A stretch of 63,901 nucleotides of DNA, the filler included, from Sphacelaria rigidula (lineage: Eukaryota), in the NCBI GenBank assembly GCA_964200075.2. It is 9 parts of 9 records of this genome, joined end to end, with 100 filler letters (N's around TTAATTAATTAA, not from the genome) between each part and the next. Parts side by side here need not be neighbours in the genome. Positions count along the whole stretch, not along the records: positions 56,891 to 63,901 come from CAXNAA020016965.1; 8 more parts are not named here. One strand, 5' to 3'. A model generated the notes under the pieces. It did no database searches, was not told the origin of the DNA, and saw only the letters and a program-made list of their open reading frames with translations. The position numbers and the translations under genes are program-made. This document shows positions 1 through 63,901 of this stretch, piece by piece. Numbering within the stretch: the first letter of the stretch is position 1; each line of letters opens with the position of its first letter.

Positions 1-389
1 GTGGTATCGCCACTTCCAGAGACAGCCACGGCTTTTACACGGCCTCATGAGTGTCGGGGGAGGGAGGAGGGGGCGCCGTGTTTAAAACGTTTCTCTCGAC
101 AGACCTTTGGAAGAATGAAAAATAAACGTCGAGAACACAGAAAAGAAGCCCCCCCTGAGTTGGTCGGGCCGTGGTGAAAAGAAATAAGTAAAATGCGCCA
201 ACAAAGGGAAGAAGCTCCATTGATACCGAGCGAGAGTCGAAAACAATTCCCAGGTACCCACGAGGTAAATCCCGAATCATTTCAGAAAGGCGACAGGCGC
301 ACTTGCGAGTATACTACGTGGTGAGCTACTTGGTATGTCTCGGCGACCTTCGATAGGCACAGGGACCTCCAGTGAGAACGAACAAAATG

Positions 390-800
390 TTTCCTGGCAT
401 GGCGCGCCTTGGTCCAATCTGTCATGTTTGTCTGTAGCCCCTTCCTCTACGGCCCGGTACCGCCCTAAATCATATTAGGCGATCTGCGTCCATGATGTCG
501 CGTTCACTCCGAAGGTCGAGCAGTGCTCAGGGACACGATGTTGCAAGTGTTTCGCGAGTTGGCGGCCTTCTTCTTCCCTCCGGCCATCTCTCCACGCATG
601 GCGATGTTAGGGAGGCGCTCGTCGTGCATGCGCGCGACGCGGCCGGCATGTGGTAGGATTTGCCTCATCACGGAAACCTCGATGCAATCTGAGCCAGTCC
701 TCTCGAGGACCTCGCGGTATGGCTGATATGGTAGTCAGGGGCGCTACGGGTTCAGGTATGCTCGTTCAGGCACCTCAGCAGGACCCCGCGGTGGTCTGTA
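390..800 (-). mobile_element. Degenerate RTE-clade LINE, C-terminal ORF fragment
   Basis: Minus strand reads YREVLERTGSDCIEVSVMRQILPHAGRVARMHDERLPNIAMRGEMAGGKKK, then after a frameshift FGVNATSWTQIA*YDLGRYRAVEEGA. This matches the RTE post-RT pattern (EVL.R.G..SIE...R.L.WAGHV.RM.D.RLPK....GE). Confidence 0.8.
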
Positions 801-954
801 CGTGCACGTTGTGTATGCGGCGCGTGGGGGTGTGGTTGGGTGATGTTCTGATGTCGTTCATTGGCATTTGCGGTTGTGTTCTGCAGGGTGCGGGTATGTT
901 CGGTAGAGGGTATGATATAAGTTTGCAGAACTTATATCATTGTTGAGTAGGCAA

Positions 955-1150
955 GCCTCACAGACTTCATAGAGCTGTCGGGCGTCGATATGGAATTCTT
1001 ACAGGACTTTCAAAAGCTGTCGGGTACGGTGTGAATGTTGCACCGAGAACCATACTAGCAATCGGGTATATCTACAAGGGTATACACGTACCCCGGGTAA
1101 GGGTTGACATTTCGTACAGGTCGTACAGAACTGTCGGGTACGGGTATGGA
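955..1150. repeat. Degenerate short tandem array built on a CTGTCGGGTACGG-like motif
   Basis: GCTGTCGGGCG, GCTGTCGGGTACGG and ACTGTCGGGTACGGG recur. Confidence 0.5.
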
Positions 1151-1460
1151 AATCTAAAAACCGCTCCAACTTTTTGGTTTTAATGCTACTGTTATTGCTT
1201 CGGCTGTTTTCCGCGTGTTGATTATATGAATCTGGTATCCAATTTCAGGTCCTAATTCCAAGAAGTAAGCACGGGTAAACTGTTCAACCGCCAACAGGAA
1301 CTTTTGACTGGCTCAGCTGGTACTCATTACAACACAAGCGGGGGCGAGAGAGGGGACAGTATCGCCAGTCGGTCACGAATCTCGCCGCGCGATCTGCCCC
1401 GTACATCTTCGTCCCTTTTCTGGCAGTGGTGCCGCCCCTCCGCTCCCATTAACAATATCC

Positions 1461-1643
1461 CAAGGGCAGGCCGAGTAGAGTATGGACTTTTGAGTACTCG
1501 AGTAAAATACCCAAGTATTCACTCTACTCAAATCTTGAGTAGGTCGAGTACGGCCTCAAATACTCTACTCAAAGTTTGACTACTAAAACTTTGACTCTTC
1601 AAAAACACTGAGTATTGAGTATACTCTTATCAACCTGCCCTTG
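1461..1643. mobile_element. MITE with 10-bp terminal inverted repeats and many internal GAGTA/TACTC motifs
   Basis: Termini CAAGGGCAGG...CCTGCCCTTG; flanks CAATATCC / CAAATCCC resemble a degraded TSD. Confidence 0.7.
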
Positions 1644-2075
1644 CAAATCCCTGATCCTACTACAACCCCTGCCTCTGCATCGTGTGAAGATAGGATACAA
1701 CTGCTGAGTAGACGGGAATATATTTTTGTGCGTTTAAGGGACCGGTGTCATGAGGGCGTATAGAATGTGTCGGATTGACCTCACCTGGGCAGGCGTGTTC
1801 GGGTTTTTAGGAGTAACGTCGTCTGTGCTAATTGCATCGAGTTATTTGTACATCCGGTTGTTCAGTGGTCCACTATAGAAATTTGATCTAAATCGTGGAA
1901 CTTGTGCGACCATTTGATGCTCTATTAGGAACCTTATCCTTCTATCCAGCACATCAGCTCTACTCTGAGAGTCCACGTCTGACCCTGACGGCCAGCAAAG
2001 CGAGCATCGCCGCGTGGGCGTGGCGCCCGCTTTGTCGATGCCGGTGCTTCATCGGGTGCATCGATGGTTGAGCAT

Positions 2076-2570
2076 GGGGGTGGGGGGGGTTAGTCATGAT
2101 CTTGCATGCCGTGGTCATAAGACCATTGACCTCGCATCCGTACAAAGCGAGGATGGAGCACGCCGGGTTTTCGCCGGACCAGGCTTGTACTCAAACCACC
2201 AAGCGCGAAGCGCCGTGATGGCGAGTCGCATGGGAGGTGACCTGCATCGTGATACGACTGTCCGGGCCGAAGCATACCAATCATCTTGCATACGGATGGC
2301 GACCTCAAATGAGTTGCTTCATTTTCTGGTAATCCCAGTCCCGGAGACAACCCCGGGTTACACTGTCTTATGGGTGTCTCACCATATAAACACTGCTTCG
2401 TGCGATCATACCCTTTGCGCGGAATCGAGGTTCTTCACGCCGCACGACACGATTTGATTCGACCATCATCATGTTTACTGCAAAAAACGCAACCGGAACA
2501 ATGCGATGACCTGGTTGCCTAGCTGATGCAGTGAGTGGCGTGTTCTACAGCGTCGTTACCAATCGACACC
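2076..2570 (-). mobile_element. Interspersed repeat family A (poly(C)-ended, ~0.5 kb, unclassified). Other copies at 1-55, 9846-9938, 14225-14577, 14971-15022, 37545-38028, 40665-41220, 42320-42568, 42669-42740
   Basis: Nine homologous copies on five independent contigs. Conserved end approximately GGGATGCGAGGTCAATGGTCTTATGACTACGGCATGCAAGATCATGAGTAC followed by a C-run. Several contigs break inside it. Confidence 0.9.
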
Positions 2571-4115
2571 TGCCCTCAGCGGGGTGAGCAACAGAGGTCA
2601 TGGCGATGGTGCCCCGACGCAAAATGCCATGGGCGCGCAGAGAAACTCTGATCTAGCCCTGTCCGAGCGAGTAACAGAGATCCCGGTGGACTCCACTCCT
2701 TCATCAGGGACCGTGGAGCGGGGGATCCCCAGGGGCTCTGCAACCACCACTGCTTCAATATACCCGAACAACATACACCTTTTACCTGTTGGGCGGGCCT
2801 GAAGACGGATTTAATCCGTCACATGGCCATATCTCGCTTACGCATCGAATTGGGCCGTGATCCGCAGACGTTGTTAATTGTCTAATCAAAGGGGAAATGG
2901 CCATGTACTCAACAACCCGGTCAGATGGTGCCCGAAGCAAGTTAACATTTGCGTATCTCGTTCTCGATGGCTGCGTCACCGCGGACAAAACTGTCATGCA
3001 TATGAGGGTCTATGGGCATGAATTACAGTTCAGCAATGAGCGGTGAGGGCTATGACAGGGGTTGCGTAAATGGCATGGCTACGGCTGCTACTTTGTGCGT
3101 CATTCTACTAACGCAAGAAGACGGCAAGATGGTGCAGACTCCGTCTTCTGCAAGCGGGAGGTGGGAGCTGCGGCTTGGGGTGCTCGTGCATTTCCACAAG
3201 AGCACAGGGGCTGACTGGTTTTAGGACACGCAAAGAGGAAGCACACACGATATCTGACAGTACGTGGTCGTGACCGTACTCGAGATCCCACGCGCGCTTC
3301 GGCCCAGCTGAGATCGCCAATTTTTGGAACTCCCCACAAGGCGGTAACTTTGGGCGATGCGGGTCCAAGAACGCTGACACCCTACCCTATTCGTTGATGG
3401 TGACCCCTCACGTTAACGACCCGGTGATAAAATGTTCCACCCCCTTCTCAAAAATGCTCAAGAGGGGTATCTGACATTCTGCCCGGTAGTGTACGAACGA
3501 CTATGTCCCTGGGGACGGGGGAGGTATCAGTAACCGCTATGTCCTATTCATGTCACTCACGAACCCCCGCGCTTCACACTCCGGGATGGAATCATTTCAT
3601 ATTCCTTCAACTACGCTAAAGAGGCGGTTATCTACCGTTTTGGCCCCCTAACGTACTAATGGCAATGCCTATCAGAACCGGAATGGTATCACTAGCGTGC
3701 TTATATCTTACTCAATTTATTTATGAAACGCTCATGGGGGTCATCTCTCAACATTCTGACCCGAACCGTATGAAGAGAAGTGCCCCTTGGCGTGGCAATT
3801 GTATCACTACAAATTATGTTCCCTACTTCATTTTTTATGATGAACGTTCACCACTACTACCCCGGGGGATGGAATCGTTTGGTCTCCTCTTCTTTTTTTT
3901 TGTCGCACTTTGAACCCCTCCCCTTTCTCGGGATGAGTCCGTGGTCTCAAGGGATCAACCCATCTCTCCCCCCGTACACGCCTTGCACTTTGGTCGCGCC
4001 TGGTTAGCACTCCCGCACCGCGTCAACTCATGTCAAACAAGCTCAGTAGACTACTTTTGTTTACTCACGTTCTCGCGCTTTCCACGGTGGAAATCAGACA
4101 TGACGAAGAAAAAAC

Positions 4116-4293
4116 CAGGGGACGTTTTGGCCGAAACGTAACGTGAGCGTTTTTTTTTTTTCACGTGATGAACGTAACGTGATCGAAACGCTACAAATTA
4201 TTCAACGTGACAGACGTAACGTAACGTGAACGTTGATTCTTTTTTACGTGATGAAGGTCACGTAAACGTGAACGAGAAACGTGTAGACTCCTG
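4116..4293. mobile_element. hAT-type MITE (ACGT-rich interior) with a perfect 8-bp TSD
   Basis: GAAAAAAC at both 4108-4115 and 4294-4301; termini CAGG...CCTG; many internal AACGTA/ACGTG motifs. Confidence 0.85.
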
Positions 4294-4301
4294 GAAAAAA
4301 C

Positions 4302-4378
4302 CTGACGCATCGGGAATCGAACCCTCGTTGTCTCCACCCTAATGACGACAGTCCGACCATAACACCACCGAGGATTGG
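4302..4378 (-). mobile_element. tRNA-derived SINE head (Pol III A and B boxes); body interrupted by the 4116-4293 MITE
   Basis: Minus strand reads TGGTGTTATGG (A-box-like) ... GGTTCGATTCC (B box); no clean cloverleaf found. Confidence 0.65.
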
Positions 4379-6264
4379 CAACAAGAAGTAAATCTGCACG
4401 TGTACTGACCGGGTGTTACCTACTGTTTCTTGGTCTGTAACTTCCGAATGGCATACCCCGGGGGACGGGAGAGGTGTCATTAAAATGCCTACTGCCGATG
4501 AGAATGTGATCGCGTAGATTGATGACCAGATTCCGCAACATGCTCCCTAATGTGGGTCGAATATGTTTGAGACTCGTCGGTCGTAGCTGCTGGAACTTTG
4601 CCCTGCCGTTTGCACCGGCTGGTGCGACCCAACTCTCACAAAAGTTAGGTCTACCACCACCAGGGTAGGAAATTTTATCACGTATCTGCAATAATGTCGA
4701 CTTTGACATGTCGCGTGTACGAATTGACCATAATCCAATCCTTTTTTTTTTTTTCAAAATTCCTATATCGGATTCGGAATCTCCACCAAATTTCCAGTGG
4801 GATTACATTTTTTTTTTTTAATTAGCATCCTGGTGTACGGCACTGGTTTATGTGATCGTGGATCTGCCCTTGGTCATTTGTCGCTGTTTATAGGCATCAT
4901 CTGCCTCGGCTGCAAGTCGAACATCCGCCATGCCGCGACGTCACCAGCGCAGGAGCGTGGGGGCATAAAAGAGTGCGACCGAGGAAACTTAGCGATCGAT
5001 CGCGTTTGCAATACATGTCAAAACGTTCACAGACTCGCGGTTCTGACGATTAATGGCAAAAAATGAGCACGAATACATGGTCATGTCTGCGAGATATTTG
5101 TGTCATACACTGGCTCAACGCAGTGTCGTATGACAAAATACTCCCCGTGTTATATATTAGGGCTAAAATCTGGTCTAGGGTGTGGGGTGGAAGTTCCATC
5201 GTGAGCAACAATCCAATAGATCACACACAAGGTAATGGTCGTTTGGTTAGATGTGTGCGGGGACGTATGAAGTAGATGCCGGTTTTGGCAACCAAGGGAT
5301 TCAACAGACGCACTCCCGAAGCCCTCGACCTGCAAACGCGGACGGTGTTGTGCCGGCAGCGTGAAAAAAATGACTTCATTTACGTATGTAAGCACATGTA
5401 TGACCAGTCGATAGAATGGAGGTCGAGAGTTAGCGCTTGTGGTACTGTACGAGCCGAGCGCTGAGCTTTCTGCGCTATTTCACAAACACATACGCAATGT
5501 CACTCGGTTACCGTCTGGTTGGTTGATTTTTGTCCGCCTGGTTGATTGATTTTCGTCCGCCTGGGTGATTGATTATTGTCGCAAATCAACTGAACCCCCT
5601 AGGAATCCAACCGCGGTCACAAAATGGGCATATCTAAAACTGGCTAAAGGCAGCCCGAAAAAGTCTGAGACCACAGAGTCAGAATTTCCAGGTAGCGTGC
5701 AAGCATTGTCTCCCCGTCCTTTATTGAGAGTTTGGCTCAATGAGTTCGAGTTGGTGTTATCTTGCATGATCTTACGAGGCAGTACGAGTATCTATACACG
5801 CAGATATGCGCTGATCATATTTTGCATTGCTCAACGGCAAGCCCCCCCCTCCGCGCGCTCACGCATCTGTTTCTGTTTTACAGCACGGTATCCACAGTTC
5901 GAAGGAGGGGCGTACGGGCGTACTTGCGCAGAGAAAACATTTACTGGGATTAGTATTATTTACTGAGGCAATAACCTCAAGTAGAATGTAGACTTAGACG
6001 AGGTTTTAGTTGGACCAAGACCGCTGTACAGGGCCACTGCAAATATATCATTCCTCGACAAGATTCGGCCATCTATTTTGGGCTCGAGCAGTTTACGTAC
6101 AGTGCACCTCTACAGAGGATGCAGAGACAGGAGCTTGAGCATTTACCCACTTTTTTATACCGAGTCTCCCTCCGAAAACGATAGTTTTGTCTCCAACATT
6201 ACCTCGGCATAGCTGATAATGTGGTGTCTGTTGCTTCCTGTTTCTGTTCGCTTGTCTGACGCAG

Positions 6265-6370
6265 CCATCGCGTGGTTCGAACTAGTGTTCGGCGCGCTGT
6301 TCCTCTTGGTCGGGGCGGGAATGCTGGTGAAGTTCTGGCTTGTTCGCAACGTGTTTGAGATCAAAGCCAG
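6265..6370 (+). CDS. Candidate internal exon encoding a transmembrane helix (gene unidentified)
   Basis: Pyrimidine tract and CAG acceptor, AG|GTGCGT donor; reads IAWFELVFGALFLLVGAGMLVKFWLVRNVFEIKA with GC-rich third positions. Confidence 0.45.
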
Positions 6371-7012
6371 GTGCGTAATTTTACCCGCGAGCATTTTTCT
6401 CGTACGGCATGGCACGGTATTGATATCTTCATTTCACACGAGTAACAACACATTGTTCGTTCTGCAACTAGACCATATCGTTACGTGTGTTATTATGTCC
6501 ACTTTATCAGCACATTTGGATCTGTTGAGATGCTGGGGTACGCATGGCGCACACGTTTGACTACGGCAGGATAGTGTGAAATACGTACACTGGTAGTACG
6601 TAGACATACTAGCCAAGGTAAGAATGAGTAAATCGCTGTTCATTCAAGGTGTATAATGAAACTAAGATTGCTGGTCACGTAACCTGTCAGCCCGAAGTAT
6701 TCGAACATCGTCAGTCCATCTTCCTAGGGTGTACGATAGATCATGCGCTTTGTCGAGTCCCCCCCTCCCCTCCCCCGCCACCTTTCCTGCGTCGACGTGC
6801 AGTTTTGGTTATCAGATACACTTGTCCACACTGGTGACCAGAAAGTAGTATTCCCTATTCGCCTTCTCAATACTCTGAGCTTCTAAAGTCTTCTCTTTCT
6901 TTTTTATCATTACATCTGGTGTATTGTGGCTGCACCCCCCCCCCCCCCCCCCCCCCTCCCCCCCCCCCCCTCCCTTCCTCCCACCTCTCACCCTCCTGAC
7001 CCCCGAAACGCC

Positions 7013-7112
7013 NNNNNNNNNNNNNNNNNNNNNNNNNNNNNNNNNNNNNNNNNNNNTTAATTAATTAANNNNNNNNNNNNNNNNNNNNNNNNNNNNNNNN
7101 NNNNNNNNNNNN
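7013..7112. other. Artificial contig linker (first of eight; others at 14125-14224, 21236-21335, 28347-28446, 35458-35557, 42569-42668, 49680-49779, 56791-56890)
   Basis: 44 N + TTAATTAATTAA (stops in all six frames) + 44 N, identical each time and spaced 7111-7112 bp apart. Confidence 0.98.
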
Positions 7113-7126
7113 CGGGGTGGGGGGGG

Positions 7127-7166
<40 letters not shown>

Positions 7167-7770
7167 TGTAACACGCATATAATTGCGTTCATCCTCCATA
7201 TCGTACTCGTTGTAAGTACAGGAGCAACTCGCTATAGCGGATAAGGCTCATCTTCCCGCTGACAGTGGGTACACAAGTACTAGCTTCTCACCCAGTATGG
7301 GGTAAACGGAGCGTGTAGATACGCGGCGTGGATTTGGAATGGAGGGGCCCTTCCACAGGACAGAGACCAAAACAAGTGCATTTGTAACTGAGGGTGCGAT
7401 GGTGCCGCACTCAGAATGAAGAACATGACCATAGCTCAGCAGGAATACTGGAGGACGACAGCTCCGAGGTGATCAGGGCCGGGCCATTGATGTTCCCAGG
7501 GTTTACAGACTCTGGTCATGGTTCGATGGGTCGGATCATAGAAAGGTGTTGGTCACGTCACCCCCCAGCAACAGCGGTTCTACCCGGTTACTCCATTGAA
7601 GCTAGAAGACGATGGATTCTACCTCACGGGACGACGGTCCTATTGGAAAGGTGGATCCACCGGGACTACGAACCCTAGCAAGGTCCAGCCTGCAGAAGCC
7701 CCACAGAATCCGGGTGGTGCGAAATAAATAAGGCCGTGGAAGCAACTTGCGGTTCAACTACTCGCGAACA
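7167..7770 (+). mobile_element. Possible 3' LTR
   Basis: TGT...ACA boundaries, preceded directly by a purine run, with AATAAA near the 3' end. No second copy in the window. Confidence 0.3.
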
Positions 7771-8129
7771 ATACTAATTGGGCGTGAACTCTGATCCAAG
7801 AACTCTGCGAGAGGGAGACACAAGCAGTCCCACGGCATCGAAACAAGAAAAAAAAAACGATGGGAAAGAAACAAAAGAGGAGAGCGGGGGAGAGCGGAAG
7901 AGAAAAAAAAAAACGGAACCAAGCTACGGCGCAAAACACGTACAAGAACAAGGCTAGGAAAAAGTGGCGAGGTTGCAAGCCAAGGAAAGAAGTCAACAGC
8001 CGATAAGATAATACAGGCGCAATCCATTTCGTGTCACCCCCGCCCCTCTTTTTCATCCTTTGCCGGGTACAAAGCGGGTCACTTTGTCGACCATTGCTAT
8101 CTGGATTTTTCGCGAGCTGTTTCTGCCGT

Positions 8130-9330
8130 GTCAACGGCCACTGCTCTCCTGTTGGCGGCTCCAGTAGCCTCTTGCTTGTAGCGGAGGTTCGATTGACGTC
8201 GACCTTCGCGTCACCACCAGGGTTTCAAAAAGTGCCTGCGGCGCTGCGGCAGCGCAGATATTTAGGAAAATCTGCGCGCAGCGCAGAGTCCCGACGGGCT
8301 CATCTGAGGCTTCCGCAGAAATTTTTACGCGCCGCAGGCATTTCGCCGGAGGCGAAACAAAAACGTTGCGGCTTCCTTGTCGCCAAAGGCGACGACAAAA
8401 ATTGGGGGTCTTTTTTTGTTCAGTATCCGGAGAAAGTTTTGTCCATTGACGCACAATATCCCGTGCCTTGTTCAAATTATCCTCCAAATGTTCTTTTTTT
8501 CGTGCGTCAAACCGCTGGGAATAGGTTTCACCACGTACAATACCCATTTTTGACTGATTTTGGAAGGTATTTTGAGAGGAAAAGGTCAAATTTCCCCCTC
8601 TGCGGGGCCCCTCCGGAGAGGCCCCTACGCGGGCGGCGCCCTCCGGCGGCTCTCCGGGGGTCTTTCCGGGGGGCTCCTGCGGGGAGCCGCATATCGCCTT
8701 CGGCTCTGGTCTGCGCTACCGCAGACCGCGCCTCCGAACTTTTCGAAATCCTGGTTACCACGCCTCCTCGATTTCCTCCGTCCCCTTCTCGATCCCCTGG
8801 TGCCATTTGCCCGCATTATTTGCACAAGTGACCCAGCGTAGTGCCTTCGATATTCATGCCGTAGACGGGTCACATCTCTCGTCCTCCTTTGCGTCGGACA
8901 GCATCTCTAGCACACCCAGGTACTCCTGGATGCTGCCTCCCTAGTGTCTGAAAGGCCGGCCAGCCTCCTTGAGCCCTTGTATGATGACCCGTCCGCACAT
9001 GATGAGCCTCGGAAGGCGTGCTTCGTTCTGCCGGACGAGGACCCCAGCAAACCAAATTAACGCTTGCGGATGGTCCCCGTCATACGCTCATAGTCGGTCA
9101 TCTCGAGGACAGCTTTTTTGTAAGCCTCCTCTCCGGTCTGATCCTTCCTGCGAGATCGAAATTCTTCCAGTAAACGCTTGCGGTGAGCAGTGCGTACGCA
9201 ATCGAAGTTCTTTCGGCGCAGCGTCCACGAAGTTAATCCGCACAGCATAGCTTCCAACAGATCCCTTCTTCAGCAGCCGGATGTTCAGAGAGAGAGCTGG
9301 ATATTGGGCCGATCGCAACGTTAGGCGCTA
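8130..9330 (-). mobile_element. Degenerate RTE-clade LINE remnant, interrupted by a MITE
   Basis: Minus frames give LSLNIRLLK / LEAMLCGLTSWTLRRKNFDCVRTAHRKRLL / TIRKR / WFAGVLVRQNEARLPRLIMCG..GRP, the RTE C-terminal pattern. Confidence 0.8.
8218..8753. mobile_element. hAT-type non-autonomous element (536 bp)
   Basis: TIRs CAGGGTTTCAAAAAGT / ACTTTTCGAAATCCTG (14 of 16 match); 8-bp TSD GTCACCAC / GTTACCAC (7 of 8). Confidence 0.9.
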
Positions 9331-9938
9331 CACTTTCGGAGGCGTGCCCACGTAGTACACCGACGATTGACACATGAATAGCGGAGCAGAACCCACACCC
9401 TCAAAAACCCACGGCAAGGGATGAGAGCAAGCACTTGAGTACTGCGTACCTAATTTGAAATATATATTTGTGCGTCTGTGGGCTGAACAATTAGCTACTA
9501 GTGTAGTCTCAGGACTACTTGAGTCAGGTGTGGTACGGTGTGCCAAGAATTACTCCAATATATGGTGGGGTTCAGAACCCCCAATATTCAGAACCTACTT
9601 TGCTCCACTGCGGACGTCTTCCTGGAGTCATCACAATCGGCACCGCCAAAACCCCACTCGAACCCTCCCCGATCGTGCTCTCACACTAAGCTAAAAAAGT
9701 CACATATCCCCGCCTACGAAGCTGAGAGGGTCCCGCCATAACAGACACCACCATACCCCAATCGCCTGTAGTGTTTTTTTCGCGACAATATCGAACCCTC
9801 CCCCCTGCCCCCTCGCTCCTCTTGCCGATTGCCACCCTCTTCCGGAGAAAACCCTGCGTGCTGGGTCCCGGCTTTGTAGATGCGAAGTCAATGGTCTTGT
9901 GACTACGGCATACAAGATCATGGGTGCACCCCCCCCCC

Positions 9939-10003
9939 ATGGTTAATGGTAGAAAAACTAAGGCAAGTAACAGACAAGTACGCCCCCCCCCCTCCTGCCC
10001 CCC
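9939..10003 (+). mobile_element. Short repeat family B (shares its 3' end with family A). Other copies at 17897-17987(-), 28273-28346(+), 29884-29989(+), 46219-46325(-)
   Basis: Consensus about GCTCCGTCTCGAAAGGGATGCGTGGTCAATGGTCAAAYGACTAAGGCAAGCAAC..GAGTACG followed by a C-run; copies are flanked by C-tracts. Confidence 0.85.
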
Positions 10004-10499
10004 TCTCGACGAGTCCGTGGTATCAAGGTATCAACTCACCTCAAACCCAGTGAGTAAGGTCCGATGATGAACACTTCAGAAAGATTGATTATAGAATCAT
10101 TAGAAAGCTTCCGGGTTTACTTTCACTCCTCCTGCGGAAAAATATGGTGATAAAATCCATCATCATGTGGGTGATATACATCGTGACATGTCGTTATTAC
10201 AGAGCGTAGTGTTCCGTCTTACTGTAATCTGTACCGCAAGAAGGACGACAACATGAGACCACACAAGATATCCATCGTCTCAGGAATACCTTTTGTTCTC
10301 GACTTCGGGCGCAGCCACGGCCCACCGACTCACACACCGAACTGGTTTGGACAATGGTGTACATGGTACTTTTTGGGCACACTTTTTATTTATTCATTTT
10401 TGTCACGACTTAGTCTGCTATGTCGTTCTGTTCGACCCCTCTTTCCTTCTTTTTTTCCTGTTCCTTTTATTTCCCTTGGAGCATCTTTGAATTTCGTTT

Positions 10500-10575
10500 T
10501 TCTTGGGTACGTCCATCATTAGACCACGGCTGGACCCCTGGGGGGTCAGTTCAAGTGCGACAATCAACCAATCGA
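10500..10575 (+). mobile_element. Retroposon 3' end with an (AATC)-like tail; second copy at 40900-40985(-) is nested in a family A copy
   Basis: Shared GTACGTC..ACCACGGCTGGACCCCTGGGGGGTCAGTT.AAGTGCGAC followed by an AATC-type tail. Confidence 0.7.
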
Positions 10576-10899
10576 ACACTCAGTACGTAGCGACTGACCA
10601 AAAGCTGACAAAATGCATCCATAGTACGATCGCTAGGTATCGCCAGCGCTGACCACGTGATACACTAGGCAATACCGATGCTGCCTGCCGTCAAAACTGC
10701 GCACACCTCAGCCTGCAACTTCATTGGTTCGTCCGAAATCCGTGGAGAAAATGAAAGGGTGCCCCTCACGGAATAGCGCTCACGTTCTAGCCAATACACC
10801 CACTGTGACCCTAGGGGGACACTCACGCACATAGAACTATGTACAGCCAGATCATACCCGTGTTGCAGTTCCTTTATTGCATAATCCGGGCAGTGTTCA

Positions 10900-11790
10900 T
10901 GTCGTGACGGGCAGTTGACTCCTGTATTACCGCGCCCCCGAAACACACACAACTTTGATGAAAACTCAACTTTTCGAGAAGTAGCACCCGGCACTGCAGA
11001 GAGATATCTGTCCATCACAAATGATGTTGACCGAATTTTGTTCAACCAGATGAGCGTTAGCGGAGTGATCGTCAAAGCACGGACTAATCAAACTTCACAA
11101 CCCCACAAAAACTCATCCACGCGGGGTATCTCATCACCCACACCGCGAGAAAAAGTGCGGCGTAATTGACAAGAGGCTGCCCAACAAGACGGGGTATTTT
11201 CAAGAGCTGGGGCGAATAGCGGTAGGGGCCCTTTGTCACCGTCGATATCTTGTAGAGTTCTCCTCACCAATGTTTTCCTCATCCTTCGGCTGATTTTTTT
11301 GCGCCCGGTCAAGTCTCATCAAAACGTTTTCGACTCGAACGAGTTCGCGCGGCGGCAATGATTCAGTTCGTTTCGCTCTGTTTGAGTCCTGGAGAACTTG
11401 CACGCTTTTGATCGAAACGGCTGAGCAAATTTCTTGAAGCGATACTAGCATGCAGGCGAAATGTGGAAAAGAAGCGGGCAACCCGTCATACAGACTCTCT
11501 CTGGATACAGAACAATATGAAGAAGATTTGAACCGCGTGCAGTTTTGTACTGCTTCTACTGTCCATGAGCGTGTTTGCAATTCGGTCGCCCAACCCAACA
11601 TACAACGCCGTCGGTCGACTCCACCACAAAATTAGACGCCCGAGTTTTCGCCGACAGAAGAAAGACACATCATGCCAACAGGGCGGTGGTGTCGGATCCC
11701 CATCACTGCAGTGTATATCCCTGTGCTCAGTTCGTGATCTATACTGCAGGGTTGCGTTGGTAGCTGCAAAGGAACAATGTTGGTGGTATG
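10900..11790 (-). pseudogene. Highly decayed hAT transposase relic
   Basis: Motif remnants in the expected order across frameshifts: LCSYQRNPAV (C..H.LNLAV), AVQNCTRFKSSSY (TRWNS), MDRYLSAVPGATSRKVE (hATC dimerisation ..YL..PATS...ER). Confidence 0.5.
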
Positions 11791-11987
11791 CGGCGTGATT
11801 GTCTGCAACGTTGAAGTCATGTGCCCCTTCTTCGTTTCCGCCGCTCGTTTCGCTCGAAAAGGCTAAGCTTTTCTGTTCTTGACCCTGCCCGTCGCGCGCA
11901 AATAGCTATAAAATGGACTCGAGCCATCTGAGAAAATAAATGCCGTGGACGCATCTAGTACGAGCAAATTACGACCAATTCGATTCG

Positions 11988-12690
11988 ACCGCATGTTTTC
12001 GAGTCGGAAAACACTTGAGAAGACACGGCCTCAGGTCAACTCTAATGGGAGCCGTTCAAAATTCCTGTTGAAAACTTCCTTTTGGGTCCTTTTCCGTCGA
12101 TTCACGCCCGATAACAGGGCTACGCGGATGTTGACGCCTTGGCATGACTTGCTCTACTCGTCGAGACCGTTCCAGGTCAACTTCGCTTTTCCCGCTGGCC
12201 GCAGTTTGGTTTTGGCCAAACCAAGTCAAACACGAATTTACAGTGAAAAACGGTCAGGTGATCATAATTTCCCTCTGTTTTTTTAACGCTTGACCGTTGT
12301 TTATTGAAAATCCGTGCTTGGGCAAAACTAAAAGTGCAGCCAGCGGGAAATGCAAAGTTGCCCTCGAAACATGTAAATGAGTATAGTCATGCCAAAGCGC
12401 CAATATCCGCCTAGCCCTCTTTTCAGGCGTAAAACGACGTAAAAGGGCCAAAAGGCTGTTTCGAACAGGATTTTTGAAAGGCTGCCATTAGGGTCGGTCT
12501 CAGGCCCCGTCTTAGCACGTGGGTTTTCGATCGGAAAAGTGCGGTGGAAAACAAAAACCCTGATCTGATAGGGGTAATTTCCACCATCGTTTACTTTGAA
12601 GATAGTTGAAATCATGACCTATCAGATCAGGATTTTTGTTCTTCACCGCACTTTTTCGATCGAAAACTCATGTGCCAAGACAGGCCCTCA
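11988..12690. repeat. Foldback array of two overlapping long inverted repeats
   Basis: 11988-12260 is the reverse complement of 12285-12545; 12500-12590 is the reverse complement of 12600-12690. Confidence 0.85.
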
Positions 12691-12724
12691 GTATACGGAA
12701 AAAGATAAAACACTCGGCAGGCAA

Positions 12725-13400
12725 GGAATCATCCTTCAAGAGCAGCGTCTCACCGTGGTACCCTAGGGTATAATGCAGTGCAGTACACTGCACAATCATA
12801 GTACACTGCACAATCACAGTACACGATAATGCCATGTGGCAATGCATGTTTGTACAGTCGGTATTGCGAGAACAGTGCACAGTACGCGACAAGAGTTCAC
12901 GAGTGCAGTGCCATTCATCACTCTGCAAGTACAGCGACAGCAGAGTGTAGGATATTACAGTACCGTTCGTTGTGATGACACATACAGCAGTACAGCGCAG
13001 CATAAAACATTGCCATCGCCGCAGGGTGCAACGTCAACACTTATTCTTATCCGCTTGTCGAACCCCGTGCGAAGCTGCTCCAGCAGCCGGCGCTCGCAGA
13101 CACGGTCTGTGATGTCGCGAGACTGTCTGCTGCTGTTGTTGGAAAAATGTAAACACCTGTTGCCTTATCATCGTACGTCAACATACGTACGTAATTTCCT
13201 GCAGATTCGGGGGACCTCGATATTTCACGGATCTACGCTCAGTTGGTGTAAAACCGTTCTCATATCGTGACAAACGAATCCCAGCTTTCCCAATTTGGGC
13301 CAAATTGGGGTCCATACAATGCGTTTCCGGGCCTGAGGTCCCTCGATCTGCATACAGATCCGTTCTTGTGACTGCCGTACAATACGGTCTTAGGGAGGCC
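12725..13400 (+). repeat. ~650-bp dispersed repeat with a homologue at about 24240-24860 on another contig
   Basis: Collinear blocks include GATAATGCC.TGTGG, GTACAGTCGGTAT, CCATCGCCGCAGGGT, ATCCGCTT.TC.AACCCCGTGCGAA and GAGACTGTCTGCTGCTG. Confidence 0.85.
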
Positions 13401-15899
13401 ATTCCATGCAATTGAACCGAAACGCGTGCTTGAGTGCTTTCGGTGTACGTACGGAGAAACGTACAGTCCCTCTGTGCTCCTCTTGTCAAATCTAGAATCT
13501 TCCCAGAGGAACTGCTGTGGTCCGTTAGGGCCGCTTCTTATAGATACTTGGACCTTCTTGGACCTTCCATCACGGATTATTGGCGGAATACGGGCCTTCG
13601 CGGATTGGGCTTCCTCGGAGAGATTTACTATATTTTTCACGAGGATTCCAGCGCCCGTGTCCGATCTTTCGTACGCCCAACTTAACTGTTGGCCGGGTTT
13701 CTTCAGTCATGCAAAAAAACTTCGAGTTGTCGGGAAAAAGTACGTATTTTTTTCCGACAACGGGACGATATTGGGGGCGACTGAAAAAATTCAGGATCCG
13801 GTCAGAAGTAAAACTGGGCGTTTAAACAATCGGAAAAGTAAGCAGAATCCTCGTGAAACATGTAGCAAATCTTTCCGAGGAGGCCGAATCCGTCAAGGCC
13901 CGCATTCCGTCGATATGAAAGGTTCAAAAGGGTGGTTCTCAGAAATTTTCTTGTAGACTGAAAAAAAAAAGTAATTTTGGACGACTTTTCTCGGAGACTT
14001 TCTCCAGGGAAACCAGTTTCCAGAACCCCACCTTTTAGTCTACGAAAAAATCCTGGGGACTTTTACACCCGAGGCCATCATCTAGCCTGCGTGCGACGCT
14101 GGTAGTGGTCATCATTTGCATTTTNNNNNNNNNNNNNNNNNNNNNNNNNNNNNNNNNNNNNNNNNNNNTTAATTAATTAANNNNNNNNNNNNNNNNNNNN
14201 NNNNNNNNNNNNNNNNNNNNNNNNGTTGCTTTATTTTCTGGTATCGCCACTTCCTGAGACAGCCACGGCTTATGCACTGCCTCACGGGTGTCTCACCATT
14301 GTAACACTACGGGGTACGATCATCCCTTCTGCGCGGAGTTAAGGTTCTCCCACCCCGCACGAAATGATGTGGCTCGACAACCCTGATGTTCACCGCAAAA
14401 AAACGCAAGCTCATAAGAAAAATCGGTAATCCGGCTGCCTCGCTGACGCAGTAAGTGGCGTATTCTACAGCGTCATCGCCAACCGACGCCAACCTCATCG
14501 GGGGTCCGCCCATACAAAGCCGGGACGGAGCACGCTGGGTTCTCGCCGGACCAGGCTGTCGCTGTCGGGGGGGGGGGAAATGTTCGGCGTATCTAGATAC
14601 AGCACTGTGGGTACCAACACAGTGCAACACACGGTCGATCGTCCGGTGGTGCAATTCAGGTAGAGGTTGTTATTAAACGTACGGGTGCTGAGAATGTGTC
14701 ACAGCCGCCGCACTGTAATGCTTCCTCTATAAACGGTACGCTTGATACCGGTTTGGGCGAACGGTGGAGAGGGTTTGATTCCCGACAGATTCGAGCTTTT
14801 TTTTTTTCTTGTGTTTTTCAGGGAAGAATAAGGTTTTCCGTTGTTGGAAACGTGGGGACGCCAGCCGCCATGAGCGAAAAGAAAACGACAAGAGAGTTGA
14901 CGAGGTGCCCGGGTGCTAACGGTCATGATCCCATCCGCGATACCAAGTTTCAGGAAGGTGCACAGCACCTGGGGGGGGGGAGTACTCATGATCATGCATG
15001 CCATAGTCATAAGACCATTGACACAGCACCTGGGGGAAGATGGATGGGTTCATCCCTCCAGACTACGCAGTAGTCCCGAGAAAGGAGAGTGGGGAGTCGG
15101 ACGTACGACGGGAAGAAAAAAAATTAAACCAAAAAAATGCCGCATACCTTCAAGAGCGGGGTCTTAAGGCAGCCCATGTGTGTGGATACTGGGCAGGACT
15201 GGCCGTCGCAGAGCAGGAGCTGGTTGGATGGGCCCTTCCCTCCTTGCTGCTGACACACGTTGCAGGTGCCCCGCCTGCGATTCATGAATGGAGGATATTT
15301 AGAGAAAAAACAAAAAAACGGAACACAAGATATGAAAAAAAAAAACAGGAAAATAGACAAAAACTCGTAACACAATGAGACGAAAATTTTGTCCTCCCAA
15401 GAAAAATAATACTGTAATCAGTACTGGAGAATCATTAAAGTGGGTGAATAACCATTTTTTTCCAAGTACAATCCGAAACGAAGGAAGACTGTTTTTATTT
15501 CACGAATAAGCAAGTAAATATGAAATGAAAAACTGAACATGAGAAGGGTAGGTAAAACGAAGCAAAGAAGCAACAACTATAGAAAAAAAGGGGAAAAAAA
15601 CGGGGTTTGCAATTGAGCGGGAAGAGACAACGAGACATCTTCGATTCATCTACAGCTGTTTCTCCTACTTTCCCTCCACCCCCTAGTTACACAGTACCCA
15701 CTTCCCACCATCACGGCATACCGAACCTATCCTTCATGTACTACACACCGGGCACGCGCAAGATAAAAACTACGAGGTAGGGACGATACTTTTGTCTGAG
15801 ACCCTTTGAACGCGAGAGCGGGATTATTTGAGTCTGTCACTCTCATTCTTCAAAATCGATTCAACGAGCAGATCATCTACCCCGACAGTGGAGTGTGAA

Positions 15900-16278
15900 C
15901 GTGTGTGTGAGTGTGTGTGTGGGGGGGGGTGCTGTGTTTTGCCATCCCATCTATTCCACACGCCAGTCCGCACCTTTCGGTATATGTGGGCGCATCATCC
16001 GGGGTCACACGGGATGGTGGTCAGCCAACACAGGAGCTTTTACTTTTCATTAAGTTTTAGTTTTTTCCACCTCCCTTGTGCAGTGCATGCCGTTTTTACT
16101 TATCGCGAGATGGGCTCAGCAGTCCCTTTCGTCGACCGTGAAGTCGAACGTTGTGTATCCACTATTAGGCACGATGTGACAAAAAATCCCAGATCGTGTG
16201 ACAGCACCGAGATTCGAACCCACGTACCAACCGTCAGAGGGTTTCGAGGTTACCACCTGAGACATCGGGGCGACCGGC
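15900..16278 (-). mobile_element. tRNA-derived SINE with a (CA)n-type tail; copies at 48459-48802(-) and 56725-56790 (partial)
   Basis: Minus-strand head GCCGGTCGCCCCG, A box (TGGCTCAGTTGG in the 48.8 kb copy), B box GGTTCGAATC; shared body; ends in an AC microsatellite. Confidence 0.85.
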
Positions 16279-17547
16279 AAACGGTTGATTGAAAAAGACG
16301 ACCGGAATAAGTACGTGTAAAAACTACTCCCTCACTCAGACCCGTGGTCAGGTGACACAGGAGAAGATTCACCAGCAGATAACGCCAACCTGTAACAACG
16401 CCAACCCCCGCAACATCCTAAATATGCTCACTGCTTCACTCTCTGATCGACAGACGCGTGAAAATTGCCCGACCACATCCGAGACGCCAAACCCGAAAGA
16501 AAATAAAGATACAACACGTGGAAGAAGACGGGTGGTTTGGAGCATGGATTCATTCCTCCAGCTCCAACCGCCGCTGCAATACACAGCACTCCCAGGAAAA
16601 CGAATCAGAGGTGGGGGTGGATTACGACATTTTTTTTTATCAAACATGAGGACAACGACATGCTAACGTGCTCACAAGGGCGCCGATGGGTCGAACGGTG
16701 GGTGACCCCCGGATGCCACAAGACCCGCATTGGCCGCAGCTTGTTCGTTGGCTCTCCTGATCGACTCTCCATGCGGACTGTCCATCAGCAATCCCTGGTT
16801 CGTGAGGGTAGCGTCCGCAGGACAAAAAAACGAACACATTTTCAGAGAGATTTCGTTCGGTTGCATTCCGTCGCGCCCTTCTTCGCCTCTTCTATTCATT
16901 TCTATCCTATTATCTCCGTTCTACTCCTTCGCTTGAGCTCACTCCGTTGTATTTCCTATTTATCGAGCTGTTTTATTTTTTCGTGTAGCGAGTGTTTCCC
17001 GCTCATTTGTTCATGTTTGGCTCGAGTACGTATGAAAACTTCCACGACACTTACGCGAGTGGATCATGTTTCCTATCGTATCAGTTGAGGTGTGATAATG
17101 GATCAGTCGATCAATTGTTCAGTTGAGAACTACTGGTGCCACTTACGAGACCATAAAGCTGCACGGTTAACTAGGTGGCACTAATTGTCTCTTCTCCGTG
17201 AAAATAATGGTATCTCATTTCCGCGTCTTGAACAACAGACCAAAAACTACTGCACTTTCACGTCTGACAAATACAACTCTCAGGTAAGCCAACTCACAAG
17301 CTGTGCTCGACCAACAAATGGCGTTTTTATATTCAGGTCTTCGAAACAGCACTTTCCCCGTTGGAAAATACAAATCAAGATTCGATAAAAACAAAAACCC
17401 AATCATCAACGCATTCTCTGAGATCGAAGGGGATGGCACGTATGCCAGCACAACACCTTGTGCGTACAGTGAATCGTTGTCAAGGAGATAGATGCCTGTG
17501 GGCTAGGCTTCGCCTTCGAAGGCCCCTCGATTATTGCCCTACAAACC

Positions 17548-17697
17548 ATCCCGCTTTGGAACACCCCGCCTTAGAATATACCACTTCAGGACACCCCACT
17601 TGGACAAAACTTGCCTTGCAACATCCCCTCTCAGAAACACCCCGCTTTCGAAACACCCCCGCGATAATGTTTCCCCTCTGGGACACCCCGCTTTGTT
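17548..17697. repeat. Degenerate ~15-16 bp minisatellite (ACACCCCGCTTT-like)
   Basis: ACACCCCGC/ACATCCCC units recur at short regular spacing. Confidence 0.6.
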
Positions 17698-18276
17698 GTG
17701 GCGGTTCGCAACGTGGCTCACCTCGCACGCACGACACGGTTGAGGGTTCGCCACCAAGTGTCGCTCCATTGCTCTAGCCTCTTTCCTCCTCTCGCCCAGC
17801 CTCTCTCGGTAGCTGCACGAGGGCGACGCCGGGACAAAAAATCGGGATCCAGTTCGATGTTCGGCAACAGGCGACCAACAGCGCAAGTGGTTTTCGGGGA
17901 GAGGGGTCTCCTCGTTCGTTGCTTGCGTTAGTCGTTTGACCATTCACGACGCATCACATTCGAGACGGAGCAAGAAGGGGGGGGAGGTTGGTACATGCAT
18001 TGTGGGCCTCTGTTTCATTTCGAGCACTCCTTCAGGGTCCATCGGGGGTTTGTATTATTCGTTTGCTTTCAAGATGTGCGTGTTTCGTGCTCTTCGTAAC
18101 TACGACGGGGAGCTGATGTGGGCTCCGCTGTTGGTATCACAGATGTCTTCATGTCAGTCACCTAGAGATGCGAATATTTGTTTGACAGCTGAGGGTGCCG
18201 CAACAATACGTATACCTCTCTCATGATACGGCTATTGCCGTTCGACATTTCCCCCGTTTCTGCCACCTTCTCATAT

Positions 18277-18307
<31 letters not shown>

Positions 18308-19049
18308 CCTAGCGTAGGGACACATGGGAGGGAAACAGCTTGTGCCGATCGACTGGCACGTCTATGCGGGGACACTCACCTATGACTGCAGGGGTTGCAT
18401 AAGCCCCATTCATCCGTGGAATGCCCCTCGCAGCCGGGGGTAATACACTTCAAATTCTTCCCCTTATCTCCTATTCGCTTTGTTGCCTTCGGGGGTCTTC
18501 GAGAGCAGAGCAACAAGCGAGGACGACGCAAAAACAAGTTTTTTATCACCGTTTCAGGCAAGAGAGCCACATACACGGGGCCTCGGGACCCTCCCCCTCC
18601 CCGTCCAACACGGAAAGTCAAATCATATGCTTGTAGCAAGGGCAAAAGGCATCTGAAAAAATGACATACATATCTTCTTTATTTTTGTTACTGGACGCAT
18701 ACTGAGTAATCTTGATTCGTTTGATTGAAACGCACCTCTCCTGGAATATAAGTAAACTTTTCCTGCATCTATCTCGTGACAAACTACTGCCGCTGAATTC
18801 GTAACGGACTAATTGTTGAGCGACAACTGAGAAATCAAGCGAACGGGCAATCAGGCAATCGACCAAGCAGTCAAACTTTCATTACCCAGGCAGCATGTGC
18901 ATGTGCACGAAAGCACAAGCCCACTGTTCATTCCTCATTTTCCAATAACGCTCTCTCGACCAACGAAAACCGAGGAAAAAACGAGGGGAAAGAAAGAGAA
19001 AAAGACACCGTTGAACACGAGATACCTACCCACCAAAACGGTGTCCAAG

Positions 19050-19740
19050 AGACCTCCGCAGCCGAAGGATTACATCATTTAGGACGGTAAAACATCCGAC
19101 CTCGACTGGACTCGATGTTAGATCAAAGGCCCGTCTTCACGCAACCCGAAATAGAATCTACATCGTTCGCGACTCCCGCCGTATGATGGATAGATGCCCG
19201 TCAGCTCATCACGGGGTAGCAGCTACCGGTCACAGGGTGGCTGATACCAGTCACAGATTTTGGCGAACAAACGGGTGCGTTTGTGCCAACATTCGCATGT
19301 TGTTCGCACTGTTTCTACATGAGACTGGCCATGAAAAAACGAACGCTCGAACTCCCCCCAAAAGGTCAATTTTCTCGAGGGAGCTTCGGGCCTGACGGAA
19401 TTCTCAACCATTTCACCACCGGAGGTGGTTCATTTGTGAGGCGGCATCACTTTTACTTGGACAAGGAATAAAATGATGTCGATTGACAAATGGACCACCT
19501 TCGGCGGTCAAAGAGCCAAGTTGAAGGTGGGCGAAAAGCAACAGCAAAGACACCGTTTTGTGCATAATCCGCGAAGGAGACGCATCGTAGCATGAGCGCA
19601 GGTGCGACGCTAGAAACACAACAAACACAAGTGTATCAAATACGCATGGAGCATAACAGGACTCAACGAAGACCATCCTTCATTATGCATATATGTTGAT
19701 ATGCGTATGTGTATGGACAGTTCGCAAAATGTTCCGAAAC
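19050..19740 (+). pseudogene. Possible piggyBac-like transposase relic (C-terminal part)
   Basis: SHRFWRTNGCVCANIRMLFALF (like WW.R.F..L.GM...NA) is followed by a Cys/His-rich segment (HRFVHNPRRRR..KCIKY..HPSLC); many stops. Confidence 0.3.
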
Positions 19741-20118
19741 GTAAGCACGCGGGCACCGCATGTCGCAGAGGTGATGTCCACTGGTTGTGTCTGTGAATAA
19801 AATCCAAGACACACACACTCGGAGGAGAATATCGGTCCGTTTCAAGAGTTATTTTTGTTTGGCCACGGATAGGACATGTCCCAACCGATTGGATCGACAT
19901 AACGCCCCCCTCCCCCCTCCCCCCGAACAAAATGGTGTTCCCAACTTGTTTCTTTCATCGACGTATTCATCCAGTAACGCCATGATAGCCATGCCTCAAA
20001 ATCCGCTCCGCTCAAGTACGCGTTGAGCCGAAAATTTATTTCCAATGACATGCCAGGTTTTCCCCCCACTCCCTACTGAACGCAATCTCTCCTTCAGAGT
20101 GAAAAAAACACGACTCAC

Positions 20119-21233
20119 GGTTCGCGCCTGCTGCTGCTATCCCGTGCACCGTACACGCCGCCCACACCAGTAGCACCACGGCTCCCATCGCCACTCTGCC
20201 CAGAAGTGCTACCGTCGTCGTCGACAGAGCGACGGTTGAGGCTGCGGTCACCGGGCTCCAGACCGCTGTTGCTGTCGCTGACCGGCTCACCGTCGAAGCT
20301 GGAATCCATGGAGTCGCCACCGATCGTATCGTCGAACAGATGGCAGTCATCATCGCTGCTGACCGGAAAACCGCCGTCACCGCCGCTGCCTACAACACCA
20401 GTAGCATCACTAGCACTGACGACAGTTCGACGCTCCGCACTAGCGTCATCTCCAGCACCAACGACGCTGTGTGCAGGCCGACGCCCAGCGCTACTTCTAT
20501 TGTCAACACCCACGGCCTTATCGCTGCTGATGCCACCACGACCGGGGGGTGCGCTATTTCCAACATCGCCGTCGCGAGTACGCGGAGTACCAGAACCGCG
20601 GGAGTCGGCACCACCGACGGCATTGTCGTTGCCGAAGGCGGTAGGCTTGGGGATGTCGGTAGGCTTGAGAGCGTCGGCAGGCTTGCGAACGTCTTTAGGC
20701 CTGGATATGTCGGCAGGCTTGCGGATATCGGTAGGCTTGGGAGCGTCGGCAGGCTTGGGAGCGTCGGCAGGCTTGGGAGCGTCCGCAGGCTTGGGGGTGT
20801 CAGCATGCCGGGGGGTGTTGGCAGGCTTGGGGATGTCGGCCGGCCGAGTGTTGTTGGCAGGCTTGGGAGCGTTGGCAGGCTTGGGGATGTCGGCAGGCCG
20901 AGTGGTGTTGGCAGGCTTGGAGATATTGGCAGGCCTGGGAATGTCGGCAGGCTTGGGAGCGTTGACAGGCTTGTTGATGTCGGCAGGCCGGGGGGTGCTG
21001 GCAGGCTTGGGGATGTCGGCAGGCCTGGGGTTGTCGGCAGGCTTGGGAGCGTTGGCAGGCTTGGGGGTGTCGGCAGGCCAGGGGGTGCTGGCAGGCTTGT
21101 TGATGTCGGCAGGCCGGGGGGTGCCGGCAGGCTTGTGGATGTCGGCAGGCCTGGGGTTGTCGGCAGGCTTGGGAGCGTTGGCAGGCTTGGGGATGTCGGC
21201 AGGCCGGGGGGTGCTGGCAGGCTTGTTGATGTC
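20119..21233 (-). CDS. Large exon (5' end lost at the contig edge): 33 x hexapeptide [D/N/S]-x-P-[K/R]-P-A, then a Gly/Ser/Asp-rich disordered region
   Basis: Frame is open from 21233 to the TGA at 20117-20115 (372 codons), with GC-rich third positions. A perfect GTGAGT donor overlaps the TGA, so the exon is probably spliced onward. Confidence 0.7.
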
Positions 21234-21235
21234 GG
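20640..21235. repeat. 18-bp coding minisatellite, about 33 units
   Basis: GGCAGGCTTGGGGATGTC-type units in phase, without indels. Confidence 0.97.
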
Positions 21236-21766
21236 NNNNNNNNNNNNNNNNNNNNNNNNNNNNNNNNNNNNNNNNNNNNTTAATTAATTAANNNNNNNNN
21301 NNNNNNNNNNNNNNNNNNNNNNNNNNNNNNNNNNNGTCACGAGTCGACTCATCATACTAAAACCAAGTAATTTCCAGACGAATCATTATTTGTCCGACCG
21401 TTGAACTGGTCCATTGTGATGAGCATGACAGTTGTGATGGATGTTCCACTTTGCTTGTTAGGGTGCGTTGATTTGTGACCGGGCTGTGGCAGTGGTGGTG
21501 GGGTGTCGGTAGTTCATTTTCGTCCTGCGGTGAAGGCTGAAGAGGCGCATCGGATTTCAAAGTGGCGTGCCCCAAACAGGACTCTGGCGCTGAGAAGTTG
21601 ACTCTTTTCACAGTGCAACATATACCGTCACCGGCTTTTCTCCCTTCCACTCGGACTCTTGCACGCAAAAAAAAAAAATCAGGAGATGTCTGATAATAAT
21701 TATCTGATCGACCACGTGTGGGTGGTCTGAAAAACTAAGCGTGCTCATGAAAACACTGATGTAAAT

Positions 21767-21802
21767 GTAAGCTGTAAGCTGTAAGCTGTAAGCTGTAAGC
21801 TG
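21767..21802. repeat. (TGTAAGC)n heptamer microsatellite
   Basis: About five tandem units. Confidence 0.9.
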
Positions 21803-24800
21803 AAGCGAGTAAATAAATCATATGCGAATTCCTTGATGATGCGTACGACATACAATATTTGTGAACCCGATTGTGATGGGATACTACAATCAATGGTTTA
21901 AATAGCCCATGACTATGTAGGACACGGTCCAATTAATTTCATATACTTTGCATTGTGGTATACGAAGTTGTACAGCAATGTATTATGAGAGGAGTAACAC
22001 ATAGCAATCAACCGTGAAAAAAAGTAGATATGTACGGAGTATAACACAACATATGAATATGTCCATGATATGTACATCGGTGTGCCGGTGTGTCCGGGCC
22101 AAAATGGCATCATTATTGGATGAAAGGAACATGACCAAGCATAATTCCCACGCGGCGAGCAAAAATCGAGCATAGCTTCGTTGAGAATGCGAGCATGAAT
22201 CGAGCATAATTTCCGCTCTGCGAGCAACGCTTTCGGTGAGATTACAAGCATAAAAAAATGACTTCGCCATCATGGTAAGCAGAAGCCTAAATTAGACCCG
22301 CATTTTTCTGACGTGGTTTGCGTTGCTTGCACCAACTTCACCACCGGCGCGTGGCAGTGAATGAAACGTGTGAACTGGTGCCTGCTGGCCTTCTGCAGCA
22401 TTTAAACGGTCGTTCCATTTCATTTGATACCGGGTTGAACGCTTGTGTACTTTCCTAGATGGCGGATATCGCGAGATATGGGCTGGAGCCTGGTCATTTC
22501 ATCTCATTTTCCGCGGGAAGACTACAGCACACAGCGAGTATCGCCGATTACAAAAACGGTTCAGTTGTATCACATGTCAGGAGCTTAGTATAATCGACGT
22601 TCTAGAGTAAGATCAGGGGACGTGGGACGAGGGAAGGCAGGGTTCGCCAGTGCTTTGGTCTTCGAACCCCCCCCCCCGCGGAGCAGCACCATGGTGTTGT
22701 CAGAGACTTCAATTCTCGCTATGCATCACTCCCCACGTCCCTATTGCAACGAACATGGCCTCAAGATCATCGGTGCAAAAGGTTTGGCGGGTCCATTTAT
22801 TTTTCAAACACCTTTGTTCAAGCTGTGTCGGGGAAAATGATTCCAAAATATCATCCACTTGATTTTAGCATAACTGTGCGAACGCATCTACGTGCTTGAT
22901 ACCGCTGTGCTGATACCAAGTGGATAATTATTTGGCGCTATGCAGTCCATTGGAAGAGGAAAAATAAGCCCGTGATCTCCAAAACAATGAGAAATCCATT
23001 ACGAAATATTAGACGGAGTTTCATCTATGCCGTGAGTTAAACAACGCGACAGAGGTTGAACAACCTTGCAAATTACCGGGACGCAAGGCGTACTTGACTT
23101 AGTCTCAGTACAGCCCGTATCCAACACTGTACAACGCTGTACTGGTTATCAAAAACAAAGAAGTACATGACGTGAGAGATAGGTGGAAGCACAACACAAA
23201 GCGAAACTGTACACCGTGAATGTGGGCACTATGAGGCCCAGATAGCTTGGACTCCCCAGCAAGAGCCATGTGCGGCGAAAACGGTGTGCTCATTATGTTG
23301 CTTTTCGTTGTCGTTTCGACCGCATGTTCTTTGCGTCCACATCGTTCACGTACTTGACGATATGTTTACCGTTACGGAGCCAACTAACACAGCTCAACAC
23401 GAGCTGTGTAGCCAAGACACATGGCTATCTGTGCTGTTCAATGCTGTTGTGAAACACGTATGCCGTAAATAAATAGTCGGAGGTGAAGTCGAGAGCACGT
23501 CCAGCAAACATCGCACCATTTACCGAGTTTATGAACACATCCTCGGCCACAAACGATGACTTTCAATAGGTGCTACTCGCATGTGCAGAGATACTGCGCT
23601 CTGTTTCATTTTGCGATCGCGCCTCGGACGGGTGGAATGAAATATGAATTTCGGACTTGTACAGACATCTACACCCGGTGATGGTGCTTTCGACCACACA
23701 CCCATCGCCATTCCGAGCATTTTGGGCTCACAATTTTCAATTAAAATATGCTTTATCAAGTTCGTTGACTTTGTGGTGTCTTGTTTCCTAGGGGGTGTTG
23801 AATAAGGTGACCCCATCGCCGGCGAAACTCAGAGCGGTCGCGTCTCGGAACGGCAGAGAGGGAATACTTATGTTGTACAAACACCGATATCTGGTGTTGG
23901 TGCTTTCGACGTTGAAAAATTGGTGCCGGAATCTCACCCGCAATTGCACCTATATTTCCAGAGCCTGGGCCTACGCGGAAGGATGTGGGGTGGCAAGACT
24001 TTCGAGTAATCTCCTGTGTCCAATATTTCAGATCTCTGGGTCAGACTAACTTCTATGGGAACGAATATCGATCCTGCGGAGACCCCAATCTGTGAAAAAT
24101 CGGTGGGACCCATCTTTGCGAAGATCTGTGGGGATCGTTTAATAGTCTCACAGGTTTGTGAAATAGTTCTGTACACGGACACTCATTTATATTAGTGTGG
24201 TATCGCGTGCTTGTGAAGCCGAAGAGTAGGCAGGCGGCGAGTAATCCTCCGAGTACAGTGTCGTACCATGGTACCGTAGGGTAATACAGTGTAGGGCACT
24301 CCATCGAAACAGTAGACGATAATGCCGTGTGGTAGTACATGATGGTACAGTCGGTATCGCGAGCGTCGTGAACGGTGTGCGAGAAGAGTTCAGTTGTGCA
24401 TTGTCATGCATCACCCTACAAGCACAGCGACAACAGCATAGGCTAGTACAGCGGCACTCGTTAGGGTGACACATACGGCAGCACAGTGCAGTATAAAATA
24501 TTACCATCGCCGCAGGGTAAGGCGTGAGCATTTATTATCCGCTTATCAAACCCCGTGCGAAACTACTCCAGCAACTGGCGCGGGCAGGCACGCCCTGTGT
24601 TGTCACGAGACTGTCTGCTGCTGCCGTTGCAAAAATATCAAACGCCTGTTTCCCTCTTACCGTACGTCAATGTACGTATGTCACTTTTCTCAAAAACGGG
24701 GATTTTTGCAAAAATCGGGAACAACAATCGGGAAAATCGTTCTCAAGGCGTGACATCTCTATTTTCGCTTCCCCGATTCGGGCTGTCTAGAATGTGTTCC

Positions 24801-25369
24801 TTTAGGCCCCCCGATCTGCCTCCAAATCGATACTGGTGACTGCCATAAAAGTTGGTCATACTGCGCTGACGACAACAGTTCCTTTTCCATCATATGGAAG
24901 CATTTAACTCGGAGACGTGGTGGGATCAGTACGTTCGAGCCATGTTACGCAGTTTCACTTCTCTAGTGCTCAGAGAGGAGGTCATGGTGAGAGCGGTGGG
25001 CACTGTCAGCACCAGCAGCTGGCTTCACGGGCCGCGATCCATGGTGGAGAAGGCCGCATCACGCACGAGATCCGTCACAGCACACATCGCAAGCGATTAG
25101 TGCTGAAAAGATGTCTGTATACGCTAGAACAGGGTGAAGTTGGTACAGGGTTCGCTAGATGCGGGCCCCACCCTGTGCGCATCGGCCTGGAAACGCAGAA
25201 GAATATACTGCTTGCTGTGTGCTCGACATTGTGCACCAACCGCAGCAGTGCCGCCGTGGGTGTAGGTGCCTACTCGCTGCACAGCGGCAGGGCGCACGGT
25301 GACATAGCACACCGCAGAAGGTCACATCCTTTCAGGCTGGTTCACCGAAAATACCAAAAAAACGCTCAT

Positions 25370-26140
25370 CGGGAAGACTTGATGCCGTTTAAAGGAGTTA
25401 GACCTCAAAACTTCGCACAAGTGTTCTGTGGTTCAACACGCAACTTTCCAACGTCAAGGTTGATTTATTTTGTGATTTTTTTCACCGTTTTTCGGGGGTC
25501 CCAGTTCTTTCGGCGAAATTTCGATCCAGTCGGACCCCATAGAACTGTAAAGACGGAAAAAATCGAAGAAAACCTCGTTCATCCAAAGTTGCGTAATTAC
25601 CCATAGAACATCTGTGCAAAATGTCAGGGTCTAACTCCTTGAAACGGCGTGAAGTTTTTCGCGTTTGTGCGATAAACGTTACCGTGCCACGGTGAAGCCG
25701 CTTACTACTGGATTTTAGTATGAAAATAGCATTTTTTGGGCCTACCTTGACGTGGAGATGAAAATTCAAGCATCAGTTTATCGAGTTTGGCCACGAAACT
25801 TTGTGGGACTCCTCTTTGGGTCGTGCGGCGACAGAGACTTCGCGGAAAAACTGAACAAAATATCGTGTTGCCGGTTTTCCGGGGTCCCACTACTTGGATC
25901 CCGTCGGACCCCCGAAAAACGGTAAAGAAATTCAAGAAGTAGAAAAAATACGTTGATCCTAACTTGCGTCATGACTCATAGCACATTTGTGCAAAGTTTC
26001 GGGGTCTAACTCCTAGTAACTGCGTGAAGGTTTGCGCGTTTGTGCGAGGATGTCATCTTAAAACGTGCAAACTCCTAACTACTTGGTTCTAGTATAAAAA
26101 CGTCTTTTTCGGGTGAGTTTTACGTCAAGGCAAGAAAAAC
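25370..26140. repeat. Internally repetitive DNA-transposon-like region with direct and inverted blocks
   Basis: GGGTCTAACTCCT..GCGTGAAG..GCGTTTGTGCGA occurs at about 25625 and 26000, with an inverted copy at about 25385; TTTTCGGGGGTCC and GGACCCCCGAAAA are inverted. Confidence 0.7.
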
Positions 26141-26349
26141 TGAATGAGATGTTTGACTTTCTCCCCTAAACGTTGTGCATGTGTTGTTTGGACTATCCCG
26201 GGACGCATGATGTTGTTTTTTTTCTTTTGAGATATTCTGTACCGCCTTCAGGGGGTCTTTGTACTGGGACCCCTGGAATCCGGTAGGGAACAGAGAAACT
26301 TCGAAATCTCGCCAAGAGCACAATTTTTCCATTTGGAGCATCAATATCT

Positions 26350-26840
26350 ATGGAACTGCCAAGCTTGAGGATGATCTGAGCTTTTCTACAACAGATGTAA
26401 GGTAAATCGTCACGAGGCTTGCTGAGTCTTTCGTACGTATCATGAGTGGAAATTAGACGACGCCAAAACTCCAAATCACCGAAACATTACGGTTTTGGAT
26501 ATAATTCGACACTGTTAGGGCCGTTTTCATATCTGTTTCTCCCGTTAGATTCCTGAGGTGATGACGGTCACAACGATTTGAAGCATGGGGAGATTCGGTG
26601 GAAATTGGGCTTGGAATTCGTGTGTTTAATTCCAGAACAATTTGAAAGGCGCTGATTGTTCGAGACGCATTTTTGTTCATAGCGCCACTACTATAGCCTT
26701 GAACGAAAATCCGACTATATCACCCGCTTCGTCTGTTCAATGCGATCAGTATGATACCATGTTTGCGATTATGGGGTGCGTATTGCAGAAGGCATTTTCT
26801 GGTGACAGAATTTTGGGTCTATGGCGTGAACCAGCCTGTA
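26350..26840 (-). pseudogene. Possible ISL2EU/Harbinger-like transposase relic
   Basis: RHRPKILSPENAF (like GRPRKLS.ENQFF), later TVSNYIQNRNVS and IILKLGSSI (like YS.YK..NT.K and L..G.SIMADKG); heavily broken. Confidence 0.3.
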
Positions 26841-29276
26841 GCCTATTCCTGTGCTGCGTTGACTCTCCGCTGTCTTATGCAGTTAACCACAGCATGAACG
26901 CAGATGTTTGCACTGTGGCCAACGTGAACGTGGGATACCACCCCTCGATACACGCTACATCGCTATGCCACATTTAGTACAGCTGTCCGTGTTGCAGCTA
27001 AGCGTGCGCTTGCCCTAGGTGGCGCAAGCAGGAGTGAAAGGCCGCCTCCGCCGCCATAATAGCTGCCTGCATATTGGGCGAAACTGTATGGCCATGCAGC
27101 CGCTATGGCGCGCAAGCCGCCTATAACATTTCACACCGTGGAAATATACACACACACAGCTAAGTGCAGCGTGCAGTTACTGACTACAAGTACGACTATC
27201 ACGCAGAATCACAGTAGGCAATGTATTCCATACTGTGTGTAGTACAGTTTTCAACATTGTGTACATACTGACTGTACAAATCTTTGCCCAAGGTGTGGTA
27301 CATTTCGACATACAATATTACTCGGTGATATCGTGAAAAATCCGCAACCTATGACTGCTGCCGAGATCGCCACCCCCCGAACCGGCCAAAAAAGTGCACG
27401 GAGGCGATGATCATAAGTGCCGTCAGAGCTGGTGTCGTGCTGCACGACGCGACTCATTTGGGCGTTATAGCTGATTTTGGGCTGCTACACGCCTCTCATG
27501 TGGGCGGAATTGCTGCGAACGAGCCCAAGAGTGGAATCGCAGCCAGTTTGGCGGATGGTCTCCGGTGCACTTTATGTGTGGGGGGGGTATCTCGGCATTA
27601 GTCACATTGGCGAAGTGTAAGTGGGGCAATCGCCAAAACATCCACGTGCAAACTCCGCCTCAGTTCTCCGTAAGTTGATATCGCTAGAAGAACATTACTT
27701 TAACCAACTTGCCGGCTGCCAGACTGTCAGCACATTGGGTACCCTAGCATTGCTACTGTCTGTACAGGGGTGTTGCCCCCTTGTCGGGTACGCCGGCAAG
27801 GGCCCGTGGCAGAGACGCAGTGATCGTGCGAGAGAAACCTATCCTTGCAATGTCGAGCGACTTGGACCGGGAACGTCCCCGGTCCCATTTGACGGAGCCT
27901 AAATGTTGCTTCTTTGCTGGGTTTCTGCGAGCGCTCATACCTAACTGAGCGAAGATTGACGATGCGGTGTTATTCCTTTTCAATAATATGGAGGCGGTGT
28001 TTTTGGAGAATTGGTGCCCCAACACAGCACACCTGGCGTCTGATGAAGCTGGAAGTTGATGTGTGTGTGGATTGAGGCCAAAGCTATGTATCGGCGCGGC
28101 AGTTGCGGCGACCCAATACTTTTAAGCGCAGGGTGACTTGAAACAATTATTTTGCACGATGCTGAACCTGTTCCGAAAAGTAGAGCACTTTCTAATGACA
28201 GTTCTAGAGGGTAATGACATCAAACCCGTGCGGAGCGAGGGGCATATCTTGCCAGCCTTGTTGTCTACATCGCCCCCCCCCCTGGTGCTCCGTCTCGAAA
28301 GGGATGCGTGGTCAATGGTCAAATGACTAAGGCAAGCAACAAATGANNNNNNNNNNNNNNNNNNNNNNNNNNNNNNNNNNNNNNNNNNNNTTAATTAATT
28401 AANNNNNNNNNNNNNNNNNNNNNNNNNNNNNNNNNNNNNNNNNNNNCTAGTATAGCCATCGATTTCTCCCTACTGTCTAATGCATCAAACGATTTCATCC
28501 CACCTTTGTTCACGTCCCGCATTTCCCTCGCTAGTACGTTCCGTTCCTCCTTGCATAGTTCACATTCTGCCGCTATATGACTTCTGCTCTCTATTCCCTC
28601 GCCACAGAGGAAGTTCTGTTCATCTACTTACTCGTCCTTTCGACGACTGGTATATCTCCTTTTTTTCTGGCAGGTTTAGGTCCCTCACCCGAAATAAATC
28701 GCAGTGTGAGTGGTTTGTGGTGTGGGTCGCATGACCAGATGGGTATAGTGTCCAATATAGTAGAAAAACCCGTAAGGAGTCGACAATCAACAATAAAAGG
28801 AAACCTATTGGGACTGGGCCCAGATCTGACAGGTTTCTGCTATTTTCCTGTTATTTTTGAGATATGAAACATCGATGATCTCCTGTCTCATAATGAACGC
28901 GATAATTTTTGGGCGTTGGAGATTCCTGAAAACTCCAGAAACATTGGTACAAAACATCATCATTAGACCATTCTCGAAACTTCGGAACCAAGCGAGTTGG
29001 ACAAGTGGGCTAGACTACATTGTACTCTCGGTGAGTTGATGTGAGGTGTCCAAGACGCGTGGTGGCGACATTCCTTGTTTGGGGGACGAATATCGTGTCA
29101 AAATGTCCCAAAAGTGGCTAATGCGCTCCAAAACAATGGCCATAAGAAACTGTCTAAGATACTGTAGCTTGTCCAAACACCTTCGGAACTTTTCCTGAAA
29201 TGGCGGGAAGTCGCTCCTGACTTACAGTGGGAAAGGCTCCTGGTCCCATTATCATGGTATAGGGACTCAAACATAT

Positions 29277-29498
29277 GGGAGAGGTGCGCACCGGAAGCTT
29301 GGAAGCCCAACCTACTGTGTTTATTGTTTGTTTCGCTATTATTTTCGATTCATTCCGGAGATGGGGGCGAATCTTATTTCCGGAGATTCTGTCGAATCGC
29401 ATGAACTTCAAGATACTGCCACACGAATTAAACAAGAAAAAAATAAGTAAGGGCGGCAGCATCATGACCTCCAAATTGCCGGTGCGTACCTCCTCTCC
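29277..29498. mobile_element. MITE-like element with ~25-bp imperfect TIRs
   Basis: GAGGTGCGCACCGGAAGCTTGGAAG against the reverse complement of CCTCCAAATTGCCGGTGCGTACCTC. Confidence 0.6.
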
Positions 29499-30449
29499 TT
29501 AACCCTTTAACCGCGAGAGTAGGTCACCTTGTCATGCAGTAAAACTTCAAGAGAAATCGACGCTCAAAAAGAGAATAAATACAACAGACAGTAGTATGCC
29601 CGTGCCCAAAGGGTTTGAGTTTCTAGGTCCTCACTTTCATGCCTCGTCTGAGGAATCGCAGGAGGCACTTTTTGGGGTCAAGTAGTGGGACCACCTCCCT
29701 ACATTGTATATGCATCGACGGCGGCAATATCACCCCGACAACCCCGCAGAGTCAGCAGCCTCAAATCTCAAAATATTTGGTGGTTCCCAAAACTGACTTC
29801 GGCAACAAGCCGTCGTTCGCCTTCCCGGCTCTGCCCACCGAAAACGGCTGATATTCAGTGTCCCGCCGCAGCGCCACATCACTCCCCCCCTCCCCTCCCT
29901 CTTCCCGCCGATGCAATTGCTCCGTCTCGGAAGGGATGCGTCGTCAATGCCCAAACGACCAATGCAAGCAACTACTGAGTACGACCCCGCCAAGCCGGTC
30001 CAGTACCGACGTTTTCTTCTGGCGCATATCCGCCTCTGGGCCACCCGCCACAACAAAATGAAATACCAACGTCAAGACCGCATGTGTTGGTGTATCCATG
30101 ACAAAGTCTCGATACTAGAGCAGCGGAGCACAACGCGCGGCCTTCATTATACGTACTACCGTACCTCAGGGATTCCACGGTAGCGTGTTGGTTGTGTAAG
30201 CCCCTCGACGAACGGCTTTTGGGTATACTGTTGTAGAGATGGTTATATTATATCATGCTCTACCGTCCTATTCATGCTGTACATGCACAACATATACGTT
30301 GTCCAGAACTGACTGTTGGAACGAAGGCTGAAATGGGGTGCAGTATTTGCAGCAGTACACACACAGTAGTACATACAGTCAGTGTTGGAGAGACCCATGT
30401 GCACACCAAGCTCTCACGGCCGAAAAGTGTTCTGAAAATACCAGCACAC

Positions 30450-32150
30450 TACGAACAAATTTGCGGAGAAATGAAGATCCGGTGCATTACTTTTACTTTC
30501 ACGATCACCAAGTCGAAGCTGCGTAGGCGAAATAATACAACAGTGCAGTGTCGGGGAGTGCGGTGAACGGAGACAGCCACGGGCCGCAGCAGACGAAAAT
30601 GGGACGGTAGAACTTGCCAAGTGAACACATGACTTTGCCGATTTCGTTCAGCAGGCGTGCTGTTTGTTGGGCCAGCGATCGGCCAGCTAAATTGCAGAGC
30701 ATCGTAGATATTGCCATGCCCCGTTCTGCATCCGCGAAGCGATATACGGTATATATCCAAATCTTACACGTAGAGAATGGAATTGAAGAGAAACATTCGG
30801 TCCAACTAACCACACGCTTCAATGCAGGCTGGCTTACATTGCAGCAGATCATCAAGACAGCCGTCACCGGTGTGAACGCTACATGTGCGGTAGTGCTGTA
30901 GTGTAGACAATATCGACAGCGTTTCGGACAAACAACATCTGAATAACGTGGTGTTGTTCGCGATTTGCACCATTTCAAACTTCAGAGAGCGCAGTTCTGT
31001 ACAACAACAACAGTAGTAGTGAGCTACACGGGCCAACATCTCTAAACGCAAACATGCTAAACCTTGGGGTAAGCAAAGGCCTGTGCTTACTCACATCCCA
31101 TTGTCGTCCCTCCACTGCCAGCCCGAATGAGGCACAGGGTTGCTGCCGCTGCTGATGTTACCACCGCCCCATGCAAATGCTGCCATGTCTCACCTCGAAG
31201 TTGCTTCACGCATGAAACTGATCTTCGACGCAGGAACGAAGGTTCTTCTGTACACAAGCACATTGCCATTTTCCATACCAATTTGGGCGAATTCGTGTCT
31301 CCAGGTCCAACATATGCACAGACTGCAGGTGTAGATGCAGTCAAAATGAATATTGATCCTCGATTTCTAGGCAGCTGAGAAAGAAATATGCCCATTTAAG
31401 CAGCGTTGTACTGTTGTAGATGAAGTTTCTGCGTTTGAGGGTTGGAGGGGTGCCGATATAATGACGATGGTGTATGTTGTGTGTGTCTGGCGTCATCCCA
31501 TCTGTTCGGACAATTATACTCAAGATTATACTCACAAGAACCGAGAGCTTTTTGAGAAGGTTTCAGCTTATCATTAAGTCATAAAGCAGCGAGAAGAGGA
31601 CCCTCCTCGCTCTCTCTATACGCCATGTATCCCTATTTGGCTAAGTTTACTACTGTTTAGTCGGTCATCAACAATGTTTCTTGTCTGCGGTGTGATGCGA
31701 CCTTCGTTGGCTTATGTGATCGAGTCCATCAACCGCGGGTCTGAACGGCAAATATGGGTGGGTTAGCGAGGGGTACGGGTACGTGTGCTTCTTGGCTGGC
31801 AGGCGACCGACAACGAAAAGAGCACGCTTTACACAATAGGTGTCACCCTGATAGCCTGTCGCAACTCCCGCGAAGCCATCGGCATCAGGTAGTCCTTGAA
31901 TCACTGTAAGGCTTGAGCCAGGGCTCGATAAGGGTCTCGCTCTCTCTCTGTCCAAGAGGCCCCGAAAACGCTAATCATTTCAGCAACAAACAGCTGGAGC
32001 ACAGATGGCCATGCTGCGAAGACTGCACGTTCTGGGCACGAAAGATCCCGCAAGCCAACTGCTTCGCACGCTATCCTCTCGCACGACACCGTGCCGTGAT
32101 GCCGAGTCATCAGCATCATCATCTCCAGAAAACATATATCACAGCCAAAT
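30450..32150 (-). pseudogene. Possible hAT (DUF659-type) transposase relic
   Basis: Fragments in order: YLPFRPAV, TDGMT..HYIGTP, AVCAYV, PKLVW/CAC..NL...ED, CLDDLLQCKPA; many stops and frameshifts. Confidence 0.3.
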
Positions 32151-33039
32151 AGGCGCTATAGGCCCACCGTCTCTTAGGAGAAGCAGCCCATCTAGGGGGA
32201 GTGATAGCCTACGTAGCAACGGAAACACCGGGTTGTGCGGGCTAGCTGACACAGGTCGCAGCGGGAGTGTGGGTGGAGGCTGGCAGGCACCTGAGATTGT
32301 GGGTGCAACGCGTTATTTAACCAGTGCGGAACCCAGGGCTGAGAGGTGAGGTTTCATGACTCGTGGGATTAGGGTATGTGTATCGTTTCTGCGTCATGGA
32401 TTCTGCGCCGCGGCAAATTGGATTTGCATTTTTGGTTTTGATCTAGATCGGCGGGTTTTTGTACCGCGAGGGGTGGCTCTCGGGGCAAGTTGTTGCATAT
32501 CAAAGATGATACTGGCAATCCCACAACTGTTGGTGTCCATGCTGCTCTCAGACGAAGTATGAATTACCTGGCTTACAGTACTGCTGAACAAAACAGACTG
32601 TCGTAGATCATAGTTTATATGACTTGGTTTGGTGAGTACGAAAGAGCTATAAGTACTCGTATATAAAGGGGTGGACATTTTTGTTCATATTTTATTATTA
32701 GCGCGACTGCATCTGTAATCGAAGTTGTGCGCCACACAAAAACTGAAACGGGAGAAAGACGACACGCTATTGGCGCGTCAAGAAACAACCATAACGGGGT
32801 TATGACGTCATATTTATCAGGCGGCAACATGAGACCGAAAAACACAACGTCCCCCACCACCATGAAACAGTCTTCCCCTGGGCTCTCACTATGAGCACAA
32901 TGCCGCGAAGGAGAGCTTATATAAGCGTGTACGAGTACAGCACACGTACACGTCCAGTACACCTAGTCGTTGCATGGTACTCCTGAGTGGATGTCATCCC
33001 TGTTCTACCATAAGCACGTTCAAGAGATTACGATTTTTT

Positions 33040-33380
33040 TTTTTTTCAGAACGGGAGGTTTGCCGTGATTTACAACACGACCCGCACGAGAAGACGGTCG
33101 AATCGTCCAAAACTGCGGTCACTCCCCTGAAAGCCCGTGATCTAACGGGAAATTTGATGCAGAAAGACTTGAAATCGGCCTGTCAGGGCAGAGTGATAAG
33201 GGAAAATGTGTTTGAAAAAAACAAGCTCTGCGCATTTTCGGTCGTACCTCATGGAAGGTTCAAATCTGATTGCGCCAAAATACCCGCCAGATCACGAGCG
33301 TTCAGGGGGATGACGGCCGTCTCGGGTGATTCTACCGTCTTGGCGTAAATCACATAAAACTTCCCGTTTCTCAGAAAAAA
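33040..33380. repeat. Foldback element with ~120-bp inverted arms
   Basis: AACGGGAGGTTT..GTGATTTAC..AAGACGGT.GAATC..CCCCTGAA..CGTGATCT is mirrored at 33259-33380. Confidence 0.8.
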
Positions 33381-35029
33381 CGTCCCTAACCTCACGAACA
33401 TGTTGTTCGTACTTGTGTTTTGCAGATTTGCAGGCTGGCATGGAAGAGATTCACCCCAGGACGTTTTTTTTGGCATCGTCACAGGCCAGCAGACGGGCGC
33501 TAGAAGCCGCAGTAGCGTGTAGATGGCTGACACTCCCGTAGCTTGCGTTCCCGTAGCTTGCGATTCCGTGGCAGGGAGGTTTCCCACCCACGATTATACT
33601 TGCATTACGCGCTGGACCAGCTCAAAAGCTGCTAAAACTTGCTCACGCCACCGCTTCCCCATTTTCCCGAATGAACCCGATATAAGCATACTGTATTACT
33701 GTGAAGTGTTGACCAACCTGGTGACACACGGCACCGCCGCTGAATGAAAATAAAAAATGGGGGGAAATGTACTGCATAAAGTATAACCTTCACGACGGAC
33801 GAAAAACAAAGAGAATCTGTCGGGATTCGAACTCACGAGCTCCATAATTTGAGTCTCCCATCACTTGATTCATAGGGGTGCATGGCCCAGTTCGACGAGT
33901 CTTGAGCTGAAATTTGAAGAAGACCTTCTGCCCCCAAGGAACTGATACTTCACGAGTCCAGCTGCAGATTCTCTTTTTTTTTTTCCGACTTATGGTATTA
34001 TCTTGTTTTTGCTGGAATTTCAAATGCCCAAAACTTTTTTTTATTTTTTTTTGCTGGACCCGTAATCTTCTGCACTTCGATCATGAAAAGCTGCTGTCAA
34101 AATTTCAGGGTACAACTCCTGGTATCGCGCCGTGCGTCGCCTGAGCGAGATTCACGCCTGCTCTTGGCTGGCCCAGCTCGTACTCAGTACTGGGTCGCAA
34201 AGGGGGATGAGCGATCCCACATTACTTATGCCCCGTTGTTGCTCCTCATGGCCTTCGTAGATGTGGTATATCAAAGATCGAGATAGTTTGAACTGCACAG
34301 CACAGACAGTAAAGTTCGCCCTTACCCGTGCTATTTGAACAGAAATGCCACGGTAGGGTGCACATTAATTTTTCAGGCTCTTTGCTCTTGGACCCTCTTG
34401 ATGACAAACATATGGCTGGGCTTTTTTGTGTAGCCTCAGAAAACTTCTGAACTGAGGAGTGCGCCCCTACCCTGGAGTTACAACATCGTAGCTTCGCAGT
34501 AACGCAAAAGTGTCATCCCATCAGTGCATATGCAGAGTTTTATTTTTTCAACATCCGCTACTGTACTGTATGGTACGTACGGTGAGAACTTAAGGCAGAG
34601 TCGAACGGCCGCACTATCCGTTGTACCCGGTCCTTTCTAATATCCTACCTCTGTGGCACCACCACCATTTCTCTCATTAGCGTGAATGGACTCCAAGGTG
34701 GTGACTACCGCGCCTGCACTATTTATGTTCGGTGTAAGTACGCTGTAAACGAGTTTGTGTGGATGATCCTCCTACACAGGCAGTGCTGTGATGTACTCAC
34801 ACCGTGATCAACAGATCACATTGTCAAAAAATGTACTGTGTACAGTGTAGACTGTCGCGTCTAGTGCAATCGACAATATATTCTACACTGTACGCAGTAC
34901 ACTTTTCGACAGTGTCATTCATTGTCCAGGGTGTGGATGTACTGTACCGAACAAGCAGACCGTGCGGACCGCCGCAATAATATAGTACAGGCTGGGCCAG
35001 CTGACAGTGATTTTTGAATGTGTTTTGGT

Positions 35030-35288
35030 AATGCGATGGGTAGTTCGAAGAGGCAGGCGCTGAAATTTTGACACAACATTATTATCATCACTAGGCACAA
35101 CATACCTGGGGGTGCATTCCAATAAAAAAAAAGGAAATTAAGGCGATTCGAAGCTCCTGCAAAAAATAGAAAAATGCTGTAAGTCCGTGAAAAAAGACGG
35201 ATGCACCCCCAGAAATGTTGTGCGTAGTGATTATCAAAATCCTGTGTCAAAATTTCAGCGCCTAACTCTTCGAATTACCCACCGCATC
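35030..35288. repeat. Inverted repeat with ~90-bp arms
   Basis: ATGCG.TGGGTA.TTCGAAGAG..AGGCGCTGAAATTTTGACACA is mirrored by TGTGTCAAAATTTCAGCGCCT..CTCTTCGAA.TACCCA.CGCAT. Confidence 0.8.
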
Positions 35289-35299
35289 CAATTTTTCAT

Positions 35300-35457
35300 G
35301 TGGCACCCGGTGGTAAAGCTGGTAGGATCGCCCCTTAATACAGAGGTCACGAGTTCGAATCCCGACACGACCATTTTGTTTTTGCGCACAATCTGGCATA
35401 GCGCCTTTGAGGTAGTACTTCTCCCTCTTACGGTAGTAAATGACCGTCGGCTGGGAG
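35300..35457 (+). mobile_element. tRNA-derived SINE 5' part, cut by the contig end
   Basis: A-box-like TGGTAAAGCTGG and B box GAGTTCGAATCC at tRNA spacing. Confidence 0.6.
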
Positions 35458-35593
35458 NNNNNNNNNNNNNNNNNNNNNNNNNNNNNNNNNNNNNNNNNNN
35501 NTTAATTAATTAANNNNNNNNNNNNNNNNNNNNNNNNNNNNNNNNNNNNNNNNNNNNGGGGGGAGCTCACAAGAACACAGACAGGGGTCTGAG

Positions 35594-35624
<31 letters not shown>

Positions 35625-36012
35625 ATGACTGCGTCATTCCCGACTTTTGGTCGGGTAACTAGTGTACTCCCTGCGGGTGTAGATAGTAAGCGTGTTATTC
35701 TTAGGATGGTTACACATGCATCGTTCCTGATGTCTGCTTTTTGTTGTTGTTGATATTGTTGTGTGGTTGTGGTGCGCACGCTGGGCGAGTGAGCCTCGTC
35801 AAAAATGGAATCATGATGGTCAACACTAAGCCCGAAGATGTTTCAACCAGGTTTTTGCGTCGCTGAACTAAAAAAACTCCTTGAATTATGGTGCGTATAA
35901 CGTTTTTTCAGTAGTTTGAAAACGGTTGTTAATCTCTGCACTTCCCGTCCGTCCGCCGCCCCCTCCCCCCCTCCCCGTCCTTCCTCCTGCATGCGCTTGC
36001 AATATCGAAAAG

Positions 36013-39000
36013 GTGTACCCCATAGGGATCCCCGTAGTGTTCGGCGTGATGCTGTGGAAGCAACGGCGGCTGATCAACCCTCCAAGGGATATCTCTACGT
36101 TGTCTGAGTTCAGCATCAGTGATGAAGCGCGAGAAAAACGCAAGCAAACCGACCCACGTTTTGAGGACAGACGCATTGCGCAAACCAAGTTTTTGTGGGG
36201 GGTAAGTCATTTCTTTGTTTTGAAAAAAAATAATCTGCACCTGTGGGTCGGTGTCACGTAGCGGGTACGCGGGTTGCGGTTACAGGTTTTGCTGTCCCGT
36301 TGATCATTTGTTGTTGCTTTTTTGCGGGTGCCACAAGTGCGAACCGTTACCTCAAGTTTGCTGTCTTGACCACGAGTACAGACGTGGCTACCGTATCGAG
36401 CACATGAGTAGCTGATCAAGATCTCGATTCGTATTCGAGGTTGATTCCGAGTGGTCCGCTGGAAAATAACAAAATAACTATAGCAGCAGTGATCATGGAG
36501 CAAGACAAAGGGCAGTGACACGCGAGTATTGATGTCGCTACTGGGGCCACGCCTTGCGTGGTATATACGTGGGGGGTGAATCCGGGTGATCCTATCAAAA
36601 GTACCAAATACCGATGAAAATGATCAACCAAATGATGTGAACAAGGCAGTGGCGCGAACATCCAAGTGACTGCTTGGGCTGCGATTTGTGTGTAAGGGGT
36701 AAGTCCAGGGGATACGTTGGAGGAACGCAATAGCAGCGGTAGTATTTTCAGAATAAGACATTGGTCACGGCTTTTCTTGTGCTTGTTTGGGTTGCCGTCG
36801 TTTGTCCGTCGAGTCTGTGTTATGAGGCGTGGGCGGGGGGGACTGGGGGGGCACGCCCTCTAGATAAGTTATGGCTACTAAAATCGCATTTTCCGCAGGG
36901 TTTTGGATCTGGTGTCTATCGACTGTGGGTCTGAACATCATGGCTGACATGAAAAAGAGGAAAGTGATGGCATGTGAGAGTTGTTGCAGTTTTGGGCCGT
37001 GTTTCGTATTATGTTTCACGCTACGATGTATATTACCCTTGTTGTCGGTAATCGCAAACATTTCTTTGGTGGTCATGGATCCCCTCTGTCACTCCTGTGC
37101 GTGTCGTATCCTCTCGAGATTCATGCGAGGGCCCCGTGAAGAAAATATTTTGTCCTTGGTTGTCACCACCCAGGCGAGTGCAATTATTCTACGCCGGAGC
37201 ACACCACTGTCATAATATGTGCAACAACGACTTTAGTTGTATCAATGGTGACTTACATCACGGTGGGGCTGTCTGATTGATAAATTGAATTGTACTACTC
37301 CTTATTACGCTACGAACAGTCAATATAATGTACATTTACATGGCGTTATGGCAGAATGCAAGTAGTTGAGCGTGGTTGACTCGACCCCCCCCCCCCCCCC
37401 CCCCCCCCCCCCGCCCCCCCGTCGGCTATGCGTGGACGCGGGACGCAGGTCAGTAAAANNNNNNNNNNGGGTGTGGGGAGAATGGAAGTGGTTGGGGGGG
37501 GTTTCCTCCCCCCCCCCCCCCCCCCCCCGCGCGCGCGCGCTTCCATTTGTCGGTTAGTGTTGATCGGCAACGGGCCTGCAAAACACGCCACTCACTGCAT
37601 CAGCTAGGCAATCAGGTTACTGTTTTTTTCTCGCTTGCGATTTTTTGTCGTAACCGTTACGGTGGTCCAGCTACATAATATTTTGCCGAGTGCAGAACCT
37701 CAACTCCGCGCAAGGGGGATGGTCATACTACACAGTGTACAAATGGTGAGGTATCCATGAGGCAGTGTGTAATCCGTGGTTGCCTCTGGAGATGAAGATA
37801 CCCGAAAATGAAGTAGCTCACCGCAGGCTGTCATCCATATGCCGAGATGCTCATGTAGTGCGTGTCGAACCGAAGAATCTCGGCAGGATGCAGCTCATCC
37901 TTCATGCGACGGCGCGATCGCTTGGTGATCGCTAGCCTGGTCCGGCGAAAATCCTGCGTGTAGGGATTCAAGACCAACAGTATTATGATTTCGGCATGCA
38001 AGATCATGAGTACCCGCCACCTCCGCCCTATGTTTTCCTTGCATTACTGTGGATGGACCACGGTGCTGATGTTGCTCACAGGCGTACCGGCCGGAAGCGT
38101 ACTACTACGAGGTGGTGGAATGCATGAGGAGGCTGCTGCTGACGGGGTGTCTAGTATTCATCTTGCCCAATAGCCCCGGTCAGGCGGCCGTGGCTTGCAT
38201 CCTCGCCGTGGTGTCGGTGGGCGTGTTTGCGGTCATCAGGCCTTACACAGACAGACGGGATAATCGCGCGTACACGCTGGGAGTACTGATAATCTTCCTG
38301 ACGCTGTTCATGGGGCTTGTCATCAAGGTAGGTGATTATCGCTTTCTTTTTTATTCAGGTCGGTTTTCGCAGTACTTTGTCCATCCCCGCCTCCCTCCCG
38401 TGCCATTGTTTATTTTAGCGGGTGAAGTACTGTCATACTCTAGGCCCGATACTTGCAAAAAAAATCGGGATACAATGTCGTACAGAGACCACACGGAGAA
38501 GGAGCTCATAACGTGAGCCTTATGAATTGTAGGAGGGCAAGATCCGTCTGGAGGTGTATCGGCGTTTTAGCACGCAGCTAGAGCTGTGAACTCCCTCCCC
38601 GTTATTATTTTTTCTCTTCTTGGTATTGGTACCAGTATTAGTTTTCGGTCTCAGTGTTCGTGTTCGCAATTATTATAATTGTCATCGTTACTTCCGGATT
38701 GGTGTAGGCGTGGGCGCGCCTTGCCAGTACCGTCACTGCTATCCCTTCCGTCAGGTAGACGTGGGTTCTTCTGAGAATCCAAAAACTAAACTAGCACACA
38801 CCCTTCATTCTTTTTCTCTGAGGAGTGATCTGATTTCGTCGTCGAAAACAATGTTGCACTTTTCCGTCCTTCCCCCGTCCTCCGTCTGTTGCGCCCTACC
38901 TGTTTTCCTGTCTGTATGACCGTTCACCGTCATGTTGAACAGGTGGACCTTTCGAACGAGGAGGACGAGAGTCAGGACGTAGTGGCGGCATTACTGGTGA

Positions 39001-40458
39001 TCCTCACCGTGGGATTGCTGTTGACTGCAGTGGCGCAGTTTGTTATCGAGGCGCGGCGTCTGTCCGGGGGCGATGGAGACGGCAGCGACGACGGTCAGTA
39101 CTCCACACCCTGAATAATGACGAAAAGGTCTTGTGCGTACAGTATCGACCATTGCGTCCATTGCGATAGATAATAGAGTCCATACTGTGCACAGCACACT
39201 TATTGGCAATGTAATCTACTTTCGTTTTCCGGGCTGTGCAGTACTGCAATAGCAGCCTTCTCATCCCGCAGGATAAGACTCCATACAAACTATGCACCCA
39301 CTCGGAGCCGGCCGGCCTTGCCGACGGCATTCGACAACGCCGTTCACGCGGTGTGCTAATGATTGGAAAATGACTCGTTTCACCTGATGAAGCCTATTTA
39401 TTTATTGCACACGAATTTCTCATCCACCACTGGCCCCTCGCTGGTGAAAAGGAAGGAGTACATAAGTACAGAGAAGTGTCTTGAGAGGAGAGGAAGAATT
39501 GATCGTTGATGAACGTGGGTCTGACCAGTCATTTTCCAATTTTCCGTGTAAACAAAACACATTATGCGGATTCATATATATCACGGACTTTTTTTTCGTC
39601 GAGAGGTCGAACGGGGTTGGTCCATGGTCAGCCGGTGGAAAGAGACTCGAGAGGTTTTCTGTTCAGTATTAATACAGCACGAGGCAGTCAGTCGATCACT
39701 TTTTTTTGGCACGATTCCATGTTGGATTGATTCGGGTACTGTGTTGTCTGTAATAATGACCTGATTGGCGATGGATCACAATCCCGCCGTGGTCATTAGG
39801 TGGAAAACAGGAGTTTCTGCCCAAGGTGAATACATATCAAGACCTGTTACAGAAAAGTGCAAGTACAGAGGGGCGCGAGTAGCTTCATGGCACATGCTTT
39901 GATTGCAAGCTGGATGTCTGCGCGTCACGACCTTGGCTCGCCGATCACAGCGATCTGCTCAGCTCGTCTGGAGTCCCGACCCCGTGCCCACGAAAATATA
40001 TGACCTTTGTGATACGACGTGTTTTGTGTTGCGGCCCAGCTTGTACTAGTCGTCGCATGCGTCGTTTTCGGTGGGATCGTATCCCTGTTTTTACACTTCA
40101 AAACCTCCGTGATGGCGACCATGCGACTTGCTCGTGCTGGGTTAGCCACCATACCTGGTCGGTCACATGCGGTACACGTATCTGACTAGTTCGTATCGTG
40201 TCGCTTTCCACGTGGCATGTTTTGTGTATCATGTGTCATTTTCTACTTCCATGTATACCCAGTAGTGATATTCGCGCACATGTATCCGATTTTTCGCCGT
40301 CCCTGCGTTTTTTCGGTCATTTTCCAGGCCACGTGTTTTTGAGGCGGGAAACCAAGCGGAAGGGCAAGGACACAGACGAGAAGGACATGTACTCCAACCC
40401 TAAGATGGGGGGCTCGGAAGTCTATGCTCCTACCCTGTTGGACATACCGCCGGACAAG
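36013..40458 (+). CDS. Multi-exon gene (partial) for the C-terminal multi-pass membrane domain (TRP-C-like) of a large cell-surface protein. Exons 36013-36201, 38082-38327, 38943-39093, 40328-40458
   Basis: All GT-AG and phase-consistent (0, 0, 1). Spliced product: VYPIGIPVVFGVMLWKQR..KFLWG|AYRPEAYYYEVVECMRRLLLTGCLVFILP..Q..LVIK|VDLSNEEDESQDVVAALLVIL..DDG|HVFLRRETKRK. Confidence 0.88.
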
Positions 40459-42849
40459 GTGAGTTGGTTATTACCCATTCATGTTTATTTCTCGTCACGC
40501 TCTTGTTTCCCCCGGCGAGTAGATTGTGTTGTTGTCGGTCATCAATTGGGGTTCGGAATTTGGTCTTTAGAAGGATACACACCGACACACGGCGATTGTT
40601 CTCGAGACGATGATCAAAGTTCGTGTACGGGCTACTGACTCCCCCACCCCCCCTCCCAACCCCCGTAGGCAACCAGGTCACCGTGTTTCCCCGCTTGTCT
40701 TTTTTCTTTGCGGTAACCGTGATGCTCGTGGAGTAAGATCACACTGCGCGAGGTGGAGATCCTCAACTCCGCGCAAAGGAGATTGTCGTACTACGTAGTG
40801 TTTATATGGTGAGATAAGTGACGAGGCAGTGTGTAATCCATGGCTGTCTCTGGAAGTGGTTACCAGAAAATGAAGCAAGTCATCCGAGGCTGTCATCCAC
40901 TGATTGGTTGATAGATTGCTCGTCGCACTTCAACTGACCCCCCAGGGGTCCAGCCGTGGTTACATGATAGACGTACCCGAGACAAAATAAAACTGAATGC
41001 ATATGCAAGATAATCAGTACTCTCCGGACCAAACAGTCTTGGTAGGATGTCGCTCATCCTTTATGCGACTCGCCGAACAAATCACGGCGCTTCGCGCTTG
41101 GCGATTGATTGCAAGCCTGATCCGGCGAAATCCTGCGTGCTCCGTCCCGGCTTCGTAGGGATGCGAGGTCAATGGCCTAATGACTACGGCATGCAGAATC
41201 CTACCTACACCCCTCCCCCCTTCATTCCCCTCCTCGAAACGTTTTCCTAGTCTCAAATCATCAACTGATCTTACCCTGCTGTTTTGCGTTTATTTACTCA
41301 TTTTCGAGATTACATTAGCGCTACCGTCACCCCGTCAAACTGTGTCATCGGATGTATCAAGTACTGGATAATGACTACTTCCGCACCCGATCGACCCTCG
41401 TCGATTCCGTGTTTGGTACTGATGTCCTTGCGCTTTTAACCACGGAGACTACATCCTTCTTATGGAAGATCGTATCTTTATGTCGGGATTCGAAAGCCGC
41501 GACCTTCCGCGTCAACGGGCCGTTGGCATACCGTTTTAACTTAGATCACCGGGACAAAGCATCACGGGATCTTGTGTATGGCTAACGTCGACTTCTTTTA
41601 CGAAAAGGTCGGAATTCTCCGTATAACACGTACGGTGCTTGTTCGTGAATAAACAAATACGAGCGGAATCTGACCCCCTTCGCGCAGAAGCGGTTAGAAG
41701 AACTTCCTAACGGCTATACATGCAAATGCGATGCGCTGCAGAATTTTATCCGCCGTTTTTTGTGATGTGCATTTAAGTGTGTTCCTATTCTCGCCGGCTG
41801 CTCCCAACGTATTTGTCCGACGGTTCACACATGTCGTGTTGCACACATCGTTTATTGCCATGCAGTGTTGTATTTTGTTATAAAAAATTGGATACGTGGG
41901 CGGGCACGGAACTGTTCACCCTGGTGCTTTTGTTCCCGTCGTTATTGACGTGGAGCTGAGCGTGGTTATTGTAGTATGCGCTCTGACGGTTGTCTAATAT
42001 TGGTTGATATCCACTCTTCTTGTGTATGTCGTGGGTGTCGGTAAGGTTCGTCCATGTATTCCAGTCATTGTCGGAATAACCGTCAAGGTTACACTGCCAT
42101 TATGGTATTTTTCATCCTGTGATGGTGGGGAAGAAATGGAGAAAGCTATGTTGAACATTACTCCCTCTGGGCGGATTTATAAGCAAGGTTCGGACCAAGA
42201 GCGGTCTAACTCGGGCATATGAAGGTCTTCTTCCGAACCGTTTTTTTTGTTTTTGTTTTTGGACCGCCGCTGCGGAACGCACAGAACCGCTGTCTTTTAG
42301 AGGTCGCACAATGGGGATGATCGTACCACGCAGTGTGTAAATGGTGAGACACCCATGAGATAGCGTATCAGCCATAGCCGTCTCAGAAAGTGGCGATACC
42401 AAATAATAAAGCAACTCATTGTAGGCTGTCATCCAAATGCAAGATACTCAGTAGGCTTCGGGCCGAACAATCTTAGCCGGGTGCAGCTCACCCTTCATGC
42501 GCCTCGCCGAACACACCACGGCGCTTCACGCTTGGTGGTTTGAGTGCAAGCCTGGTCCGGCGAAAACCNNNNNNNNNNNNNNNNNNNNNNNNNNNNNNNN
42601 NNNNNNNNNNNNTTAATTAATTAANNNNNNNNNNNNNNNNNNNNNNNNNNNNNNNNNNNNNNNNNNNNATTTTGTGGGATCGCCACTTCCCGAGACAGCC
42701 ACGGCTTATACACTGCCTCATGGGTGTCTCACCATTATCCATACACGGGGTGAAAAGATCTGTCACACACTCGCAGTGAAGTAAAACAATATAATGGATT
42801 TAGTGGAGGGTCAGTCAACCTGTCGATGATTTATTTAGAAGCAGAGGCA

Positions 42850-43830
42850 AATAAACACGTTGTGGTACCTCCCGAGCAGATCTCATTTCACCGTATGTTC
42901 TCGACATAGTTTCTTCTAAGCGACGAAAAAGAAACGCGAAATGTGGGTGCCACCACATGAAAGGAGAAAATGCCGACGGGTGTCTCGTCGAGGAATCACC
43001 TTTAAGAAGGTCTCCTCGATAATGGGGTTCAACATCACGGTGGAGTTCAACCTGCCTTTGGATTTCCGACATTTCTGCCGAAATAGTTCGAAAAACGAAA
43101 GCAATTTCGGATAATATGTTTCTGTTCAAAGCTCAGCAGGTGTGGCTAGGTCCACCTATTCATGCGGTATACAGGTGAGTTGACCGAAATGTCACCGGAG
43201 GAGCAATGACGGAGAGGATTCTCCTCGACCGTGTTCCCTGTGTGTCTTTGTTCGGCGATTCCCAATCGCTGGGTAGATTGGCGTCGGGCTACCACCACAT
43301 ACCCAATTTCCCAGCCCTTCCGTCGGCACAAGGGCGACAGGCGGTTGGTTGAACAGCCCCCCCCCCCGAAAGATCGGGCTGCCGCATCTTGACTGACGTA
43401 CCCGTGTCTTGTCTGTGGCGCTGACCCGTTCAGAGATCGACTCCTATTTACCTCTCGTTTTTGGACAGGACGTGCCTCTGTGCGCTACAGAACATGTCGT
43501 CGAAAAAAACGGGGTGATGTTCCTGTCACCGTTATCCTGTCGTCATTTTCATACGTGCGAGCAGTGACCGTTCCGCGGAGATCCGATCGCGTGTGGGGGC
43601 GGGGAAGGGGGGTGTTATCGTTGATTTTGGCCTACGACTTGTACTTTGACGTAAGGACAGTCGTACACGTTAGGGTAGGGGGAATGTAGTGGAGAACCCA
43701 GGGCAATGGAGACTTTCCTGGCATGGAGAGTGAAACAAGATATCTTTGGCGGTGACGTAGCTGCTGCTGGCGTGACCCACATGGGGGCTGGCATACTGTA
43801 AGCTGTGGGCCGCAGCGTGTCCCATGTGAT
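42850..43830 (-). pseudogene. Intronless, decayed cysteinyl-tRNA synthetase (class I aaRS) relic
   Basis: Motifs in the correct order across frameshifts: CGP-TAY (43814), HVGHA..YVT..DIL (43783), FFDDM (43500), SLN..P/TRV, SPLCRRKGWEIGYVVVA (like SPWG.GRPGWHIECS.MA, about 43320), ATGTCGGAAATCCAAAGGC (frameshifted MSKSKG, about 43065), RHFLLS. Confidence 0.65.
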
Positions 43831-44921
43831 GAACAGTCGATGCGCGTTGTGATGAGGAGGGGTGGTGTCTTCAAATTTCCACCTCTGCGGAGGTCGTCAC
43901 AAGCTTTTGCCTGACGCGAAAAATGGGGCCACCAGGAGCAAGGGCGTTCTCGCAACAAATGGACTACTTGCGGTTTATTCGTGGCCGACGCCATCGAGCG
44001 CTGACCAAAACAGTCTGGTCGGAGATAGGTTAGGCTAGCTCCCAAGGAGCGCAGCTGAGAGAAGCCCGAACAACCCGTTGTACACTGACTGTAGGCAAAG
44101 TCTTTCTTTCCCAGAACCAAGCATGAGTAGCTTCATAAATTCGAACTAATTTGACAGCCTCGAAACGGATGTCAAAAAGTGACAGCACCCGCTTTCCTCG
44201 GCTTCCGCCAGGCGTCAAGAAAATCATGACCCTATCTTGTCAAAATATATCTGGAAATGGTAAGTCGGGATCAGTAATGGAAAAAAGTGAAGTACAGCCG
44301 TTGGCAGATGATGGCATGCATTCCAAATACTCTTCCGAGTCATGCGTTGAATGCGATGTAGGGTATTTAACCCGTCGCGATGCCAAAAAATCGTATGTTG
44401 GCATTTGTATGCTATCTGACTATATCCAATGGCTACCTCTTCAGAATGTTGACCCTTTTACGGCCACGGCCAGGGTTCGTAACCTGGGTCACGCAGTAAC
44501 GTTTCAGGTGAAATTGACGCCGATTCCACAAACAGGCCACCTACCTGCGACGCAAAATACTCGTTTGTAGAATCGGCATCGTTCACATTTCTTTTTCAAG
44601 TGGAAATGAGCCGAAAAAAAGTTCACACTCAATCAAACGCTATAATAGATACTCAGATCTGACGAAACGGTTCTTGTGTACGGTCTACAGATTGGGGCGG
44701 GCAAACATGTATCTTCCTTGGTATCTTGAGTCGCTCGCCCCTCCTTCCCCCCGCTCGGGGTGGTGGTCCAGCACGACGTGATCGAATTGTAACCCGCACG
44801 GTACACATACTCTCATGAGCTCCAGAAGCCGCAGCCGTTACCGATGTCTGCTTGACTCTTGCGCTTCGTTACCTGCTGTGCGTGTTTTTGTGTGTGTGTG
44901 TGTGTGTGTGCCGTCGTTAAG

Positions 44922-47912
44922 GTCGGGTTGAGGGTGTGGGAAGCCGCACGTGTTCTTGCAGGTGAGCTGGTAATGTTTACCTAACGTGGCCGCGCTACAG
45001 AGGTCGGACCGACCCCGCCACCGTACCCTTTCTCCCCCGGTACGGTAGTGCATGCTTGGGCAGTTTTCGTGTCTCGCCGATTGGCGCAGTCGGAGCACTC
45101 CCGTACCACACGGCGTCGATTTTTTCGAGAAAAAAGACGACTCGATGAGGAGAAAGTTATGTTGTAGGATATGATCTGCTGCGTGAAGTTCGCAGCGATT
45201 TTCCGCGCGTGATTTTTCTCCCTGCTGCATGGTTTGTTCTGTGGCCTCGGCGCGTGTGGACGGTCTGACGAAGAACACATTGGGTCGTAGCGTTTTTTTG
45301 TTGCTCTAGTTTGATTTCAGTGTGGGAACCTCTTTTGTCGAGGTAATATCCTGGCATAAGGTATGGCCGTGAGAAAACTGAGCCTTCCACTTTCTTCTAG
45401 TGCGGAACTGGGAAAAATGCGGCCTAAAGGTATACATTTTTACTCTTGTGTCTCTCGTGTATACATACATACATACATACATACATACATACATACATAC
45501 ATACATACATACGTACATACGTACGTATGTGCATACATACATAGATACCTGCATACATACATACATGACGTACTGTCGTGGAGCACACGCAACGAATGAA
45601 CGTTGACTCACCAATCCCAGCGCCTTGCAATCCCTTGCGGTCGCCTTAGGAATATTGGTCATTATCCATCACGAAGTTGGTTTGAGCCGCATATTCTGTT
45701 CCACGGGGCAGACGGGACGTGCACGCTCGTTCCCAAAATCTCCACTTTGTACACTACTGTTGGAAGTGACGCTGGGAGCGCGGAAGGTTGAAATTTCGTA
45801 TCCCTGCAGGTGTTTATTAGTATTTTTATGGGTATTACCCGATTTCAGTCATTAAAACACGTGAGGACGCGAGTAGCAGTAGAAAATAAAATTGGTGGAG
45901 AACGGACGCGGTGCCGGGGTGCTAGTTCAATCCGCTGTTCCAAAATCTCCACTTTTCGGCGTCTCGCTCGTTCCCAAAATCTCCACTTTGTACACTACTG
46001 TTGGAAGTGACGCTGGGAGCGCGGAAGGTTGAAATTTCGTATCCCTGCAGGTGTTTATTTGTATTTTTATGGGTATTATCCGATTTCAGTCAAAACACGT
46101 GAGGACGCGAGTAGCAGTAGAAAACAAAATTGGTGGAGAACGGACGCCGTGCCGGGGTGCTAGTTCAATCCGCTGTTCCAAAATGTAGAGGATATGTACC
46201 CCGATTGTTAACGGTACCGGGGGAGGGAAGGGGGAGGGGGCGTATCCATTCGTTGCCTGCCTGAGTCATTCCACCACTGGCCACGCATCCCTTTCGAGAT
46301 GGAGCACCGTAACCGTAGGGGGGGGAAGATGGATGGATCGATTCCTCTACTGCGGGCCGGCGGGTCCCGAGGAAGGGGAGGGGTTGAGCGTATATTGCGG
46401 AGGAGAAAGAAAAGGCAGAGATAAGGAACCCCGTGTTCACAGCGACAGTTCATCGCACCATTTTGTCCCTCCTTGTGTGTGTGTGATTCTTCTGTCTCCC
46501 CTGCTTGCCACGGACGCGCTGCGTTACCTCGCACATGAACCGTCGTTGTTGTCGTTTTCGTTTTCGTCAACGTTATGCGTTGCGTCGGAAGAGTTCTGCT
46601 TAGCGCACTCCGACTGGCTGGAAGAGAAGAGGGTTGTGGAGCTGGGGGCAGGCACTGGAATGACCGGCATGATGATCGCGGGATGCTGCAGTCCGACCGA
46701 AGTCGTATTAACGGACTATGCCCCCAGGCGAGATATGACCACGTACTGTCATAGGTTCGAGTGAAGCGAGGTGTTCTGTTTCGCGCACTTTCGACACCAT
46801 ATAAACGTTGTTTTATTTTGCCTTGTTTTTTCTTCGCTCTAAGGGCGCTTCTTATGCGTATGGAAAACACCATCTGTCTGAGAAAAAATGCCTGTCTTGG
46901 ACCGGTTGTGGCCCAAAAACGAGTGTGGTGGTCTGTGCTGCCTCGCCAAAGACTTTCTGTAACTCTCGAATAGGATTCCAGCTCGACTCGAACAGCAGTT
47001 GCTGACCCAACTCCAAAAATTCATCAGTATTCGCCCCAGAAACACGCATGACTCACAGAAACAGGATAACTATTGGGGTAGTACAAAAAAACTTGTCAAT
47101 TCCGCCAAAAGTCTAGGTAAGGGAATCAATAATTTGCAAAGTGCGCTGGAATCCTGTCGGAGAATACAGTACAGTATGTCTCTTCACGAGGTGGCACAAT
47201 CCGTCGAAACCCCCTTTTACATCCGAAAGCGGCGCCGGAGTCGGCGCCGAAATCGCCAAAGTAGGCGTTTTCCAGAGACAGTTTTTTTTTCCTGTCATAC
47301 CCATACGGGGCGTCCTAGTATGTCTTCTGTCGAAATAGGACCGTAGAAAAGTGACTGCAGAAAGGGCGGCAGAAGCCAATTGAATTCAACCTGCCTACTG
47401 AATCGCAGGGTGCTCGCCAACCTCCGCTTCAACGAGGAAATGAACCGGTCGAAGCTGGGGGCGCGGCGTCGAACGAACAGGAATTCCATCCCGACCATTG
47501 TATCGGTGCGATCCTTGGACTGGAACGATTATGTTTCCAAACCAGGACTCGCTGATGATCCGGTTGAGGAGAAAAAATCTCCCCTGCAGCCGCCGGCCAA
47601 CGGGCATGCTGAGACTCGGAATGACCCGAACAGGCACAACTACTCAGAGTTGACTCGAAATACCCCGACAAGGGAACAATTCCTCGCCGAGGCACGAGTA
47701 TCAGCTGCCGCTGAGACGGGCCAATCATGCCCGACAGGGGGAAATTCTGAGTGCGGCGGATCTCATGGCCAGCCCGTGGACACGTCCGGGAAGACTGACT
47801 CGGGGGGTAGTTGTGACCACAGTGAGGATGCCGAAGCCAGGGCGGAGTTGGAACAAGACTCGTTAGGCGCGCCGGATGTGCTCTTAGCTGCGGATGTGGT
47901 CTACGATGCAAG
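44922..47912 (+). CDS. EEF2KMT: Protein-lysine N-methyltransferase, EEF2KMT/FAM86/Efm3-like (Methyltransf_16 family), partial. Exons 44922-44961, 46592-46727, 47409-47912
   Basis: Phase-consistent splice gives VGLRVWEAARVLA|EFCLAHSDWLEEKRVVELGAGTGMTG..VVLTDYAPR|VLANLRFN..VRSLDW..PDVLLAADVVYD. It has motif I (ELGAGTG), post-I (TD) and DxxY. Exact orthology within the family is not proven. Confidence 0.85.
45461..45566. repeat. (TACA)n microsatellite, intronic
   Basis: Direct reading. Confidence 0.97.
45724..46184. repeat. Recent tandem duplication with a 241-bp period, intronic
   Basis: Near-identical copies start at 45724 and 45965, with a few substitutions and one small indel. Confidence 0.95.
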
Positions 47913-48964
47913 GTGGGGAGATGCAGGCTGCCGTTGGGGCAGGAGTGCAGTCGAGGACTCGCTATAGTGCGGGTCGTAAATTATTGCGGGTGCCCGGTAT
48001 AGTATAGGTGAAGTCTCTTGGCACAGACAGAACCCGCTATACGTTAGTGCGGGTCTCGCATTGTAGGGGCTCCACCCTATCTAGTGCGGGTTTGGACCCT
48101 CCTGAGAAAGACCGCTGCAGTGCGAGTCTGTTGTCTCTGTCGCAGGGTTTGGTTTGGTCATGGCAACCACCGAAGCCTACTCTGCCCATCACACCCACTT
48201 TCACTGCTCACCCACGAAGAGACATGCCGTTCGTCAGCACACTGTAGTTCCTCCTTCATCCGTTCCGCTGTTTTCGGCGGAAGAACCACACATAATCCCC
48301 CCCGAAGTCGCCGATACGTGAATAATGCGAGACCTGCACTATTCAGGGAATATCAAAACGTGAATAATGCAGAACCCGCACTATTCAGGTTGTCTCTTCC
48401 ACGAAATCTCACTTCAAATCGTCGTTGAAAGCAACAACGGTTCTTCGAACGGGCTTTTGTGTGCGTGTGTGTGCGTTGTCATCCACCTATCCTGGACGCC
48501 AGTTTACACCTTCCGGTATGTGTGGGCGCATCAGCCGGGGTCACACAGGAGGAAGGCCAACAAAGGAGCTTTTATTTATGAGTACCTTGTTTCCGCGGTG
48601 CTTGTCTCCTTTTTTTCGTGAGTGGTTCAGCGGCCCCTTTCCTTCGTCGACCGTGAAGTCGAATTTCATGTATCCACGACATAGTCGCTCTCCAATGGTG
48701 TGAGAAAAAATCCCAGATCGTGTGACCTCATCGAGATGGGAACCCACAACTCAACCGTCAGAAGGTTTTGAGGATACCAACTGAGCCACCGGGGCGACCG
48801 GCTGAGCGTGTTTGTTACCGATAAGTAACGCTCAGCTACAACACTTCATACTATTTTGACTCAAATACGAGCACACCGCGAGCGTGTTAGGTGGTCTGAA
48901 ATACCTTTAGTTCTTTTGTTTTTAATCAAACACCCCTCTCTCGCTATCGTAGCATGGATACAGT

Positions 48965-49175
48965 ACAATATCCGAAGGTACCCTCGGTACCTGTGTACCA
49001 TTGCGGTGCCGGGTACTCGAGGATGTTGGAGCCAGGGTGTCGGCTGCAAAAGCGCTCGAGCATTCCAGGGTACACGGGGCATCGACCGCTGAAAAGGCGC
49101 GTTGTTCCAGGGTACAAAGGGTGTCGACTGCGGATAATACTCCGCATTCCGCGGTATAAAGGGTATCGATTGCTC
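48965..49175. repeat. Degenerate tandem array (CCAGGGTAC..GGG..TCGA-like units)
   Basis: CCAGGGTACACGGGGCATCGAC, CCAGGGTACAAAGGGTGTCGAC and CCGCGGTATAAAGGGTATCGAT recur. Confidence 0.6.
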
Positions 49176-52100
49176 GTCATTTACTCGTAGCCGAAGTTTG
49201 CATTATATACCGCAGGAGTCAGGACGTCTTCCTGTTCTCATCGCCCGTCATTTTTTCCCCCGTGTCTGTCTATATTCGTTTACCCTTGGGAGGATCAACA
49301 CCTTCCTTGAACCTAACCGTGTGTTGAAACCGGGATGCGCGGCGGCATCACACCTGCACACTAAAATCAAGTCATGTTCTCAAGGAGCGCTGACGGTCAG
49401 GACATTGCAGTCCACGCTGATGTACACTGCCTCCACAAACGCAGTTCGCTCGGGTTTTGAGGTCCAGAGTTGTCACCCCCGTACGCCGTTTGAGCCCCTT
49501 CGAGTGCCGAAGATGTTTTGCAGGATTGGGCTCAGGATATGCAGGATCAGAGTTCGAACAGTGGTGACAAACTTTGTACGAGTCAGTATTTTTCTTTTCG
49601 CTCACATGAAGGGAGTAAAACAATCGAGTTTGAGGGGGGGGGGGGGGGGGGGGATGTAGTGTTGTTGTTGCTTGTGGTGNNNNNNNNNNNNNNNNNNNNN
49701 NNNNNNNNNNNNNNNNNNNNNNNTTAATTAATTAANNNNNNNNNNNNNNNNNNNNNNNNNNNNNNNNNNNNNNNNNNNNATTCGGAACAGAAAAGACAAA
49801 ACCCTGAAAAGTTGGCCACGGTCCACACCTACGTGGTAAAAATAAATAAAAACAAACCTGGGGTTTGAGCGTAAACAATCCAATCGTTCTCGCTCTTACC
49901 CCTGAGTTCTGATTTTTTTTCCGAAATTCTCTCATGTAGCGTTTGAACCAATGAAAAACCCTTGGCGATTTCCCTCCGACGTAACAGGACTTTCTTCCCG
50001 ACTATTCAGCTCGCGCCGAGTTTCACCGATTTGACGGCGGGCGTCGACAGGCGAATCGTTTTCGTACTCGGCCTAGTCCGCTACGTCGTCGTGGTCTCCA
50101 ACACCGCCGCCGGCACTGAAGGCAGCAACGCAGGCTCGGCAGAGGATTTACGAACGCGATCCATAAATACGAAACGATGCGAATCCTCGAATCCTCACAA
50201 TAGTACAGTACTACGAGTATTTTACAGTATATAGTACTCCCGTCGTGTAGCTGTTTCGCGATTGTATTGCCTGCACTCAAACAAGAAACTGACTGGCCGT
50301 TCAGGCCGTCGTTCCGCGCGTATGCTAATGCGTCTGCATACCAAGCTCTCAGCGCATTAATTGACAGTCACTTCGATGTTCGCTATCAACGACAAAGGAA
50401 GGCATTTCAAGCACTGACCCTTTCAGGTCCGGTTCAGCATTCGACATCTCGAACAAACCATGACTGTTACGTATGTGAACTCAATTTAATTCGATCAGGT
50501 GATTGAAGTAGAAATTCTCCAGCTCGCAGGCAAGACATATTCCCTCGATTGGTAGCATTTCGACTGGGAATATTTCGCTCCTCACCGTCAGCAAAGCTGA
50601 CACCTTTCAGGTGCCCCTCTACGGTCCATCACCTTAGGGGTTCGGCTGGAATATGATTACACTATCCCCGTCATAGCTTTGTCTTTCCGATTTCCGAAAT
50701 TTCGCTCGCGCTGGGCGAAACACGAACTAACTTCACGCTCACGACTCCTTCAGACACATCGAGGCGGGAAAACAAGTAAAGTTGAAAAGAAAACGGACCG
50801 CGGTCCGTGTCCCGTATACAGGCCAACCGCTGATCGAACGGCATTGGTGTGCCTCGGGACCGTCCCGTCTGCCGCGCCTCTGCCGCCCCCCATCCCCCCA
50901 TCCCTCCATCCCCCCATCCCCCCGGATTGCGCCAAAATACCAACTTCAGGATAAGACCGTGTGAACAAGCCACCTCTTGAAATCGGTGATCACGCATACA
51001 ACTACACGCCAATTTGGAAATGCCCAACAGGACAGAAAGTACAATGAGACCGAAGTTCAGGAAGTAGTAAAATACGCAGTACAGTCAACAAAGTACAGCA
51101 GCTTCGACGTGAAGAGATTACTGAAATTCCAATGTTCCATGATACATCACGTGCCGGGTTCTCATCAGTGGAGTACTATATTCATGCCTATATCTCTTTC
51201 TGTTGCCCTCTACGTGACGGTGGTGGGGCGATGCGTCGCCAGCATGGAAAATGTGGCACTTGCTTCACTGTCTGTGCTGTTGGCGATTGAACCGATGAGT
51301 CCAAATAACAAAAACACACACGTCTCGACGATTTTCACACAAAACTTGTGAACAGCACACCGCCAGAGACAAGAAAGCAAATGAGGGCTACGCTGTGAGC
51401 GACACGACGAACTTCGATCTGCAATCTACAACAGCGCGGGCGTCCATACATCGCGATATGGCCGTCAACAGCCGTCAACTTTTCATGTCGACTGGACAAG
51501 ATCGTGATGCCGGCGCACCTACACAATGATTTGAATAAAAATGAACAAGACAGACCGAAGAGCAGCGAGAGTGAACAAAAAGAGAGATGAGTTCCCATGC
51601 GACTTTCTCGCGAACTGTCTTTTATCATCGATCGAAGAACTCACGTGTGTGGTAGACGTTGATAGTAGAACTCGTGTGTAGACAAAGATTACCCTCAGAG
51701 CTATAGTAGCTGCCAAGCGTTCGGCTCCTTTTCTTTCGCGAAAGGGTCACGTTACCATGCGAAAAATATGACAACCAGACGTCTCCTGAAAAGGAACGGC
51801 GACGGTAACTAAAATCCACGCGATGGTTTGTATGTCATGTTTCAGAGGAACATAGTGTAGCATGACTACGTGCTGGTGTCTGCTGTGTGCAGTGCCTGTG
51901 CCCGCGCGTTTCTCGGTGTTGTGCAAATTACGCTGTGCAGTCAAATATCACACTAGGAGGTTCCGCTAGTATTGTTCCACGTGTGTACATGCAGGTCAAA
52001 GCCAAAGAAAGCTGTTGGACGAAGCGAGAGCTGCACACGATAGCTACTTGTAGCTGAAAAGAAGGACCGTGGTAAGTATCCGCGTCGATTACGATAGTTT

Positions 52101-52209
52101 GTCTGTCGTACTCGTATGATGTAGGGTTATTGCTCCTCGTCATCCCGCGGACGGTTGGCATCGATACAGGCCCTGCTCTCAGCCGAGATGCTCCACTCCT
52201 TAGCTGCAG

Positions 52210-52700
52210 ATTTGGTCTCGGCAGCAACATTGCGAAGCGTAATCCTCCGACAGGCGACGCCATCATGCGAGTTGGACGGGTGCGTCGAGAGCACTGGAAC
52301 AACGGCGATTCTCAATCATCATCAGCGGACCCTGGATTGTCACTGGTAGAATCCAGCTTACTAACCTCATCGCGATCGTCCCTAATCTCATCGCAATCGG
52401 TGTCTTCGTCTTATCGTCATGCCTCTGACCACGATTATGGTCTCGCGCTGCTACCCTGATCGCGCTCAGAGACATGGCGGTATGACGTGTGGACGTCGAT
52501 TGCGATGGAGTTCGGTAAGATTGACTGCGACGAGGCTAGTACGCTGGCCTCTACCGATGACAACCCAGGATCCGCTTAGGATGACTGAGAAACGCGGTTG
52601 CTCCTCCGCTGTCGACACACCCATCGTCCACCTCGCCGATGACGTTATCGCTTGCAGTAGGATTGCGCTTGGCGGTGGTGCTGGCAAAATCAAGCCTCCA
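52210..52700. repeat. Diverged inverted duplication with ~200-bp arms
   Basis: 52215-52405 aligns with the reverse complement of 52490-52690 (for example AAGCG.AATCCT, TTCTCA.TCATC, AGCGGA.CCTGG.TTGTCA..GGTAGA, CATCGCAATCG). Confidence 0.8.
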
Positions 52701-53431
52701 GGTGGGAAGTGGAATGCCTTGGCCACGAGCGAACTCTTATCGAGGCAAACGGCCTGCGGGACAACCTCACCATCATGACAGACCAGCCGCAGCCGATGTC
52801 ATGGGTACAAGAGACTTTGGGTATCATCCTTGCGATTCTAGTCGCGGCAGGCTAGCGGACTACACTGATAACAACTTCACTGCGGATCAGAAGGTATGTC
52901 TGTTGCTTATGCTAGTGGTGTATTTACTCACGTGACGGTGCATGCTAACTGACGGGTACCTGCATTTCGTAAAGCCGTTCTTCAAATTCGTGTGCTACTT
53001 GTTAGTTGCACCGCAACCGTGGAGTCAAAAAGCTGTGGATAGGACTGTGAACTGGACCAGTTTGTACTGGCGATTAAACTTGAACTGGTGTTCAACTGCA
53101 ACTGGTGTTCAACTGCAACTGGTGATGAGGACTCCAGTTCATCGAGTTTATTTGAAGTTTGCCGTTACCGGCTATGTTTACACCAAATTTAGTATGGTGA
53201 GTCTATAACAAATATGCTTACATTGTTACATTATTACGAATAGAACGACCGGAAATGGACCTTCACCTGGCAGCAGTAAAAGTACAAGCAACAGTTCCCG
53301 TGGTACGAGCTGGGCCAGTCTAGAAGCGGATTTGAAGTTTGCAGGCCCAGTCGCAATTTAATATTTGAAGTTGGGCCCTAAAACTTGGAATGGACCATCA
53401 ATAGGGCATAATAAAAGTATTATACATGGGC

Positions 53432-53433
<2 letters not shown>

Positions 53434-53463
<30 letters not shown>
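53434..53463. repeat. (TA)n microsatellite
   Basis: Direct reading. Confidence 0.97.
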
Positions 53464-53470
<7 letters not shown>

Positions 53471-54299
53471 TCATGATTTAACGGCATTTTACTGACACCG
53501 TGGTAATTTTCCCTCTGCTATCCCGAACAGCCGATTGAGCAGAACGAACACACACACACGTTGACACACACAAGCAACACGCATAGGACTTCAGTGGCGA
53601 GCTTGTCCTTCACGCAACCCCTAGCTTCCGTCCGCAGCTGTTTGCCGCTGAGCTGAACACGATCCATAAAAACCCCAACGCCCCCCTTTCAACCATGTTA
53701 GCCTACCGCGATGCCATTGGTCTAAAAATAAAATACTGTATACGAAATCTGTTTTAGCGCCCGGACGTCCTGCTTGGTCTTCCTCGTTTACAGAATCGCC
53801 ATCGTCCACGGGACTGTCAGGTCTCGCGGCAGGCCTCGGGCGCTAAAAAGATAGAAAAAAGATACGGCGGTTCCACAGTTGAGTCGTTGGTCCAACATCT
53901 CTGTATCGGTACGGAAGAGACGCAACAAGGAAGTGCAACACCAACACACCGAGCCCCGAAAAAACACGCACCACCTGTATTCATTTTGGGGAAAACGAAG
54001 ATACAGACAAGTTTCATCAGACGGATAAGATGAGTAATCCGGCGTTTGTTTACACGGTGGGAACGCCGAAAGGGTCGCATATGGCACCCTATAGCTTACC
54101 ACCCACGCTCGCGTTTTTTTGCTCATAGCCTCAACTGCAGTGGTCTCCTGTGCACATAGATTATTTTGGTGGAAATTATGTGTTACCAGGGAGCGTCCCA
54201 AGTGGCCATATCGATAGCTACCGTGAAGCTTAGGCGTTTCGCGCAAAATTGTAAAATCGTAATTTCGGTCAAGATCGGATACTCAAACTGGCACGTGTC

Positions 54300-55600
54300 C
54301 CCGAACTTCAGCCGGCGTGCCCCATAAGAAAATCGACCCCATTCTGCCCCACAGTTGCGCAGGAGGATTTAGTATATTCTAGAGAAGAGATTGATACTAC
54401 GACGCTTTTTCGACCAGCACCATGGGGTGTGCATGCTAACAAGTACGATTGAGTAAGAATTTTGTCGGACATCGGAACACCGGGGTGGTGTCTATCGCAT
54501 ATGACCTGTTTTTGTGCAGAAGCGTGAGGAATCTGCTCTTTCCCAACTTACATTGAAGAAAAGATGGCTCGAAACTTCATCATCGGCGACGACATATCCC
54601 ACTGGACGGCACGGTCAGCAATAAACACTGCCTCTACTGAGCGGTGTGGGACATGTGTGATTGTTTGGGTTCTGGGAGACATGCTGATGCTGCCGTGGCG
54701 CGTGCAACGGCCAGTCACGTAGACCGCATCATGGTTAGTTACCCGTCTTGATCGCCATGATTGAGATAAAGCACCGACCGCTGTGTGTTCGGGCGTATTT
54801 TGTTCACCAGCCCCAAAAACATGAACATGTGTATACTGAGGCGACGAGGTGTGCGTGAGTTGCTCACCAACTTCGTCTCGTGACAATGCAGCAAGATTAT
54901 TTTTTTTGTCGCAGCCGGCTGTATCCTTGCCAATACAGCACTGCAGACCCATACACCACCGTAATCAAGCGCCATATGATATAGGTGGTAGGCCAATGCA
55001 TGAGGTGAAGGGATGAAGCGGCATTCAAAGCTCCGCTGGCATCCTCCGAAAATCAAAGATAGTCCACCCTGCTGCGCTTTTGTACCGTCCTGGCAGGATG
55101 AAACACGAAAGTCTTACCTGGAAACGGCTCTTGGGACACACCGACTGCGGGGCTCACTGTGCTGGCTGCCAGGATACGTACAACCTACTCACAACGCAAG
55201 GGTGCTCATCAGCCGTAACACTGCAAGGGTTAGCCATGGGCCGGTAGAGGAGTCATGAGCGATTTCCAGGGGGCAGATTACTCCGTCTGTTGGGAGCTCT
55301 TTTTACTGTGGTTCAACGATTTTTCTCGTGCACTTACCGCAAAACACTTGACCGCACACGAACAAATTGAAGGAAGACTTGCGTGGCGAGAGAAGAGGGA
55401 CATGCCAACCTCGGTGTGGCGGGAGTCGTGGGAGGTCATGTGCTGCAAAGACGCCGAAACGTTCGACGCAGTGTGCCCAATGTGCGACTCGTACTATATG
55501 CTTGGGGGCGACCGCCTCGGAAGGTCCGTCTGTCCTGGTCTGTAAAGTGGCTTTTGAAGGCTTCCGCTGGAAGACTTATACCTATGAAAACGAAGGAAAC
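54300..55600 (+). pseudogene. Possible piggyBac-like transposase relic
   Basis: YYDAFSTS..RLSKNFVG (like D.FF.S..G..FVG), RKSYLETALGTHR, and a terminal Cys-rich RRGTCQPRC..KRSTQCAQC..TIC..VC segment; broken by stops. Confidence 0.35.
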
Positions 55601-58600
55601 GAGACAACTGGCGCTCAGCATCCCGATTGTTAGACAAGAATTGAACAAGCAATGGTGGAGTTGGTGGTGATGGTAATAGGGGTGGTGACAGTAGTGACTT
55701 CCCACCGGCTACGACTTGCTCAGGCTCGTGCGTGCGTGCCGTGTCGGTCCCGTCCCCTCTGATATCGCGCCCGTGTTTTTTTTGCTGTCATCTCGATCCT
55801 ACATTCATGTTATATTTTGTCGTGCCCTACCTCCCACCCATGTATGTTATTTTCACAGTCGTTTTCTATTGCTTGTTGGCCACTTTGATATATCCGAGTT
55901 ACCGCATTTCGCCTCCCTCGAGGGACTGCACTCATGCCACGCGTAGGAGCGGGAAAAGAGTGCCGCACGTTTGCGGCGTGCTCCCATCCGCACAGGGCAC
56001 GTCGTGGATACGTGTGAAGTCTTTCGCTGCTCCGCCGTGGAGGTACTTTGTACCTCGTCGTACTGTGCTGTATTGCCGTGCGTGCTACTGGGCTCTACCT
56101 ATTTGCGTCGTACCGCAAAGGCACGCAGAACGGTTTCGATGGATTCGGCGGTACCTTTTTCGCTATACATTAATGTAGAAATGATCTGGACAAGATGGGG
56201 CATTTTTGCTTGGTGCATACTGAGCTCGCCGGGCTTTGCCGATCTGTTCCCTTACTTCCAAAACACAGACAGGGTGTTTATGAACTGCATGGATGTGGAC
56301 ATTTGGGTGGCAAGCAGGGAGATCATCAGATGAGTAAGTGCACCGTGTCTGGCCTACACACCTTCAAATGTCACCCGCAGTACTGCAGTAGATACTATGT
56401 ACATATGTTTTTCTCGTGCCGATACTTACGACGCTCACTTGTACTCTCTCTGAAAAGATGTTGTGCGTGCTATCAGCAAAATGTTGCACCACGAGCACCT
56501 ACAACGTGAGGCAATGCAGTACCGTTAATATAGTACTACTGTGTAAGCTAACGAGATGACAATATTTTAGAGAGGCAGTCTGCCATCATTCGGGTACCGT
56601 CTACAACTACAGCAACAGAGTTGCTGGGTAACATGCATGTTCTGACTACTCTGTTCTATCGCGGATTTTTACTCACCATCTCTTTGAGCCATACGTTCTG
56701 TATCGAGTGTACATACTATGACACTGTGTTGTGTTGTGTTGTCGTCCCATTTATTCTGGGCACCAGTCTACACCTTTCGGTGTATGTGGGNNNNNNNNNN
56801 NNNNNNNNNNNNNNNNNNNNNNNNNNNNNNNNNNTTAATTAATTAANNNNNNNNNNNNNNNNNNNNNNNNNNNNNNNNNNNNNNNNNNNNGGGGAGTCCC
56901 TCAACAGCATTTAGACGCTGCAGTACTAGCAGACCTGCTAGCGTCACAGACAGTAGGGAAACAATATATGTTCCATGGGTTAGTCCTCAGGCTGATTGTG
57001 GAGGGGTCTTCAAATTGAAGCCAACGCCAAGTGAACACTCCACTATAGGCGCGCTTCTTTACATTCACTTGGGCAGGACGGTTGACATGAGAGGCGAGCT
57101 TCACACGCTAATTAATTAAGCAGATTCGAGCCCGGTACATCCTCAGTATGCCGAATTGTGTACACCAAACGGTCAGACCTGTCAATTTCCCCCATACTTG
57201 CATCTGGGCAAACTGGCTATGTACGCAGGACCATACCCATGTTATCACATGATAATTGAGTGACTGAGCTGTGTTGAAACGCACTGAAATTTAGTACCGC
57301 TGCTTCTGTATAGCTTTTCAACAAATACCGTAGCGCATCCAGACGGGCAGTCAGGTTTTGGTGACGCTACATCAGCCGTTCACCAACGCCAGCCGTGCTT
57401 GAAGGACCGTACTTCAAAACTGGTACAAATGATGTAGAGAAGGTGGCGGTTAAAACTAGCGATGCGCGGAAGGTCGAAACGTTCCGAGCAGACAACTGTC
57501 ATTAACAGGAAGTTGCGAAGTTTATTTGGACGAAACACGGCACCCCCCGGTCAGGGGGGGCAGGTCATTGATCCGGGAGGTTTACTGTTATGAAAAAAAC
57601 GGATGTAAACCCCTCGCAGTTCTCCCTGCTGGACAGTTCGAGAGCTGGGGGAGATCTGCGTCGATACTAAATAAAAACCAGACCCAACCGTATAGTTTAG
57701 TTATGTTCACAACTTTTGGAAAAAGGGCCCAGCAAACCAATCATCGGTTATGGTCTGCTATATATATGAGGGTTGAGAGGTGAACGTTTCCGTTCTACAA
57801 CGGCCGACAGTCGAACGTGAAGCTCCTGTCGCGCGACCAGTGGGTAGTGCAACTAGCCCTGCTGGCGCACGTCGTACCAGAGAGTAGCAATTAGGACAGT
57901 ATCTACTAGAATGTGCACACCTTTTCGAGTACTCGCTCCATATTATCGGAAGGAAATAACACGGGGGATCAAGAATGATCCACCACCAGTCATCAATAAT
58001 TCAAGGAACGGGACTATTTACCCATGTTCACCCTGGCTGGGGTGAACAACTCAATACTGTCACGATTAGGCAGCTACGGAGAGTGCTGCGAGACAAGATA
58101 CCTGCACGAGGCCACCAGACGGACACTACACCATCTCCCGTTGTCGATCTACTCTGCGCCTATCGACAATCCAATTCCAACGCGGTTTGTCTGTCCGTGC
58201 ATGCTATGACTACCATCAGACAAGGCTGCATTCGTCTGGGCAGGGCTTCTGGTCTTGAGGGTCTACGGGTTCCACACATTATTTTGCCGAAATATATCGA
58301 ACAGAAACCGACCAGGCGATTGACTGGTACTGAACAACGTAAGTAATAATTGTGGACATTATGCACTATGCTAGCATGGAGGCCCGACAACGTGCGAATA
58401 AATTGGAGAATGCGCGTGAGTCCGGAGTATGCGTGCGTTATACAATAGGCTCACCCACGAGCAGGCAGGAAATTACTGCACACAGGGAGATGAAGGAGAA
58501 CGAGGACCCAAGATAACAAGACCGCGTTTAGCCGAACAGGTTCTAGAAGCAATATTCTCCCCCGCGTGCCCTTGCAGGTTAACAGGAGGCCGGAAATTGG

Positions 58601-58969
58601 AGGATTATCCCCGGCTATTCCCCATGAAAGGGAAATCTGAGCCGGATGCTCACATGAACCGGTCATGTGATCAAATTTGCTGCCATGTTCTCCTGTTTCC
58701 CTGTTCCACCCCTGCTCGTCTTCCCTCGATGATGTCCACGCTCATATCACGAGGAAAAAATGATGCTGTCAGTTTACCCCATCGTATCTTCTCATCGTTG
58801 ATGAGTTAAGAACGTTCCCAACCCCATTTCGCCAGGAACATTTAAGCAGGAGTACGGTACTGCGTTAATAATATGAAGTACGCTTAACCGGTGTTATGAT
58901 ACCCATGGCATATACGTGCAGGTTATCGTTCCAAGTACCGTATAGCCAACGCGAAAAACCGGCGAAATA

Positions 58970-61117
58970 ATGAGTGGAAATCCTCTGAACCCGCAAGCTC
59001 AACCGTTTTACCCAGCTGGATCAGCTCAACAGTTTCAACAGCCTCCAGTGCAAGCCGCACCGCAGCAGCAACCTGTCGTCCCTGTTCAACAACAACAGGC
59101 TGTCGCACCCCCTCCGCAACAGTTTGTTGGACCCGTTCAACAACAGCAAGCTGCCGCACCTCCTCAGCAACGGTCTGTTGGACCTGTACAGCAACAGCAG
59201 GCTGCCGTACCCCCTCAGCAACAGGTTGTTGGACCTCTGCCGCAGCAGCCAGCTCTACAACAACAACAACAAGGACACCTTGGCCCGATGCACCCGCATG
59301 TCCCGTTGTCCGTTCCTCCGCCTCCTCAGCCGGCAATGTCAGTCCCTGCGCCCCAGTGGGCCCCTCAAGCGCCGGCCGCCGGGAATTTCGCGTATTCCCA
59401 GCTGCCACCCCCGCCACCATTGCCCCCGCAGCGCCGCTCTAGGTATGTGGTTGCACCGGACCCAATCAGTCTGTATAGCAACCCGTTTTATGTATCCCTA
59501 AATCTTTCGGGTACAACACCAGCCGCCCAGTCGAGATTGGACGGGCTGACGCCGTATGGAACCACATACCCCCGTGTTCCCGCACCACCTGCACAGTCAT
59601 TTAACCGCGACTTGTCAGCGGTACTAGGACACATTGAAGCGGTATCTCGTCAGGCAAACACCTTAGCCAAGAATCTAGGCTCCAAGGACGCTGACGCCGT
59701 GGTGTACAAGGGACGATCGGTAGAACACCCCGCAAAGTTGACGTACCGCAACTCCGCAGTCTTGTTCCTAAATCATTTTCATACCACACTAGCGGGGTAC
59801 GAAGGGGGGGGTTGGGGGGTACCCACTGACGCACATATGACAAGCAAGCCGTTATAACCCCAAGTGGACCAATACACGGATAGACGTAGAGTCCTGATAA
59901 TGCGGGTGATGTTGCCAACTTCCGCGACATACACAGAGATGGCCAGCTGGCGGGAGTCGCAGGTTACGGTACTCGGGGTAGCAGGAAATACCATGCGCGC
60001 CCCATTTGGTGATGTAACCGTCCTAGAGTGGCTCAGGAAACTAGTTATCGAGGAAGCAAGAATGGGCACACGCCATGCGGAAGCTGCACTGGCAAACGTA
60101 AAGCTGATCAAGAACGAGAGTTACGTAGCGGCAGCCCACCGTCTAGTTTTGTTGACCATGGCGGCCACAGTCTCTCCAGCTTCACCACACCTCGCGGAAG
60201 AGGAATACCTAGCCTTGCGGTTGTGTGGGATCTTCCATAAGTTGGTAATCCCCAACACGGCAGCACAGCTAGTATCGCATACTCTGCTACAGATACCCAA
60301 CAAGGCCTTGGAGGACGCAGTCCGTTCGACACCATTTAACCACGGAGATCCGTGCAGCCCCGTTATGAAGAGTCGAGGACGCATTCCGTATCGCATATAT
60401 AGTGACTTCGTATCGGCCATCCAACGTCACTGTGAATGTGCCCAGACGACAGCGGACACGATAAATAGCGCTACCGCAGCTCTAACCCGCCCCACTCACA
60501 AACCTATATATGCGGGGTTAGTGGAGACCAAGAAGCGACTACTGAGGAAAGCGGAGGAGGAAGCCCTTGAAGAATACTTCAACTCCGTCGCCGCCTTCAG
60601 TAACCAGAAGGCGTCAATGCCACGCGGCGGCACGCCTTTCGGGGCATCCCCGTCGACTCGCGAAACGCGGAAGCGTCCGCGAGAAGAGTCAGGAAAGCAG
60701 AACAAGCGTGTCAGGTTCGACACGCGAGGAGGTGCACCGGCGACAGGTTTCATTCCCGCCTAAGAGGCGCCCAAAGGGGAGCGTGACGTCGCCATACGTC
60801 TTCTGGGCGTGTGCTTCAACCATGCGTATGGGCGGGACTGCAGCAGCAACGACACAGGGAGCTGCAAGTTCTCCCATGACGAAGACCGCATCCCCTTCGG
60901 CTATTACAAGCAGCCAGAGCAGTCCCAAGCAAAGCCCAGGACAAGGAGAGATGAACTGATGAGCCTACAACTGGGGGACTTGTTCAGGCTTATCGACAAT
61001 CAGTAAGGGGATCAGGGATTCGACCACACCCTGGACCAGCCAGGAAGTGACGCGGAGGAGGACGTCGAGACGGTGGGTGCGCTGAGCAACCGTTTCGACG
61101 CCACAGGCGAGGAATGA
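58970..61117 (+). pseudogene. gag: Gag-like ORF of a Ty3/Gypsy element; one frame with three internal TAA stops (59855, 60761, 61004), ending at TGA 61115-61117
   Basis: ORFs 58970, 59864 and 60809 share a frame. N-terminal Q/P repeats, a basic NLS-like patch and a C-x8-C-x7-C-x3-H finger; lies directly upstream of the protease. Confidence 0.8.
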
Positions 61118-63901
61118 AGGTGCGCCCTGGGGCCGCAGTCCCGGGGGGACAGCGTAGAGGCGGATAGAGTAGCAGCAGTGAAAAGGGTTCATGCACAGCA
61201 ATTGTGGGTGCAAGCTAGAGTTTGGCACCACAGTAAAAGTAGCCTCGCTTTACCAGTAACGTTGTTACTGGACACCTGGGCGGGGGGGGAAAGCTATGCA
61301 TCAAAGCAGTGGTGAAAGTCTTTGGTATTTGGGGGAACATATCGGGGAGACTACAGCGGCAAGGAGCAGGATTCCCGAGAGCAGCAAATCCTAGTGACAG
61401 CAGGACGCCGCCGATGAAGGCTTTGGGGTCAGCGGTAATTCCGGTTCGGTTCCATCCAAAGGATAGAATAAGGAAGGTATGGGTTAGGGTTATCGATGGA
61501 TTGCCGTACAGGTTCATATTGGGGCAAGTTTCTTTAGAAGGAACGAGAGCACACTGTCTTTTGAGGGTCAGTCGGGGTTCCGACCATCACCGGAGGCCCC
61601 GTGGGTGAGATTCGTGTCTAATGGCTCACCAAAACTCGGAGCCGTTAACGCCGATCATCTCACTGGACAGGGAGACTCGGCAGGGTGCGGTCTCTTCTGT
61701 GCTGTCAAGCCGAGAGCGCTCAGCGACGACCCGACGGGGGTATTGTCGGGAGGGAGCGATCTGGCAGCATGGGATGAGGTATGGAAGAGCCTTGGCGCGG
61801 CGTGGGAGGACGACGCTACACTTCAGTGGCCTCTAAGGCTGACGGAGGACGCGCGATTGGAAGGCTTCGTTAGCCAGCTAGTCCCAGGCTACGTGCGAGG
61901 TCCTCATCCGCAGGAACGCCAACTCGTGTTGATCGAACCTTGAAAGTTGTTCGATTTAGATGAGGAAGCTGAGATGGGGGTAGCTAGGGGAGTGCAGTGG
62001 TGGGATCCACAGCTACCGTTGGTATGTAAGGTGGTCAACACGGCCAAGAATGCTCGCCTGGTGAAGAAGGGTATTATAGTGGCGAAAGTTGTGGCCGTGA
62101 GTGTCCGAGATTGCGAGCGGTTGCAGAATCTGTACGTGTCCGACTCGGGCACCACGCTCTATTCGAAGCTGGAGGCTCGAGGGACTGCGCCAGCCCCTCC
62201 CCATCCGCCGCCGGAACCCCAGGAAGGGAGGAAAAGGACACAACTGAAGCCATAGGAGTAGATCTCACAGAAGCGAACATGGGTCAGTTGGGTCCGACGC
62301 AGAAGACACTGCTGTTGTCCATCTTAGGAGACTTCAACGAAACAGGACTTTTTGCGGTGGACCCCAAGAAGGTGAAAGCGGCGCGTGGGGAACCGTTACG
62401 TCTACGACTGAAAGATCCCTGGTGCAAGCCATTCGCTGCCGGTACCAGGCGGTACTCACCAGAACAAGCAACAGCTATACAAGACGAAGATCAGAAATTC
62501 GCGGAGCGGGGGGTCATTGAGCCGTCGACGTCCGCATGTGCAGCCGCTTGCGTCACGGTGCGGAAGAAGGGCGGTAGTTTACGGTTGTGTCAGGATTATC
62601 ATGGACTAAACAAACCCCTAGAGTCGTACAGCGGTGGTTTGGGGGATATGCAGACGATGTACAGTGGCCTGGCGGGATCCAAGTACTCTACGAGTGTGGA
62701 CTTAGCGAGCGGATTTTCCCAGTTGGACGTGGCGAAGGAGGACCGACACCTCACCGCCGTTCGTGACGCGCGCGGGCACTTATGGCAATATCAGCGTTGT
62801 GGATTCGGACTCAAGGTATTACCCGCGACATTTCACCGAACAGTATCCGAAGCGTTGTTGCCAGCGCAGGGTGTCAAGACTTGGTTGGATGATATCTTGT
62901 GGCCTAGCGCGACTTTCGCCGGCCACATGACGGGGTTGAGGGTTGTGCTCTATTGCCTACTGAAGGCAGGCCTCACTGTGAATTTCTAGAAATCACAGTG
63001 GTGCACCCAGCAACAGGACTTCGTAGGGATGACGATCGACGTGTCGGAAATACGACCTTCTCAGTCTAAGATCGAGGCGATCGCCCAGCTGAGGGAGCCG
63101 CAGAGGGTAGAAGAGCTAAGGTCATTCTTAGGTATGACCGGATATCTGCGGAGGTACATGAAAGGGTACAGCAATACGGCGGCACCACTTACAGACTTGC
63201 TGAGGGACCCACGATTCGCCTCCAAGCGAGCCCGGGGGATGGAGATCCCATGGGGGGACCAACAGCAACAAGCATACCTCGACTTCAAGAGCCGATCTTA
63301 GCATACCGGGATTGGAATGAACAATTCGTGGTACACTCAGACGCTTCAGAGTTCGCAGCAGGGGCCGCCCTGGCCCAAGAGGCAGATGAGAGGGAATGGA
63401 TCATCGACTACGCCAGCCACGGATGGTCTCGGGCGGATGATGAAAGATCAGCATCAGAGAGGGAAGCAGTCGCTGTTCTGTGGTCCGTGGAGCGATTCAG
63501 ATCATATCTATGGGGGCGAGAGTTTACCCTAGTCACGGATTGCAGTGCGTTGACATGGTTGTTTCGTAGCCAAAACTTGTCGCCTAAGTTCCACCGGTGG
63601 GCGCTGAGATTGATGGAGTATGATATGGTCCTCAAGTGGCGAGCTGGACGCGAACACCAGTTGCCAGACGCTCTGTCTAGGCTGCAAGGGAGCGAGCCCA
63701 GGGGAAGTGATATTGACGTGTCATTCCCTGACGATGATTCCGAAGCGGTACCAGGCGGAGGAGGAGGACCACAAGGACCCAAACCAGATGGGGTGTTGCT
63801 GAAGGAACTGGAGGCTGAGTACCCGAAAGAATCCGCAGACCTGATGGCATTGGCGTTGGAGGAAGTCAGCGCGTGGTATCCACCGGAAACGGGGGAAGGA
63901 G
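61118..63901 (+). pseudogene. pol: Ty3/Gypsy pol: protease, spacer, reverse transcriptase, RNase H (integrase would lie beyond the contig end); has stops and frameshifts
   Basis: LLDT(W)AG at 61271 and DGLPYRFILG (protease); VIEPSTS, LRLCQDY, VDLASGF, FGLK..PATF, WLDD (RT); VHSDAS, EREAVA, LVTDCSAL, RWALRL, PDALSRL (RNase H). PR-RT-RH order. Confidence 0.95.

Follow-up and report, generated by a model that had tools for sequence, protein, structure and literature searches.

The first 15 residues of a Gag-like protein from Sphacelaria rigidula carry a PAM2-type peptide, and we put at about even the chance that this peptide is a working PAM2 that tethers Gag to PABP (poly(A)-binding protein) on poly(A) RNA. 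The Gypsy-type copy that encodes it is dead: gag is interrupted by three in-frame stops, and pol is broken. Its conserved motif suggests an element that fastens its coat protein to the tails of mRNA. How an LTR retrotransposon chooses its own polyadenylated RNA from the mRNA pool is poorly understood beyond a few model elements, as is the way in which an RNA keeps its stability and its translation despite a gag stop and a “UTR” of several kilobases. A Gag that naturally docks on PABP through a motif of this kind, if real, would be a simple, testable answer to both. Furthermore, it would add a selfish element to the carriers of PAM2, so far host regulators, and would be the natural counterpart of an independently engineered design, in which a PAM2 peptide on Gag loads poly(A) RNA. 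Our literature searches found no published description of PAM2 in such a Gag, in agreement with the original prediction, which knew of none for Ty3/Gypsy Gag.

The motif lies in a 63.9-kb window (the whole stretch of DNA that was analyzed), and its ATG at 58970 is the first in its frame after an in-frame TAG at 58943. Gag residues 6 to 15 match the PAM2 consensus at L3, N4, P5, A7, F10, and P12 (in Gag numbering, L6 and N7 for positions 3 and 4, P8 for 5, A10 for 7, F13 for 10, and P15 for 12), and the sole specified position to depart is 9, which is Pro in the window versus the preferred Glu. In the available text of one study, position 7 of PAM2 is invariantly Ala and position 10, the main determinant, invariantly Phe, with Pro common at 5 and usual at 12 (PMC2854688); the consensus is given elsewhere as LNxxAxEFxP, again in the text available (PMC7356810). 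Translated in six frames, the window contains the pattern LN..A..F.P a single time, against a mean of 0.01 in block shuffles, 1 of 100 of which matched. The claim that Gag opens with a PAM2 motif is thus upheld by the sequence itself, by the first in-frame ATG after a stop, by the match to the consensus, and by rarity in shuffles. From its extreme N-terminal place and the Q/P/A-rich composition behind it, the motif probably has a disordered, accessible setting.

Comparison with the Pfam PAM2 model (PF07145) gave a divided answer. It was the only family matched, at 14.6 bits (E value of 0.027) for the first open reading frame (ORF) and at 18.1 bits (E value of 0.0021) for the first 30 residues of Gag, and both scores are below the curated gathering cutoff of 20 bits; the family named by the original prediction therefore stands as the sole match, at a score short of the cutoff. 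A sequence search of the PDB with the same 30 residues returned no matches at an E value of 10.

Table 1. Features of the gag region and of the start of pol in the window copy, by position in the window
Feature	Positions	Strand	Basis or remark
Leader end, last 24 bases	58946..58969	+	Between the in-frame TAG (58943-58945) and the ATG; the stop-to-stop frame starts at 58946
Gag residues 1-15, MSGNPLNPQAQPFYP	58970..59014	+	ATG AGT GGA AAT CCT CTG AAC CCG CAA GCT CAA CCG TTT TAC CCA; PAM2 core LNPQAQPFYP at 58985-59014
Q/P/A-rich low-complexity arm of Gag	59015..59611	+	Composition; 51-base tandem repeat at 59081-59236, 3.1 copies
Helical Gag core, probably capsid-like in fold	59612..60595	+	AlphaFold2 model; interrupted by an in-frame stop, 59855-59857
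Conserved linker motif, AAFSNQKASMPRGGTPF	60590..60640	+	AAF.N..AS.PG..GTPF-like strings found by regular expression in 16/76 proteins; window version recognized by eye
APATGFIP (60734-60757) within a conserved LP..AP-type element ahead of the finger	60734..60772	+	In-frame stop inside, 60761-60763
CCCH zinc finger, C-x8-C-x7-C-x3-H	60812..60877	+	In the place of the nucleocapsid knuckle; weak Pfam zf-CCCH_DUS3L match (15.1 bits)
Third in-frame stop of gag	61004..61006	+	Found in the window copy alone, not in other copies
TGA terminating gag, preceded by an acidic tail	61115..61117	+	Followed in the same frame by a protease-like LLLDT.AGG stretch
Degenerate pol with frame breaks	61118..63901	+	RVT_1 at 62561-62983, RT_RNaseH at 63310-63621; pol is cut off by the end of the window

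Judged from its sequence features, the window protein is Gag-like, the first ORF of a Ty3/Gypsy-type element (Table 1). Pfam matches to RVT_1 (32.7 bits) and RT_RNaseH (97.4 bits) both lie downstream of gag, and the order of pol read here is protease (PR), reverse transcriptase (RT), and RNase H, with integrase and the 3′ LTR falling beyond the window end. Pro makes up 22% of the arm region (residues 1 to 225), Gln 19%, and Ala 12%. An AlphaFold2 model of the core has a mean pLDDT of 79.2 and a pTM of 0.70, and among its best 50 matches in VIA-align, 15 are retroviral or retrotransposon capsid domains, the best with a Z score of 7.3, below the tool's caution line of 8. These include the MOAP1 CA-like CTD (Z of 7.3, rmsd of 3.5, 97 residues aligned), PNMA2 (6.7, 6.8, and 136), the MLV CA-CTD (6.4, 3.1, and 83), and the MLV CA hexamer (5.7, 5.9, and 197). 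A Foldseek search of the core model against the PDB returned nothing at an E value of 0.001, and no Pfam Gag family, Retrotrans_gag included, matched the first ORF at E values up to 10. Set beside Ty3/Gypsy and domesticated Gag capsids (MLV CA, PNMA2, MOAP1, PEG10, Arc, and the Copia capsid), the window protein shares the alignment of its core and sits upstream of PR-RT-RNase H; unlike those proteins, it has a CCCH finger rather than a CCHC knuckle, a 200-residue Q/P arm tipped by PAM2, and no Retrotrans_gag match. The same finger is present in 27 of 76 family proteins.

Copies of the family allow the motif to be compared with the arm behind it. The family is high copy (342, 354, and 378 contigs from three runs). 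Within the 45 bases of the motif, two variants are listed: CTA for CTG at 58987, which leaves Leu, and TTC for TTT at 59008, which leaves Phe. Each is synonymous and is the letter of the majority; they come from the 40 differences listed out of 528, and the contigs omit rare variants, so that rarer nonsynonymous changes are possible. The change at 59008 accounts for 7509.8 of a depth of 7509.8 in run X1 and 4223.5 of 4223.5 in run X5. A diverged subfamily, seen as a loose end at 58957 in runs X1, X5, and X6 (the last possibly an RNA run), begins ATG AGC GGA AAC CCC TTG. It differs from the window at 3 of the 12 bases immediately 5′ of the ATG, and it keeps that ATG and the residues MSGNPL through four changes over the five codons that follow, all of which are synonymous. 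The arm behind the motif differs in length between copies: some joints pass over 178, 105, or 82 bases, others return 153 bases, and the length of its 51-base tandem repeat varies among copies. Thus, as read from the contigs, the motif is kept among family copies; set against the variable Q/P region, as the original prediction had proposed, its listed variants leave Leu and Phe unchanged while the length of the arm shifts.

Beyond the family, we found 73 homologues of the Gag core, the distant ones at approximately 30% identity in the core. The relaxed pattern L.P.A.P[FY].P is present in 5 of 74 proteins (0.007 expected from shuffles) and, counted by N-terminal arms that are otherwise unalignable and Q/P-rich, in 5 of 22 (0.0055 expected from composition-matched arm shuffles). 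All five motif-bearing arms fall in two neighboring clades, in which three of eight armed proteins (P0052, P0067, and P0077, with short arms of 41 to 65 residues) are without it, as are all 14 arms of the remaining clades. Because the motif is not universal, it is dispensable for this Gag superfamily. In the second clade, it reads LSPFAPPYVP (P0007), LSPSAIPYVP (P0009), LSPYAAPYVP (P0012), and LRPFAPPFPP (P0022), and the P0007 peptide matches Pfam PAM2 at 14.1 bits; the peptides of P0009, P0012, and P0022 gave no Pfam PAM2 match. Position 4 is Ser in this clade, and position 10 is Tyr in three of four proteins, versus the Phe described as invariant in the available text of PMC2854688. A close relative, P0015, is an arm fragment that starts within the Q-rich repeats and is uninformative on the motif. 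Other searches added little: word-indexed protein searches with Gag residues 140 to 678 and with the first ORF gave no match (Q-rich words probably swamped both), a profile of the second clade gained only P0077 and P0078, and no relative came from metagenomes scanned with the first ORF or from viral contigs scanned with query A1.

Contact with PABP was assessed by predicting, with ESMFold2, a complex of Gag residues 1 to 40 with a stand-in MLLE domain (Pfam MLLE, 115.6 bits) taken from a metagenome eukaryote and not from the host. The verdict was “weak support,” at a score of 0.48 (runs of 0.47, 0.48, and 0.48), versus 0.02 for the best of three controls, with at least 90% of contacts agreeing across runs and a partner pLDDT of at least 56. 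Of 78 solved complexes, 51 attain the pass mark of this test, as do 2 of 108 mismatched pairs; passes at a score of 0.60 or under come from only 5 of the 78 but take in all four passing mismatches (of 180). Because PAM2-MLLE complexes have already been solved, the pass may reflect likeness to them. The proposed docking of Gag in MLLE gained a weak pass, above its controls, for a stand-in domain rather than for the host's own.

We propose that Gag would carry a working PAM2 at the N-terminal end of a Q/P-rich, disordered arm that is long and variable in length, followed by a capsid-like core and the CCCH finger, and that the motif would most likely dock in the MLLE domain of the host cytoplasmic PABP. 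The motif leaves the ribosome first and therefore could take hold of tail-bound PABP on the mRNA under translation. Gag would thereby be tied in cis to polyadenylated element RNA, seeding a ribonucleoprotein (RNP) where particles assemble, and the finger and the multimerizing core would contribute RNA contact and avidity. PABP binding, and everything downstream of it, we infer as a model. In a more ambitious form, which we regard as quite improbable, nascent PAM2 would bind PABP on the poly(A) tail of its own message during translation and so confer a protein-based cis-preference, every RNA being tagged for packaging by the Gag made from it. The tether would also keep PABP by the ribosome at the gag TGA, so that a single motif of 10 residues would link selection of the genome, shelter from decay, and the Gag:Gag-Pol ratio; at least two deep lineages of an algal Gag superfamily would then have retained or gained the motif.

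A Pro/Ala-rich, low-complexity N terminus might spell PAM2 by chance and without function. The composition of the arm, a Pfam match under threshold, and the many relatives without the motif are as this reading would have them, but we disfavor it and hold it to be very unlikely: the numbers expected by chance, in the window and in the 22 matched arms, are far below the one and five seen, and the listed changes in the motif among family copies are synonymous only. Similar Q/P-rich arms of a sister clade, some 1,300 residues in all, hold no such motif, which argues that arm composition alone cannot make it. Conservation of the N-terminal peptide might instead have nothing to do with PABP: the peptide could be a dock for another host factor or an assembly, processing, or trafficking signal, its likeness to PAM2 being partly coincidental. 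This would fit the second clade, in which the motif is part of a longer conserved block, LSP.A.PYVPSIQGPY[DE]NP, that extends beyond PAM2, is off at the key Phe, and could serve some other purpose; it would also fit Pfam scores that are all below threshold. However, the preferred Glu9 is the one specified position of PAM2 at which the window motif differs, no other Pfam family was matched, no PPxY, YPxL, or N-myristoylation signal is seen at the site, and the stand-in MLLE complex scored well above its controls. On balance, we think this reading unlikely.

Alternatively, PABP may indeed be bound, but chiefly to control translation of the element RNA and not to capture it. With MLLE occupied, eRF3, PAIP2-like repressors, or deadenylase adaptors would be driven off, or PABP would be held near the ribosome stopping at the gag TGA; either could alter termination and the Gag:Gag-Pol ratio or shield the RNA from nonsense-mediated decay and deadenylation. 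The layout of the element invites this reading, since gag ends at a TGA with an in-frame protease-like stretch next. Homologous Gag proteins also stop, 26 to 77 residues past the finger, so the stop before approximately 4 kb of pol is a family trait that must be bypassed. Moreover, eRF3, Tob, PAN3, and Paip2 share the MLLE site, according to the available text of PMC2854688. Against it, yeast eRF3 is described as being without PAM2 (PMC4274632), and the same gag-stop layout is found in clades without the motif and so does not need it. We consider such a role quite improbable.

The proposed tethering of Gag to PABP through a PAM2 has several parallels. The cellular PAM2 partners (Paip2, eRF3, Ataxin-2, Tob, and PAN3, with PAM2w, which has Trp at position 10, in LARP4/4B) resemble the window protein in having a 12-residue linear motif of the LNxxAxEFxP type in a disordered region, often near the N terminus and beside Q-rich or low-complexity sequence. 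They differ in that the carrier here is a retroelement capsid protein rather than a host translation or decay factor, that position 9 is Pro instead of Glu (with Ser4 and Tyr10 in the second clade), that the Pfam score is below the cutoff, and that the case here is known from sequence alone. Makorin-1, HELZ, and Unkempt are host proteins that combine a CCCH RNA-binding finger with a PAM2 anchor for PABP, which places them near poly(A) tails; these are host regulators, and their likeness to the window Gag is one of domain makeup, with no homology claimed. In the NTVE system, as described in the available text, an engineered HIV-1 Gag with an sPAM2 peptide binds MLLE of endogenous PABPC1, and the exported RNA has raised 3′ coverage, like that obtained with a Gag-PABP fusion (PMC13121718). 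There, as in our proposal, a PAM2-type peptide on Gag loads polyadenylated RNA with a 3′ bias; that construct is man-made, on a retroviral Gag in human cells, while the natural case is read from sequence. LINE-1 needs PABPC1 both to form its RNP and to be mobile (Dai et al., as described in PMC3753637). Unlike the element here, it is a non-LTR element with no Gag, and its target on PABPC1 is said to be RRM1 rather than MLLE, with no PAM2 involved.

Other candidate motifs were set aside. APATGFIP, just ahead of the CCCH finger, had been read in the original prediction as a weaker PAM2; it belongs to a different conserved element, of the LP..AP type, and strings of the form A..F.P are common by chance (30 in the window versus 14.7 in shuffles), and we do not retain it. 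A PAM2w-like MSVPAPQWAP at 59336 to 59365 has a Trp that is not kept in the close relative P0015. N-myristoylation was rejected since the protein begins MSG rather than MG, as were PPxY and YPxL late domains, absent at the motif. In the distant homologues, PSAP in P0012 and PTAP in P0077 are four-letter matches within P/A-rich arms.

A PAM2 motif, the short linear motif that grips poly(A)-binding protein (PABP) by its MLLE domain, was originally predicted at the very start of Gag, and the sequence agrees. The first in-frame ATG is followed, at Gag residues 6 to 15, by LNPQAQPFYP, in which PAM2 positions L3, N4, P5, A7, F10 and P12 are all present. The consensus is given as LNxxAxEFxP (PMC7356810); position 7 is described as invariantly Ala and position 10 as invariantly Phe, the most important residue, with Pro common at position 5 and usual at 12, and Glu preferred at 9 (PMC2854688). 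That Glu is the sole PAM2 feature absent from Gag, where Pro takes its place. Translated in six frames, the window contains LN..A..F.P a single time, against 0.01 in block shuffles (1 of 100 shuffles had a match). In the proposed check with the Pfam model, the first ORF matched one family, PAM2 (PF07145), and no other; the scores, 14.6 bits over the whole ORF and 18.1 bits over the first 30 residues, fall below the cut-off of 20 bits.

The ORF is the Gag of a Ty3/Gypsy-type LTR element, present here as a dead copy. A protease-like stretch lies downstream of gag in the same frame, and the pol that follows (RVT_1, 32.7 bits; RT_RNaseH, 97.4 bits) has broken frames and is cut by the window end. 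From N to C terminus, Gag comprises the motif, a Q/P/A-rich arm, a helical core, a linker motif, a CCCH finger and an acidic tail. The first ORF matched no Gag family in Pfam, and the core as modelled by AlphaFold2 from 47 aligned sequences (mean pLDDT 79.2, pTM 0.70) retrieved nothing at E 0.001 with Foldseek. VIA-align of the core against 48,161 chains placed capsid domains in 15 of 50 listed rows, including the MOAP1 CA-like CTD (Z 7.3, rmsd 3.5, 97 aligned), the PNMA2 capsid (6.7, 6.8, 136), the MLV CA-CTD (6.4, 3.1, 83), the Copia capsid (6.1, 9.8, 175) and the MLV CA hexamer (5.7, 5.9, 197); because all capsid Z values lie under the program's caution line, it is the enrichment of such rows, and no single one of them, on which the assignment of a capsid fold is based. 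Whereas Ty3/Gypsy elements usually carry a CCHC knuckle, Gag of this family has a CCCH finger there, found in 27 of 76 family proteins with spacing C-x7-9-C-x4-8-C-x3-H; the finger-bearing ORFs end 26 to 77 residues past it, in the acidic tail. The linker motif between capsid-like core and finger is strongly conserved (16 of 76 family proteins by regular expression, across clades; the window's AAFSNQKASMPRGGTPF fits by eye) and is a possible processing site or further docking motif.

Features of the gag region and of other parts of the window (nucleotide positions, except residues where stated)
Feature	Position	Detail
18-base-unit array	20550-21287	at least 26 register-shifted copies; open frames of both strands, 20080-21291
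Open frame with Methyltransf_16 match	46189-46761	lysine methyltransferase; 32.2 bits
In-frame TAG before gag	58943	stop-to-stop frame from 58946
PAM2 motif at Gag start	58970-59014 (+)	translation MSGNPLNPQAQPFYP
gag frame	58970 to TGA at 61115	first in-frame ATG at 58970
Tandem repeat in Q/P arm	59081-59236	51 bases (17 residues), 3.1 copies
PAM2w-like (Trp variant) peptide	59336-59365	MSVPAPQWAP
LYSNPFY	59471-59491	
In-frame stops within gag	59855, 60761, 61004	
Linker motif	60590-60640	AAF.N..AS.PG..GTPF; also P0007 residues 635-652, P0009 residues 506-523 and others
APATGFIP	60734-60757	
CCCH finger	60812-60877	C-x8-C-x7-C-x3-H
gag end and protease-like stretch	61115-61300	TGA, then LLLDT.AGG in same frame
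G-rich run	61278-61288	

To compare copies of the family, contigs of four public sequencing runs, one labelled 'algae metagenome', were placed on 58700-61200 at 80% likeness. Three runs placed 342, 354 and 378 contigs, whose summed word depths range from hundreds to thousands and mark the family as high-copy; the other copies read sense codons at all three internal gag stops, which are therefore private to the window copy. Among the 40 best-supported of 528 differences, in contigs that drop rare variants, two fall within the 45-base motif, CTG to CTA at 58987 (Leu6) and TTT to TTC at 59008 (Phe13); neither alters the residue, and each is the majority letter in every run. A diverged subfamily, which shows up as loose ends at 58957 in runs X1, X5 and X6, reads ATG AGC GGA AAC CCC TTG: the ATG is retained and all four changes across the next five codons are synonymous, with 3 of the 12 bases immediately before the ATG changed. 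The arm, in contrast, is polymorphic in length, as contig joints at its tandem repeat jump 178, 105 or 82 bases ahead or 153 back. Conservation of the motif against a variable arm, proposed as a check, is borne out among these best-supported differences. Run X3 also contains one degenerate variant that lacks the ATG (agreement 0.77). At position 59090, another letter accounts for roughly half of the depth in runs X1 and X3 and would put a stop into gag; this position falls within CAA/CAG repeats, and the letter may come from misplaced alignments.

A full HMMER search with Gag residues 140-678 (X at stops) against 1.84 billion representatives returned 73 homologues at E up to 0.001 (27 at 1e-10 or better, 5 at 1e-30 or better). 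The only named one comes from a brown alga, which, taken with the 'algae metagenome' label, points to an alga as host. The pattern L.P.A.P[FY].P is found in 5 of 74 proteins, the window's included, versus a mean of 0.007 in whole-protein shuffles (maximum 1 in 300). All five lie upstream of the core: at residue 6 in the window's Gag, 156 in P0007 (LSPFAPPYVP), 27 in P0009 (LSPSAIPYVP), 93 in P0012 (LSPYAAPYVP) and 15 in P0022 (LRPFAPPFPP). With shuffling confined to arms (2000 shuffles; 22 proteins in which 30 residues or more precede the core), 5 were seen versus 0.0055 expected; outside this set are P0015 (an arm fragment starting within Q-rich repeats), P0075 (which clusters with P0022) and P0076. 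The Pfam PAM2 model gave 14.1 bits for the P0007 peptide and no match for those of P0009, P0012 and P0022.

A maximum-likelihood tree was built for 32 proteins out of the 74; the remaining 42 were short pieces or lacked core coverage. The clade that unites the window's Gag with P0002 (support 100/100) adjoins a pair of clades, one of which contains all four other carriers (87/89). In these two carrier clades together, the motif is present in 5 of 8 arms and absent from the short arms (41 to 65 residues) of P0052, P0067 and P0077. None of the seven arms in the sister of the four-carrier clade (100/99), which are 66 to 532 residues long and, like the window's, Q/P-rich, has it, nor do the seven arms of an outer clade. 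Judged from these sequences, two deep lineages either retained the motif or acquired it separately, and it is dispensable elsewhere. The second carrier clade has Ser4 and mostly Tyr10, within a longer block, PYVPSIQGPY[DE]NP. The window's LYSNPFY, with NPLY in P0005 and P0015, both close relatives, is possibly the counterpart of GPY[DE]NP in the arms of P0007, P0009 and P0012, and both sit between the PAM2-like motif and the core; if they are counterparts, two motifs would be common to both arms in one order, which would favour common descent over convergence.

We consider it probable that the motif is a working PAM2 that binds PABP. MLLE domains were drawn from metagenome contigs by a degenerate signature pattern, and the one chosen (Pfam MLLE, 115.6 bits) is a stand-in for the host's. 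Its predicted complex with Gag 1-40 scored 0.48, 'weak support' (runs 0.47, 0.48 and 0.48; best of three controls 0.02), with at least 90% of contacts agreeing between runs and partner pLDDT of at least 56. Of 78 solved complexes 51 reach the mark, as do 2 of 108 mismatched pairs, but scores up to 0.60 include only 5 of those 78 and all 4 passing mismatches (of 180); since PAM2-MLLE complexes have been solved, the pass may reflect likeness only. An unlikely alternative is a conserved peptide with a partner other than PABP; pure chance, set against the shuffle counts, seems the least probable account of the likeness.

As to what PABP binding would do, we give an even chance to a tether by which the motif links Gag with PABP on polyadenylated RNA of the element. 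The motif would be the first part of Gag out of the ribosome, possibly allowing a tether in cis; the variable Q/P arm would serve as flexible spacer or as a region prone to form condensates, and RNA contact and avidity would come from the CCCH finger and the capsid core. Published work makes such a tether plausible in two ways: an engineered HIV-1 Gag with sPAM2, a peptide that binds endogenous PABPC1 at its MLLE, is reported to export RNA whose 3' coverage is increased, as with a Gag-PABP fusion (PMC13121718), and LINE-1 is reported to require PABPC1 for RNP formation and mobility (PMC3753637) and to encode its own PABPC-binding element, aimed at RRM1 (bioRxiv 10.1101/2025.10.09.680815). The original prediction also offered competition with eRF3, tuning readthrough at the gag TGA. 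The gag-TGA-protease layout, with pol in one frame with gag and so needing stop-codon readthrough and not a frameshift, would fit this, but the same layout occurs in clades without the motif, and we hold this improbable as the main role. The G-rich run near the protease-like stretch may hide an indel in the window copy.

The original prediction knew of no PAM2 in Ty3/Gypsy Gag; likewise, full-text literature searches, covering few subscription journals, found none published in a retrotransposon or retroviral Gag, and an Ataxin-2 family survey covering algae mentions neither transposons nor Gag. The motif in Gag would bring a docking motif known for a host factor into a new kind of carrier and give a new route to a known retroelement dependency on PABP.

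Two further candidates were rejected. APATGFIP, put forward as a weaker second PAM2, sits in a conserved LP..AP-type element directly before the finger, and A..F.P is common (30 in the window versus 14.7 expected). The PAM2w-like peptide is not retained in P0015. Elsewhere in the window, the frames of the 18-base array had no Pfam match, and the Methyltransf_16 frame is probably a host gene exon.

Follow-up and report, generated by a model that had tools for sequence, protein, structure and literature searches.

A conserved hairpin follows an inherited in-frame gag-pol TGA in a Ty3/gypsy clade of Sphacelaria rigidula: a candidate signal for programmed stop-codon readthrough

Introduction

In-frame stop codons between gag and pol are already known among Ty3/gypsy elements (PMC4600332, PMC10085805), and one such element, Tj1, requires its gag stop according to the available part of its description (PMC4600332). 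Stems located 3' of a UGA at a distance of 7–12 nt stimulate readthrough, or are predicted to do so, in the systems covered by the sections of PMC3159437 drawn on here. When a similar conserved junction, that of the Tca2 element, was placed in a yeast reporter, no readthrough was seen, as reported in the accessible text of PMC2194720. Few retrotransposon readthrough signals have structural backing, and Tca2, the best-studied case, left the mechanism open.

Here we analyse a gag-pol junction in a 63,901-nucleotide stretch of joined Sphacelaria rigidula DNA, filler included (hereafter, the window). The original prediction had placed a candidate readthrough signal, a hairpin or pseudoknot likened to that of murine leukaemia virus, immediately after an in-frame gag-TGA-protease junction. 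We find closer analogues in hairpin-stimulated UGA readthrough and in the gypsy elements of fission yeast. The in-frame gag-TGA-pol arrangement is itself known from those elements and from Tca2, and no new mechanism is involved. Our literature searches found no report of such a signal in brown algae, or of any stramenopile in which a compact hairpin stimulates a UGA followed by a purine.

Results

The window element is a decayed Ty3/gypsy LTR retrotransposon, and this copy is dead. It comprises the following features, in window positions.

56948..58969, + strand: 5' non-coding part of the element, common with sister copies
58970..61117, + strand: gag, from the ATG at 58970, with a Q/P-rich N-terminus, CCCH finger and acidic tail
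60812..60877, + strand: CCCH-type zinc finger (C-x8-C-x7-C-x3-H) at the nucleocapsid position of gag
61115..61117, + strand: TGA stop at the gag/pol boundary, in frame with both; inherited, as judged from the copies
61118..61124, + strand: purine-rich 7-nt spacer AGGTGCG, with CG at its end; 7 nt in all five families
61125..61147, + strand: GC-rich hairpin with an 8-bp stem and a loop of ~7 nt; stem conserved, loop sequence unconserved
61148..61198, + strand: variable in-frame linker from hairpin to protease; length differs among families
61160..61163, + strand: GCGG, proposed second pseudoknot helix; unconserved and judged to lie outside the signal
61199..61605, + strand: aspartic protease of the retroviral type, LLDT at 61265-61276; in the window copy it is degraded and frameshifted
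62561..62983, + strand: reverse transcriptase (Pfam RVT_1, E 7.8e-08)
63310..63621, + strand: RNase H (Pfam RT_RNaseH, E 6.3e-28)

Taken together, the window and its sister copies give the Pol order protease, reverse transcriptase, RNase H, integrase that characterizes Ty3/gypsy elements. The window's integrase lies beyond the contig end; in sister copies L101, L106 and L116, RNase H is followed by integrase (Integrase_H2C2, rve). The 5' non-coding part is 83–87% identical to copy L185 from 56948 onwards and, starting at 58029, 75–77% identical to another five copies. The stretch 56948..58969 contains no LTR and has no match to the family 3' ends; the contig starts at 56891. Elsewhere, a family C copy (L113) carries paired LTRs, 86–88% identical, then TGG. 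Copies of family A contain a purine tract plus a 3' repeat of TG...CA form, with TGG after the repeat end in L023 and L060; a paired 5' LTR for this family was not found in the stretches retrieved or in the window. The window holds no tRNA gene, and Rfam, applied to 7 loci (69,306 bases), returned nothing but one sub-threshold snoRNA match.

Private stops and frameshifts are numerous in the window copy, and three private TAA codons (59855, 60761, 61004) interrupt its gag. In sister copy L004, all 555 of 555 codons are open in the gag stretch available upstream of the TGA. Pfam gave zero gag matches for the window or sister copies, but position, size and the CCCH finger fit gag. Comparison with the Atlas yielded zf-CCCH and Retrotrans_gag clusters, all below 0.9 and thus leads only; the finger itself resembles Pfam zf-CCCH_DUS3L weakly (E 0.024, below cutoff). 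A weak search for longer proteins resembling the gag C-terminus found none among 283 candidates. The protease of sister copy L017 scored 0.96 in the Atlas to RVP/gag-asp_proteas clusters, and a structural model of a relative matches the Ddi1 retroviral-protease fold (E 4.6e-06); the protease region had 0 matches to PDB sequences.

We then compared 81 junctions from four divergent families of the Sphacelaria rigidula genome. Scans of metagenome and viral contigs yielded no confirmed relative in other species, and all junction DNA therefore comes from one genome. The families share 39–57% Pol identity, and their DNA similarity is merely patchy. At the junction the codon is TGA in 73/81 cases, TAA in 4/81 and a sense codon in 4/81 (any stop, 77/81), and each of the four sense codons is a single transition away. 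TGA is kept in the four families and in one single copy of a fifth. The three TAAs of the window copy do not recur in other copies (0/18, 0/24 and 0/24), and among 892 codon columns the only one whose commonest codon is a stop is the TGA at 61115. The family comparison proposed originally, in which a signal would leave the TGA fixed and the TAAs copy-specific, thus came out as foreseen, and the accompanying caveat that the TGA might be a mutation falls away. Because 73/81 junctions carry TGA while the window TAAs are private, we conclude from these alignments that the TGA at 61115 is an inherited gag stop, excluding a decay mutation. Annotators should be warned that a gag-pol TGA here is no sign of decay. 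Two related proteins from elsewhere have Leu where the stop sits, and the stop is therefore not universal in the clade; a stop-free relative from elsewhere aligns across the stop in one frame.

The gag ORF, the TGA and the protease share a common frame. All the motifs on which the original prediction was built (TGA, AGGTGCG, both hairpin arms, CCGC and GCGG) are at the positions it gave; as it also described, the frame stays open past the TGA with no ATG before LLDT. The open stretch is 65 codons long, and 61271 marks the D of LLDT. Shared variants by codon position number 14/16/47 in gag and 12/6/50 in the protease, mostly at third positions of the same frame. Their distribution is 7/4/9 in the linker, with little third-position bias, and 1/0/0 in the 11 hairpin codons, with no third-position variants. 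An AUG precedes the first protease strand in 3/61 copies, each time privately, and none is conserved. In most copies of families A–D the protease is in frame 0 relative to the stop, and the catalytic Asp follows it by 51 codons in family A, 83 or 75 in B, and 50 in both C and D. Linker length thus varies among families by whole codons, and the TGA, 7-nt spacer and stem are constant. A single inherited in-frame gag/pol stop with no separate pol AUG before the protease is the configuration expected of readthrough.

The hairpin arms in the window copy are CCCTGGGG (61125-61132) and TCCCGGGG (61139-61146). In the family register the 3' arm is 61140-61147, pairing with 61125-61132; the window copy uses a 3' arm one base upstream because of a private substitution at 61143. 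All five families (the fifth represented by a single copy) combine the TGA and 7-nt spacer with a GC-rich stem of 7–8 bp. Stem positions pair in 93% of 400 cells, compared with 68% after sliding by one. Between families, pairs 5 and 8 show double changes (G-C to A-U and G-C to U-A) in which the 5' changes are silent and the matching 3' changes alter amino acids, and family B supplies a third such change, in its inner stem. The expectation that the stem would be conserved and covary was therefore borne out, with only about three independent double changes behind the covariation and no excess of such pairs over shuffles (4 vs 3.0; 109/500). The stem is weakened in subfamily A2 (L030, L038, L043).

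The minimum-energy fold includes the stem. A 73-nt stretch is no more stable than its shuffles (z -0.93, 31/200), and a 40-nt stretch of the window copy gives z -2.5 (6/300). Folding z-scores are mixed across copies, at +0.4 and +1.7 in two family-A copies and -1.6 to -4.1 in six others. With L165 re-anchored, 80/81 junctions have A or G at +4 and one has T. The UGA-C context (CGG or CUA) of Type II readthrough is thus not found, whereas the other Type II traits in the available text of PMC3159437, a conserved 3' stem at a short spacing from UGA with compensatory changes, are present. An exact-pattern search gave 46 matches, and 0 with a reversed control; these were kept out of the counts because the search selects for the motif. 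A hairpin at the stop could alternatively serve packaging or dimerisation.

We rejected the pseudoknot. The proposed second helix (CCGC, 61133-61136, with 61160-61163) is fully pairable in 12/27 family-A copies, in which 61160-61163 reads GCGG in 4, GTGG in 8 and non-pairing variants in 15, and families D and E have no positional equivalent. The window loop finds a helix of at least 4 bp in 51% of 500 random 20-nt element windows, placing a 4-bp loop pairing at chance level. We therefore read the signal as a simple hairpin: this half of the original hairpin-or-pseudoknot proposal is upheld, with readthrough as its best explanation, and the pseudoknot modelled on murine leukaemia virus is dropped.

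Discussion

These elements probably use programmed stop-codon readthrough, in which a UGA is read through under stimulation by the hairpin. An inherited stop, a common frame, the lack of a conserved AUG, a conserved geometry and a covarying stem can all be read from the aligned copies. Translation of a single genomic RNA would start at the gag AUG. For the majority of ribosomes the UGA would end translation, freeing Gag; a few would read it with a near-cognate tRNA, stay in frame and produce Gag-Pol. The stimulator would be the 8-bp GC hairpin, a stem-loop with no pseudoknot, which at 7 nt downstream would lie close to the mRNA entry channel. We infer that the RNA takes up this fold in the cell and that readthrough occurs, and likewise its level and the inserted residue.

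It is unlikely, though the strongest of the alternatives, that readthrough needs distant RNA elements or element or host factors, as may hold for Tca2, or that the UGA leaks unaided and the hairpin serves packaging or another role. By itself the Tca2 junction produced no readthrough, even though the gag-UGA-pol RNA of that element is the source of its Pol, according to the text available (PMC2194720). Here the stem is short, and subfamily A2 has it in weakened form. In the fission-yeast gypsy elements an 8-nt context is conserved, and the parts of the reports at hand name no structure. Against this, five families with flanks that otherwise do not align all place the stem exactly 7 nt from the stop, a spacing that links it to the stop codon.

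Less probable still is a separate message for Pol, whether an RNA from which splicing has removed the stop or one made from an internal promoter and translated from a non-AUG start. Foamy-virus pol is made from a spliced RNA. Downstream of the stop, family A conserves a frame-0 AG at +21 and another at +81; a minor promoter lies within the Tca2 junction (PMC2194720), and copia elements regulate Gag/Pol by splicing (PMC5580714), in the portions of those sources consulted. However, no acceptor position is common to the families, the acceptors lack a pyrimidine tract (pyrimidine fraction 0.29–0.59), and a separate message would not require the strict frame continuity seen in all families. We rejected the idea that a gag-less derivative family is a retrocopy of spliced pol, as it does not show clean splicing: ~400 bases at its junction are unalignable and reverse transcriptase is lost too. 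We also inspected contigs of four read runs, three of them presumed RNA. One X7 contig covers 60770-61163, crossing the stop with no joint, which cannot separate the readings because all of them expect unspliced RNA; no GT..AG joint over the stop occurs among the joints listed, 19 more lying beyond these.

It is very unlikely that the UGA encodes selenocysteine, with the hairpin in the role of the SEPN1 redefinition element and a SECIS located at another place in the RNA. All five families use UGA, but they share ancestry and so the five are not independent. Brown algae have selenoproteins. The SEPN1 stem lies 6 nt from its UGA in the section of PMC3159437 describing it. Rfam SECIS models gave 0 matches in 7 loci (69,306 bases; no host positive control), and a crude SECIS pattern gave 0 in 9 downstream regions, a weak result with no positive control. 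Tj1 and Tca2 also use UGA, and their hosts are not known to have selenocysteine. We give as little credence to the elements borrowing host selenocysteine recoding to set the Gag:Gag-Pol ratio, with a divergent SECIS missed by the scans; if true, transposition would be linked to selenium supply.

Termination and restart at an overlapping AUGA, or a frameshift near the stop, is highly improbable: an ATGA overlapping the stop occurs in A and C but not in B, D or E, and the overlapping AUG is in the -1 frame, which closes after ~17 codons in family A, whereas the protease is in frame 0. That the TGA is a decay mutation, as the window copy's many private stops and frameshifts might suggest, or that this species reads UGA as sense, has a negligible chance of being right, given that the family counts (TGA in 73/81 junctions) already refute the former and that 17 Trp columns read TGG in 290/320 cells (TGA 9, TAG 3), so that UGA is no general Trp codon.

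Programmed UGA readthrough, if confirmed, would provide a stramenopile example of a compact hairpin stimulator acting where a purine follows the UGA. Since a single genome offers five divergent families that agree in geometry and contain naturally occurring compensatory variants, a 35-nt cassette is directly testable.

Among known systems, murine leukaemia virus likewise has an in-frame stop at the Gag/protease boundary, a purine-rich spacer and a GC-rich stem, but uses UAG, 8 nt and an H-type pseudoknot where we find UGA, 7 nt and a hairpin (PMC3159437, PMC13517186, in the parts available); neither the UAG, the 8-nt spacer nor a conserved H-type pseudoknot of that signal is found here. Tca2 of Candida albicans shares the in-frame gag-UGA-pol, purine-rich spacer and conserved downstream structure; unlike our elements, it is described, in the text accessible to us, with copia-type PR-IN-RT order, an 8-nt spacer and a predicted pseudoknot (PMC2194720). 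The fission-yeast elements Tj1, Tcry1 and Tosmo1-3 are, as here, Ty3/gypsy elements with an in-frame gag-TGA-pol and no pol AUG, and they share with family A the GAA before the stop. They read GAA-TGA-CT, with a permissive C at +4 where ours have a purine, and the available passages name no downstream structure, whereas a covarying hairpin is conserved here (PMC4600332, PMC10085805). Stop function was tested experimentally in Tj1 (PMC4600332, in the part seen); here it is predicted from sequence. Alphaviruses, furoviruses, Drosophila kelch and SEPN1 likewise combine UGA, a 6–12-nt spacing and a stem with compensatory changes. Those systems, as the available sections describe them, mostly have UGA-C, long loops and stems of 10–16 bp, whereas the stem found here, in a retrotransposon, is compact, with 8 bp and a 7-nt loop (PMC3159437).

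The stop codon between gag and protease is inherited

The region around this stop, on contig C16965, is a decayed retrotransposon. Inspection of the sequence bore out the letters and coordinates of the predicted gag-TGA-protease readthrough junction: TGA 61115-61117 lies in one frame with both the upstream ORF (ATG 58970) and the LLDT motif downstream, and past the TGA this frame stays open, with no ATG, to the motif's D at 61271. RT and RNase H follow in the window copy, and sister copies carry integrase 3′ of RNase H, so the domain order is that of Ty3/gypsy. We base the protease assignment on sister copy L017, which scores 0.96 in Atlas against clusters of retroviral-type proteases, and on relative P0037, whose structure model (alignment A2, pLDDT 86.7) matches the Ddi1 retroviral-protease fold. 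A brown-algal host is probable from the GC content of ~50% and from P0015, an Ectocarpus protein and the only named one of 10 relatives examined.

Features of the window, the element and its relatives
20639-21235: units built on 18 bp, repeated in tandem over ~600 bp (periods 36, 54 and 90)
56791-56890: N scaffold gap enclosing TTAATTAATTAA as a short spacer, directly followed by the contig of the element
58985-59017: gag N-terminus with a PAM2-like motif (Pfam E 0.028, below cutoff), before a Q/P-rich repeat region
60812-60877: CCCH-type finger at the nucleocapsid position, replacing the usual CCHC knuckle; similar fingers occur in families C and D
61600-62250: conserved ~130-residue domain between protease and RT (WEDD..TLQW to ARGVQWW), kept by all relatives, with no Pfam match
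L117 (family-D copy), 7568-8512: Tudor-like match at the Pol C-terminus (PF21743, E 3e-05, below cutoff), where chromoviruses have a chromodomain
Contig C7195 (10 kb), 755-1153 (+) and 8926-9324 (-): two matches to the family-B protease, equal in score and inverted relative to each other, either an inverted duplication or an assembly artefact

PAM2-type motifs bind poly(A)-binding protein, as in eRF3. The PAM2-like motif, if real, could do likewise and might bear on termination.

Within family A, to which the window copy belongs, a stop occupies position 61115 in 23 of 24 other copies, whereas the three TAAs in the window copy's gag are matched by a stop in 0/18, 0/24 and 0/24, as expected of a fixed TGA among copy-specific TAAs. 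Three later stops of the window copy are matched in 1/21, 0/17 and 0/7 copies. In a sister copy's 892 codon columns, a stop is the commonest codon at the TGA column alone. Genome searches with the protease recovered three further families, B, C and D (Pol identity 39-57% among them), plus L136, the single copy of a fifth family, E. Removing 8 junctions fetched via a motif pattern from 89 distinct ones left 81, window copy included; the misaligned row L165 was re-anchored before counting, and 29 loci whose alignment does not span the junction (truncated, or belonging to a derivative family that lacks gag) and 5 with no match at the DNA level lie outside the count. The codon at the stop site is TGA in 73, TAA in 4, CGA in 2 and TGG in 2 (TGA in 26/28 for A, 12/12 for B, 21/23 for C and 14/18 for D). 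A single transition separates each of the other codons from TGA, the pattern that decay would give. Seventeen Trp columns (320 cells) hold 290 TGG, 9 TGA and 3 TAG, so UGA does not serve generally as a sense codon here. The original caveat that the TGA could itself be a decay mutation fails against the 73/81 count and the single stop-dominated column: TGA 61115 is inherited.

Two proteins from outside this genome, P0162 and P0051, known from protein sequence alone and differing at 12/259 residues, have Leu at the stop position. P0162 runs from CCCH finger through acidic tail to protease with no stop between, aligning in one frame over the family-A and family-B TGA. The pair may represent a stop-free lineage or decayed copies that gene calling favoured; as an exception to the stop rule, P0162 is informative in both directions.

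Family A also has a multi-copy, non-autonomous derivative (L027-L029, L042, L044, L046, L050, L053, L054, L056-L058, L060, L168-L175) without gag, stop or hairpin. It joins ~70 nt 3′ of the stop and keeps a protease piece, with most of RT missing.

Gag and Pol share one frame

Variants common to at least three family-A copies fall at codon positions 1/2/3 as 14/16/47 in the last 100 gag codons and 12/6/50 in protease, in the same frame; the linker between hairpin and protease has a weak third-position bias (7/4/9). From stop to catalytic Asp there are 51 (A), 83 or 75 (B), 50 (C) and 50 (D) codons, in frame 0 in most copies, and L017 is open for 300 codons 5′ and 591 codons 3′ of its TGA. An AUG precedes the first protease strand in 3 of 61 copies, each one private. 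The catalytic motif occurs in 25 of 157 retrieved proteins, never with more than 84 residues ahead of it, which would be expected if a stop usually sits just upstream.

A hairpin follows the stop at a fixed distance

All five families place a stem 7 nt after the stop; the loop sequence varies.

Spacer and hairpin after the stop, one copy per family (copy; spacer; hairpin)
Window copy (A); AGGTGCG; CCCTGGGG CCGCAG TCCCGGGG
L063 (B); AGGTGCG; CCCCGGG T AGT ACCTC ACT CCCGGGG
L067 (C); GGGGACG; CCCCAGGT ATTCTCA ACCTGGGG
L085 (D); AGGCGCG; CCCCAGGT GCAATTG ACCTGGGG
L136 (E); GAGTACG; CCCCAGGT TTCAGCG ACCTTGGG

In 50 rows picked from families A, C, D and E (400 cells), pairing holds in 93% of stem cells and falls to 68% once the partner is shifted one position. 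At pair 5, A-U stands in 29 rows and G-C in 19; at pair 8, U-A stands in 30 and G-C in 18. Independent double changes amount to about two events at these pairs; one family-B subfamily adds another, from U-A to C-G in its inner stem. In both pairs the 5′ arm varies at a silent third position and the 3′ arm with a change of amino acid, which leaves the match unexplained by selection on the protein. The stem is conserved and covaries between families, as proposed; double-changed pairs are no more numerous than in shuffles (109/500). Shared family-A variants in the 11 spacer and hairpin codons number 1/0/0, none at third position, compared with 0.35-0.47 shared third-position variants per codon in the flanking genes.

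Folding z for the window copy is -0.93 over 73 nt and -2.5 over 40 nt; at 40 nt, L017 gives +0.4, L038 +1.7 and five other copies -1.6 to -4.1. The stem is weakened in subfamily A2 (L030, L038 and L043). These mixed z values, the weak A2 stem and the slight third-position bias of the linker count against the hairpin case.

The predicted pseudoknot, pairing loop CCGC with GCGG 61160-61163, is not supported. That site reads GCGG in 4 of 27 family-A copies, GTGG in 8 (pairing still possible) and a non-pairing variant in 15, and a helix at the equivalent place is absent in families D and E. Family C has a 5-bp candidate second helix, but in random 20-nt windows such loops find a 4-bp helix at a rate of 51-59% and a 5-bp one at 15-32%.

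Readthrough and its alternatives

An inherited, structured gag-pol junction is well supported. Its most likely function, and a probable one, is readthrough: most ribosomes would terminate at UGA, and a minority would insert a residue and carry on, favoured by a hairpin close to the mRNA entry channel. The stop's inheritance, the common frame, the geometry and the pairing are demonstrated here; the fold inside the cell, the readthrough and how often it happens are what we infer. It is unlikely, though worth keeping in mind, that distant elements are required or that the hairpin serves another role. Production of Pol by splicing or an internal start is improbable; for splicing, the families have no acceptor in common and no pyrimidine tract. 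Selenocysteine at the UGA is more doubtful still, scans made without a positive control having found no SECIS. Stop-restart or frameshifting has a very slim chance, and decay or a recoded UGA can practically be dismissed.

Comparison with known systems

A search of titles and abstract openings, with subscription papers mostly outside it, found nothing on readthrough or stops in gypsy elements of brown algae or Ectocarpus. In diatom elements, a stop or frameshift separating gag from pol is said to occur once or not at all (PMC2806351). The gag and pol of fission-yeast gypsy elements are described as parted by an in-frame TGA in a conserved GAA-TGA-CT context (PMC10085805), and Tj1 reportedly loses activity without its TGA (PMC4600332). 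The UGA of Tca2 is reported to be followed by 8 nt of purine-rich spacer and a predicted pseudoknot, yet its junction showed no readthrough in a yeast reporter (PMC2194720). MuLV combines UAG, 8 nt and a pseudoknot in the accounts cited (PMC3159437, PMC13517186), and the junction here is not a member of that signal class. Stems are reported at 7-12 nt from UGA in alphaviruses, furoviruses and kelch, and at 6 nt from it in SEPN1 (PMC3159437). The Sphacelaria junction would, judged by its likeness to these last systems, work in the manner of hairpin-stimulated UGA readthrough; it lacks the UGA-C context.
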